Assembly: GCA_964247055.1 (NCBI GenBank)
Contig: OZ176052.1
Span: forward strand, 124,001 to 188,000
Source: Paragordius varius
Lineage: Eukaryota; Animalia; Nematomorpha
Length of the DNA stretch: 64,000 nt
Direction: 5' to 3'
Shown here: positions 1 to 64,000 of the stretch, piece after piece
Layout of the letters: every line of letters begins with the position of its first letter
Position numbering within the stretch: the first letter of the stretch is position 1
The notes under the pieces: model-generated
Told to the model about the DNA's origin: nothing
The model's database searches: none
The model's input: the letters and a program-made list of their open reading frames with translations, nothing else
Position numbers and translations under genes: made by a program

Positions 1-282
1 ATGAGTGTTCTAAAATTCCCGGTTGGCTATCAAAACATATATATATAATATTGAAATTGGATTAAATGAGTTCTATTAAACATTATTACAATGTAAATTT
101 TAATATTCATTTATATTTGGTTGCAGAAGAAAAATAGGTTTTTAAGTAAAACCCAATAATGGAATATAAAATCTCCCTTTCATATTTACATTTGAAAATC
201 AAAAGTGTTGATTATTAAATATGTCTATATACAGTTTATATATTAAATCCAGTCATATAAATTTCGACTATATATATTTTAC

Positions 283-3200
283 CGGTAACTCTATATGTTG
301 AGTCCCACACTGCATGAACTTGATAAAGGTATAGAAATAGCGTTGGTCTCGCATTGGAAATTCGCATTCGCCTTCATCCGAAATCCGGATTATGCCTGTA
401 AAAGGTGTCGTGAAGTTTAGGAATACACTGTGTCCAGTTTTATTGCAAGTTATATCGGCTATAAATAATTTATCAAGATATTATCTAACGTTATATAAAC
501 ATTATCAAAGAATGAATACAAAAATTAACAAAACTTACCGTTATATGTAGGGAGTGGGACATCAGTCGAACAATCCTAATATAAAAAATGTAATTTTGTT
601 TTTTTATAAAGCTTAATATACTCTTTATAGCAAATGCTTTTGACGATTGTAATATACAAAATTAACTAATATAAATCAAACAGCCAAAATTAATAGGAAA
701 ATGTTTTAAAATTATATGCTATTTTTACTCGGGGTATGGTCCTTTTAAAGGGAACCGGTTTTGGAGATCGGTCAAATACACCCCTGTTTTGTGGATGATA
801 AATGACAACTTCGTTTTCGGGGAAATGGCAATTAAAATAATGCGTTAGGGAGGAGCCATCAATTTGCATTAGGATGGAATTGGAAAAATGAATTCTATCC
901 TATAAAATGCGCATAATTTACTTTATATTCTAGGTTATATGTTTCAAAAATATTTGAAATAACCCATGGGATATATCCAAAATCACATAGAAAAAAGTGG
1001 AAAACAAACTAAATACTTTGGCTGGACTAATTTCCGTTCCACAGTCATAGTAGGGTATGTAGAAAGAAACAACCGATTCTCGTGAAATAGCAAGAGAGCA
1101 GTTTTTCCCTTGAAGCACAGTACTTGTGCGCTGAGGAAAATCAATAGTAATCTGAATTCGATCTTTTTTGCAGTAATGTAAGGCTATAGATATTGTAATA
1201 AGATATTTATAATATTTTAGAAACATGTATATATTTTGGACAAAAACTTTATAAATTCATTAATTAAACAAACAACTATTTACCTGAGACCCCTCCTGTA
1301 GTTGGTATTGGTGATATAGATTTTGGGTATGGAATCGTTTTATATGTGGGTGGGGGCGGTTGATGATGTGGCTGGAAAGCTGATGTTTTGAAAAATAAAA
1401 CATTATTAAAAATTATTTTAAATTTATAAAAAATTGTTACTTGGGCCGGAAAAAAACCGTTAACAACCCTACAAATTGATCAGAAATTAAGTCTGAACAT
1501 ATGGTTAAATTTATTAAAATATTTGTTAATATTGTATATTTTTCTTCTTACGCTTTCAAATCTGTAAATTTAATTTCATTGATTTGACAAAATGTTATGG
1601 GAGCATTCGCTTAGTTAAATCACATAATAATTTGGCTTAATAATGGTTTAAAAATATTCCCGGTGTTGATGAGAAGCTGATAAATTCAAATTAACAGATA
1701 AACAAAGTAAATACTATTCATATCTATAATTTATTCCGAATATACCAGGTGCAAGAAAGAAATTAATCTTATTAATATTGTACATCGTCATCAACACATT
1801 TCGCCCATCTCTCACGGATTATTAAATGCCATGCCAGAGAAAACCGATTATCTTTTGCATAAAACCATTCGTCATGCTACAATGTCTTTTAAATTATTGA
1901 AACACTGCTCAGCGAGCGTGCCCATTGATGCGAAGTTATAGGGCGACAGGTCAGGAGATTTCAGGAGATGCTAAAATATTTCCCATTAAAGGAAATTCAA
2001 GATTTCTTTCACTGTTTTGCTGTGTGTAAACGGAGCATGGTTATGTAGCAAAATCACTTTGCCATGTCTTCAAGCCATTTTCGGTCGTTTAGATTAATGC
2101 ATGGTTTAAAATAAGGCTTTTTTGGCAAAAATGTTATATGTTAATGGTTACCGAGCAAAGGTCATAACATACAATATTGCTCTTGTCTCGCCACATAGAG
2201 CATGGTCTTCTTGCAGAATTTCGTTTTGATGATAATGAAACAGCTAAACAAGATTTTTCAGCTTTGAATTAACTGATGTAATTTCCCATTACTCGTCACA
2301 ATTAAGTGCCAAAATAATTTTTTTCATGTCGTTAAGGAAGGATTTCACAAGTTCTTTTATGATTTTTGATCTAACGTTCATTCGAATCGTTTGGGACTAT
2401 TACCAAATTAATGATCTTTTTGCCTGTGTTCATGATTGTTTTTGATAGATGTAATGCTTCTGCCAGTAAGTGTCATTTCAAGTCTATTAACTTTTACGCT
2501 CTAGCATCTTCGAAGTTGTGTGGTCTACCAGAGCGCCCACACTAGCATGAAATTACAACTTTTAATATTTTGAAATTATGTTTTACATGTGTTAATCGAT
2601 AGAGCATTGTTACCATATGTTACTGCCAGCAAACGAAATTCAACAGCATTTTTTCTTCTGATGCCAATTTTTCGGGCACAAAATTCGACATACTGAATGA
2701 TAAAAATGAGAAGCTAGTTTTAGTGAACTCAACTTGGATAAGTTTGCCGTTCAGATGAACGAAAAGTTTGTTTTAATTTAATCGTCTGCGTACTTTTCGT
2801 TGATATTTTTTTTTAACTAAACCGGTAAATTATGACTCTACCTGGTATAAACTTACGATAAATCTGAGTATACTACAACACTCTGCAGTAAAACCATAAA
2901 AAAAACTCCTTCAAAAAATCATATGTAAACAACTGACTTGAATAAACTTTGAGTATTGCTTCCCGGGAATAATTTGCATCGATTGGGACGACACATTGCC
3001 AGACTCCACTATCAGATTCAAGGGCGTCTTCAATGTATAAATTATAAATGCCTTGGTTAGAGTCTATTTTGTAGGAATACCTATAAGGATAAAATAAAAT
3101 TAGTAGTATAGCAGTAAAATTATAAGATCAACAAAAGACAAGTCTTTTTGTAGAGGAAACCACATTTTTGAGCCTTATTTCGGTTTGAGTTGGAAATAAA

Positions 3201-4413
3201 AAGGAAAAAATATATAAATGGTTGTCTTTCAAAAATATATGTCTCTTCTAAGCTTTTCTGTATAATATCATTCCTTAATGCAGTTTTAGGATAAAAAAAA
3301 TAAAAACCTATGATTGTCTTGACTGACTCTGTGACCATCTTTGACCCAAAAAGCCGTATAATGATTTACGATTTTGCATTTAAGGATTATGCTTGCACCG
3401 GCCGTAATACTAACATCCTTGGGCCATTCCAAAAAGGGGTTAAGCTGCCCATGTGAATATGGTAGGTGGTCTAAATAGCAAAAAAATTGATAAGATTCTT
3501 TTTTAGCATCAAAGATATAAAATATAAATGAAAAGTATGGAGGAAAATATAAAAGTCTTCACAATATGCAAAAGGCAAACTGTTTGTACCACAAATGCCA
3601 TGTTTAAGAATTAAAAAAGTTTTTTGGAAATGGTAATTATTCTATAAAATCTAGGTATAATTGGACATTAATAATGTAGAAATTCGTTATTGACTCATTG
3701 AACTTTGCAAAGATTTATAACTCATTGAAATCGATGTTTATTTTTTTATAACTTGCAATAGCATATAAATTAAAGACTATAGGAAAGGTACAGTTAACAC
3801 ATTTTTGGTCGGACCTTTGAAAATAAATTTAATCAAAGAGTTAATATTTTGCCCGATAAAAAGCAGAGTTTGACCGCTTATGAGTAGAGTCTTTCACGGT
3901 CTCTAAAGCCATGGCCATTTTTCAAATTGATAGAATGATAAGCACAATTTAAACATATATATGATCTATTTAGACATTTTTTATTAATCATATGTGCAAC
4001 ATTTTTTTGGCAAATTATTTTAAAGGCGGTCAAATTTACGGTTATAAATTTATTCTAACATTCAGCTCGATCCATAGAGTAGCAAACTAATTTTTGGGCT
4101 TATTAATAATAAATTTAGATTAGAATGCAGTAAGAAGAGAATAGTGGAAAATAAAAGCCCACTATTCTAAAAGTTATAAATAACACCAATTCTGGTCAGA
4201 TGATATATAAATAAAACCAGGCATTGACAAAAAATTATAGATAAAAAATAAAAAAATACATGAACATAGGATAAAAACGCTCAAAAAGAAGATCCATTGC
4301 AGTGATGAGCATAGATGAGTATAAAGATACCGTGTTTCATGGATATAATTGGTTGGTATAACGTATGATTTGAACAACTTTTTAACCACGTGCATTGCAG
4401 TTTCTTCTGGCAT
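283..4413 (-). CDS. Ig (I-set-like) domain + Pro-rich linker + two ZP-N (cuticlin-like) modules, N-terminal hydrophobic anchor; 3' end unresolved
   Basis: Phase-consistent GT-AG exons: 4218-4413, 3308-3470, 2938-3080, 1284-1379, 1017-1183, 729-899, 539-575, 283-458 (383 codons). Ig motifs FLEWPKDVSITAGASIILKC..FWVKDG and YNLYIEDALESDSGVWQC. ZP-N module 1 has four Cys (YCKK, KNCS, IPYYDCGT, YFNCHF); module 2 ITCNK..FTTPFTGII..GECE..MQCGT. The first exon is the least certain. Confidence 0.8.
1741..2849 (-). mobile_element. Decayed mariner transposon, Mos1/mauritiana-like, inside an intron of the Ig-ZP gene
   Basis: Inverted termini TATACCAGGT (1741) and ACCTGGTATA (2840-2849). Minus-strand remnants MSNFVPEK (ATG at 2691), GKVILLH, SPDLSP and ERWAKCV match Mos1-type DD34D transposase motifs; many stops and frameshifts. 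Confidence 0.85.
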
Positions 4414-5154
4414 TTAATTAAGTTGGCCTAAAAATATTTTTTTCAATAAAATTGATTGCGTTTAAATTAATGATATCCCCCTCATAAGGGATATTTTATG
4501 CGTATAAACTTATGGTAGTTTTATATCTCAGAGTGATAAATTTGAATATCATAAAAATTATTAAAATATAAAGCCGCATTTTAGGCGTTATGCAAAAAAA
4601 TTTAAAGAAATGTAAAACATCATCCCAAAACTTTTTCGCCGCCATTTTATATTTTTTAATTTTTTGAAATGGCTAATACAATATAAATGTAGTTTAGAAA
4701 ATGTATATAATAAACTTTAAAAAGTTTTTAAGCTACATTTTACGATCAACATAATATATTTTAATTTTAATATCAGCTGTTCGTTGAATCGTATTTTGGA
4801 GCTGTCCCAATTTTAGACTCTAAAAGTTATACAAAACTGTAAAATATATAAGCTTATAACTTTCTAAACAGTAATTTATTTAAAAAATTGGGTTCTGGAG
4901 GATATCAAACTACCCCAATATGTCATCCCTTAACAAAAAGTGAAAAGGTTATGAAGAGTTAACAAACATCATTTTTTAAAAGACAGCCATACTTTTTAAC
5001 CAAATTTTTCTATATGGACTATAAAATTACAATTATAATTGAATGTTACCAATTAACAATTAGAATATATATTTTGCAACCCAAAACGATAAGTTATACG
5101 TATAAAAATATAGTGTTTAAAATATGTTTGTTTGTCTTCTAAATATTTGTCTTT

Positions 5155-5431
5155 AATACGGACAAAACGCAAAAATATAAAGACAAATATTTTTTTCTAA
5201 AAGACAACCTCATATTTTTTAAATGTTAATTTTTTCAATTATAAATCATTGTTTTAAATTATAAAGTATAAAATGATGTAAATTGATAACACAATCAATT
5301 ATGTATCTTACGATTGTAAATAAAAAATTTATATAGGAAAAATTAGGGTTTTTAAAAAGTATGGTTGTCTTTTGAAAAAAAATATCTTTATATTTTTACG
5401 TTTGGTCCGTATAATTTCAGTTTTTACTGTA
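5155..5431. mobile_element. Palindromic MITE family A copy (TA-CAGTAAAA...TTTTACTG-TA), left end truncated
   Basis: Inverted arms ATACGGACAAAACG..AAAGACAAATATTTT..AAAAGACAACC and their reverse complement; a further fragment lies at about 4975-5150. Confidence 0.85.
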
Positions 5432-8284
5432 TGTTTTGCCTTTATTTTTATTTTAATCATAAGATGTACGGTTTTTCAATTGACTAAGAAATCGATTTTG
5501 TTGTTATTAACTCAGAGCACTAAAAACTGAAAAAAATTCTAACGGCAAAATACAAATAAAAGATGGCAAATATTAAGCCGAATTCTCAAAATAAATGGCA
5601 TTTTTAAACAAAATGACATTGATTTTGGATTTAGGCTTAATATTTTTGTTTGGTTGTATCAGTTAGAAATATTTAAAAAAGGGTGTATTTAAGGAATCGT
5701 CTGATTGTTTTTTAACATCAACGATATTTTAAAAACATAAAAATAAATGGATACCTATCACAGAATTTATCTTTTCCGGAATAAACTTTAAACTTTAGGT
5801 GATAATGGGATACGTGATTGCATATAACGGTGAAATTAATTAAATTATAGAAAAGGTTAATCATATCGGAAAACTAAAAGATAAAAATACAAATATTAAC
5901 TATAAATACGATATATGCTTCCTTTCCATTTAGCGTTAATTTTAAGGAGATTTTAGCTGAAATTATTATGAATCAAAATCTCAAAAATAAACCAGTTAAG
6001 AATGTTTAACAGACTTTGCATCTCATACGGTTATATATAGGCATCGACTGCACGCGAAAATAAAGGGAAACATAAAAAATGCACACATAAATTTTTAACT
6101 AAAAAAAGATGGTATATGTAAAATAATTTTAGAACAAAATAATTTATCTCTCCTTCGTGTTGTTATTTTTATTATCTGTAAATTATCATCATTAGAAGCG
6201 CAAATTATTCAGTTGCTTATTTTTTCCCAGTAAAATGTATGAAATATTTTTGTATTTCGATTGATTAAATATCAATACCCTAATAACAAAAAAATTATTT
6301 TAAAATCATCCCTCCGATATATATATATTTCAATTTGTTTCTATTATAAGTGTAAAGGTGTAAACTCATTGATAAAAAAAGTGGACATGTCACTGTTATA
6401 TAAATATATATAATTAGTACTTATATAGGAGGGTAGCTAGTATGTTTTTAAGATTATTTTTAAGACACACTCAGAAAAACAAATATCCTGAATGTTAAAA
6501 AAACAACGAACTTAACAGATAATATTTTATATTAAAAGATGAGTGCAAAAATATTTTTTTGAAAAAAAATGACCTAGGGCTAATTTTTTCATTAATAAAT
6601 AATTATATAAAATATATTTTACACAGTATAAAAAATTAATTAGCATAGAAATAGGGGATTTAACTTGGAATCTGATGCCTTGTTGATAAATATATGACTC
6701 AAAAATGAATACGTAAAAGTCTACCCAAACTAAAATTGACGTAGAAAACCAAAATTTTTTTTACATTGAATAATATTTAGTTTGCGTTTATGGCATATGT
6801 TGAATTCTTATTTTCAAAGGGTCCAGTTGTGCTTATTATATTTTTTCTTAACTATAGAAAATTTATAGCATTGGTATGATAGTGCTGAAATATATTATAG
6901 TTGATTCTCATTGAAATCCGATCAAAACAATATTTAATCTCCGATATTGTTTACTCTCCCAATGATAAATGGAAGATACGTAATATACTAGAATATCAAA
7001 AATATCGTACATATGTATGCCAATAATAAAGTTTTGGAAATTTAGATCCTAAAGGCCTAACTTTAATTAATATTTATCACATCATCATTGGACTTAATTA
7101 TGGAAAGGCATAATATAAGTCTATTTTTAATTTTTTAACAAGTAAATACAATAATTTGTATTTTGTTACGTTTAAACGATGATGTCCATATTCATTTAAG
7201 CGTTGAGAGTACCCGCCTTCGAAAAGTCAAAAATTTAAATAAATTAATATATGTTAACGTTGAAAAATGTAAACGAATGGTGAAATTATTTATTTTATTA
7301 ACTTTTTTTGAATATTTATAATGAAACGTTATCGACCAGTTTGATAGATTTATTTCAATATTTAATTATGATATAACACAAATTTGCATATGTTGTATGA
7401 CTGTTTGTTGCATTACGTTAAATGATTCTCTCATAAGTGGTTAACTGTTTAATTTTCTGACGGTTTAATACCCAATCCAACTATGTTAATGTTTGAAAAC
7501 TATTGAAGCTTCAGTTTTCTCATGTCTAATATTTTATCAAATTTTAAAATTTTTGAGACAACCGAGGTTCCATTCAAATTCAATGTCTATTTATTTTTTA
7601 ATTGGGTAATCAAGCAATTGTGTGGTTATCTGGGTTTATCTCCACTCAGAAATGGAACAAAAGAGATATAAATCTGGGATAATAGACTTATTCAATTCAG
7701 TAATGCATATTAAATCAAAAGAACTTAGCAATAACCCTTTGTGATGAGATCTAATCTGTGAAAATAGCAATACTAAAATACAATTGTTTAGTGGTCATAG
7801 GTCATAAAAAATACCAGTTTCACAATTTTTAGTCATGTTTCCATGTTGAAGCTACATTAATTGGCATAGTGTGTACCTCATTTTCTTGCGAAGTTTAAAT
7901 TACAGAGTTATATAGTGTTATTTAAATCACAGTGCACATAAAAAATATTTTAATTTAATATATATTCACTGATAGAAAATGCAGGATTTAATAGTGCTCT
8001 TAATGAGCCTTACGACTCATTTAAGATTTCTCTATCAAAAATGGCAAAATTTGCCCACCTTATGATAAAAATATTTTTTTGATAAAAGATAAATTCTATC
8101 CTTTCCTTTAATAAAAATGCTAAGTTCATTAAAATATTAAAAAGCATAACTTTTAAAAATATCTAACTTTTAGATGCGGGTTCTCAAAGTCTCAAAATTT
8201 TGTCACTGTTTAAAAGGGCTAGTTTTTAAAAATAAACTGTAAAAAGCCGAAAATACGGATAATCACTATATATTATGGTATCAA

Positions 8285-8435
8285 AAAATCAGGACCTTGA
8301 ACCAGCTCAAATAAGATGCAACCTGAACAGGCCTGATTCTTAGCAAGTGAAACCGGAACTGGGTTGGTTCCACCCCAATGAAACCGGCTCCTGTTGAAAT
8401 CTCAGGAACCGAGTTTAGGTTCCAGAAATTCAGGT
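8285..8435. repeat. Fragment rich in GAACCG(G) motifs, resembling subterminal repeats of the hAT MITE at 22290-23204
   Basis: Locally GC-richer with repeated aaccgg/ggttcc motifs; no termini found. Confidence 0.35.
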
Positions 8436-8989
8436 TAAAAAAAATATTTGAAAAAACGCAAACTTTGTTAGGAGAACATTTAATTTTTAGCAAAATTTTG
8501 TCGATGCATGTTTTTTATTGTATTTTAAGCACAGTGGTAATGCTATAGGTACATTAAAGACATTAAATAACACTTCAATTGAATGATGCTTAACATAACG
8601 GTAGATTATTGTAAACAAATATATTCAACTACACTTTCAAGTATCATTAACTAATTAAGAAATAGGATAAATGTTTATCATCATCGCGTGAGGGTAATAG
8701 TTTAAAGTGTTTTCTTGCCCTTTTTACCATCGATAATACCATAAAATAATATTTATTTAAATTTTTGCTAAAAATTTCTATTTATAAAAAGTATGAATTT
8801 TTCAAAAATAATTTTAAAAAAAACCATTTATGAATTGTATCGCGGATCTTTTTGCATTTATTTTAAAATGACTAGACCAAATTAGAGGGATACATATATA
8901 TCAAACTTTTGGTGCCCAATCTTAAATTTAATAATTAATTACATAAAATAACTCTTTCGAGCGATCATATTCCTAAATTTCCGCCATAG

Positions 8990-10152
8990 AATTCTATCTA
9001 TAGTATCTTTGCGCGTTAAGCTGAGTTTTGCCATAGTTTAGTCATATATATCCACAGCGTTTTAAAGAGCCCTCTTTCTATCCTATCCAAAATAAATTAC
9101 TTTTACCGATATTTATGTTACCATCTCCTTTTTCTATATGTCCAAACCATTTAAAATGATTTGATATCATCTTTTGTATTTTTTAGGTTTTATATCTGCA
9201 CTTCCTCCTATTTTGGTATATAAATAACTTTGCCTTACCTTTTATACTACACATCAATCTAGGCATTTAAATATTAGTGCTCTTCTTATGGTATCTTTAG
9301 CCCCCATGTCTGTGAGTTATACATTATATTGGCTCTACAACAGAACATTATGTAAATCTTAACTTTTAAATAAATATTTTTATCGCATAATATATTTAAA
9401 TTTTTTTTGTAATTTGCCCAACTAATTCTATTATTTATATCATGCGTTAAGGAAAGATAACTGCTAAAATCGCCTTCTAATTTGCATTACTCCAGACCTA
9501 TTATACCCACATATTTCTCGTCCCATTAATTTTTAGGGTTTTGGTTTTTTAACATTTAAATTCTACAGTTGTAATTAGCTGCTTTATATTTTTATAAGGA
9601 TAAAAAACTCAGACAAATTATATCTGTGGTATCATTACGATTTTTAAATCATATTATAGCTTAACAACCATGAATATAGTTACTTTTACATTTAGTATCC
9701 TCATAAAACCCCAATAGGTATTTGTCCAAAAAATGAAAAGGTAATAGAATATATATAGTACAGCTGTTGTGAAAACGCTGTATAGTTTTTGTCTTGGAAT
9801 AATTTTAATAATATTATTGATCAAATGATGTTGAATATAAATTTTATACAATTATTCTGAATTATGCGCTGAGCAGTCTCATAACACTTTGCAAAACTGT
9901 CATTGAATATTTGATATGGTTCTTCCGTACAAAGTAAATAACAGCCGCCACACCGTCGAACTTTATTTCAAATTTGTCCACATGATATAGACCGCTGACC
10001 CTTGATACATACCCTGGTTATAGGTATTGACACTTGATGAGATACATATTTGCATGATGAGAAACTTTCAGGCACATTAAAAATTAAAATTTTAAAAAAA
10101 ATATTGTTTTGCCTTATATTATATATAAATATATATATAAGGGAAAACATAG
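8990..10152 (-). pseudogene. Degenerate non-LTR retrotransposon reverse transcriptase remnant (RTE-like)
   Basis: Minus-strand fragments NVPE, GMYQGSA (RT QG motif, about 9993-10013), IMYNSQTWGLK (LYGxETW-like, about 9297-9326) and FKWFGHI (RWFGH-like, about 9138-9155), in correct order but broken by stops and frameshifts. Confidence 0.6.
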
Positions 10153-10628
10153 GGAATGAATAAGGTGACCAGACGTCCCGCTTTTTCACACTTTGTCCCG
10201 CGTCCCGCTAGTTTTTTAAATGTCTCGCTTTTTCACGATTATATAAAAAAAAAATTTTAAATACATTAAAATTTTTTATATAAAATTTATTTTTTTTATC
10301 CGTTTAAATTTTTTACCTTATTTATTTCTAAAATCTATATCAATTTTAAATTAAATTTTTTTTTATTTTTAAATTTAAAACATCTAATTTTTTCGAATTC
10401 ATACTACTCCTACTGCCAACATTATCAAAAAGACAAATTAATACCACAAATCGGTAGCTTATACGTTTATTCAAGAAAATTAAGGTAATAAAACATTTTT
10501 TACTAATATTTTAATTATATTACATGCCAACATCATCAAAAATACAAATTAATTCCATAAATCGGTAGCTTTTACTTTTACTCCAGATCAAGGTAATATA
10601 ATATTTTTTATACTATTAGTTTAAAAAT

Positions 10629-12425
10629 ATGAGTACAAAAAGACGTTGTAAATTTAACGATGAAATAATGAAACAATTTCCTTTTATCAAAAAAACGAAT
10701 AATTCATTTGTTAAATGTTCTTTATGCGAGGGGGAATTCACCCCAGCACATGGCGGCAAGCATGATATTACTAAGCATATGGAAACACAGAAACATAAAA
10801 AATGTTTAGATATGGCGGCATCATCTTACAAAATGAGCGATTTTTATCGAAAAACCGCTAGAGGAAGAAAAGAAGGCACTAGCCGAAGGCGTGTTATCTT
10901 TTCAGGCCGTTAATCACAATCATTCCTTTAGGTCTATGGATTTACCTCACAGGTTATTCGTATCTTATTCAATTAAAACTTTACATATGCCCGTACAGAG
11001 GCTGAAGTCATTGTATGGAATGTCCTTTCGCCACATGCATTTTCTGAAATACAAAAAGATTTGCTGAAAATTAATTTCATACCGCTTTACTCTGATGCAT
11101 CAAATCACAAGGAAACAAAATTATTTCCCACTTAAATAAGATATTTTAATCCAGAAATTTTTAGATTTTATTTCTCTATCCGGTGAAATTTCCGTCATAA
11201 TTTTTACTTCAATAATCAATATTCTAGAAAAAAAAAACTAAAAGACAAAATCATCGCATATTGCGCTGACAACACCAATACGAACTTCGATGGAAAAGCA
11301 AGAAGGGGAACATAAAATCTTTTTCGTGAATTAGCAGATAATCTTCATCAAAACTTTATTGGCTTTGGGTGTGCAGCGCATATAATACACAACGCTATTC
11401 AAATAGCTGCTGATTTGTTACCCCTAGATGTGGTAAATGTAGTTGTTAAAATACATTCCTATGTGTACGCGTTGAAACGCTTAAGGAATTCTGTTTAAAT
11501 GCAGAAGTTCAATATAAAAAATGCTTGGATATTGTGAAACTCGTTGGTTAGCTCTTCTGCCTGCTATCGAAAGAATTTTAAAAATGTATTCCTATAAAAT
11601 CCAATTTTTTATCACACAAATGTCCTAAAACTTTGGAAAAGTTTTTTGAAAATTCTTCAAAAATATGGTTAGAGTTCCTACATAATCAAGCTCTCTTTCA
11701 AAATGTTATTAAATTGATAGAAGGTAATTTCGGCAATCGAAGTTGCCAATGAAGTTAATAACCTAAAATTTCAATGTCACGAAAGGTTAGAAAATATTTT
11801 TATACCATTATCATCCGCTATATTATATATAATTTAGAAAACCAAGGCTTAATAAATCGCCAAGATATCCTGTACCATATAAAAATGTTTTATAGAAACT
11901 GTAAAGATTATTTGGAAGACAGACGGTGCAATTCAATGAAATTGATAATTTTCATTGGATAAAATTCAAACCAGATTTCAATTGGTGCGATGTTCAAAAA
12001 TCATTGATTACATCTGCATCTCTCAAAAATTCCCAAAAAGTAATTTTTCAGAGAATGATTTTTTTCTGAAGTATCATTAGCTAAAAAATATATTTATAAT
12101 GAAAAACTTAAATTATGGACACCATAAAAAACAGTAGAAAAGAAATGGTTAGAATTATTTCATCATTTTGAAACAAACTATGTTCCAAACAATAATGTTT
12201 TAATAATTGTGGAATTTGCACTATCTTTACCTGGAACCAACGCTGCTACTGAGCGCGTTTTTTCCACAGTAAATCAGGTGTGGACATCGGAAAAATCAAA
12301 TTGAAATAATGAAACTTTAAAGGCCATTTTATCTATCAAGTATAATTTGACGAATTCTTGTGAAGACTTCTACAATATTTTAAAAAATGATGACTATCTG
12401 CTAAAACGCATTCACTCAAATAAAA
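10629..12425 (+). pseudogene. hAT transposase pseudogene
   Basis: N-terminal BED-like zinc finger (VKCSLCEGEF..HGGKHDITKHMETQKH). C-terminal hAT dimerisation motif IVEFALSLPGTNAATERVFSTVNQVWTSEKS near 12205-12300. Multiple frameshifts and stops. Confidence 0.85.
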
Positions 12426-12467
12426 AATATACCAAGGAACAAAATATTTTTTTATATTTATAATGTA

Positions 12468-12705
12468 CTAGCGTAAATCTTGTGCTGCTACTCAGCCCGA
12501 GGAAGTCCTTCGGACTTCTGGGGGGAGAGGGTTATTTGAAAAAAGTACAATAAAAGGATCCACAGGATTATTTCGAAAAATTAATTAATAGCTATGATAG
12601 GAATTTTAAAACGGTGCATTCATACTTATATATTGTTTAGTTGGGGGAAAAATAGTTAAAAAATTATTTTTGTGGACTTTGTTTTTTGAAAAAAATGGCA
12701 TTTTA

Positions 12706-12738
<33 letters not shown>

Positions 12739-13061
12739 AAAAAGAGGGCCTAAATCAAAAAAGCGAGCCGATTATGTTCGGCGCAATCAAAAATAAGTAA
12801 ACAAAAATCATATTTGAAATTGAATTGTCCAACACGTTCTCCGGAAAATTGTCTGACACGATTTTTGTGGACTTCTGTTTTCATAAAAACCGTTTACACG
12901 GAATGGGCCCGAACTGGGAGCCCAATTCAAAAAAGGGCGAAGCTATTGTCGGGGCATTTATTAATGATTATATTTTTTCGACATTTGAATTTGAATGGGT
13001 CTATCGGTTTTCCGGAAACAGATCACAAAGCCAGCATTTTCCATTTTTATAAATATATAGA
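12468..13061 (-). mobile_element. Non-autonomous Helitron nested in the hAT element
   Basis: On the minus strand it begins TC (13061), ends CTAG (12468), sits between A and T, and has GC-rich hairpins near the 3' end (e.g. GAAGTCC-TTC-GGACTTC). Homologous to 30514-31715. Confidence 0.75.
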
Positions 13062-13479
13062 TTTGTGATAAAAATAAATAAATATTATAATACTTTTTTG
13101 TATAAAAATTTTTGGTTGTACCCCCATACCCTTCCCTCCCCTTTTTCAGATTTGACCCGCTTTTTCCTTCAAAAAATCTGGTCACCTTAGGAATGAATAT
13201 TGAATATATAGCGTTCATGAAATATGCGTATTATCAAATTGAATGCGTTTCATCCATTCAAAATGCTCCATTTTTGTGAAATTAAAAAACAATCATATGA
13301 ATATACCCCCCTATTTAACCCTATTGAATGTTTTTTGTGAAGTTTGTTTTAAAAATAGTAATATATCTCTCATTATGGGGATAATATTCATGTATTGTGC
13401 GATCAAAGAAAAACGAAATCATCTCAATACTTAGATTAAATAATGGTTATAATTGTTTTCATCTCCAACCTTAGTTTAT

Positions 13480-14420
13480 TAAAGCAACAATAATTAAAAC
13501 ACTTTTTAAAAAAAAATTATAATAATTTTGTAGAGAATTTGTTTTCCTTTCGTCGCACAATCTTTTGATTCTGCAATATTGTTCCCAGATTGTAGTGCAT
13601 CTACGTTTTTATTAAAATAAAATTTTAATTCCTGAAAAAAATATTCAATAGGATTGAGTTGGAGAGAATAAGGTGGTAAATATTTGAGCTTGTTTCTTAA
13701 ATTACCCAAAATAGAACATTAATGAATGGGTGGGTTGTGTCACAAATGACAAGCGCATCTTGTGGTAACATGGCCAATGACTCTTCCAAAAATGGCTTAA
13801 AAGACTGGCCATTGAACGCTCCCTGTTTGATGCTATAATTAACAACACCCTAGAATAAAGATATACCTCTATTAAAGCCTTTTACAATAGGTGCCTGTCC
13901 TGACAGGGCCCGGCCGAACATCTATTTTGCTATCAATTAAAACCCTGACTCATCCAAATAAATTTTGTTCAAGGTATACCGTTCACGTTTAAAAGACAAG
14001 CATACTCAAATTGTTTCTGAATAACCAGCGAAGAATTGCGCTGTTACGTCCCATAATACGCCGCGCGTATAGTTTATATTTTAAATATTTTATTTAAAGT
14101 ATTTTTGGATATTTTGCATTCTGTTGGTAATTTATTGAGAATATTATTGACAGTCTATTCACAATCACTATCGAGGATTGTTTTGACTGACTAGACCTTC
14201 ATTGCATGTTTTCCTCCCCTTTTATAGCTCTTTCTATCCCCAAAGTCATGCTTCATCTCATGGCATTTATGGAACTTATGACATGTCTAAATCATCCACA
14301 AAATAACGAGACGATAATTAATGATTTCTGGGATTCCCAAAAATTTTGTATGCCTTAGCCTTTTTTTCATCTGACTAAAAATGAAAATTATCATAAACAG
14401 TACTTTTCCTTTTTCCTCTA
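13480..14420 (-). pseudogene. Tc1/IS630-type DDE transposase remnant
   Basis: Minus-strand motifs LDESGF (about 13943-13960), LVICDN (about 13740) and LPPYSLQLNPIE (about 13645-13680) in DDE order; disrupted frame; upstream limit approximate. Confidence 0.75.
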
Positions 14421-14452
14421 CCGTTTAATCAATTTGTCATACTTTCATTCCC

Positions 14453-14746
14453 GCCAATTTCATTACCACCTAAAGTCTAATTGAAAAAAAACCATAGATG
14501 CCAGGAACAATATAATCTTGCCTGTGTCTTTTACCTTCGTCATCATAATCTGAAGCTAACATTATAAAGGAAAAAAATCATCAGGGACACCAGGACAAGC
14601 TCTACTATTAATTCATTTCCGTCAATTTCGTTTACACCTAAAGTCTAAATTAAAAAAAAACCATCGTTGCCAGGAACAATATATCTTGCATGTGTCTTAT
14701 ATCTTCGTCAACATATTCTGAATCCAAAGTTATAAAGGAAAAAAAT
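14453..14746. repeat. Two diverged direct repeats of about 125 bp
   Basis: About 14453-14578 and 14619-14746 share CACCTAAAGTCTAA..AAAAAAACCAT..TGCCAGGAACAATATA..TCTTGC.TGTGTCTT..TTATAAAGGAAAAAAAT. Confidence 0.8.
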
Positions 14747-15644
14747 AGAAAAATTGAATCAAAATGATTATTTAATATAGCATAATATATTGCGAATATC
14801 TCTTTTAGAATAGTTCCCATTTCTAAAACAAAAAAATTATTATTTTAGATAAAAATTACGATTTTCCCAACCCTTTTATACAATTATTAGTGAAGGGTTA
14901 GTTGTAATTGTATTTTCTTTATACTTAAACACATTTTACCAAATATTTTCAATGCCCTTCCCCCACACTTCTCTTACTTTTTTGATGAATATGATATGGT
15001 TAATACCATGAAGTTCCATTCTTTTGTTTAACAAATAAAAATACTCAATTAACAAAAAATAAATAAATTTTTGCCAAACAAAAAGATACATGATTACAAT
15101 TTAATTTTTTTTATTATGCGCTCTCTTTAACAAATTTTTACAAAAAATGTTTTTCTTTGAAATAGAATATTTGCCCATTTGTAATATATCATTCGAAAGG
15201 GTAATGAAAACTCTATATAATGCATACTAATTGTTTTACATTAATAATTTATATTGGATATAGGAAGCATTTTTCTTAATTAATATATTTTTAAACTAAT
15301 GGATAAAAATAGCTCAAACTTTGTCTTGCCAATAAATGTAAAAAAGATAACACATGAAAGTTTTTTGATAAAAACGGTTATTTAATGCTTTTGTGTCATA
15401 TACAGCCATTAAACTATTTCCTAATGAAATAACACAAATGATTTAAAGTTCGAATAAAATACAAATGATTAAATAAATTAATGGCAATTTGCTGCCACTT
15501 CCTCACTTATTTTCTTAATTTATATCGTGAGACTGAATTATTTTTATGTATATATTTTGAGTATTATACTCAATAAATGTGTGAAAAAGCTATAAATTTT
15601 TATCAGTATTATATGCTATAATTTTTTGGTGATTACCTTTGATA

Positions 15645-17377
15645 TATACCATTTACATTTCTAATTTACCCTTGAACAATTCAAATTCACCCTTAAACAA
15701 TTCAACACCCTCGAACAATTCAAATTCACCCTAAAAATAAATTTTGTGTTCGAACTATATAACTCATTGTTGATATGAAATATATCTTTATGGCATTGTT
15801 TATAATTTTTCAATATTATTTTAATTTAAAAAAATATTTTTTTATATATATAAATATAGGTAATTTCAAATCTTGAAAAACACATATTGAGGGTGAATTT
15901 GAATTGTTTAAGGGTAATGTGACCAGATATTTTTAACTCGGACGCAGTACAAAATTAAAACATACTTTGCCTGTTTTTACACCATCGTGTGGTATATTAC
16001 ACAGTTTCCAAAAAATACCCAGATGAAATATTTGTATTCTGATAGGAAAATATCAGGATTATCATGGTGCTTTTGGTTTTAACCTTTACGAATTATTAAA
16101 GAAAGTTATTTACACTTTTGTTGTAGGTGCTCAGTATAATAAATATATTTTTTGGAAGCATGCTTTATTTCAAAAATATTACTAATTATAACATATACTA
16201 CATATAAAAAGTAAATATTTTTAAAAATTCAGTTCCAAATTTTTTGGCTCTTTAAAAATGGACTGTTCTCTTATAAACTCAAAAATTCCGACTTTGATAT
16301 CAACTAAATATATTTTAAAAAATACACACTTTCAAAAATTTAATATTTAGCAAAATTTGTTGAAGCGTACTTCATATTATTTTGAGCATGATGGAACCGA
16401 TATAAACGGTTGAGATGTTATTACATTTTATATATATAATGCTAATTCTCAAACAAATTTTTGATTAAAATATTCGTTTCATTTCAAATTTATGTTAAAT
16501 AAAAATTGTGGATCTAAAAAAAAAGTTCACCGAAATTTGCAAGCAAACAAACGTTTAAATTAAAATTTTGAACCTATAGTAATGTATCATCGAATTTTTT
16601 AGAAAAAGGATTTATTATATATTAAACGTTATACAGTTACCATTATGCATCAAAATCGTTAGAAGTACGCTTCAACAAAATATCTCAAATTCGTTTTTAT
16701 GCAATAAGAAAACATAAAAATTAAAGTTTAGAAAAAAAAATTAAGTAATATGAAACCTCCAACCTAATGAGTATAGAAAACGTAAAAACCCTTAATTTTT
16801 TAATAAGAAAAAAAAGGTTATTTCGAAATCATATGCCATATATAATAAATTTTATATAATATGTTACAGGAATAATTATCTATATAATTTTCAGTTTAAT
16901 AATTATAAAAAAAATTAACTTTCAAAACTTGATCAATTTAAAATCATAAATAATTTTGTAAATTTTATATTTTGAGGCACCTCTTTTTGCGGAAGCCCTG
17001 AGTGAAAGAGCGATGATCCTGAATCTTACGGTGTGGAGTCCGAGATTTATAGTTTCTCCAGGCTGCAATCCAAAGTTTAAAAATAGGCCAATCTTAGTTT
17101 GTTACCGCAAAATGAACCATTTCTTTACATATTATGGGGTTATTTTTACTATTTGTTTGAATAAATAAAAGGTATTTAATATATATTTATAAAAAATTTT
17201 TTTTTAAAATTTAGAAAGCGGTACAAAAGTAGGCGGAGTACAGGCGCAGTTTTTTTCTGAAAACCCAGTACAGTACTGCGAAAAACAGCCTATCTGGTCA
17301 CTTTATTTAAGGGTGAATTTGAATTGTTTAAGGGGGAATTTGAATTTTATGGGTAAATATAAATTGTAAATCGTATA
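15645..17377. mobile_element. Foldback-type element (internal tandem repeats in inverted arms), split by a nested hAT MITE
   Basis: Termini TATACCATTTACA and TGTAAATCGTATA. AACAATTCAAATTCACCC units on the left; reverse-complement units at 15890-15914 and 17306-17360. Confidence 0.8.
15915..17305. mobile_element. Non-autonomous hAT (Blackjack-like TIR)
   Basis: TIRs TAATGTGACCAGA and TCTGGTCACTTTA; exact 8-bp TSD TTTAAGGG at 15907-15914 and 17306-17313. Confidence 0.88.
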
Positions 17378-17869
17378 TATCAGGGATGGTGAAACGGTAG
17401 ACCGCGGTCGACTTCGTGACCGCGAGATTAAAAAAAGATAAAAATATTTTTGCACAGATATTTTTCACAAAAATGATAAATTATTTTTATGTAATTGAAA
17501 AAAATACTTGCCAAATGAAAATTTGTAATGACGTTTTGGGGTAGTCTCAGTGAAATTTGTTATATATTGATTTTACTGTCATTCTGTTTGTTTTAATCAC
17601 GCTTTGGAGCTGTCCCAATTTTAGATATAGAAGTCATAAAACCTTAAAAAAAAATAAGCTTATATATCTAAAAATAATGTTTGATAATAAAATTTTAACT
17701 AAAGTAACTTTCATAACAGTAGTTTATTTACAAAAGTGATCTTGGAGTATAAAATTACTATGTGAACTAGGATAAAAATATGAAAGATCATGTGTGAAAG
17801 TTAATTAATTTTTTTTTATTTCAGAAACTGCCCCGCCAAATTTTTTTGGTATTACCAGTTTTCTAAAGA

Positions 17870-18154
17870 TACAGTAAAAACTGAAATTATACGGACTAAA
17901 TGTAAAAATATAAAGACAAATAATTTTTTTAAAAGACAACCCCATACTTTTATAAACCTTAATTAATCTAACTATTTAATTAATATTGTAAATGTATAAT
18001 TGATTGTGTTACCAATTTACATTTCTATATTATACTTTGTAGTTTAAACAATGTATAATTTAAAAAACTCAAGAAAAAGTATGGGGTTGTCTTTTAGAAA
18101 AAAATATTTGTCTTTATATTTTCATATTTTGTCCGTATAATTTCATTTTTACTG
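17870..18154. mobile_element. MITE family A copy
   Basis: TA-CAGTAAAAACTGAAATTATACGGAC ... GTCCGTATAATTTCATTTTTACTG inverted arms. Confidence 0.9.
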
Positions 18155-18452
18155 GTAATCATTTTATGGTTACATCAAGCATGGTTAAAATTGTGCTATT
18201 TTTCCTGATATTTTAAAGTTATCCGCAGACCCAAAATATTCCAATAAATGAGTATAAGAGAAAGATGATGGCTGACTATAAAATATTAAGAGTTTAAGGA
18301 GATAATCCTAAATTATACAATGTCAACGGAATCCCTGAACGAAACTGTTAAATATGGAAGAATACAATTAAAGGATCTAAAGCAAGCATAAATACATATA
18401 CAAACAACATAAAATATGCACTATTTATTACTTCACAAACTTTGATTGAATA

Positions 18453-18753
18453 TACAGTTAAAATGGAAATTATACGAACAAAAGGTAAATATATAAAGAC
18501 AAATATTTTTTTCTAAAAGACAACAACCATACTTTTTAAATATTAATGTTTTCATGGAAGCTATTTAGTCACATTTGTAAAATATAAAATTTATTGTGTT
18601 AGTATTATATATCTCGATCCACACTTTGCCCTTTTCAACAATGACTTAGTTATTCTAAAAAAATCAAGAAAAAGTATGGTTGTTGTCTTTAAGAAAAAAA
18701 TATTTGTCTTTATATTTTTACGCTTTGTCCGTATAATTTCAGTTTTTACTGTA
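18453..18753. mobile_element. MITE family A copy
   Basis: Same long inverted arms with TA flanks. Confidence 0.9.
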
Positions 18754-19580
18754 TGTTCATGTGTTTACTAAGTCTCAGGTTGGAATACTTTCAAAAAGCA
18801 ACCATTCTATTGCATTTTAAGATCTTAATCGGTGTTTATTGATTCTTATACCTCATTTATTTGGCAAAACCTTGTTCACTTATGATTAGAATTAGGTTTA
18901 ACCAGTTACCGTGACTGCGACAGCTAATATAAAACCAATTACATTCGATTTTTTATGTATATCATGTGACGTGAAATACTAATTATAATAATATTGAATT
19001 AACGTCAAAAAAGGTAATAATAAAGTTATGACTATCGGGCAACAAGTGTATAGATTTACTTTGTTTAGTATCACATATTTCCAAAAATAATTGAATGTTT
19101 CAAATGTTTTAAAACTCAACCATATATTTTCTTTTACATTTTTTAGAGTTTCCTCTTTTTTCCCATATGCTAAAACCAAGCTTTAATCAATTAATATTTA
19201 TTGAGTTAATCATTCTTTCAAAGTTATAAATGTTCTTCTAAAGATAATTCATTGTAATATCTCAACCACACTTTAAAGCTATAGTGTGTTGTGCAGGGTA
19301 CTCATTATTTTCTTTGTCAGTAATGTTGGCTAAATTGTTTCGATATAAGCAAAGGATGTATAACAATCTAATGATATGAAGTTTTAAACTGACATTTTTC
19401 AGTAATAATTTTTACTTACTGATATTTATCTAGACGGTACATGAAAAAAAAACGCCTAATTTTTTAAATTAGACCATCTTTTAAGTAATATTATGCTTTG
19501 TAAAATTATTAATAAGTATGGTTTTAACACCTAATTTGAATATTATATGAAAATTATTGTTCAAATTTATCCTTCTTAAT

Positions 19581-19856
19581 TACAGTAAAATTTATAATTA
19601 TGCGGACAAAACGTAAAAACATTTAGACAAATATTTTTTTCTATAAGACAACCATACTCTTTTAAGCTTGATTTTTTAATATTAATTGTTTTAAATAGCA
19701 CATCATAGAATTGATATCTATATTGGTACCATTTTAAAATTGTAATTAGATAATTTATATGAGAAAAATTAAGGTTTACAAAAGTATGGTTGTCTTTTAA
19801 AAAAAATTGTCTTTATATTTTAACGTTTTTACCGTATAATTTCAGTTTTTACTGTA
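19581..19856. mobile_element. MITE family A copy
   Basis: Same long inverted arms with TA flanks. Confidence 0.9.
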
Positions 19857-20015
19857 ATTTTTTTCCAAAAGCAACATATCGTATTGAAATCCAAAATCCA
19901 ACATTTCCATAAAAATTTCTAAGTAAATTTATAAAATTAAAAATTATTCACCATCTCTTTTTTGTTATCATGATAGAAATACAGAGCTTTTGTTTATTAT
20001 AAAGGATACTTACAA

Positions 20016-20188
20016 TACAGTAGCGTATGGCATAAAACAATATTAGTCCATAAATGAGTAAAAAAAGTTATTTTTTAAAAAAACAAAGGAATATTATGGT
20101 ATGTGTATATAACTAGGCTTGTTGATTAAGAGAAGCATTTTTTTATTCTTTTGTGGACTAATAATGTTTTATGCCATACGCTACCGTT
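20016..20188. mobile_element. MITE family B copy (CAGTAGCGTATGGCATAAAAC termini)
   Basis: Inverted termini; a second, near-identical copy lies at 57907-58080. Confidence 0.85.
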
Positions 20189-21144
20189 AAATATGATGTG
20201 CGTGGTTGATTGTATCCTAAGGCATCCACTTGAGACATATTCATTTTTGTGTTAAAGAACAATGGTCATTTATCTGTGCCTTTTTAATTATTATTCTTTC
20301 TTAACAAAAAAAGATAATTTATTTAAACCAACATTACCATTCCCTTAGAAGACGTAAAATATGGAAAAGATGGCACATTCTTATACAAACTTGGATTTTG
20401 TTGGAAATTATATTCAAAGCAATCATTATTCTTCCTCGAAAGATGTATTTGACTTAAGAAAAAGCCCGAAAAAAATGTTTTTATCTCCAACAAAAAATCA
20501 GGCTCAATTGGTAAGGAATCTCAAATCCTTGCTTCTCCCTAAAGGTTTATTTAATTAATTTCGCATAAAACACCACCGGAATTCGGTATCTAAACATTTT
20601 GTCAAAAAAATCTTTGGAAGCGGCACCAGAACCATTTAGCCAAGAGCCGCTTTGTATTATTAATATAGGAACCAAATTTAACACAAAAAATTGTCTTGAA
20701 ATCAAAACCGATTCCCTATTACATACTTTAACAATTTAAAATAAAGTTGTTTCAATCAGAGAGAAGAGATTTGTAGAAAAACTGGAGAAATTATTATTCA
20801 AGCAGTTGTTGTCATCAAAAGAATTTGGCAGCGTTTTTAAAACTTAAAAGCGGTATAAATATTATTGGTTTCTATAAACCTTTGTATTTGTTGATAAATC
20901 ATAGAACTGGAAGAAAGAATCTAATTTAAATTAAAACATTTTTTTTGTAACATTGCAAACATGTTTTTTTAGTTTTCATTTAATATATTTACTTATTTTG
21001 TTTTTGTTTTTATTTTAGTTTCATTTTTACGTTTGACACAGATTGCTTGTAGTAATCGAAAATTCAGATTTCAATTACAGTATGCATTTTAATGCCTATT
21101 TCACACTATAGTTGGGCATTTTGGAATAGCGAATTACCCTATAG

Positions 21145-23436
21145 CAGTGGTACTCAAACTGCGGCCCTAAGACTACTTTAAAATTGCCCTACGACCATAT
21201 TGATACTTAAATTATTTTTTTATTGATGAATTTTTAAAATACACATAAACGAATTTTCGCTTAATTTAATATTAATTCATTTATTTAGATTTAATTTTGG
21301 TAATTTTTATTTTTTACCCAATTTGAAATGTAAAAAAATTTCCCTATATTAAAATGATTTCAAAATTTTGGCACACGTTTCTGTTTCTGTATTCTATTAG
21401 AAATATATATTACATTCCTTTTTTGTATTTAAGCAAGCCGTTAATTCAAACTTTCATATACATATTCTTTTCATTGCTATCCTGCATCGTTTTATATAAC
21501 TATTTCCCATAAAATATTTTTCAAATAAACATTATTAAATTTCAATGTTTTTTATAGCATAATTTATATCATATTTCTATTTCTTTGAAAAATTTACATA
21601 ATATTTAAAAATAATTTAAAGGATGACATCTAATGCTAAAAAACGTAAATAATCCGATGAAAATCGCTCCTCTAAAAAAATGGAAAAAAAATTATTTGTC
21701 GTGTTAAATCAAATGTTGTTACCTGCCATATATGTAAGACATAAATATAAATACAATATTAAAAGACATTTTAGAATCCATCATTAAAAAATCACGTAGA
21801 AAGAAACGAAAAAAAATAAGGAATTAAACCAGAAAGAAAAATCTATTATGTCCATAGCTTTCTCCCAGATATTTTCCAACAATTAAAACGATTGAAGAAA
21901 ATATGGAATTTACCGCGATTAATTTAATAATAAACAATCATTTAACATTTTTATTTAATAAGATGAAATTCAGATTTTAAGAATAAAGAAATATTAAAAA
22001 TAAACTCAATAAACCATGGCTTATAGATATTTCCATCATTAAGCAACTTGAGCATTGTTTTGATCAGGCGCATATCATTGAAAAATTCGTAGATTTTCAA
22101 AATGATTCCAATTTACTCAAGTTATCCTAACTATTTTTCCCTCAACTTACACGTGTGAGACAGCATATTCATGAATGAATTATGCCATATACATACAGAA
22201 ATTGCTTAACCGGAGCTCATATGGACGACGTGTTAAGACTGGCCTGTCATGAGACAAATCCAAATTTGCCAAAAATTATTGGTTAATATCAGGGCTTGAA
22301 ACCGGAACCGTAACCGCATGGAACCGGAAACCGGTTAGGGGGATTTTAACAAGAACCGGTTCCATTATGATGAAACCAACGCGGTTCCGGTTCCACTTCT
22401 CCGGAAACCACCTCGGTACCGATTCCAAAATTTCAGGATTTACCCGGTTCTATCTATAAAGTTTTAGGCACCAACCCGGTTCCGGTTCCACCCCCGTAAT
22501 TACTGGTTTCCATATTTTTATTATAAAATTTATTTTATAATTTAAATTTGATTGTACCACTACATATTACAACATACTTCAAACCTAAAATTAAGCGCCT
22601 AATACTATATTTGCCATATTTTCTGATTTTTAAGCGATTCGGCTGTTCTAAAAAACTATTATTCATAACTCGAGTTTATTTATAATACATATGTTAGTAA
22701 ATATAGATCTCCGTTGAAAGGAGTTTTTCACCCTTAATTTTCTATTTCAGACCTAAGGATCAATCTGACCAGCGAATTACTTGGTCCAATAATTATTAAA
22801 GTTTAAAAAATTTTTTTAGATGCCATAATTAATTTAACTCTCATTAAATACCTTTGTACTATTCCTATTATAGTTATATAATTTGTTTCATTTATTATGC
22901 TACACTATATTTCTTCCGCTATACATTTGGCGACTTATAATAAATTGTTTGATAAAATTTCGGTTGTTTTATTATAATAATAATTTTGTAAATCATTTAA
23001 TCAAAAGTCAGGAACCGAAAATGAACCGGTTCTAAATATAAGGAACCGGTTCCGAAACCGCTAAATTTTTAAGGATCCATCGCGGTTCCGGTTTCATTTG
23101 TTCAGAAACCCCCCGGTTCCGGCTGGAACCTACTGGTTCTATTTTCAAAGCCTTAAAAACCAACGCGGTTCCGGTTCCACTTTTTTTATCGGTTCCAAGC
23201 CCTGGTTAATATCAAAATAAGTGTATCGAAATTATTAATTTTTTAAACTAAATGGTGCAAAACGAGTTTTTTGCTGGATTTAAATGCGACAAAAAATTCA
23301 TTGTGCTGATTTAGAGTAAAAATATGTGCATATGTGTCAAATAGCTATGGAATATTTGCCATTATTAAGTTTATGGCCCTCGAAAAAAAAAATATATTAA
23401 GTTTAGCCCGTCAAATTTTTTTGGTGAGTACCACTG
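21145..23436 (+). mobile_element. hAT transposon (Charlie/Buster-type), internally deleted and degenerate
   Basis: TIRs CAGTGGTACTC and GAGTACCACTG; exact 8-bp TSD CCCTATAG at 21137-21144 and 23437-23444. Remnant MTSNAKKRK..DENR near 21623 resembles GTF2IRD2/Charlie transposase N-termini. Confidence 0.88.
22290..23204. mobile_element. Non-autonomous hAT MITE with GAACCGG subterminal repeats, nested in the Charlie-type element
   Basis: TIRs CAGGGCTTG(A/G)AACCG and CGGTTCCAAGCCCTG; exact 8-bp TSD GTTAATAT at 22282-22289 and 23205-23212. Confidence 0.9.
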
Positions 23437-23790
23437 CCCTATAGTTTAAAATAAGCAACCATTAAAATGGATATATAGCTGAATTATAATCCCAATATTA
23501 ACATTAAAATATAATTTTTGGATTGGCAGAGAAATGTAGCATTAAAAAAGATTTATGGTTTTTATAGCAAAGTATTTCTGCATTTAAAATGGAATCAGAA
23601 TCAAAATATTTAAACTGTAACCGTTTTTTAAATAACTGTGGAACAGACAACTTAACTAATTTCATCTCAGCTTTAGGTACTATCAAAATAATTCTTTATC
23701 GGATTTTCAGCCAATAAAAATTTTTTAACAATATATTTATAATGCTCTAAAAAATTATCAAAAATAACCTGTTAAAACTAGCCTTTCGTC

Positions 23791-24039
23791 CAGGAGTGTT
23801 CAACACGCGGCCCTTTGAGAAATTTCAAATAAACAATTTCAAATACAAAATTTTACAAAATCTAGTAAGTAAGACAAATTTTTGACTATATCTTTCCGTA
23901 TTTTGGCAATGAACTAGCAATATTGTTAAAATCAATAGTAATTTTTACAGTTTTATGTTTGAAATGTAATATATTATTTGTTATTCCCCAAATCTTTTCT
24001 TAATGCGGCCCGCGATGCGATTTGTGTTGGACACCCCCG
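23791..24039. mobile_element. Short hAT (Charlie-type) MITE
   Basis: Termini CAGGAGTGTTCAACAC and GTGTTGGACACCCCCG with GCGGCCC subterminal motifs; flanks CTTTCGTC and ATTTAGTC match at 6/8 (decayed TSD). Confidence 0.7.
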
Positions 24040-24489
24040 ATTTAGTCACCTATTTACACCTGGCATAAAAAAGATTATACATGTTTATTTTCCTAAGCTA
24101 TTTATTTATTTCTTTTGTCAATATTATATATATATATATATAAAGTTTCAAAATTTTTAAGGTTTGCGCGTTTTTATGTTCTAAAAAAATTTATATTTAA
24201 AATTTTTACATCACTTCCTAGAGGGCAAAATAAAAATGTAAAACACATGAAAAATAATTTACGGATCACTGAACAATCTTTGAATGAATGAATATATTAT
24301 AATTTTTTCTTTTGTAAAAAAACGTAATCTTATCCGTAAGCCTAAAGCCAAATTTTAAGTTAAAATAAAAAATTATGTGTGATTGTGCCAAAAATTGTTT
24401 AAAGACCATAAAAACTCATTATTTTTTTACTAAAAAAACATTTACATTGTATAAAAAGTAGTTAAAAAATTTAACAACAAAAAAGGATA

Positions 24490-24768
24490 TACAGTAAAAA
24501 TTGAAATTATACGGAAAGACGTGGAAATATAAAGACAAATATTTTTTTCAAAAAGACAACCATACTCTTTCAATCGTTATTTTTAAAATATAACTAATTT
24601 TTTTAAACTACAAAGTTTCTAAAAATGTAAAAATTAGTAACGCAATCAATTATGTACTTTACGATTATAATTAAATGTTATATGATAAATTAAGGTTTAA
24701 AAAAATATAATTATCTTTTTTAATAAAAATTTTTGTCTTTATATTTTGTCCGTATAATCTCAACTGTA
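24490..24768. mobile_element. MITE family A copy
   Basis: Same long inverted arms with TA flanks. Confidence 0.88.
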
Positions 24769-25213
24769 TATAAATGCGCTTATTGATAACATGATAAGTT
24801 GATACATTGTGTTTAAGAAATTGACTTAGCCCGAAAATATAAATGAGATTTTTTAGGTTAATTTAACAACTTTTCTCTTTGTCACATGTATAAAAAACTG
24901 CTTGAGTCTAAAAATCATCCAAAAATAAGTTTATTTATAAAAAAAATAAGTACAAAGAAATAAAAAACGTACAAAAAACACGTATGCATATCTTTTTTCA
25001 CTTGTTGTTTGCCTCTGTTTGTTCTTTTTCGTTTCATTTTTTTTGAACATAAATATTTTTTTTGACACATTCAAAAAAAAGAGTGCATCTTTATTTCTCT
25101 ATAATTAATTCATTGTAAATTTTATCTTCAGTGGAATATCAAATAATATTTTTTATAATCAAGAATTAAATATTGTACAACAAAAACCTACTAATTTATC
25201 ATCCAACACTCAA

Positions 25214-28200
25214 ATGATTAAAAGTCAATTCGAACAGCTGAACATCAAAGATTCCAAACAAGAAAATGGCCTTCGAATCGGCATTCTCGGTGCCAAAGTT
25301 TGGCAAGGCCAGGTAAAATTTTTATGGATTATTTGGAGATTTATAAAATCATGTGTTTTTTTTCTCGTTCAAAGATGACGTTTTTATCGATTTTTCCACC
25401 CGCGCAAAAACTGTAAATGTTGACCTCGAAAAAGTATAAAGATATGCACGAGGAAAGGTCAATGCCAATGCATATATGTAGTGGATTTATGATTTTTTTA
25501 TTTCCTTGTACCGTATAAGAAGCCAAGATATATTCGTATATTTGGAACACATTGTTAACTGTAAACACCATCATAAATCATTTTACATATATATAGGCAA
25601 TTAATTTTATCAATTGTATCTATACTACATAAGACTGGCCAAAACGTGTTTTTTTGTCTAGTCTGGTTTTTTATTAAATTTAAATTTAAGATTTTGAGGA
25701 AGGACGAGTGTAACAATATGAGTAAGAATACAACATTGCTATAGAAAGTTATTATTAATTATTGGCAAATAGTAAATACATCAAAGGGCAGTATTATTGG
25801 TTTATAGTTAATTTTTCTTTTTACATTTTTAGCCAATAATAATTCTCTTTGCTGCAGCATATGCTAATTAAAAATTTCTAGCAATATGAATTCATACTCT
25901 CATACTGTGTTACTAATATACTAATTTAGTTCAATTTGTCTGATTGTTACCAATATCACCATTTTTGAAATATATATATATAATAGTTAAGTAGCAAACA
26001 CTGTCAAAGTTTTAATAAGGTGATAAACAAAAAAAATAATTTCATTATATTGTAGAGTTATATCTCGCGATAAACGCATGTTGGAATTTATAATTACGAT
26101 ATTTGCATTCATCACCGGTCAGATCTAATATTTTATCTATAAATTTATGCATAGTTAAAAGCGGGCGCGGCCTAAACTTTTAAAACTGAATCGGTTTGAT
26201 AATACTTAAGGAACCAATTTATAATTGGTTTCAAAACATTATTTTAAGGCTAATATAGCCAAATTACTAAATAGGGAATTTCAATGCAGCTAAATTTTAC
26301 TCTTAATTATGTGCGGAGGAGTGTATATGTAATTTATAAGTAAAATTTTCCAATTATTTTTTTGCATTAGCCGTGTTATACCAAATGTAAAATAATAATA
26401 TTTTGAATCCTTTTTCGATGTCTTTAAATAAAATTTTGTTCAGTTTATTTATAAGATCAGATTGTTAACTGTTAAATCGCTTAAAAAAAGATTACCTTCA
26501 AAGCCTTATTTTTATTTCATTTACATATTAAGGGTAATGATTGTTCCTACCTAGAAAAACCAAAAACACAGGAACAAACAATAAATTTAAAAAAATATGT
26601 AAAAATATACTCCATATAATGTCAGCTATAACCTACCTATCTATGTATAAATTTAGCGGAAACATGGCGTGGAATTAGGTCCTGACATGATGCGAAAAGC
26701 CGGAATCGTGGATCGTCTCAAGCAGCTTTCGAGTGATGTAAAAGATTTTGGGGACATTTGTCCGATTGAGATTGAAAATGACAATGTGGGAAAGATTGCA
26801 AATCCTCGGATCGTTGGTGATTACTGTAAAAAGGTAATATTACTCCTAAAATTAAATTTTATTTAACTTTTATTATAGAAATATTAAGAAATAGAGATAT
26901 TATTGCGGAGTTTCTAGGGATTTACCCTTAAAGAAACAAATTTTACAAATATCCATTCACTTGTTGGAACAAATGATTTTGATTAAATTTGTGATATAAC
27001 CGTGTGGTCTTGTATATTCTGTGCGCGGTACAATTGGCTTGATATATAATAATGTGCATATAGTTTAATATTCTTTTAAATTCAAACGACAAATAAAAGT
27101 TATTAAAACGATAATTCACCACTGCCCTCAGATCAAACATTAAAATCAATTTTATCGTTTTTGAAAAAGGCTTCATATGACAATAGGATATGTCGCATAT
27201 TTATATTACAGTCATGTATCCTATATTTTATCAAAATTTATTATTTTTCGTTAAATGGGTATAAATATTTGGTAAAGAATAGAAAAAACAAGAGCTCTAT
27301 GGTAATAAAAATATCATATTTATCAAAAAAATATAAGAATTACCATAGAGCTCTTGTTTTTTCTATTCTTTACCAAATATTTATACCCATTTAAAGAAAA
27401 AAAAAATAAATTTTGATAAAATAAAGGTTACATGATTGTATAATGGTTGCTTATTTCACATATAATAATAGAACAATTTGCAACACACTAGTGTATAATG
27501 GAAAAAAGAAAGGCAAAAATTGTTTTTTTCAACATTTTATTGTTTTTTCCATACACTACGCTATGTTGCAAATTGCCCAACTATAGTATGTGTGAAATAA
27601 GCAACATTAAAATGCATACTGTATATAATTACTAGAAACTTTAGTGTATAAAAATAACAGGTTTAAAATCAACAAAATTAATTAGAGATAAATGACAGAC
27701 CACAACTTAATTTAGCTCTATAGTAAAATTTGTCAAATGGTTATTTAGCTTGTGATTAACCCAGGTATTTTGATTAAATCGGTTACTTTGTAAACGATCC
27801 TGAGTAGATGATACCTGGGTGAAGAAAATTTGATTTTAATTTTTTTATCTTTTTTATAATTTTATTTTTGCCGTACAGCTGACAGACAAACTTGTAGTAT
27901 GGTACGAGAAATTTCTTTTTATTATTATTTATATAAAAAAAATTTTTTTTTATTCATTCATTCGATATAATTTTCGTCTGGCTTTCAACAAAGATTTGCG
28001 ATTTGAAGGCCCCTTATGTATCAGAAAAAATATATATTTATTTTTTTGTCATTTTTTGTAATTGTATTTTTATTACAGTTAAGCGAAATTTTACGGACAA
28101 TACGTAAAAATATAACGACAAATATTTTTTTCTAAAAGAAAACCAATTTCAAACTTTTTCAACATTAATTTTCCCACATAAGCTATTTAATTACAATTGT

Positions 28201-31200
28201 TATATTGTTTGCGTCACCAATTACTTATCAATTTTATAAATTGCAATTTGTTATAAAAAATGCAGTTTAAAAAAGTATAAAAATTAATTGTCTTTATTTT
28301 TACATTTTGTCCGTATAATTCCAATTTTTATTATAATGTATAGCTCTCAGAGTATATATATATGCCTTTTATTATTTATCTCACAAAATTTGTCTTTTAT
28401 TTTTCCAGCTTTTCTGGATTTTTGACAATTTTAATTTTAGAAAAACGCCATCTTTATAGTAAATATTTAACATATTATGGAGATTATTTCTGTAATTGCA
28501 AAGGTAGGCTAAGAAAAATAATCTCCATATTATGTTAAAAATTTCAATTTAGTCTAATCTTTTTTTTACACTTTTCATTCCTTAGCTTTCAGACAAAGTT
28601 GCCAGCATAGTACGAGATGAAAACCGGTTATGTGTCGTGTTGGGCGGAGATCATAGCCTGGCGGCCGGAAGCCTTCACGGGCATGTTGAAGCGCATCCAG
28701 ATGTTTGTGTTGTCTGGGTCGATGCTCACACCGATCTCCATTTACCCTGTACGTCGCCTTCAGGGAATTTACATGGATGCCCGATGGGACTTATGATTCG
28801 GGAACTCAATAACTCACCTGCCAATACTAATCCACTTCCGGGCTGGGAATGGCATGTTAATAGGTTTGGTTCTTGGTTTGGTTAGATATTGATTTTTGGG
28901 AAAGATTTTTGAAGTTTTTTGAAGCATTTTGAAGTTTTTTATATGTGGAGATTTTTATAAAAGATTGTATGTTTGAAGCATTTTGAAGTTTTTTATATGT
29001 GGATATAGATATTTAAAGTTAATGCTTAAACTCGCGGGGTGGGAATGGCATATCAATAGGTTCGGTTTGGTTTATATATATTTATTTTTGGGTAAAATTT
29101 TAAAATTTTTGTTACTTGTCAGGATTTTTTAAAGTTTTTATATGTGGAGATTTTTTTAAAGATTGTTTGAAGCATTTTAAAGTTTTTTATATGTGGAGAT
29201 TATGTACATAGATATTTAAGGTTAATACTTAAACTCGCGGGGTGGGAATGGCATGTTAATAGGTTCGGTTTGGTTAGATTTTGATTTTTGGGAAATTTTA
29301 AGAATTTTGTTGCTTGATAAGATTTTTAAAAGGTTTTTGAAGTTTTTATATATGGAGATTACATATATAGTTTAAGGTTTATTCTTAAACTCGCGGGCTG
29401 GGAATGGCATGTTAATAGGTTTGGTTTGGTTAGATATTGATTTTAAGATTTCTAAAAGGTTATTTGAAGCATTTTAAAGGATTTATAGTAGATATTTTTA
29501 AGTTTTTAAAAATTTGGATTTTTGTGTAAAATTTTGAGATTTTTAGATTGTTTGAAGCATTTTGAAGTTTTTTGTATGTGGAGATTTTTTTAAAAGATTA
29601 TTTTAGGTTAAATTTTTAAATGGCATGTTAATAGGTTCGGTTTGGTTTTTATGTTTGGGAAAAATTTTAAGATTTTTGTTGCTTGTCAAGATTTTTGAAG
29701 GATTTTAAGTTTTTATATGTGGACATTATGTAGTCAGATATTTAAGGTTAATGCTTAAACTCGCGGGGTGGGAATGGCATGTTGATAGGTTTGGTTTATA
29801 AATATTTATTTTTGGGGAAAATTTTAAAATTTTTGTTATCAAGATTTTTAAAAGATTTTTAAAGTTTTTACATGTGGAGATTTTGTATATAGATATTTAA
29901 GGTTAATTCTTAAACTCGCGGGGTGGGAATGGCATGTTAATAGGTTAGGTTCGATTTTTATTTTTGAGAAATTTGTCAAATTTTTGTTGCTTGACAAGAT
30001 TTTTAAAAGGTTTTTGAAGGATTTTGAATTTTTATATGTGGAGAATATGTATATAGATTATTAAGGTTAATTCTTAAACTCGCGGGCGGGGAATGGCATG
30101 TTAATAGGTTTGGTTTGGTCAGATATTGATTTTTGTGAAATATTTAAGAATTTTGTTGCTTGTCAAGATTTTTAAAGTTTTTATATGTGGAGATTATGTA
30201 CTCAGATATAAAGGTTAATTCTTAAACTCGCGGGCTGGGAATGGCATGTTAATAGGTTAGCGGTTAGCTTCGCTTGGTTAGATATTGATTTTAGTAAAAG
30301 TCATTTAAATGTTGCTTTTAAGTAGTTCAATTTATAATGATTAAACATAAAATGTACATATTTCTGTGATTTTGGAATATTTTTGTATTCAATTTATCAT
30401 AAGATGTGAGTCATAAAATTATTTATATTTATTACACATAAATATTTAATATGAATATAAATAAAGAAAGTCAAAATTTTTATTTAAAATATATATATAT
30501 ATATATATATATACTAGCGTGAATCTCGTGCTGCTACGCAGCCCGAGGAAGTCCTTCGGACCTCTGGGGGGGGGGAGGTTCGAAGTTTGGATTTGATTGG
30601 GTTTACCGGTTTTCCTGTACCAGATCACAAAGCCAGCATTTTCCATTTTTATAAATATATAGATTACCATAAATAATGTATTAATATCCATATATCTTTT
30701 AACATGCTATGCATATGATAGATACTCCTTACTCAGCATCTATCATCAAATAAACGGTGGACTAAAATTTTTGCCTTTTAACAGGCAATACGAAAAATCT
30801 TTCTCGAATTTTTACAGTCTCATACCGTGGACAAAAAAATACAATCAAAAAAATATTTTTGGTTTTTTTTTTTGAAAAAAAAATGGCATTTTACGGGGGT
30901 AGCGGTTAAAAAGAGGGCCTAAATCAAAAAAGTGACTCGACTATGTTTAGCGCGATCAAAAATAAGTAAACAAAATTCATATTTGAAATTGAATGGTCCA
31001 ACACGTTCTCCAAAAAATTGACTTAACCCATTTTTCTTACGGGGTGGGCCCAAACTGGGGACCTAATTCCAAAAAAGGGCGAAGCTATTGTCGGGGCATT
31101 CATTAATGATTAAATTTTTTCGATGTTTAAATTTGATTGGGTTCACCGGTTTTCCGGAAACAGATCACAAAGTATGAAAAATCAGTTTTTAGCGGGTAGC

Positions 31201-32100
31201 TCCTTACCCAGCAGCTATCATCAAAGAAACGGTAGACTAAAATTTTTGCCTTTTAAGAGGGAATACGTGGAATCTTTATTGAATTTTTACGGTCTCATAC
31301 CTAGGGCGAAAAATCGATTTAAAAAATTATTTTTGTGGACTTTGTTTTTTGAAAAAGGTGGCATTTTACGGGGGGAGCGGGTAAAAAGAGGGCCTAAATC
31401 AAAAAAGTGGCTCGGCTATGTTCGGCGCAATCGAAAATAAGTAAACAAAAATCATATTTGAAATTGAATGGTCCAACACGTTCTCCGGAAAATTGTCTCA
31501 AAGACACGATTTTTGTGGACTTCTGTTTTCAAAAAAAACCCGTTTTTCATACGGGGTGGGCCCGAACTGGGGGCCTATTTCAAAAAAAGGGCGAAGCTAT
31601 TGTCGGGGCATTCATTAATGATTATATTTTTTCGATATTTGGATTTGATTGGGTTCACCGGTTTTCCTGTACCAGATCACAAAGCCAGCATTTTCCATTT
31701 TTATAAATATATAGATATATATATATATAAAGTCAAAATTTTTATTCAAAAAATATATATGCTTATAAATAGAATCCCAGCCAGCAATCTAGTGTACATT
31801 GGAAGTCGTGATGTCGATACAGCAGAAATGTAACTTTTTTTTCTTTTTTTGAGAAATAATTTTGATTTTTAATATTTGATTTTTAAGATATTTCTATTTT
31901 TTGGGTCAATAGGTACTTTTTGAAGCGTTTGGGAATCCGTTATTTTTCCACGCGAGAAATTGATGAGATTGGAATGCAGAATGTGGCTCGGCTTGCTATT
32001 CAACACATAAATCCTTAGTAAGTGCCAAAAAAAATTTTTTTTCCTTGATAAAAATATTTCAATTCCTTTAATTTGAAAGGATGTCATCGCAAAAAATATT

Positions 32101-32188
<88 letters not shown>

Positions 32189-34191
32189 CTTGTTTCAAGG
32201 GGGGACCATGAACCTTATATTACCATTTACGACAATTCAAATTTACTCTAAAAATAAATTGTGTTTTCGGACAATTCCAACTTTTACTATACTTCAGGGT
32301 CATAAAAAAGCACTTTTAAGGCCACGTTTTAAGTATCGCTGAGTTAAATAAACGAGATAAAAAATATGGATGTTTATGTGACAAAAAAAATTGTCTATAA
32401 CTTTAGATGTAAATTTTTAACTTTTATTTCTGGTTATATATATGTAGTTTAGATAAACCAATTGTCATTCAATTTGACATTGACAGTTTAGATCCTTTGG
32501 ATGCCCCAACGACAGGAACGCCCGTTGATGGCGGAATGACTTTACGGGAAGGATTAACTCTAGTTGAGGAACTTTGTCGCACAAGTAAAAGAAAGCATTT
32601 CATATGGGTTTAATAACTGGATAAATTTTATCTATACTATACCATTTACAATTCAAATTCACCCTTTTTGAACAATATAAATTCAACCTTAAACAATTCA
32701 AATTCACCCTTGAACAATTCAATTTCACCCTTTTTGAACAATTCAAATTCACCCTTTTTAAACAATTCAAATTCACCCTTTTTGAACAATTCCTAATTCA
32801 CCCTTTTTGAACAATTCAAATTCACCCTTGAACAATCTAAATTCACCCTTGAACAATTTAAATCTACCCTCGAACAATTAAATTTCACCCTTAAACAATT
32901 CAAATTTACCCTAAAAATAAATTATAAAATTTCCGTCTAATATAACTCATCATTATAATTTATAATATATTTTTATGGCAAAGTTTATTATTTTTTCAGT
33001 ATTATTTTGATTACATACAAAGTTTGTTTTTTAAAAAATATAAAAAAAATATAGGTAATTTTAAACTTAAAAAACACGTAATTTATTTTAGGATGAATTT
33101 GAATTGTTCAAGGGGGTGAATTTGAATTGTTCAAGGGTGAATTTGAATTGTTCAAGGGTGAACTTGAACTGTAAATGGTATATATATAAAATTTAATTTC
33201 TATAAGAATATTTAAGCCTGGTTTTTTGCCATCCTGGTCACATAAGGTTCGAGTTTCAATAGTACTTTTAGATTCATTAGCCATATGATTAGGTCAAATA
33301 ACTAAAATATGTATTTATATAAATTTGCGTTTTACACTGTAATATCAATTTTAATAGAGACTGTACTTTTGTATTTGTCCCTACTTATCACTTATTTCCA
33401 ATTTTTTTTTACAGTTAATTTATAAAAGAAAGGCGCAAAAATCATTTTTTTTTCTATTTAAAATGATATAAAAGTGCAGCATTAGAAGGAAAATTTATTA
33501 TTTTCCGATACCCATTAATTTTGGCAGAATTGTGGAATCATACAGTAGTAAAAATTGATATTATACGGACAATACGTGAAAATATAAAGACAAATATTAT
33601 TTTTAATTATTGTTTTTGAACAGGGTATGAAATTGGAATGTAAATTAGAAACATAATCAATTATATATATATATATATATTACAATTGTAATATTAAATA
33701 ATTTATATGGGAATTAACAAGAGGTTTAAAAAAACTACAGCGGTTTTTTCCAAATATATTTGTCTTATGAGAATTATGTTTTTCCCGTATAATTTCATTT
33801 TTTACTGTATTCCGAGTCCCTTGACTTGATGTTAAGTTAAGCGAACATAATTATAGAATATATATAAAAATTTTTTTATTATGGGTTATTAACATTGAAA
33901 CGTGATATAAATTTGACTTTAACTTAGAAACTTATATTTTCTATTCCATAAAAGTTAAAAGGTCATAATTTTATTTCTTTGCATGTGTTAGAATGTGTCA
34001 TTGGAATTGACATGGTTGAAGTGAATGTTAAACTCGGGACCGAAACCGAAGGTGAAAAGACTGTCCGCGCAGCTAATAAATTGATTGCAACTGCGTTGGG
34101 GGAACCGCGGCACGGATTTTTACCGCCAGATTTTACAGTTAAAGAATTACCAGTTATAGCGGACCGGAAAATTCCGAATGGTTCCCTCTAA
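25214..34191 (+). CDS. ARG: Arginase (ureohydrolase family)
   Basis: Exons 25214-25312, 26657-26833, 28586-28863, 31773-31829, 31913-32017, 32448-32584, 33992-34191, all GT-AG and phase-consistent. Motifs IGILGA..GQ, GVELGP, LGGDHS, WVDAHTD, SGNLHG, YIGSRDVD, FDIDSLDP, TGTPV.GG, DMVEVN. The true start may lie further upstream (see findings). Confidence 0.95.
27251..27394. repeat. Perfect 56-bp inverted repeat with a 32-nt loop, in arginase intron 2
   Basis: 27251-27306 is the exact reverse complement of 27339-27394; looser arms extend to about 27205 and 27440. Confidence 0.92.
28074..28333. mobile_element. MITE family A copy in an arginase intron
   Basis: Same inverted arms, slightly decayed. 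Confidence 0.85.
28840..30290 (+). repeat. Tandem array (units roughly 150-220 bp) repeating the 3' end and donor of arginase exon 3
   Basis: GG(G/C)TGGGAATGGCATGTTAATAG|GTT occurs at the real exon end (28863) and again ending at 29059, 29262, 29418, 29634 (partial), 29788, 29943, 30107 and 30255. Confidence 0.93.
30514..31715 (-). mobile_element. Compound non-autonomous Helitron (short complete copy plus tandem internal duplication)
   Basis: CTAG 3' end at 30514 with GCTGC-TAC-GCAGC hairpin; 5' TC-TATATA termini at 30663 and 31715; two related units about 30720-31175 and 31195-31715; homologous to 12468-13061. Confidence 0.75.
32104..32183. repeat. (TA)n microsatellite of about 40 units
   Basis: Uninterrupted TA run in arginase intron 5; it explains the YIYIYI ORF. 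Confidence 0.97.
32638..33182. mobile_element. Foldback-type element with about 21-bp internal tandem repeats
   Basis: Termini TATACCATTTACA and TGTAAATGGTATA; many AACAATTCAAATTCACCCTT(G) units in the left arm and a few reverse-complement units in the right. Confidence 0.88.
33541..33809. mobile_element. MITE family A copy in an arginase intron
   Basis: Same inverted arms with TA flanks. Confidence 0.85.
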
Positions 34192-34751
34192 TGGGCGCGA
34201 AAAAAAAAACTGTTGTCTTTTTATTCTAGTCTTTTTTTTATTTACCGACACACAGACATATTTTTACATGACATAAACTTTTGAAGTTTAAATTATTTAA
34301 AAGAGCGTGAAATGTATGAAAAGTTAAAGATCAATGGGTGTTTTTTATGGAGAAAAAAACCATAAATTTTGAAATCTTTTTATATTATTTTAATTGAACC
34401 CATTTTACTGAGTTGCGGAATATGGAATTGAAATGTAAATTACTGTTAAATTTTAACATTTTATCATTGTAACTTTTGAAGGTTTTATAGAAAATTAAGA
34501 TTTAAAAATGTGTGGTTTTCTTTATGAAAAATATTCATTATTCTTTGACTTTTTTAAGGTTTGTTTTGTCCTCATAATTTTAACTTTACATATTTTTGCT
34601 ATATATATTTGCTAAAATATGCAAGCAATATATTATAATTAAATATTTTTAATCTAAACATGCCCAATTAAAATTTTAGCAAAATTTTTAGATTCTTAAA
34701 CCTTAATATCAATTATTCTAAGCCAAATATATTAGCTTTGTGATAAAAAAT

Positions 34752-35035
34752 AATTATACTATGGAAAAAATGAAAAAATATAAAGGCAAATTTTATTTTC
34801 AAAAGACAACCCCATACTTTTTTAAACCTTAATTTAAAAAAACATTATATTAATATTGTAAATATATAATTGATTGTGTCACCAATTTATATTTCTATAT
34901 TATACTTTATTGAAACAATGAGTTTTATTTAAAAAAAAATCAAGATTAAAAAAGTATGGGGTGGTCTTTTTGAAAAAAAATATTTGTCTTTATATTTTTT
35001 CACGTTTTGTCCGTATGATTTCAATTTTTACTGTA
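34752..35035. mobile_element. MITE family A copy
   Basis: Same inverted arms; left end decayed. Confidence 0.85.
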
Positions 35036-35668
35036 CTTAACGTAAGAGATTGTATATATATCCACACTTTTAAATGCAATATATATGAGCTTATAAAATT
35101 AACACTCCACTGTGTTTCAAAAAATCAACTTGAACTGTGAATAAATTTTTACTAATTATGTTGGTTTATATTATTTAAAAAAAGTTTTAAGGCAAAAATT
35201 GTCATTTATAAAAAGATTATATATAGATATATGCCTATAAATATATTAAACGACATAAGTTAGTAAATGCCAACATATAAAACTGAAGGCAAAAATCGAA
35301 AGGGAATACTGCACAATAATGGATTGGAAAAAATAAATAGAAATGGAATTTAGGAATTGTTAAAGAATATAAAAATATTTTAAATCAATTGATAAAACTA
35401 TATAATAACAGAAATAAATGGTTAAAATTAAAATCCAATTAAAATAATTAATATTTTCATGTTTTAAAAAAAAATCGGAAAAAATGGTTTTGAAGGCAAT
35501 TTTATTTAAAAATGGTTGCGGTTACTTAATTTTGATAATCTGATCTGAGTTTCTTCATTTTTTAAAATTTTCAAAAAAAAATTAAATTTTTTTCCATAAA
35601 ATTCTAAAATTAGGCTTTTATGTAAGAAATCCAAAAATCCAATACATTATGATTTAAATGATATATTT

Positions 35669-35699
<31 letters not shown>

Positions 35700-35997
35700 T
35701 TGCAAGTAGAATCCGTTTTAAATGGTCCTAAAAAATATAATGGTTCTAGCTCTAAAGAATTCTTGTTTTTAAAAATTGAGCGGGAAAAATAAAGTTTTAC
35801 AAATCGTACAAAATAAAAAGATCAAATCTTATATCTTTTATCAACAATAATGTTCTAAAACTTTACTTTAAAATAAAAAATATGAATCATCTGTCCTTTA
35901 TATAAAAATAAAAACCACAAATTACATTTTCCTTATATTATAATTAATGTACAAATTTATTAATTCTCAGATAAATTAAATAGATGTCATAGGTTGG

Positions 35998-37352
35998 TTA
36001 ATTCAGAATAGTGTGCTTATCAAAAACATTCTTTCTCTGTTCTTGGACTTGACCTTTCCACTTTTCGCTCTGTTTTCCAAAAGGCGCCAAAAATCTCTCC
36101 AGGAAGCGATGATTAGATATTCCACCAGAATTATCAGATGTCCACACTGGAATCGGACTTTCATCCTATAGAAAACACCAAATTTTTGACTTTAAAAATC
36201 AGTATATATCTTTAAAACTTATTTTTCATAAAAAAACTATAATGTGTTTTTAACCAGTTTATGTACCACAAAATTAAAATATATAACCTCAATTCTTTTA
36301 AAATAAGACACGTTAATCAAATTAAAATGATTATTATTGTTTTGGTTTTTAACTTGATTAAAACAAACAGTAAAAGTATTCTATATTAAAATCATTAATA
36401 AAAGTATATGTAACCGTAATTTTTATAGGTAACATAAGAATAATTGAAAAATCCCTATTTCAAATATTTTCATCGAAAATTATTTAGGGACAAAAATTTT
36501 GCAAAATCCTAATATAATATATTTAAAACGGTTATTTCACACAATATTTCAATTGTTTAACCCAATTTAAAGTATATTAAACTTGATTTTGATATGACAT
36601 ATACGGTTGTTCTCCAGATTTCTTGGGATCTAAGCAAGCCAGGAATAGCATGTACAGAAAGAGAGCGGATAAAAGCGATATAATAAATATAACTACAACC
36701 TAGAATAAAGTTAAATCAACTAACTTTAATGGTGAATGTGTTGCGATATTGATATTTGCATTTACATACTGAACAATGTTCGATTTCTTTGAGAAATGAA
36801 ACCAGAGGTCTGACATATTGGCAATTACTAGAAATAAAATAAAAATTATAGATTATAAAGGCAACAAAAATGGTTAATTTTTTTTTTAAATGTGACCTAA
36901 CTTCTTAGTTAAAAAATAAGGTGTTTAAAACAAACTTAATTTTATTGTTAAACTAATTATAGTTACGTATAATGTAAATAGTAAATTTATAAAGACAAAA
37001 TTTATCAGATTCTAGATATAAACTATCCGTTTGAGTTATAAAATAAGGATTATTTAAAGAGTAATCAAATAAATTTAAAATAATTAAGAATCAAAATATG
37101 GTTTTATTTATATGATTTGATATTTTGTTAAGATATAATATACCAGTTTACGGCAGAAACTTTCCCAATATAAATGTGTCGAATAGGTTTTGTATTAACA
37201 GTTGAATTAACGCTCGGTGGGCAGGGAAACTCACATTTACAGCGTTCATCATCGTTTTGACCCTAAAATTTATTGTTAAAAAACAATTAAACCTTTATAG
37301 GATGAACGAAAATTCCAAATCCAATCAGTAAAATAATAATCAACCAATTCAT
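35998..37352 (-). CDS. TMEM9: Transmembrane protein 9 family member
   Basis: Exons 37293-37352, 37144-37262, 36725-36827, 36583-36699, 35998-36165. Signal peptide MNWLIIILLIGFGIF, RCKC, CKCKYQYRNTFTIKVVVIF, YMLFLACLDP and C-terminal KWKGQVQEQRKNVFDKHTILN match TMEM9 family motifs. Confidence 0.93.
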
Positions 37353-37422
37353 AACTCATATGTGGCAAATATTCATGCACAAAAATGCATGGTTGAAAAA
37401 AAAAATTGAAAAGTAAAAAATA

Positions 37423-40400
37423 ATGCATCTAAAATCTATTACAAGTTTAATGGTCCCTAAGGAATTACAAGTTATCTTTTTTCTAAATATTTAGGAATGC
37501 CTTAAATCTCAAAAAGCTCCATCTTGGGAAATATTTGATTCTTATATTGGAGTTTGTTTGGAACAATATAATTTTTCAACCGCAGAAACCTTATACCGTT
37601 TGTTAGATTTATTAATTTCGTCTCAATTGTCAAACTTATCAAATTCTACACAATCAATACCGAAATCAATATTACAATACATTAAACTTTTCAATTATTA
37701 CAATACAAAAGATGCCACAAAAATATTCGTAAATTTCGATCTTTTTTATAAAATAATCCTCCTAAGCTCACAATATGAATCCAAAAATAGTTTTGAAGCC
37801 TTAAGCAACATACTTTTGTATGAAATTTTGTTTTCAGATGAAAATTGGACACATTTAAAGACTTATTTTCTGAGCATAAATAATTCTATCAAAGATGAAT
37901 CCAAAAATAAAAATCATGCCCTAACTATTCACAAATTCCTGGATGAACACAAAAATTTATCCACTTCAAAGCGTAATTTTCTTATATCACTTTTAAATAT
38001 TTTTAATTTAGTCTGATAGTAAAATTCGAAACGATAAGTAATTAATGAAATAAAATTTAAAATCTTTTTAATAATATGGTTTCAATTTTTTTAAAAAAAA
38101 GAGTATATTGGATTTTCCTTCTATTCCAACAAAGTTTAAGCATATTTTTTGTCTTTTATTTAATACTATAAAATATTTTTAACATGTCATAGAGTACAAC
38201 CGTAATATAAATGGCATATGCAAAAATTGATATTTTCTTACTATAAAATATAATTTTACGTAATTAAAAACTCAAACTTTTAATAATTCTTTATTTGACT
38301 AGTATTTTCGGCTTATCCTGAATTACGATCGCTGATAAGCACAAAATTAGTGGAACCAATTTTTCACAAAATTCTCGATGGAAAAAGCTTGAATGATAAA
38401 AGCATTCAATTGATTTTTCCAATCTTAGAAGACTTTGTTTTACAACTTTTTTGTCCTGGGAACTCTGAAGAACAATCCAATTCTACCCATATAAAGGCTC
38501 TTTCAGCCCTTTATAAAATGTTAAATAACCTAAATTTGGAAAATGAGCTATGTGATTATGGTAATATAATTTAAGATTTTTATGATTTTACAGTAATTGA
38601 TTGATATTATACGAACAAAAGTTTAATCTTGATTTATCCTATAAAAAACATTTAATTACAATCGTAAAACATATAATTGATTGTGTTACCAATTTACATT
38701 TCTATCTTATACTTTGTAGTTTAAAACAAGTTATAATGTGATAAATTTTTTGAAAAAAAATATTTGTCTATATTTTCGTGTTTTGTCTGTATAATTTTAA
38801 TTTTTACTGTAAATTCATTGAAACTTAAAAACTTAAGCCTTTATATTTTTGAATGATAGAACCCCTATTTTTTGATAGATTTATTCCCATATAACTTTAA
38901 TAATTACAAATCTAAACTGTCTAATTGCATATGTTTCCAATTTAAAGTTAACAAAAAGGAAAATTTTAAAATCTATATATTTATTAGGATTTAATTTTTA
39001 TCTCTTTCTTTTATAATTCACATTAATATATATATATATATATATCAGAACGTCGCAAGAAACATTTGAATCACACAACAGCCAAAAAACTTAAAAGTTC
39101 TAATGAACAAAAGATCCCTGGAAACATTACAGAATCAAAATCTGAAATCAATTATGTCCAAAAATATCACGTGCTTGTTGAAACTCAAATATCATCAGCC
39201 ATTACAAGGGCTACCTTTAAACAATCCCTCTTGAAAAATCACAATTCCGTCGTTTTAAAAGTGCAACTTGAATTGATTTTTAACGCTCTAACCTTATCAA
39301 ATGCACATTTTACCCAAAATTTTTGTAATACCCTACTTAGTCTTTATAAAACGCAATCCATGGATTTTTCCATTCCTCATAATAACGATTATTCTTTGGA
39401 TTCAGAATACATCTTTCCAGCTTTGGTTTATGTTCACAGCAAACTTTCATGCTTTAATCAACAATTTTTTGATCAAATGTTAAATTGTTTAACAACAGCC
39501 ATGAATAATGCGACAATCAAGGACAAGGAATATCCTCCATTGATTTTGGGACCTAAAACTTTGAATTAGTAAGCCCCCATTTTAATTATACCACCCTTGA
39601 ACAATTCAAATTTACCCTTGAACATTTCAAATTCACCCTTGAACATTTCAAATTCACCCTTTAACAATTCAAATTCACTCTCTAACATTTCAAATTCACC
39701 CCCTTGAACATTTTAAATTCACTCTTAAACAATTTAAATTCACCCCCTTGAACAATTTAAATTCACCCTTGAACAATTTAAATTTACCCTTGAACAATTC
39801 AAATTCACCCTTGAACAATTCAAATTTAATCTTGAATAATTCAAATTTACCTTAAAAATAATTTATCTGTTTTCGGGCGATTAATTAACTCATCATTTAA
39901 AATGAAATATATCTTTATGGCATAGCCTAATGTTTTTCAGTATATATTCATTTTAAACAAAATTTCATTTTTTAAAAATATAATAGGTAATTTAGGATGA
40001 ATTTGAACTGTAAATGGTATATAATTTGGGTTTTACTAAAACGTATTTTTTTTGAAAATTTGATGTTATAAATTATAAATTTCTTGATATTATCAACGAG
40101 AATTAATATTTTCTGTATTAAATATTGAATTCTTGATTTAATATTTATTTAGTATCTGCAAAATTTTATAAATGACACTTTATTTATCAATGTAGGCATA
40201 TTAGTTAAAATTTGATTTTGACTTTACATTTATTAATTTTTTAATATGTTTTAGCTTGAAATATGAAGTGTTTTCTAAAATGCGAATTCCAATTTTACTC
40301 ACCTTCTGTCAGAGCTGTATTCAACTATGGAATGAAAAAAGTTTTTATTTTTATTACTTACATTAAAAACTGAAATTATACGGACAAAATGTAAAAATAT

Positions 40401-43400
40401 AAAGACAAATATTTTATTTTAAAAGACAATTAACCATATGCTTTTTAAATCTTAATTTATTTACCCAATATAACTCATAATTTAAAGGCAAATGTGAAAT
40501 AGATTTATATATATATATATATATATTAACACAATCAATTCTATATTTTACAATTGTAACTAAGTAGCTTATATGATGAAAATTAAGGTTATAAAAGTAT
40601 GTGTCTTTTAGAAAAAAATATTTGCCTTTATATTTTTACGTTTTGTACTACCGTATAATTTTATTTCTTACTGTATTAAATTTATTTTTTACTTTTTTTT
40701 GAAAATTATTAATTTTTGAATCATATTTTTTTATAAAAAAAAATAATTTTTTAGATCCTTTAAACAATATTGCAATTCAACAATTGTTAACGTGCTTATT
40801 GGCAAGATTGGATTGTTTTAAAACAAATCTTATGTTAACAAATCCATCAGAATTTTCTCAACTTTGTGAAATCCTTTTGAAATGTTTCAAGTTTCAACAG
40901 GAATATAATCTGGATATCCTTCAGGTTTTTACTGGTGATTTTTTTTTAAATTAAAACCCTAGTGAAAATTAATATATTTTATGGACAAAATGTAAATATA
41001 TAAAGATATATAATTTTTTAAAAGACAACCATCCTTTTTCAACCTTTATTTATCCTATAAAACTATTTAATTACAATTATTATATAATTAATTGTGATTT
41101 CTATATTATACTTTGTAGTTTAAAACAATGGGATTTATATTTTAAAAAAACAAGATAAGTATGAATTAGCTGTCTTTAAAAAAAAATATTTGTTTTTATA
41201 TTTTAAGTTTTGTCCGTACATTTTCAATTTTACTGTAATATGAAGTTTATAAAGAAAACAAAATATAAAAGGTACAGTAAAAATTGAAATTATAATAAAG
41301 ACAAATATTTTTTTCCAAAAGACAACCCCATACTTTTTTAATCTTGATTTTTAAAACATTGTTTTAACATACAAAGTATAATATAAAAATGTAAATTAGT
41401 AACACAAATTATATATTTACAATATTAATTAAATAGTTCATATATAAATTAAGGTCTAAATAATTATGGTTGTCTTTTGAAAAAAAATTTGTCTTTATAT
41501 TTTTACATTTTGTCCGTATAATTTCAATTTTTACTGTAAATGATATATATTATTTATTTTAAAAAAACCATACTCAAACCTTAGTTTTTTCTATATAATT
41601 TTATTTTTACTGTAAATTATAAATTAAAATTTTTATTCATATATTTTTTACTTATTATAGAACCATTCTTCCAAAATCCCAATGGTAGTTACTGTTTTCT
41701 GCCGTTTTGTGAGTTCAACACTAAATCGATGGCTTGAAATTTGGTTTTATACGAAAGATTTAGGCTTAAATTCGCAAATAACTGCAGAACATACTAAAAC
41801 TCTAATAGATTGCCTATTTCAAATAATTTTTGGGCAAATTGAAAGTCTTGAAGAATTTTATCGTTTACCGGAAACATATTCTTCAAGAACCACTTACCTT
41901 GAATACCTATTTGATTGGGTAAGGTTTTTTTTGTTCATAAAAAATGCGCATGTTAAAAACGGATCTACTTTAATGCAATCATGAATAATTTAAAAACTTT
42001 AAGTAGTCTCTAAAAAAATGGGAAATTACAGGAAATTTTTATCATTTTAATTATTAATATCACAAAAATTATTAGTTGCTTCGTTTTATAATTAAACAAA
42101 AAAAATTAATTTCTATAATTGTGGTTTGACAGGTTATAAAGAATGTCAATTGATTAACTATCGAACCGATTAGTGAGCAGTTTAAAAGGCAACCCATTAT
42201 TTGTAATTAAAAATTAACAATTTTTCTATTTTGGAAAAATATTTTATATTATTTCCTCTTTTTTATAGCTGGACATTGCAGTTTTGGGCGAGTTAAAATA
42301 CCCAATGATGATTTTAAACCCAAAACTCGTAAACAAAAACGAGGAAATTGATTTAAAATTTACAGTTAAAATTTTAACGGTGTTTAATTCTTTTTACGGG
42401 TCATATCAGCTCAATTTAGCGGACGAATTTCAAACTACTTACGATTATCAATTGAGAAAATGGTTTGAGGTTTGGAATTTAAACCTTAAACCTTTGCTGT
42501 TTTATGAGTTAACGACTACCGAATCGAATGATAAAATATCAATTCAGACAGAATTATCGAAATTTATCGTTAATATGTTACATTTCCAATGGACAAATTT
42601 TACAAAGCGCGGAAAAAGCCCTGAGGAAAATATTTTAGAAGATTCTGGAATATATCGTTACAAAGGAATTGCTGATATATTCTTGGAACCAATTTTAAAG
42701 GATTTGTTTAAAATAATCGTTTCTAATTACTCTGATACTACTCAACAGTCCAATTTCGTTCAAGAAATATTTAAGATGGTAAGCTTAGTTTTTATATTTT
42801 TTTTATAAATTTTAAAAAGTTTTGACTTTATATGTCATTTAATATAGAGTATAACAATGACATTATACGGACAAAATATAAAGACAAATTTTTTTTTCAA
42901 AAGACAACCAACCCTACTTTTTTAAACCTTAATTATCCTATAAAAAAAACATTTAATTACAATCGTAAAATACATAATTAATTGTGTTACCAATATACAT
43001 TTCTATATTATACTTTGTAGTTTAGTTATGTTTTAAAAAAACCAAAAAAATTGAAAAAATATGGTAGTATTTTAGAAAAAAATATTTGTCTTTATATTTT
43101 TACGTTTTGTCCCAATTATAATTTCAATTTTTACTATATGTATATAACATTAACAATATTTTAGGCACTTCAAAATTTAACTCACACGTCAGAACTTTTA
43201 AAGAAATTACAAACCGAAACACACTTCGAATTCCTTCTGGAATCTGAAATTTGTTTCAATACTTTTCTCCTTAATTTCACCCTAAGATATCAACACAACA
43301 TCTTTTCAAATGATTATTTTAATATCATTGAAAATCAATTATCAATTTTTTCCGATATTATAAATGTATTCCTGCCCATTATAAAATGGATTGTTTCACA

Positions 43401-46400
43401 AGACAAATCTTTGAATAGCAATGAACGCAAACTGGCAATTTTAGCATTTATGTTTAAATTTTTACAAATGGTTTTGACCAATTCCATTGATATACATTCT
43501 CTCCACTTTAGTAGTGAATTAAACGACAGTGCGGTATCTTTAATGTCACAAATTTGTGTGAAAATTAAAAAAGTAACTCAAACATGTTTTAAACATTGTT
43601 GCGACAACAAAGGCAAAAATTTAACCAATTCCCTAGTCAATTTATATGATTTTATGATTCATTTTCGCCGTACACTAGGGGCTTTTGAGCAAAATCTCAA
43701 AGAAAAAGAACAAAATTTTTCATTAATAATCCAACAACAGTTTGATGAATTTGTTGTGCAACAAAGTTTAAATTGGCTTTCAAACATTCACAAAAAGAAT
43801 ACTTTATTAAATTCAAACCGGAATTTAGCGGTTATTATTAGCCGATTTTTAACATACTTGGAAAATTTACCACAGAATACTAGTCAGTTATGTAATGAAT
43901 CTATAAATGCTATTCAAAATCATTTTATGATTCTTGAAGAACATCAAGATAAAAAGAGTTATGGAAATATATTAACCATGTACAAAATCCTTACAAATTT
44001 ATTCCGTATAACCCTAATAAAAGAAAAACCGCTAGAGATCAATAAAATATGTCAAGTTGAAATTTTGCTGACTGAAATTGTTCAAAATGTTTGGGATAAA
44101 TTTTTTGAAAACCAAACAAAGCAAAAAGAAAACTGTCAGAACCTAAAAGCAGAATTTAACACGCTCCTTGAAATTATCTTGGAATCAATGGAATTAATTG
44201 ATTACCTCGGGAAAAACGATAATGAAAATCTTTCAGTGCAAAACAACCATCCAAATCCAATTTTTAACAGTCATGAAAAATTATTTCGATTTCTATCGCA
44301 ATTTTTTGACATTAAAGATGAATTTTTCACAAGTAATACCTTTGATGATAATTTAAATTCTGGTAAGACCTCCTCAGGACAAGCCATAAAATGGTTTTGT
44401 CAAACTTTCCAAAAAACAATTTTTTTAGCGATTCAAGAAAATGAAATTTCTAATATGCCCGCATTTCTCACATCATTTGTGAACTGTAAAACTGAAATAA
44501 AATCTACAAATTCACATGAAAATGATGGATTTTATAGGATGTTTTGGATCAAATTCCGTCAACACTTTATAACTTGGATTAGGAATGATTGGAAACCAGA
44601 TAATATTCTTTCCAACTTGGAAATCTTGAAAAGTTTTAGACAAGAATCCCAAAACTCAAAGGCTGAAAACGAATACTCAATTAATTTTCTAATTTACTTG
44701 TGGGCTCTTGAAATTTTAATCTCCGCATCTCCTAACAATACACTTATTAAATGGGCTCAAAATTTATCTCAAACCTTGTTAATTCAAATGTTTCACAACT
44801 ATATTGAGGTATATCAGTTTTGAATTATTGATATTCTTAAAATATTTAGAGCGATAAAATTGCATTTATCCGAAAAAATTAATAGTTAAAAATTAAATGG
44901 AAAACAATTTTAATGTTTTAAATAATGGGAATAGAATTCAGAGTTTCGGTTTGAAAAAGCTATGAAATACGGATATTAAACTCCTGAAAAAATTCTTATT
45001 ATTAAACTTTTCAATACTATTTTATGATAATTTAAATTATAATGCCTTTTTCTACGTTTTCATATATCGTTTTCAATAGTTATATTTTGAATTTTTTCCA
45101 ATGATTTTTATTTTTACTGTAGATTTATCGAAAGTTTTTGCATGATTTGACGTCTTCAAAATTCGAACAAAGCCAAGACCAGAAAATCCACAATATATTC
45201 CGCAATATATTGATTCACCAATTTTTATGTCCTTTAAAATATTTTTTAAAGGTGAGATAATTTCATCATCATTTCTTTTATCCATTTACACATATAATCA
45301 GTAAAAATTGAAATTATACGGACAAAACGTAAAAATTGAAAAAGACAAATATTTTTTTCTAAAAGACAACCATACTTTTTAAATCTTGATTTTTTTATAT
45401 ATCTATCTCATTGTTTAAAATGGCAAAGTGTGAAATAGAGATATACATTATTAACACAATCAATTCTATATTTTACATTTGTAACTAAATAACTTATATA
45501 AGAAAAATTAATAAAAAAGTATGGTTGTTGTGTTTCAGTTAAATATATTTGTTCTTATAGATTTACGTTTTGTCCGCGTATTTTATATTATACCACCATC
45601 AGGATTTTTAATTTTTATTACATTTTATAATTATAGAAATTAAAAGATCCCCAAGAAGTTCAAACGGCTATCTCGATGGCATTTTCGTCTTTTCAACAAA
45701 TATGCGCTTTAAAAAACGCACAAAACAATAAACATCCCAATTCCAAGAATGATTCAATTTTTTTCGTGGAGATTGAAACAATCATACTGTACATGGATGT
45801 TTGGGCAATTTGTATTGTCCGCGGTTCTAATACAATTCTTTCCTGTACAACAGATTCATGTCCTGCCTTTGAACTGACATCTTTTAATAAAGAGGCCGGA
45901 TTCTCCTGCAATTTTTTAACCGTTACTCATTGTATATCACTGTGTGCCAAATCAATATGCGCCACCATAACTTCTTTATTTTCCAACAATAAGCATCATC
46001 ATCAATTATTGGGGATTGAAATGGCATTGTCATTTTCTAAACTTATAAATACTTTAACGCGCGTTTTCCAACATTTATGTGCTTCAGAAGGTCTCACCAA
46101 TAAACGCAAATGGCAGAAAAAGGCTAAAATCTTAGAAAATGAAACCACAAATATGAAGTATTCAAGGATTAAAACGGCCCTTTGGCCTTTCTGGATCGTT
46201 GAGTTTTTTTTTGTTTTAGCTCATGGCCTGTCGCAGCAAATCAATCCAAAGAATCAACTTACAAAAGCTTGTGACATTATTCGAAACACTTTAATGGACA
46301 TTATGGGTTCATGCGATAAACAAACGCTAACTTTTGTCCATTGGTCCCTTGTCCTTGCTCATAAAAATGCAAAAATAACTGGAAATGATTTTTACTTCTT

Positions 46401-46548
46401 AAGAGAAAAGAGTGAATATAACTCAGAAACTTTAAATCATTACAATAATGGTAATGATGTTATCAACGCTCGGAATCAAATAGCCAAATTTTGTCAAACC
46501 GTTTTCGAAGATTTTGAAAGACATCACAGATACAAAGGGAAAAATTAG
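37423..46548 (+). CDS. URB2: Large helical-repeat protein (about 1670 aa), probable URB2/Npa2 nucleolar pre-ribosome factor
   Basis: Phase-consistent exons 37423-37470, 37495-37972, 38303-38560, 39049-39568, 40255-40340, 40755-40924, 41661-41918, 42269-42778, 43165-44808, 45123-45251, 45637-46548 (5013 nt). C-terminus LMDIMGSCD..ARNQIAKFCQTVFEDFERHHRYKGKN resembles the Urb2/Npa2 C-terminal motif. The gene model is strong, the name moderate. Confidence 0.65.
38589..38811. mobile_element. MITE family A copy (internally deleted) in URB2 intron 3
   Basis: TA-CAGTAA terminus and TTTTACTG-TA end. Confidence 0.8.
39587..40021. mobile_element. Foldback-type element in URB2 intron 4
   Basis: About a dozen AACA(A/T)TT(C/T)AAATT(C/T)AC(C/T)C units, then the same core and TGTAAATGGTATA terminus as 32638-33182. 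Confidence 0.85.
40359..40675. mobile_element. MITE family A copy in URB2 intron 5
   Basis: Same inverted arms. Confidence 0.87.
40959..41538. mobile_element. Two adjacent MITE family A copies (about 40959-41237 and 41273-41538) in URB2 intron 6
   Basis: Two full sets of inverted arms, each ending TTTTACTGTA. Confidence 0.87.
42843..43138. mobile_element. MITE family A copy in URB2 intron 8
   Basis: Same inverted arms. Confidence 0.85.
45297..45590. mobile_element. MITE family A copy in URB2 intron 10
   Basis: Same inverted arms; right end decayed. Confidence 0.85.
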
Positions 46549-46865
46549 TGGTGTCAATTTTGCCTGAGTATATATATTATATTACAACATGTATAGTTAA
46601 TTGAAATAAATGAATGGAATTGTGATATTGGGCAGCGTTTATAAAAGAGGATAGAATAAATTTCAGGAGTTTGAATAGACTAAATTTATGAAAATGCTAA
46701 AAAAGAACTGGAAACTTAAATTTATATTTTAGGAGTTTTGAGAAATTTAATTTTGTAAAATTAATTCGTAAGATAATAATTAATTACAGTATTAAGTATA
46801 CATTGTTGGTTATTTTATCAAATATTGTCGGATAGCATATACAGTAGAGAACATTATTTACTAAC

Positions 46866-47126
46866 TATAGTAAATACTGAAATTATACTATGGACAAAAC
46901 GTAAAAATATAAGGACAAATATTTTTCTCTAAAAGACAACCATACTTTTTTAAACCTTATATCCTATAAAAAACATTTTATTACAATCGTATAATACATA
47001 ATTGATTGTGTTCCCAATTTACATTTCTATATTATACTTTGTAATTCAAAACAATGAGTTATATTTTTAAAAATAAGATTAAAAAAGTATGGTGGTTTTG
47101 TCCGTATAATTTCAATTTTTACTGTA
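46866..47126. mobile_element. MITE family A copy between the convergent URB2 and MARS2 3' ends
   Basis: Same inverted arms. Confidence 0.85.
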
Positions 47127-47185
47127 ATTATCAGTATATTATCAATAATCGCAATTCAAATAAATTATTCCTTTATGAATGTGTT

Positions 47186-50100
47186 TCATATACGGGGATA
47201 AAATATTTTCCTGGGGTTTTCTTTTTCAGTTGTTTTATGAGTTTCTGACAATGAAATAATAGGACCGTCACCTATTTGTGTGGATGATGTTTCAAACAGA
47301 GCTGGTGTTAAATTTAACCACATTTTAGCCATTATATTAGGGTCTTTGTCATTATTTTGTTCAAAGTTATGACTTAAAAGCAGACAACTCAATGATTCAA
47401 GGATTGTTTGAGTAAATTTTTCATCTTTTAACAATTCAAAGGGGGGAATAATATTATTCTGTGAGTTTGAAGAATCCTTGCACATTAAACATTTCAAGAT
47501 TTCTGGAAACATGATTTGAGGAGAATTACTCATTATAAGAGTCAATAGATTATGTGCTAGCCTGGGTACAAATGCCAACATAAGGAGTGAAGAAAAGAAA
47601 AGGGCATTCATGGTGGCTTCAATCAAATTCTGAGTTTGAATCCAAAGTTCTGTTAGATTTTCTGTTTTCTTTAAAAGAGATTCATTCTTTTCTTGTCTAA
47701 AAACAAATATATGAAATGGAAAATTTTTATTTAAAATTATTTTGTTAAAAAAAATAAATAGCCTTGAGAACTAAGTTATTGATTAAGTATATGACTACAT
47801 TTTAAAATCAAGAATTGATTACAATTCAGCTTAATAGAGTTTACTAATTGTAAAAAATTTAGATTTAAATAAATTCAATTATTGCTAAAATGACATATTT
47901 CAATTGATACAATGAACCAAAATCCAATTAAACGGAAATTAACACAAAATTTACAATTTTTGTTATAACAACTTGGAGAAACACGCGTCAAGCCTAAATA
48001 ATCAACCTAATAGTTAAATCCATTTTTTTTAAACATCATTTAACTATAAATACAGTAAAGATTGAAATTATACGGATTAAAAATAAAGACAAATATTTTT
48101 ATCTAAAAGACAACAATACTTTATAAAACCCTCATTTTCTCAAAAAAGTTACTTGGTTACAATTGTAAAATATAGATTTGATTGTGTCAGTAATATATAT
48201 TTCTTCACATTTTGCCATTAAAAACAATGAGTTATATTGAAATAAATGAAGATATAAAAAAAAGGTTTGTCTTTCAGATAAAAATATTTGTCTTTAAATT
48301 TTACATTTTGTCCGTATAATTTCAGTTTTTACTGTGTAAAGCTAAAAAAAATATGCTAAATAAGATTTCCCACTACTTTCTAAAAAGGGTCCATGGTTTA
48401 ATTTCTTCGAACCGTGCATTACAAGGACTTGATAGAGTTGACAACATGATATCCAAAGCTTTATCAAACCGTAAAACATTGGGTGAACAAAAATTCTGAA
48501 AATCCCTTACCATATGATTGGGTTTTTGTAATAAGTCTGAAGAGGGAGATGAACATAATCCGCCTTTAAAGTAATCAAACCAGGGATCTTTAAAAGTTTG
48601 ATTTGAAGGACCTAATGTAAAAAGAATATATAAATATATTGGATATATAACAATCGAGTATTTGGCTAAATTTATAAGCTTGACTGTAAAATAATATCCG
48701 TTAAAAATGACAAAAAAATTTTCCATATGTGTCTATCAAAAACGATATGAAGTAGAAAAATGTATTATCCATAATTGCTGTTATATATCATTTACATTCT
48801 AATTTAACCCAGGAACTATCAAATCCATACAAATTTACCCTAAAAAATACCAGTTTGTGGACAAAATTAATTGATAATCAAGATAAAATATAATATTTTG
48901 CACAATATATCATTTTTTTCGGTTTTAAAACCCCGGTAGAAAAAAACAGTTTTTTAATTAGTTAATATGAATAACTTTATTGAGATACAAGATACATTTA
49001 CATTTGCAGTGAAATTTAATCGACTGGTTATAACTGTGTAAAAACTTCATTTTGTTAATTATTAAGTAATCTAAAATCCAACTCTAAGTATAATATATAA
49101 ATTACTAAATTAAAAATTTTACATGTTTGATTAAACTGATCCATATTGTTTGTTCTGAATTTAGAGATGAGAACAGATGTTCGATTCCATAAATTGCCAA
49201 TATTATTGGCTAAATCAGTATTCACCATATCTTTCAACCTAAAATACTCATATTTTTTTCAATGAAAAACGATATTTTTTGATTCCTAATAAAATCTATA
49301 TAATTACACTTGGAAAATAGTTTATATCTTTATTCCTTACTATAAAAAATTTGCTTAAATGTTATCTTATTTTACTCTATTTTATAGATTTTTTTGTTAA
49401 ATTTACTTTGCTTTTTTATGAAAAAAAAATAATACCTTTGTTCATTGAAATTGGAATCTTGAGTTATATCAGCACCACCCTTTAAAAGGGCCCAAGTTAG
49501 CCCTTCAGAACTTCCAAAACCATTTTTTGCGTCTGACAGGATCTCTGGGTCTATAGAGTTACCCAAACTTTTTGACATCTAATTGAGTAAAAAACGGAAA
49601 TTACAGTAAAAACTTAAATTATACGGACAAAACGTAAAAATTAACATTTTTTCTAAAAAGAACCATATTTAAATATAACTTATTTATTGATAAAATAGCA
49701 AATTGTGAAATAGATATATATATATGACTAAAACAATAAATTTTTATTTTACAATTTAAAAAAGTATGGTTGTAAAAAATTGTCTTTATATTTTTAATTT
49801 TGTCAGTATAATTGCTATATTTACTTTAATATGTCAACTATTTGTAAAAACTTAAATAATTAACCATTTTTACTCCTAATTTTCGATATGAAAAACCTAA
49901 CAAATCGAAATTAATGGAAATCTAGATTCATAATATTGTTCTCGTATTTTATCCTTTAATATTCTATATATTTTCATTATATTTCCCAAAATATCAAATT
50001 TTAAGTTTAAATGAATTTTAAAATAAAAAAAGATTTTGATTTTGATTTTAGAAAACTTTTTGTCCTTGAATGGTCCAATGTGAATGACAAATAATTTTTT

Positions 50101-53100
50101 GAGGTAAATCTAAATCACTGGCAATCAAGAGGGCAGGCCAGAGAATAGCGTGGAATTTAAGAATATCTTTTCCGATCACCTGATGTGTTGGGGGCCAACA
50201 GAATTTAGATTCTTGCCTTGATTTCTCAATACTGATTTGGTTTTCATTAGAATCTATATAATAAATATTCCTTGAAAAAACTATTACTATTAGATATTAC
50301 GAGTAAAAATCAAAAATAAATGACATTAAGTTTGTAGAGTATAAAAGCAAGCAATATAATAGCACAATATTTTCGTTTGTTACGATAAATTAGTTTTTTT
50401 ATTTAAATCCACACAACATTTATATGTAAAATCAATATGCTCGAAGATTCGAATTTCCAAAATAAAAAAATAAATTACCATATGGTACTACCTTTTTGTA
50501 AAACACCAAATTAATACTTATCTTAAAAAAGTATATTTCTCTTATAAAACTTACTTGGACGGACTTTTATTACTTTAACGCTTCCTTATAAATTTTATTA
50601 TGTTCTCTATATATAAATTTACCTGCCGAGAATTCTTGAGATATCAGAGCATCTAACCCAGAAACTGTAAGATAATTGGCAAGCGCATCAAACCAAACAT
50701 AAATCTACACTATTCCAAAAAAACATATTCGGACAAAACGTAAAAGGACCCCATTTTTATATATATTCCTTATTCATGGTTTTTCGAGTTAAATTTTTTT
50801 ACTATTTGTGTTTTCTTTACATTTTAACTTTTATTGTAAAATAAATTATATTATATGAAAGCGCATATTTCAAAAAAATTTGAAAAAAAAAATGAATTTT
50901 ACCAAAAATAAATTTTCCTTATTTTACTTACCGTTTGTGAGGGCTCGTTTGGAACAGTCAGGGCCCAAGGAACGCGATCAGCTGATCTGGAGACTGAAAT
51001 TTCTTTGTCACTCAATTCCTCGAGGTAAGACAGACATAAATTTACAAAAGTTTCAGATTTTGTCGTCGTGGCAGAATTGTCTTTATGCGTAACAGTTGAA
51101 GGACAAATGGGACACTCTGAGAAGACAAAAAATAAAATACAGGGAATAACCAAAAGATAAATGTAAAATTTAAGGTTTAAATTCATTTTTTTAACCTTTA
51201 ATTAATAAAAATTTTGTGCATTAATGTCCTACGATACAAATTGGGTAATTTTCCTCCCAATGCCTATCTTAAATCAAATATATATAGTTAATTAAAGAAT
51301 ACATCAAACACGAGCAATTACAGTAAAAAGTAAAATTATACGCAAGGACAAAACGTGAAAATATAAAAACAAATATTTTTCAAAAAGATAACCATACCTT
51401 TTTAATCTTGGCTTTTGTTTAATGTAACTCAATGTTTTAAACTACAAAGTATAATATAGAAATGTAAATTGTTAACACAATCAATGTATTTTACGATCGT
51501 AATTAAATGTTATTTATAGGCTAAATCAAGGTTTAAAAAAGTATGGGTTTGTTTTTTGAAAAAAAATTATCATTATATTTTTATATTTTGTCCTTACGTA
51601 AAATTTCAATTTTTACTGTAAATAACATCAATGCCCCCCTCTAAAATATGTATAAAAAAATAAAATCATGTAAAAAACTTCATTAATTGTTTGGGGGCGA
51701 AGACAAAAATATACCCCATATAGGTAAAACGCACCAAAAAGCAAAAATAATGCTAATTTAGATTTTTCATGCCACTATTATAGACAAATATACTAGTTAA
51801 AACTAAAATGTACAGTAAAAATCGAAATAATAGTTTTTTAATTTTTTAAAACCTATTTTTTAAATATAACTAACTCATTGTTTAAAACTGCAAAGTTATT
51901 CTAAATTCTCCATTTCACAAATGTAATTATATAGTTTATGAACAAAATATCAAAGTTTAAGAATTATGAGTATCTTTTTAAAACATATTAGCCTTTATAT
52001 TTTTACATTTAGTCGATAATTTTTAAATTAAATTTTTACAGTATAAAAACTGATGGAATATGTATGATAAAACTCACATATAATAGTCAAATTAGTGTGG
52101 GGTAATTAACTACCCTGAGAATTTGTATCAAAAAGTAAAAATAAAAACCTGGTTGAAGTAACCAAGTACGTATTTTATCAGCAATGGTAGAATTCAATCG
52201 AAAAACATAAGTTGGTTCAGAAACCCAGTGAACTGAAGAGTTATTTGATTTTCTAAACCCAATTTTATTTCCATCCATATCAGTTTGCTAAATATATAAT
52301 TACAGCAAAATTAAATTTATATAAATAAAACTAATATTAATTATTCATTTTTTAAATGATAAAAATTGGAATATTTATAATTTTATGCCTATGACATTAT
52401 TATGTTTGAAAAATATTTCAACAGTTTTTTTTTCAAATTTTGTCTTAAAAACTTAATTTTTCTTACATCAAAATTTTAGGGTATAATACTGCATAATTCA
52501 CCAAAAAACTTTAATTAATTACAAAAATAAATTTTGGGATACAAATAAAAACGCCGCCTATAAAATGCAAAGACACCTGATCCAATATAGTTTCATAGTT
52601 CGGAACGAATTCTTCTGCAATTGAATCATACCATCCAAAATAGCAAGATTTATAAATCATTTTTTGTTCCATCAAACGATTCCAAAGCCAATAAACTACA
52701 CGTTTATGTCTTATATATATATATATATAAGTGAATTTTAAGCTTTAAAATTAAATGGTAATTAAAATTGGGTCTAAGGGGTCTTAAAATATAATAATGA
52801 CAACTCCTTTTTTTAATCACCGATGAAAAATTTAATTGTTACTGAAAATAAGAGTAAAAAAATTATTTTTAATGAAAAATATAAAATGGTAAAATTTTTA
52901 ATTTGTGTAGATTTTCAAATTATACAAAAATAATTAGAACAATTCAACTCAATTTTATTAAATTATAATGCAATAGATATTTTATGGTTAAGGCAAACCG
53001 GTTATAATCTTTTATTTGTTGGAAACCAAACTTTAGTTAAAATTTTACCAATAATTACGGTATATTTTGCCTAAATATATACTTCTCATCGGTAGTTCGA

Positions 53101-53514
53101 ACAAAATGGGTGTTATTAAGCTTCATTGAATGGAATAGATTTTCAAACTTTGCCGATACATCTGAGCAGAATTTATGCAATGATTTGTGATTTGCAGAAC
53201 CTTATGTAATGTAATATAAAACCTAATTTTTGAGCAGTTTTATGAATTTTAGTTCCGTGTTCATCTGTTCCTGTCGAAAAAATTATACCGTTTTTATTTT
53301 TTTCATGGCACAAATTTATCCAATTATTTCGCAAAAGCTCATATCTGAAAATTGTGTTGGCTATCGTTGCCGAATAGTAGTGACCAAGGTGAGGAGGGGC
53401 ATTTGTATAAAATATTGGAGTCGTAACAAACAACTTTGGTTCTTTGCATTGGATTATTTGAGTTGAAAATCTTTTTAAAAAATTTGTTGGTTGAAAACAA
53501 GCATGCAGTTTCAT
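47186..53514 (-). CDS. MARS2: Methionyl-tRNA synthetase, mitochondrial/bacterial type
   Basis: Exons 53223-53514, 53083-53200, 52577-52709, 52149-52287, 50932-51116, 50623-50704, 50057-50253, 49436-49578, 49123-49238, 48377-48611, 47186-47696 (2151 nt, phase-consistent). Motifs TTPIFYTNAPPHLGH, TGTDEHG, FVRTTD, IYVWFDAL, IGKDILKFHAILWP, KMSKS; N-terminus resembles a presequence. Confidence 0.95.
48051..48336. mobile_element. MITE family A copy in MARS2 intron 10
   Basis: Same inverted arms. Confidence 0.87.
49602..49827. mobile_element. MITE family A copy in MARS2 intron 7
   Basis: TA-CAGTAAAAAC terminus; decayed right arm. Confidence 0.8.
51319..52043. mobile_element. Two MITE family A copies (51319-51620 and about 51811-52043) in MARS2 intron 4
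   Basis: First copy complete with TA flanks; second decayed. Confidence 0.8.
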
Positions 53515-54938
53515 AAACGCCCTTTGTCATATGTAGCATATTTATTTTTTGATCAGAAAATTTATTTAATATAAATGCCATAAAATATTTAAAATTCAAA
53601 ATCAAATCTTTCTCTTTCTATTTCTTTTACATTTGAAAAAATTATTCAGTGATGTCCTAAATTTATATACAAACTAATATAATCAGTATGGTTCTTTTTT
53701 GGTGTTTAGTTATTTATTTATAAATATTTATAAACCTTTATGAAGAAGCGCACATTATGACAAATGTTTTTTATATCCTATCCAAAAATATTTTTAATGT
53801 ATGCTAAATTCTTAAATATTTAAGTAAATTTTAAAAATATTGACAAAATTTTATAAAATTTATAGCACTTTATTAATTTATGTTTAGTTTTTTAACCTCA
53901 AAGATATTATAGATTGGGGTACCTAAATATACAATATTAAACAAAATATATTAGCTTTGGGAGGGAACAAAATTTATGTAAGCATGTTACCTCAAATATC
54001 ACCGTTAAATTTTTTATATCGCTAAAAATTATAAATTTCAAAATTAGCTCTAACAATTATGAAGCTCCAATTCTTTAGACATTACAAACCTGTTAATGAT
54101 AGCAATCTTGTCTCAGTTTTTAATGCCAAAAGGTATTAAATATACTTTGATAAAAATCCAAATCCAATTTTCCATTTCATCATAATCAAAATTTTAAGCA
54201 ATAAAGGTTTTTAACTTCATATAGCCATTATTAGTCAAATAGTAAAAAAAATAATCTATGATCCATGGATATTTTAGCAATTTTAACAATTACTTTTTAC
54301 CCTTTTTGGAAGATATTAGAACGAGACCACTGAATTTTAGGTATAGAAGTGCAACCGGGTCGTTTCCTAAAAATTGATATATAAATCCATAGTGATGAAA
54401 ATGAATTCGTTACAAGGAAAGGGAACCAAATATTATTTGATTCTCTTCTGAGAAGTTTTTTTTCCAAGGATATCTATCTAAAATATTTAACTACCAATGC
54501 GAAATCCTTTAATACCATATACATAAATACTGATGAGATTTATTTTACTATACATATTAACGAATTGACTATGAAATACATCAAATGATAAATATAAAGC
54601 ATCATAATTGTGAATAGAATAATTAAGAGGCTTTAAAGGGCAGGGCGGATAATATTGCAAACATATTGTATCTGTGTGCATTTTTTACATTTTTCAAAAT
54701 TAAATAAAATATATATAAATACAATAAATGACAAATAATATTCATAATATATATATTTATTGGACGTGATATAATTATAGCAAGGAATTTCTCTTTTTTC
54801 AAGGTCTTTGAATTCTATTTATATTAAGATTCACACTTTTAATCAAATAAATTTTTAAGTAGCTGTGGTTTTGTATTAGTTTAATAATTTATGCTACACT
54901 GAGTACTCTTTCAATTCAAATTATCATGATTATGAACA

Positions 54939-57900
54939 TTAAGGATTACTAAGCGATTGATTTGAATGGACGGAATGTTGTGGTGGGGTGATACTATACG
55001 AATGCGTTGTTGAGTATATATTCTGATCAAAAAAAGCCATGTTTTCTCTTTTTCCTGAATTTTTCTCAGTGAAATTGCCAGTATTTTCCGTATTAATACC
55101 AATTTCCTCACCATCATGGTGACTGTCATAATATTCATAATATTCAGCAGGACAGTCGTCTTGCTGGCTATAAAAATTATTATTTTCCGTGTCCAGTTGA
55201 TCAATTTCTTCGTCTTCTGTTTCGTCGTCAACATAATCGTCCATATAAAAGGAATTTGAAGTGGAACAACCGCCCCCTACTTCACCACTCCCCAGCTGCT
55301 GTTGTTGTTGCTTTGAGGATAGACTCCTACGAAATTTGGCGCGCGCGTTTTGAAACCAAACCTTAGAATCACATATATATATATATATATGGTATATAGT
55401 CAGAGCAAATTTATTTGAAAAATTATTGGAATAAAGATAAAAAACGACCAGTTTAACAACTGAAACATTTGTACTTGCTGTTTTAGTTTATAAATTATGT
55501 GCGTTTAATAAATTCTAGTCAGGTCAAGATATAATAAAATTTGCAAAAGTCATAATCCTCAATCCTTATGCGCATATATCACTATTAGTTTTATAAAGAA
55601 AGCCTAAAGATTCATTAAAAAAAGGGAAAAATTAGCGTAAACCCCATTGAGGAATTTAGTAGGTGACTATTAAAAATACATATATATTAGATACTTGGAG
55701 AACTCGTTTAGACAGACCCGTTTTTTGTGACAATTGTTTCAAGTCCTTGGCGTCTGGATTGTGATTTGCGGCAAAGTAAGTTTTCATCGTTTTTAGTTGG
55801 TGATGTTTGAAAGATGTCCTAAGTCGCTTATTTCTTAAATGATGCATTGGATGGTGATGATGAAAATGGAATGGTAAAATATGATGTGCTCCTCCAGGAT
55901 TATGAGAAATCGAAGTCGTAGAAGAATGGAAATGGGGTGGTATAAAGGGGTAGGGTTGTACCCCAAATACTCCTGGGGTTTGATCGCTTCCTAGAGCTGG
56001 AAAAAAGGGCGGTTTTATAGCCCCTGAAGTACTAGTAGTAAATGGATTGACAAAATCTAAGGCGGTTTTATGTTCATCAATTGTCTTTACAATGGTCAAT
56101 TTTGGAAAGTTTGATGTTTCCTTTTCTAGGGCATAAGGTAGTTGGGTTGGTAAGAGATCATTTGAAGGATTATTTGGAAAAAATGTGTGAAAGCTTTTTC
56201 TTTGAGGATAACACATGTCAGTTCCTTCACCAAGGGTGGGATCCATCCCTTGATTCAATGACCTTAATGGGTCAGTTTCAGCGATCGTTGGAGTAAAGTT
56301 TTGTTCAGGATCTTGAACAGAAGTCGTCTCTAATTTTTTGATAGTTTCCAAATTTTGTGCTATTTGACAAACGGTTGGACCATTTACAGCATCATTTTTA
56401 GTGTTAGGCTCGGTGACTTTTTTCGTTTCATCCGCATTTTCTATCGCTGTTTTACGTTTTTTCTTTTTGACGGTTGAAGTCGCTTTTTTAGTAGACGCTT
56501 GTTTAGCGGGGGCTGAAATTTGAGAGGACGGATCTGTATTCAATTTTGGAAGCGGTGAAGTATCGCTACCAATTCCCTTGTCTTTAACAAATTTCTCTTC
56601 AGAAAAACAACTTTTTAAATCGTTGCGGTTATCTGGTGTATTTGTCACATAACTTGACATGCTAAGATTTTCACCATGTCCGCCATATATCAAAGGAGGA
56701 TGGTTTGAATAAAATATGTCATTATAATAAAACATTGAAGAGTTATTTTGGCCAAAGGGAGTTAAATATAGATTTTCCATATCACTATTCATAAACGCAT
56801 CATATGGATTTGAGTTACCACCATAACTTTCATTATTATAGTTGAGAAAATTATGGTAAGAATTATAAAAAGAGGGATGGTAAAACATGGGTTGATTTGA
56901 TAAAAAATTATCATGAGAATGAAAAGATTGCAAATGTCGAAAACAAATCAGCTGAGTTTCTCCCTCGTGTGCAATTCCTCCAAACTGTTTAACTCGAAAG
57001 GATTCACCTGTCCTTAGCACGTTGGAACAAATATGGCATTTGAAACATTCAACGTGAAAATATGCGATAGTGTTGTTAATAAAATTGGTATTCTCAATAG
57101 AATTTTCATTTTTCTTTGGGGACATTGTTTTAAGTTTCATGACTAAATCTGTCGGTTCAAGGCTTTGGTGACAAGTTTGACAATCAATTTTCGGATTCGA
57201 AGTTTTAGAATAAATTTCTTCGGAAACATTGTCAAGATCGGATGATTTTAAAGAGCCATCTTCCTTTTTAAACAACCTATTATAATGTATTGTAAATAAT
57301 AAAGTATCTCAATAAAATATTTAGATTTTTTCAGTTATATTCCGTTAATAGGTAATTCTTCGCATAATTTAACTCTTATGCAGGGATTGGTTTATTAAAA
57401 ATGATTTTTGCATCCTTATTACGACATACAATAGTTTTGATATGTTAACCTTATTTATTTTTCATTTTTTAATTTAGATACATTATAAAAGTTTTACCAT
57501 GGCCATCTGTATAAAGTCCCTAAGAAACAAATAGCTTAAAGTCAATCCGGAACTACGAACGGTTTGATTTCCATTTCCCGATTGATATCGCACAATCGAT
57601 TATATTAATATTGTCTGCCTACTACTTGTTAATTTCATATTATAATTCAAATAATAACCAATAAATTTTATTACAAAAAGGGCACAATCTAATAAGATAG
57701 CATACTGTTTATATTTTATGTCATTTTTTTCTGTGAACAATATGCTTTTTAACTTGTTTCTTTGTCACTTTATTTAATAATCCTCTTTTGTTCCAACAAT
57801 ATTTTTATGACTCTCATTGTTAGGAAAAAGCAAAAACTATAAAATATATTCCACAATTTATGAATAGACACGCGTCTGTCTTAATAAACTAAATAAACTA

Positions 57901-59238
57901 AATATATACAGTAGCGTATGGCATAAAACAATATTAGTCCATAAAAGGATAAAAAAATTTTTTTTAAAAAAAAAACAAGCGGATATTATGGATATGTGTA
58001 TAGACAGTTAGGTTTATTTTATTAAAAAACATTTTTATTCTTTTATGGACTAATAATGTTTTATGCCATACGCTACTGTATATTGTAAATCATTTTTTTA
58101 TTGTTTAGACATAACTGATTTGTTCTATTAATTCTAATTCTATTGTATTGTAATTTAACAATAGAATAAACCTAAGCATGTTTAAAATTATGGATTCACA
58201 ATAGTGAAGAACAGAGAAAACTGGCAAATTGACAAAGACAAAATTAAAGCATAAAAACCATATTCTAAACATATTGTGTGGAGTTTTAAAGCGTGGCTTT
58301 TTTCTACAGTACACCTACCTTTGTTGTCAAGAAATAAAATTTTCTAGCTATCACCTTAAGAAGATTTAAGAAAAATCCTAGGAATATGGTGGTAAAAATA
58401 GAAATATCCCACAACTTTTACTATAAAATATGGTTGATAAAATGATTAAATATTGATTATAGTTAAAGAGCAATCAAAATTTGAACGAAGCGGTAATTTC
58501 TTTGATGTTATTACATAAAGATAGCCATGATGTCAAAAGATCCCTATCTTATTATGCAATGGATTTTATAGGCTGTTGTTTAATTAGTGCAATATTTTTG
58601 ATTTCTAATCAGTTTTATATATGATGGGTATTTAAATTTTATTAAAAAAAATAAGTTTTATAGTGGTTTCTTGGTGTTTTGATTTTATGTATAATAGGTA
58701 AAAACAAACTTATTAGTTTTAAACAATAAAAGTGGATAAAATATTACTAACTATGCATTTCCGCTCCCCGCTATGAATACATTTCATTTTATTGTTAATA
58801 ATTTAAATTTGAAAATTTTTTTATTGAGATTATCTGATAATCTACTTTTTGTATTAGACTAGGCTATTTATCTATTAATATATATATATATATATCCGAA
58901 ATTCTCCTATAAATGCGTTTATATATATGAAATCAAAAACCTAAAACTTAAATATATTCCATAAACTTTTAATCTTGTAAAAATTATATATAATAAAAAA
59001 TTTACCTTTCGTAATCCTGTCTACACAAAATTTGTCCATGTTTAACAAAACAACTTTTTAAGCATTTTTCATTGAGTTGAATGTCGCAAATGTCACATTT
59101 TAAACATTTTTCATGCCAATAGTTTTTGGGGCCTGTTGATATTTTTGCCTCACATAAAGTTAATAAATAACGGTCTAGGATGAGTTCTTTACAACCAAAA
59201 CATACCACAGGTGTCGATTGAATAATTTTGTCATTCAT
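54939..59238 (-). CDS. Lhx2/9: LIM-homeobox transcription factor, Lhx2/9 (apterous) class
   Basis: Exons 59006-59238 (LIM1), 55695-57276 (LIM2, long linker, most of the homeodomain), 54939-55361; about 745 aa. Homeodomain KRLRTSFKHHQLKTMKTYFAANHNPDAKDLKQLSQKTGLSKRVLQ|VWFQNARAKFRR is diagnostic of Lhx2/9/apterous. Confidence 0.95.
57907..58080. mobile_element. MITE family B copy in Lhx2/9 intron 1
   Basis: TA-CAGTAGCGTATGGCATAAAAC ... GTTTTATGCCATACGCTACTG-TA. Confidence 0.88.
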
Positions 59239-60476
59239 GATTGAATATATATTAGAATGGGTTCAGTTTCTATAAAACGCATTTGAAATAATTTTGGGAA
59301 ATAATTCTAAAATGGAGTTTATAGTGAATCAAGCGTTCTGCTTTCGATTTTCTGCAAAATAATGATGTATGATTAAATTTTGGAATCAATATAGGATTTT
59401 CAAATCTTTTAGGAAAAAAATTGGTTCATAAGATTTTTTATTTATTATAATAAGAATTGGAAAAATTTAACCATAAAACCATATATATTTTTATATATCT
59501 TTCTTTTATTTGTATTTATACAATTCAATGAGAAATATTATATAATAAATATACATAGTTTCGTAAAATATTTTTTTATATTTTATTATGTATAATTCAA
59601 GATTTCTTAAGAGGATGCCGGGAAAGGCACGTGATTAATTAAAAATAATGAGCTGTATTTTTATTAATATTTTTTATATATAATTCAGAAAAATTGGATC
59701 CATAATACTATATATATAAAAGTATTAATATATTATCACTTTTTATATGGAGAGATGTTTTTGAAAAATATATGAAATTTTTAAAATTGTATTTATAATT
59801 ATTACATAATATAAAAATAATTTCTTATAATTTATAAAAAATCAAGTGGATTGATTATAAAATAAAAAATGTTAATTTTTAAGGGTTCAAGTATGTTTAA
59901 AAACGCGCCAATAAGACCAATGTTTAAAAAAATTTTATATTTACTGTCAATCATTGTACGTCAATCATAAGAATATTTAATAATTATTATCAAAAATATA
60001 TATAGTAGGCCGCAAAATTAATTATCCTTTAATATTTTTAAAGGCATAAAAACTCCCTTATTTATAATTCTTAATTTACCAATAAAGTGTAAATTTTTTT
60101 GTTATATTATGGACAAATTAAGTGTAATTATATTGAAACAAATGGGTTTTATAACTCCAAAATATTAGGGCGGCCCACGAGAAACTTCAATTACAGCATT
60201 TTACGAAATCTCAGTAAAATTAATTTTGTTAAACAAAAACACTCTATGAATTAATCTTACCCTATTTTAATGATGATGAATTAGCAAAAAAAATGTTGAA
60301 ATAAATAGTTGTTTTTTACACATTCTTTTCCTATATTTAAAATCTAATGAAATGTTTGTAAATGCGCCCAATATATTTTGCGACGCCATATTTATGTAGC
60401 GCGTGAAGGCAATTATGTTGGACAGGTCTTATTTAGAAAAGAGCTACTTTCAGATTTCTTAGAAAACTATTTAATA

Positions 60477-61962
60477 TACAGTAAAAATATGAAATTATAT
60501 GGGGACAAAATGTTATTTTTTAAAAGACAACCATATTTTTTCAACCTTAATTTATCCTATTATAAATCTTGTTTCAAATAATGATACGTTAATTTAATAC
60601 GCTTGTATGTGGTTCTTGTTAAAAGGCTTCCAAAAAAGAAATTTAATATAATTTAATTTTTCTAAAAGCTGTATTTTTTTATAAAGGTGCGCCAAAACTA
60701 TAATTCAAGTGATTAGAATTATTTTTCAAAATTAAAAGCATAAAGAATAACGTTTTATATAGAAAATGGGTGATGGATATTAAATAGATAAATTTTTTAA
60801 GGTCTGACCCACGCAACTTTTTATATTCATGTCTCACCTTGAAACTAATAATTCTTAAGCCCATACACCTCCCTTTCAAAAAAACAAAGTCAAAAATGCA
60901 AATTATTGAAAACATTTGAATTTTAAGCTTTTAAACGCTATTTTATTACTTTTATTATTTAGTAAGTAAAAGAAAAATAATTTGATACAATATAGATTTC
61001 CCAATTAATGGCATTACTGGAATTTAAAACGTCTTTTAAACACCTAAATGGGTATGGTGTACAGTATAATATACAAAGTTTAATATTACAGCAAAAACTA
61101 AATTTATGTGGACAAAACGTAAAAATATAAGGAAAAATTTTTTTTTCTAAAAGCAACTATACTTTTTAAATCTTGATTTATATCAATATAACTCATTGTT
61201 TTTAATGGCAAAGTGTGAATAGACATATATAATACTAACATAATCAATTCTATATTTGACAATTGTAAATAAATAGCTCATAAGGGGAACATTAAGCTTT
61301 TAGAAAGTTTAGTTGGTTGTAGGGTTGTGTTGACCAAGTCCTGACTTGGTCGACCGGTTTATGACCGGTCAGTGACTATTTATTTTTTGACCATGGACAT
61401 TTTAAAAAAACCGCTGTTATTTAGTTTTTGGAAGATAGATAGTAAAACTTTATTGTTTTTTATATATTTTCAAACAATATAAAATATAATTATTTATATG
61501 CTTATTTAACAATATAAATTTGTTATACATGCATCCGTATAACATTGGCATTTAAGCATTTCCAGTTATTTCGAAAAACCTAACAATCAAGCACTTTGCA
61601 AAATATGCAATTAATCCATATATGTGAACCAATAAAATAAAAAAATATCATATTTTGATTTTTTAGTGATAAAAGAAAGTGTAAAATAAGCAAAGTAAAA
61701 TTTGAAATATCCAGTATTAAGCTATGTAATCGAAGATTCAAAAGGTTACTAACATGTGGCAAAATTTATTTGAAAACATAATTATTGTAAAAATTTATTG
61801 ATGAAAATATATATAAACTTTTAAGAAAAAACATCACATTAAAAAACGCAATTATATATTTTACACAATTGTAAATAAATAGCTTATAGAAGGGGGTTGG
61901 TTGTCTTTTAGAAAAAAATATTTGTCTTTATATTTTTACCTTTTGTCCGTATAATTTCAATC
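60477..61962. mobile_element. Three truncated MITE family A fragments (about 60477-60580, 61087-61320, 61780-61962)
   Basis: Single arms of the same family consensus. Confidence 0.7.
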
Positions 61963-62891
61963 AATTTATACTCTAACGTAGACATATTGGGACCCGCTCC
62001 CCCCATATAAGGCTATGAGGTTGAAAAAAGGGAGCATTTTTTTTAAAATAAGGATATAATAATATAGATATCAAAAGAATTTTTTTTAATAATTACTGGT
62101 TATCTTTTTTGCAATTCTTCGTTTGAAAATAAAATATTGATACCTGTTGAGAATATCCCTCCGTTTTTTAAATCAATAATCCCATTTAAATCTTTCAAAA
62201 TTACAACGATATATAATTGTTTTATAAATTTATTTTAAAATAAAATAATGATTTATGGACCTGTGGATTTCAATTTTTAAACAATGTTATACATAATATA
62301 TATTGTTTGAGAAATTTTTCTAATTTTAAATTAGAAGGGCTGGCTGGCTTTTTACATTCTCATGTAAAGATCAATTTTACTGTTTCTTGATAAGAAAAAA
62401 GTTATAATTTTAAATTAAAATCATATATTTTACATTAAATGTATAGTTGTCCTAAAATTACTATTAACAATAACAATCAAAATATTCAAAATTCCATAAA
62501 TAATTCTAAATTTAATTATAAAGTTATTAAAAATTAAGTGAGTGTTAAGTAATTTGATTATTACATTGTTTCAAACATTTTAATTTAAAGTTTAAGTTTT
62601 TTGAAAAATGTTACAAATGATTAATGATATTTTGTTTTCTTATCAAACTTATTTTGCAGTACATAACTAGTTTCATTTAAATAACATTTTTCACTCTTGA
62701 AACAAAGTTTTGAAACAATAGTTTATGTTTAAATAGTTTTAAAAACGTTAATAAACCATAAAGTACAGTTTATATTAGAGTTGCAAATGACATTATTAAT
62801 AACAAACAAAAGTTTATAAATATCATTTCAAAAAATTAGTTAGTATAGGAACTTATTTTGTGCCATGCGCCAAAATTTAACAAAGGGTAAC

Positions 62892-63692
62892 TACAGTAAA
62901 TACTGAAATTATACGGACAAAACGTAAAAATATAATTATTTTTTTCTTAACCATACTTTTTAAATCTAGATTTATCTCAATATAATTCATTGTTTTAAAT
63001 GACAAAGGGATAGAGATATATATAATACACAATAAATTTTATATTTTACAATTGTAACTAAGTAATTTATATGAGAAACATTAAAGTTTTAAAAAGTATG
63101 GTTGTCTTTTAAGAAAAAATATTTGTCTTTATATTCTTACCTTTCGTCCGTATAATCTCAATTTGGCTTTTAAAAACATTGTTATTGGCACAAAGGTTTG
63201 TTTATAACACATGTAAATTCAAAAGATGTTCACGAGATATATCACATTTACCTTTCTATAAATTCACTAATTGCTCGACGGAACAATTTTTTGAAAATAA
63301 AAAACTGCCATTTTAAACTTCTACGAAAGTTTAGGCAAACAAGGCATTTTTAATATATAAATGCATTCGATGCATCCTAATCAAGCTTTTTAAGTTATTT
63401 TTCTTATAATATTATACAGTAAAGGTTGAAATTATACGGACAAAATGTAAAATTAATAAGACATATTTTTTTTTCAAAAGACAACCATACTTTTTTAGAC
63501 GACCATTTATCCTATAATGAACATTAAATTACAATCGTAAAATAAAGTGTTTGTGTTACCAATTTACATTTCTATATTATACTTTGTAGTTTAAATTAAA
63601 GAGTGATATGTAAAAATATCAGGACTTAAAAAATATGGTTGGTTGTCTTTAAGAAAAAGTTTTGTCTTTATATTTTCACGTTTCGCCTGTAT
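62892..63692. mobile_element. Two MITE family A copies (about 62892-63165 and 63415-63692)
   Basis: TA-CAGTAAA termini and inverted arms. Confidence 0.85.
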
Positions 63693-64000
63693 TTTGTGGC
63701 TTTATTCCGTACACTGCCCCAAATTCATGCCTAATAGCTCGTATTGTTTCCTCTAACTATTTTATAATGGACATCACGCGTAATAATTTTAATATATTGG
63801 TTGTTACTTTTTACTATAATGCAAAAAAGTGTGTACATAGTATTTTTGTTCACGTGTCACCATTAGTTTATATGGTAGTGTAGACAATTCATTTGAGTGA
63901 CAAAAAATCACGCTTTCCATTTTTTAAGAGTTAAATAAATGATAATACCAAAGAATAATTTTTAATCCGTTAATATACTAGTGTCATAAAATCAACGCAA

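Follow-up and report, generated by a model that had tools for sequence, protein, structure and literature searches.

A discrete class of 21–31-nt candidate spliceosomal introns in the nuclear genome of the hairworm Paragordius varius

Three GT..AG segments of 24, 25 and 30 nt, located in and next to a TMEM9-like gene of Paragordius varius, are very probably real introns. From their sequence and coding context, we consider it highly probable that they are U2-type GT-AG spliceosomal introns that belong to a discrete class of approximately 21–31 nt in the nuclear genome of this nematomorph and are removed by an ordinary spliceosome. The segments lie in a stretch of 64,000 nt (contig OZ176052.1, positions 124,001 to 188,000; hereafter the window) with a G+C content of 26.7%, a value near that of Gordionus montsenyensis (26.93%). 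Long perfect inverted repeats inside mitochondrial protein-coding genes have been described as exclusive to Nematomorpha (PMC6649704, PMC10380579). The 15,693-bp mitochondrial contig carries these coding palindromes, with hairpin arms of 208, 139, 138, 136 and 131 nt at 95–100% complementarity; 10 of 11 mitochondrial hairpins were located within long open frames read with the invertebrate mitochondrial code.

Gene structures in the window

TMEM9 proteins are type I membrane proteins that carry a signal peptide. The TMEM9-like gene of P. varius lies on the minus strand and comprises five exons with a total of 564 nt (188 codons) in a consistent frame. Exon 1 (37293..37352) starts with ATG and encodes, in 20 codons, a hydrophobic signal peptide recognised from the translation (MNWLIIILLIGFGIFVHPIK). 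It is followed by intron 1 (37263..37292; 30 nt, GT..AG, phase 0, in frame) and by exon 2 (37144..37262), which reads GQNDDERCKC...AVN, ends with two bases of a Cys codon and had no Pfam match alone. Intron 2 (36828..37143; 316 nt, GT..AG) splits this codon, which encodes the first Cys in the CNC motif. Exon 3 (36725..36827; NCQY...CSVCKCKYQYRNTFTIK) is separated by intron 3 (36700..36724; 25 nt, GT..AG, phase 0, frame-shifting) from exon 4 (36583..36699), which encodes a transmembrane segment (VVVIFIISLL...). After intron 4 (36166..36582; 417 nt, GT..AG), exon 5 (35998..36165) adds 55 codons (DESPIP...HTILN) and a TAA stop. The tiny introns of this gene are numbers 1 and 3. Membership in the TMEM9 family (PF05434) was indicated by exons 4 and 5, both of which exceeded the curated cut-off of the Tmemb_9 profile (28.8 and 33.5 bits, cut-off 28.6); exon 3 scored 22.2 bits. 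The matches were collinear over exons 3–5 (profile positions 30–51, 52–76 and 114–145), with the last one found at window positions 36004–36099 in a profile search of the genome. This gene and its plus-strand neighbour were searched exon by exon.

The neighbouring gene is divergent, and the two start codons are 70 nt apart. Its exon 1 (37423..37470, plus strand; ATG and 15 codons, MHLKSITSLMVPKELQ) carries the only ATG between both genes from which the frame can continue into the next exon. A 24-nt intron (37471..37494, plus strand; GT..AG, phase 0, in frame) leads to exon 2 (37495..38007; 3′ end approximate), which has 171 open codons and no ATG. An open frame of 171 codons has a chance of 2.5e-7 at this base composition. 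The sequence-only reading had labelled this gene URB2, for which we found no support: the Urb2 domain (PF10441) had no match at E ≤ 10 genome-wide, with control genomes giving none either, and the large exons had no relatives in Pfam (six exons searched), in PDB sequences, in the protein atlas or in a word search with a 470-aa exon.

The same reading had proposed three obligatory ultra-short introns at this locus, and its positions, sequences, GT..AG ends and frame blocks all agreed with the window sequence. In the 30-nt segment, TAA is the second codon on read-through from the signal-peptide exon. Across the 25-nt segment the frame moves by one base, and a stop follows after two codons of read-through. 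The stop encountered in the 24-nt segment is its own terminal TAG. All three segments behave as obligatory tiny introns. The window contains 2,340 GT..AG segments of 21–31 nt, or approximately 18 per kb per strand. As GT..AG ends by themselves are within chance expectation, the case for the three introns was drawn from their coding context.

The 25-nt segment is the best supported of the three candidate introns. The Tmemb_9 match in exon 3 covers residues 13–34 and ends at profile position 51 on the last residue of the exon, and the match in exon 4 starts at position 52 on residue 1. This abutment bears out the proposal that removal of the segment restores the TMEM9 junction, and the junction test described below gave a GT-AG solution of exactly 25 nt. 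A GTATGT donor upstream of this intron had been named as an alternative that could overturn the reading. It sits within the conserved CSVCKCKY...TIK block covered by the Pfam match, so its use would delete conserved TMEM9 residues.

Exon 2 of the TMEM9-like gene opens exactly at the acceptor TAG without an ATG, and the start codon must therefore come from an upstream exon. The proposed joining of the signal peptide to the RCKC exon by removal of the 30-nt segment agrees with the open frame and the signal-peptide context, with no profile match across the junction. Formally, an overlapping upstream ATG frame could make use of a nested 22-nt GT..AG segment inside the 30-nt intron instead, at the cost of the signal peptide. 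The 24-nt segment is the weakest of the three candidates: its basis is the frame and the context of the 171-codon open frame, and no homology spans its junction.

Tiny introns elsewhere in the genome

Segments of the same size were found in conserved genes. In the same window, the methionyl-tRNA synthetase (MetRS) gene contains a 22-nt GT..AG intron (53201..53222, minus strand), with the Pfam tRNA-synt_1g profile matched at positions 2–58 before it and 61–95 after it (the second match weak, E = 0.039). On another contig, RhoA tiled its 192-aa orthologues exactly once GT..AG segments of 23 and 24 nt were removed. Its exons 1–3 aligned to residues 1–51 (a 52-residue exon), 53–102 and 103–192 of four such orthologues, and the middle exon was identical to them at 49–50 of 50 residues. 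The BiP exons tiled orthologues likewise across segments of 23 and 28 nt. No BiP or RhoA protein of the same species was present in a collection of 5.8 billion proteins within the searched length ranges, where the best identity was at most 84% for a BiP exon and at most 88% for a RhoA exon. Of the small-GTPase introns, 12/34 were 22–31 nt long with GT..AG ends and lay at conserved motifs, for example LQIW|DTAG. The curated set of tiny introns held 19 cases of 22–31 nt, plus the 24-nt intron of RhoA. Stop-codon read-through was ruled out as an explanation because 15 of the 19 lengths were not divisible by three. In the kinase family, none of 24 adjacent exon pairs was separated by less than 43 nt, a count in which matches with internal stops may hide in-frame tiny introns.

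The GT-AG specificity of these interruptions was determined with a profile-anchored junction test, which took the place of a blind scan that merged open frames. The blind scan had no power (60 events for GT-AG, 55.7 ± 9.2 for other pairs), since overlapping open frames and chance GT and AG are too common in A+T-rich DNA. In the anchored test, GT-AG solved 12 of 14 profile-defined junctions exactly and all 14 within one residue. With 63 composition-matched dinucleotide pairs at the same 14 junctions, the mean was 1.1 exact solutions (maximum 4) and 3.3 within one residue (maximum 6).

The introns of 21–31 nt form a sharply separated length class. In a sample of 103 introns, small and drawn from conserved families, 17 were shorter than 33 nt, 1 was 33–50 nt, 14 were 50–90 nt, 1 was 90–130 nt and 70 were at least 130 nt. 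Beside the tiny class there is a second short mode at approximately 50–90 nt and a long tail. The non-tiny introns ranged from 43 to approximately 3,200 nt, most of them at least 130 nt, in line with the proposed coexistence of tiny and multi-kb introns. Every sampled tiny intron was located no more than approximately 450 nt from the start codon. In 13 chaperone genes, introns of up to 36 nt accounted for 5/19 introns within the first approximately 133 profile positions versus 0/33 downstream (Fisher p ~0.004). Tiny introns showed no ordinal bias in the small GTPases.

Splice signals and splicing machinery

Splice-site profiles were alike in tiny, medium and long introns (66 cases), which share weak signals: GT(A/T) at the 5′ site and, in most cases, TAG or CAG at the 3′ site. 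Among the curated tiny introns, 17/19 had T at position −3. The three introns of the window contain TTAAC or CTAAA-like motifs 7–13 nt before the AG. No branch motif stood out as conserved: TAA(T/C) occurred in 9/19 tiny introns and plain TAA in 16/19, not above chance at 82% A+T. The U12-type 5′ consensus (A/G)TATCCTT with the branch site TCCTTAAC was found in 0/19 tiny introns.

U1, U2, SF1 and U2AF65 are all present, and the recognition sequences of U1 and U2 are canonical. In the best-scoring U1 copies (124 bits) the 5′ end is the canonical ACTTACCTG; another full-length U1 copy carries an altered one (ACTTACTTG). U2 (178 bits) keeps the GTAGTA branch-site recognition sequence. SF1 is present with its helix-hairpin domain (74.9 bits), as is the large subunit of U2AF (U2AF65), with U2AF_lg exons on contig 8 that scored 82, 58, 41 and 39 bits; since the gene is divided over several exons, no single exon reaches the cut-off set for the whole protein. 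The canonical U1 and U2 sequences, the presence of SF1 and U2AF65 and the similar profiles across intron lengths speak against the modified spliceosome or dual recognition mode suggested by the sequence-only reading. Judged from these sequences, a modified spliceosome is not indicated; subtler changes in its proteins may exist.

Discussion

If the three segments are introns of an ordinary kind, the major spliceosome would recognise both ends across the tiny intron (intron definition) and excise it from the RNA. Recognition would depend on very weak signals, with GT(A/T) marking the 5′ splice site and TAG or AAG the 3′ splice site. The most likely place for the branch adenosine would be the A-rich stretch approximately 7–14 nt before the AG, and the distance from the 5′ splice site to the branch would then be approximately 10–17 nt, near the physical lower limit. 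The U1 and U2 particles, as in known complexes, would not fit side by side in such a space, which favours a specialised route for tiny introns that are nevertheless real. This route could involve changes in the early spliceosome or a separate recognition mode coupled to the 5′ end of transcripts (for example cap- or promoter-proximal), different from the one that serves long introns. The sharp gap between the length classes, the early bias in the chaperone genes, the closeness of all observed tiny introns to the start codon and the variant U1 copy point in the same direction. However, the best-scoring U1 and U2 copies have canonical recognition sequences, the genome encodes SF1 and U2AF65, and the splice-site profiles do not differ with intron length. 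The bias is missing from the ordinal positions in the small GTPases, and it may simply follow from expression level or from how far an intron lies from the start codon. Additionally, an apparently conventional spliceosome handles such introns in ciliates, Dicyema and myxozoans (PMC13644364). We therefore regard a specialised route as unlikely, and removal by the ordinary spliceosome as the preferred reading.

It is less probable still that at least one of the three segments does not serve as an intron in the main transcript, owing to another first exon, acceptor or gene start, a pseudogene lesion or an assembly error. Chance GT..AG segments of this size are common (38 within 36600–37600), the 30-nt and 24-nt junctions have no homology across them, the plus-strand gene has no detected relatives and, for the 24-nt case, a different upstream first exon is possible. 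Set against this are the exact profile abutment at the 25-nt segment, the two downstream exons that open exactly at the proposed acceptors without an ATG, and the lengths of all three segments, which fall inside the 22–31-nt class. Since the same interruptions occur in the essential single-copy genes BiP, RhoA and MetRS, with exact tiling of orthologues, neither lesions nor assembly errors can credibly account for the class as a whole. Removal at the DNA level, as with the internal eliminated sequences of ciliates, or translational bypass can practically be discounted. The tiny segments resemble small ciliate eliminated sequences in size, and nothing else specific favours elimination; their ends are GT..AG in 14/14 junctions versus approximately 3 for matched controls, not TA..TA, and they share genes with ordinary GT..AG introns.

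Chlorarachniophyte nucleomorphs have tiny spliceosomal introns. Introns of 15–16 nt are found in the ciliate Stentor (cited in PMC13644364). Like the hairworm, ciliates and nucleomorphs have GT-AG introns of 15–30 nt and an apparently conventional spliceosome, but they are unicellular with uniformly tiny introns, whereas the hairworm is an animal whose tiny introns make up one length class out of three. Among animals, introns of less than 30 bp have been described in only two lineages, both with compact genomes (PMC13644364, September 2026). The earlier list of lineages with introns in the low 20s (ciliates, nucleomorphs and dicyemids) was correspondingly incomplete, as the myxobolid Myxozoa joined it in 2026 (PMC13644364). 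In the myxobolids (Henneguya, Thelohanellus, Myxobolus) and in Dicyema japonicum, tiny introns are the norm, with a median of 22–27 bp (PMC13644364). The hairworm shares with them GT-AG introns of less than 30 nt, a 5′ signal of approximately GTa, weakly conserved As before the AG, a conventional U2 snRNA, the presence of U2AF and a parasitic lineage (PMC13644364). Unlike in those animals, its tiny introns are a minority (17/103 below 33 nt) beside introns of 130 nt to more than 3 kb, and T is kept at position −3. Furthermore, the hairworm belongs to an ecdysozoan phylum that is not named in the main text of PMC13644364.

A similar overall length distribution is found in parasitic flatworms. 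Gyrodactylus salaris has intron modes at approximately 32 and 58 bp, with 69% of introns longer than 100 bp, and tapeworms are also bimodal (PMC4040987). In parasitic flatworms, short-mode introns cluster at the first intron positions of genes, and the authors also speculated about modified splicing or export (PMC4040987). As in Gyrodactylus and tapeworms, two short modes and a long tail are combined in a parasite with a non-compact genome (PMC4040987). In contrast, the short mode of the hairworm at approximately 22–26 nt is approximately 8–10 nt shorter and lies under the supposed 30-nt floor, and the lineages are unrelated (Ecdysozoa versus Lophotrochozoa).

The searchable hairworm genome papers never mention introns. 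If splicing is confirmed in RNA, Nematomorpha would be the third animal lineage with tiny introns, and its genes, with tiny and kilobase introns next to each other, would show that tiny introns do not require genome compaction. A stronger version, to which we give a small chance, would make Nematomorpha the third independent animal lineage with introns of less than 30 nt and the first in which they stand apart as a class of their own in a large genome with long introns, restricted to the first few hundred transcript bases. It would point to a distinct, 5′-end-coupled spliceosome assembly on introns that lack the room for U1 and U2 to sit next to each other. The presence of tiny and long introns in one gene offers a natural test of the lower limit of the animal spliceosome and of the influence of transcript position. 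Many hairworm genes, a sizeable share of the total, will be broken or mistranslated by standard gene finders and read aligners, whose minimum intron length is set to 20–40 nt or more; approximately one third of the sampled small-GTPase introns are affected by such settings. Missed tiny introns could make the gene loss reported for Nematomorpha look larger than it is.

A probable class of very short introns in two head-to-head genes

The window was A+T-rich animal DNA (26.7% G+C) and contained a LIM-homeobox gene, a methionyl-tRNA synthetase (MetRS) gene and a ZP-N gene. Three very short introns had been proposed here in a sequence-only reading, and their positions, sequences, GT/AG ends and stops on read-through were all reproduced. 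A TMEM9-like gene on the minus strand carried a GT..AG segment of 30 nt (37263–37292), in which the second codon, TAA, blocks translation, and another of 25 nt (36700–36724), which causes a frameshift with a stop two codons into the read-through. The third, of 24 nt (37471–37494, GT..AG), lay in a plus-strand gene and blocks translation with a terminal in-frame TAG. GT..AG segments of 21–31 nt numbered 2,340 in the window and 38 in the kilobase around the three introns. Since segments of such size are frequent by chance, the argument for introns depends on coding context.

The TMEM9-like gene comprised five minus-strand exons totalling 564 nt (188 codons), separated by GT..AG introns of 30, 316, 25 and 417 nt. 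Exon 1 (37352–37293) encoded a textbook signal peptide, and exon 2 (37262–37144) was open from exactly the acceptor TAG. Exon 3 (36827–36725) matched positions 30–51 of the Pfam TMEM9 profile (Tmemb_9), the match ending on its last residue; exon 4 (36699–36583) matched positions 52–76 from its first residue onward, and exon 5 (36165–36001) positions 114–145. The 25-nt segment thus falls between adjacent profile positions, an abutment that is the strongest support for any of the three introns, and there is a very high probability that this segment is a genuine intron. The GTATGT donor suggested as an alternative in the sequence-only reading was located within the conserved CSVCKCKY...TIK block covered by the exon 3 match, so its use would remove conserved residues. 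A stop-free frame of 54 codons in another phase, unusual at 27% G+C, overlapped the last exon (36006–36167, minus strand).

The two remaining segments bear on where each gene starts. Exon 2 of the TMEM9-like gene lacks an ATG, so its start must come from upstream; on this context and the signal peptide of exon 1, the 30-nt segment is very likely an intron. Another ATG, 8 nt before the TMEM9 start, began an overlapping frame, MSYELVDYYF... (37263–37360, minus strand), which a nested 22-nt GT..AG segment (37263–37284, minus strand) could link to exon 2. The product would have no signal peptide, a requirement for type I membrane proteins, and the nested segment would itself still count as a tiny intron; the frame could represent either an upstream open frame or a minor isoform without signal peptide. 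On the plus strand, the ATG-less exon 2 had 171 open codons, a run with a chance probability of 2.5e-7 at window composition; it is therefore coding and requires an upstream exon. The simplest solution would be a 16-codon exon 1 followed by the 24-nt segment, which is probably a genuine intron; the first exon may instead be located further upstream. The start codon of this solution (37423) stood head to head with that of the TMEM9-like gene (37352), 70 nt away. At this distance the 5' UTRs of both genes must be very short or overlapping, and the arrangement suggests a shared bidirectional promoter. The name URB2, previously given to the plus-strand gene, could not be confirmed: its exons had no Pfam match, a profile search for the Urb2 domain had no match anywhere in the genome, and no relatives were found by a word search with its 470-aa exon or among protein atlas and PDB sequences.

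Tiny introns in other genes

Coding context elsewhere in the genome likewise indicated that the class is real. Introns 1–3 of BiP measured 23, 28 and 69 nt; the 23-nt intron interrupted GIDLGTTYS|CVGV, and the exons tiled orthologues with no gap and no overlap. RhoA (contig 5: 8097300–8098500, minus strand) contained GT..AG segments of 23 and 24 nt, and its exons aligned to residues 1–51 (a 52-residue exon), 53–102 and 103–192 of four 192-aa Rho1 proteins, with 49–50 of 50 residues identical in the middle exon. The 24-nt segment was in frame and without a stop; its retention would insert eight residues (VFLHIMMK), missing from the aligned orthologues, into the universally conserved EKWTPE|VKHFCP. 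Within the window, a 22-nt GT..AG intron of MetRS (53201–53222, minus strand), with collinear matches to Pfam tRNA-synt_1g on both sides, interrupted a Gly codon flanked by ...TKIHKTAQKL and SANHKSLHKF.... A single open frame of 538 codons with a LIM domain and homeodomain (55656–57272, minus strand) was, for an uninterrupted exon of this genome, unusually long.

As a control, boundary dinucleotide pairs were scored for frame-preserving excision at 14 junctions set by profile coordinates alone. GT-AG fitted 12 of 14 junctions exactly and all 14 within one residue, compared with means of 1.1 and 3.3 (maxima 4 and 6) for 63 composition-matched pairs. Length was not divisible by three in 15 of 19 curated tiny introns (22–31 nt), which rules out stop-codon read-through or an altered genetic code as an explanation.

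Length classes and position in genes

Lengths were collected for 103 introns (13 chaperone genes, the Ras family and 24 kinase junctions), most estimated from profile coordinates and accurate to a few bases. Seventeen were under 33 nt, one was 33–50 nt, 14 were 50–90 nt, one was 90–130 nt and 70 were 130 nt or more. The tiny class was a sharply separated minority, and the 24, 25 and 30 nt of the sequence-only reading fell squarely within it. In the Ras family, adjacent exon pairs were 22–31 nt apart in 12 of 34 cases, 53–86 nt in seven and 251–3,214 nt in 15. In long chaperone genes, introns of ≤36 nt made up 5 of the 19 within the first ~133 profile positions (three of the five coming from inspection) versus 0 of 33 downstream, and every tiny intron seen lay at most about 450 nt from the start codon. 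These counts hint at a possible preference for early gene positions.

Splicing machinery

Tiny, medium and long introns had the same weak splice-site profile, GT(A/T)...(T/C)AG, with a minority of +5 G in all three classes; no specific branch motif exceeded chance in the tiny introns. The best U1 copies retained ACTTACCTG and U2 retained GTAGTA, and genes for SF1 and the U2AF large subunit were present. These canonical components, together with the alike profiles, make ordinary splicing the most economical reading: the major spliceosome would remove tiny introns by intron definition, with a branch adenosine within an A-rich stretch 7–14 nt before the AG. The modified spliceosome proposed earlier is possible but gained no support from the same observations. 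Tiny introns near the 5' end may still follow a specialised route, but none of the tests made requires one. U1 copies were densely clustered on contig 6 (565000–633000), as were more than 30 full or partial U2 copies on contig 3 (257000–527000), from ~70 kb past the window end. One full-length U1 copy had an altered 5' end, with ACTTACTTG in place of ACTTACCTG.

Assembly and mitochondrial genome

The assembly (110.6 Mb) was below the 200–300 Mb reported for sequenced hairworms; the G+C content of the window closely matched that of Gordionus montsenyensis (26.93%). The mitochondrial genome (contig 44; 15,693 bp, with COX1) was full of perfect hairpins, the arms measuring 208, 139, 138, 136 and 131 nt; when read with the invertebrate mitochondrial code, 10 of the 11 longest fell within long open frames. 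Coding palindromes of mitochondrial genes have been called exclusive to Nematomorpha (PMC6649704; PMC10380579). Tandem palindromic units of 49–52 nt were located directly upstream of COX1 (about 6749–7451 of this contig), and ARAGORN at default settings found no tRNA genes on it. On nuclear contig 1 (10612280–10612597), a COX1-like fragment interrupted by six stop codons probably derives from mitochondrial DNA inserted into the nuclear genome.

Comparison with known systems

Animal introns below 30 bp have been reported only from myxobolid Myxozoa and Dicyema (September 2026; PMC13644364). Introns of this size are the rule across those genomes, and their U2 and U2AF are conventional (PMC13644364). 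In parasitic flatworms, short introns fall into two modes (~32 and ~58 bp in Gyrodactylus); the short-mode introns occupy the first positions, and the majority of all introns are longer than 100 bp (PMC4040987). Published hairworm genome papers, as far as searchable, do not mention introns. The hairworm pattern combines a flatworm-like architecture with a short mode down in the myxozoan and dicyemid size range; the lineage is new for tiny introns, and the kind of feature is already known.
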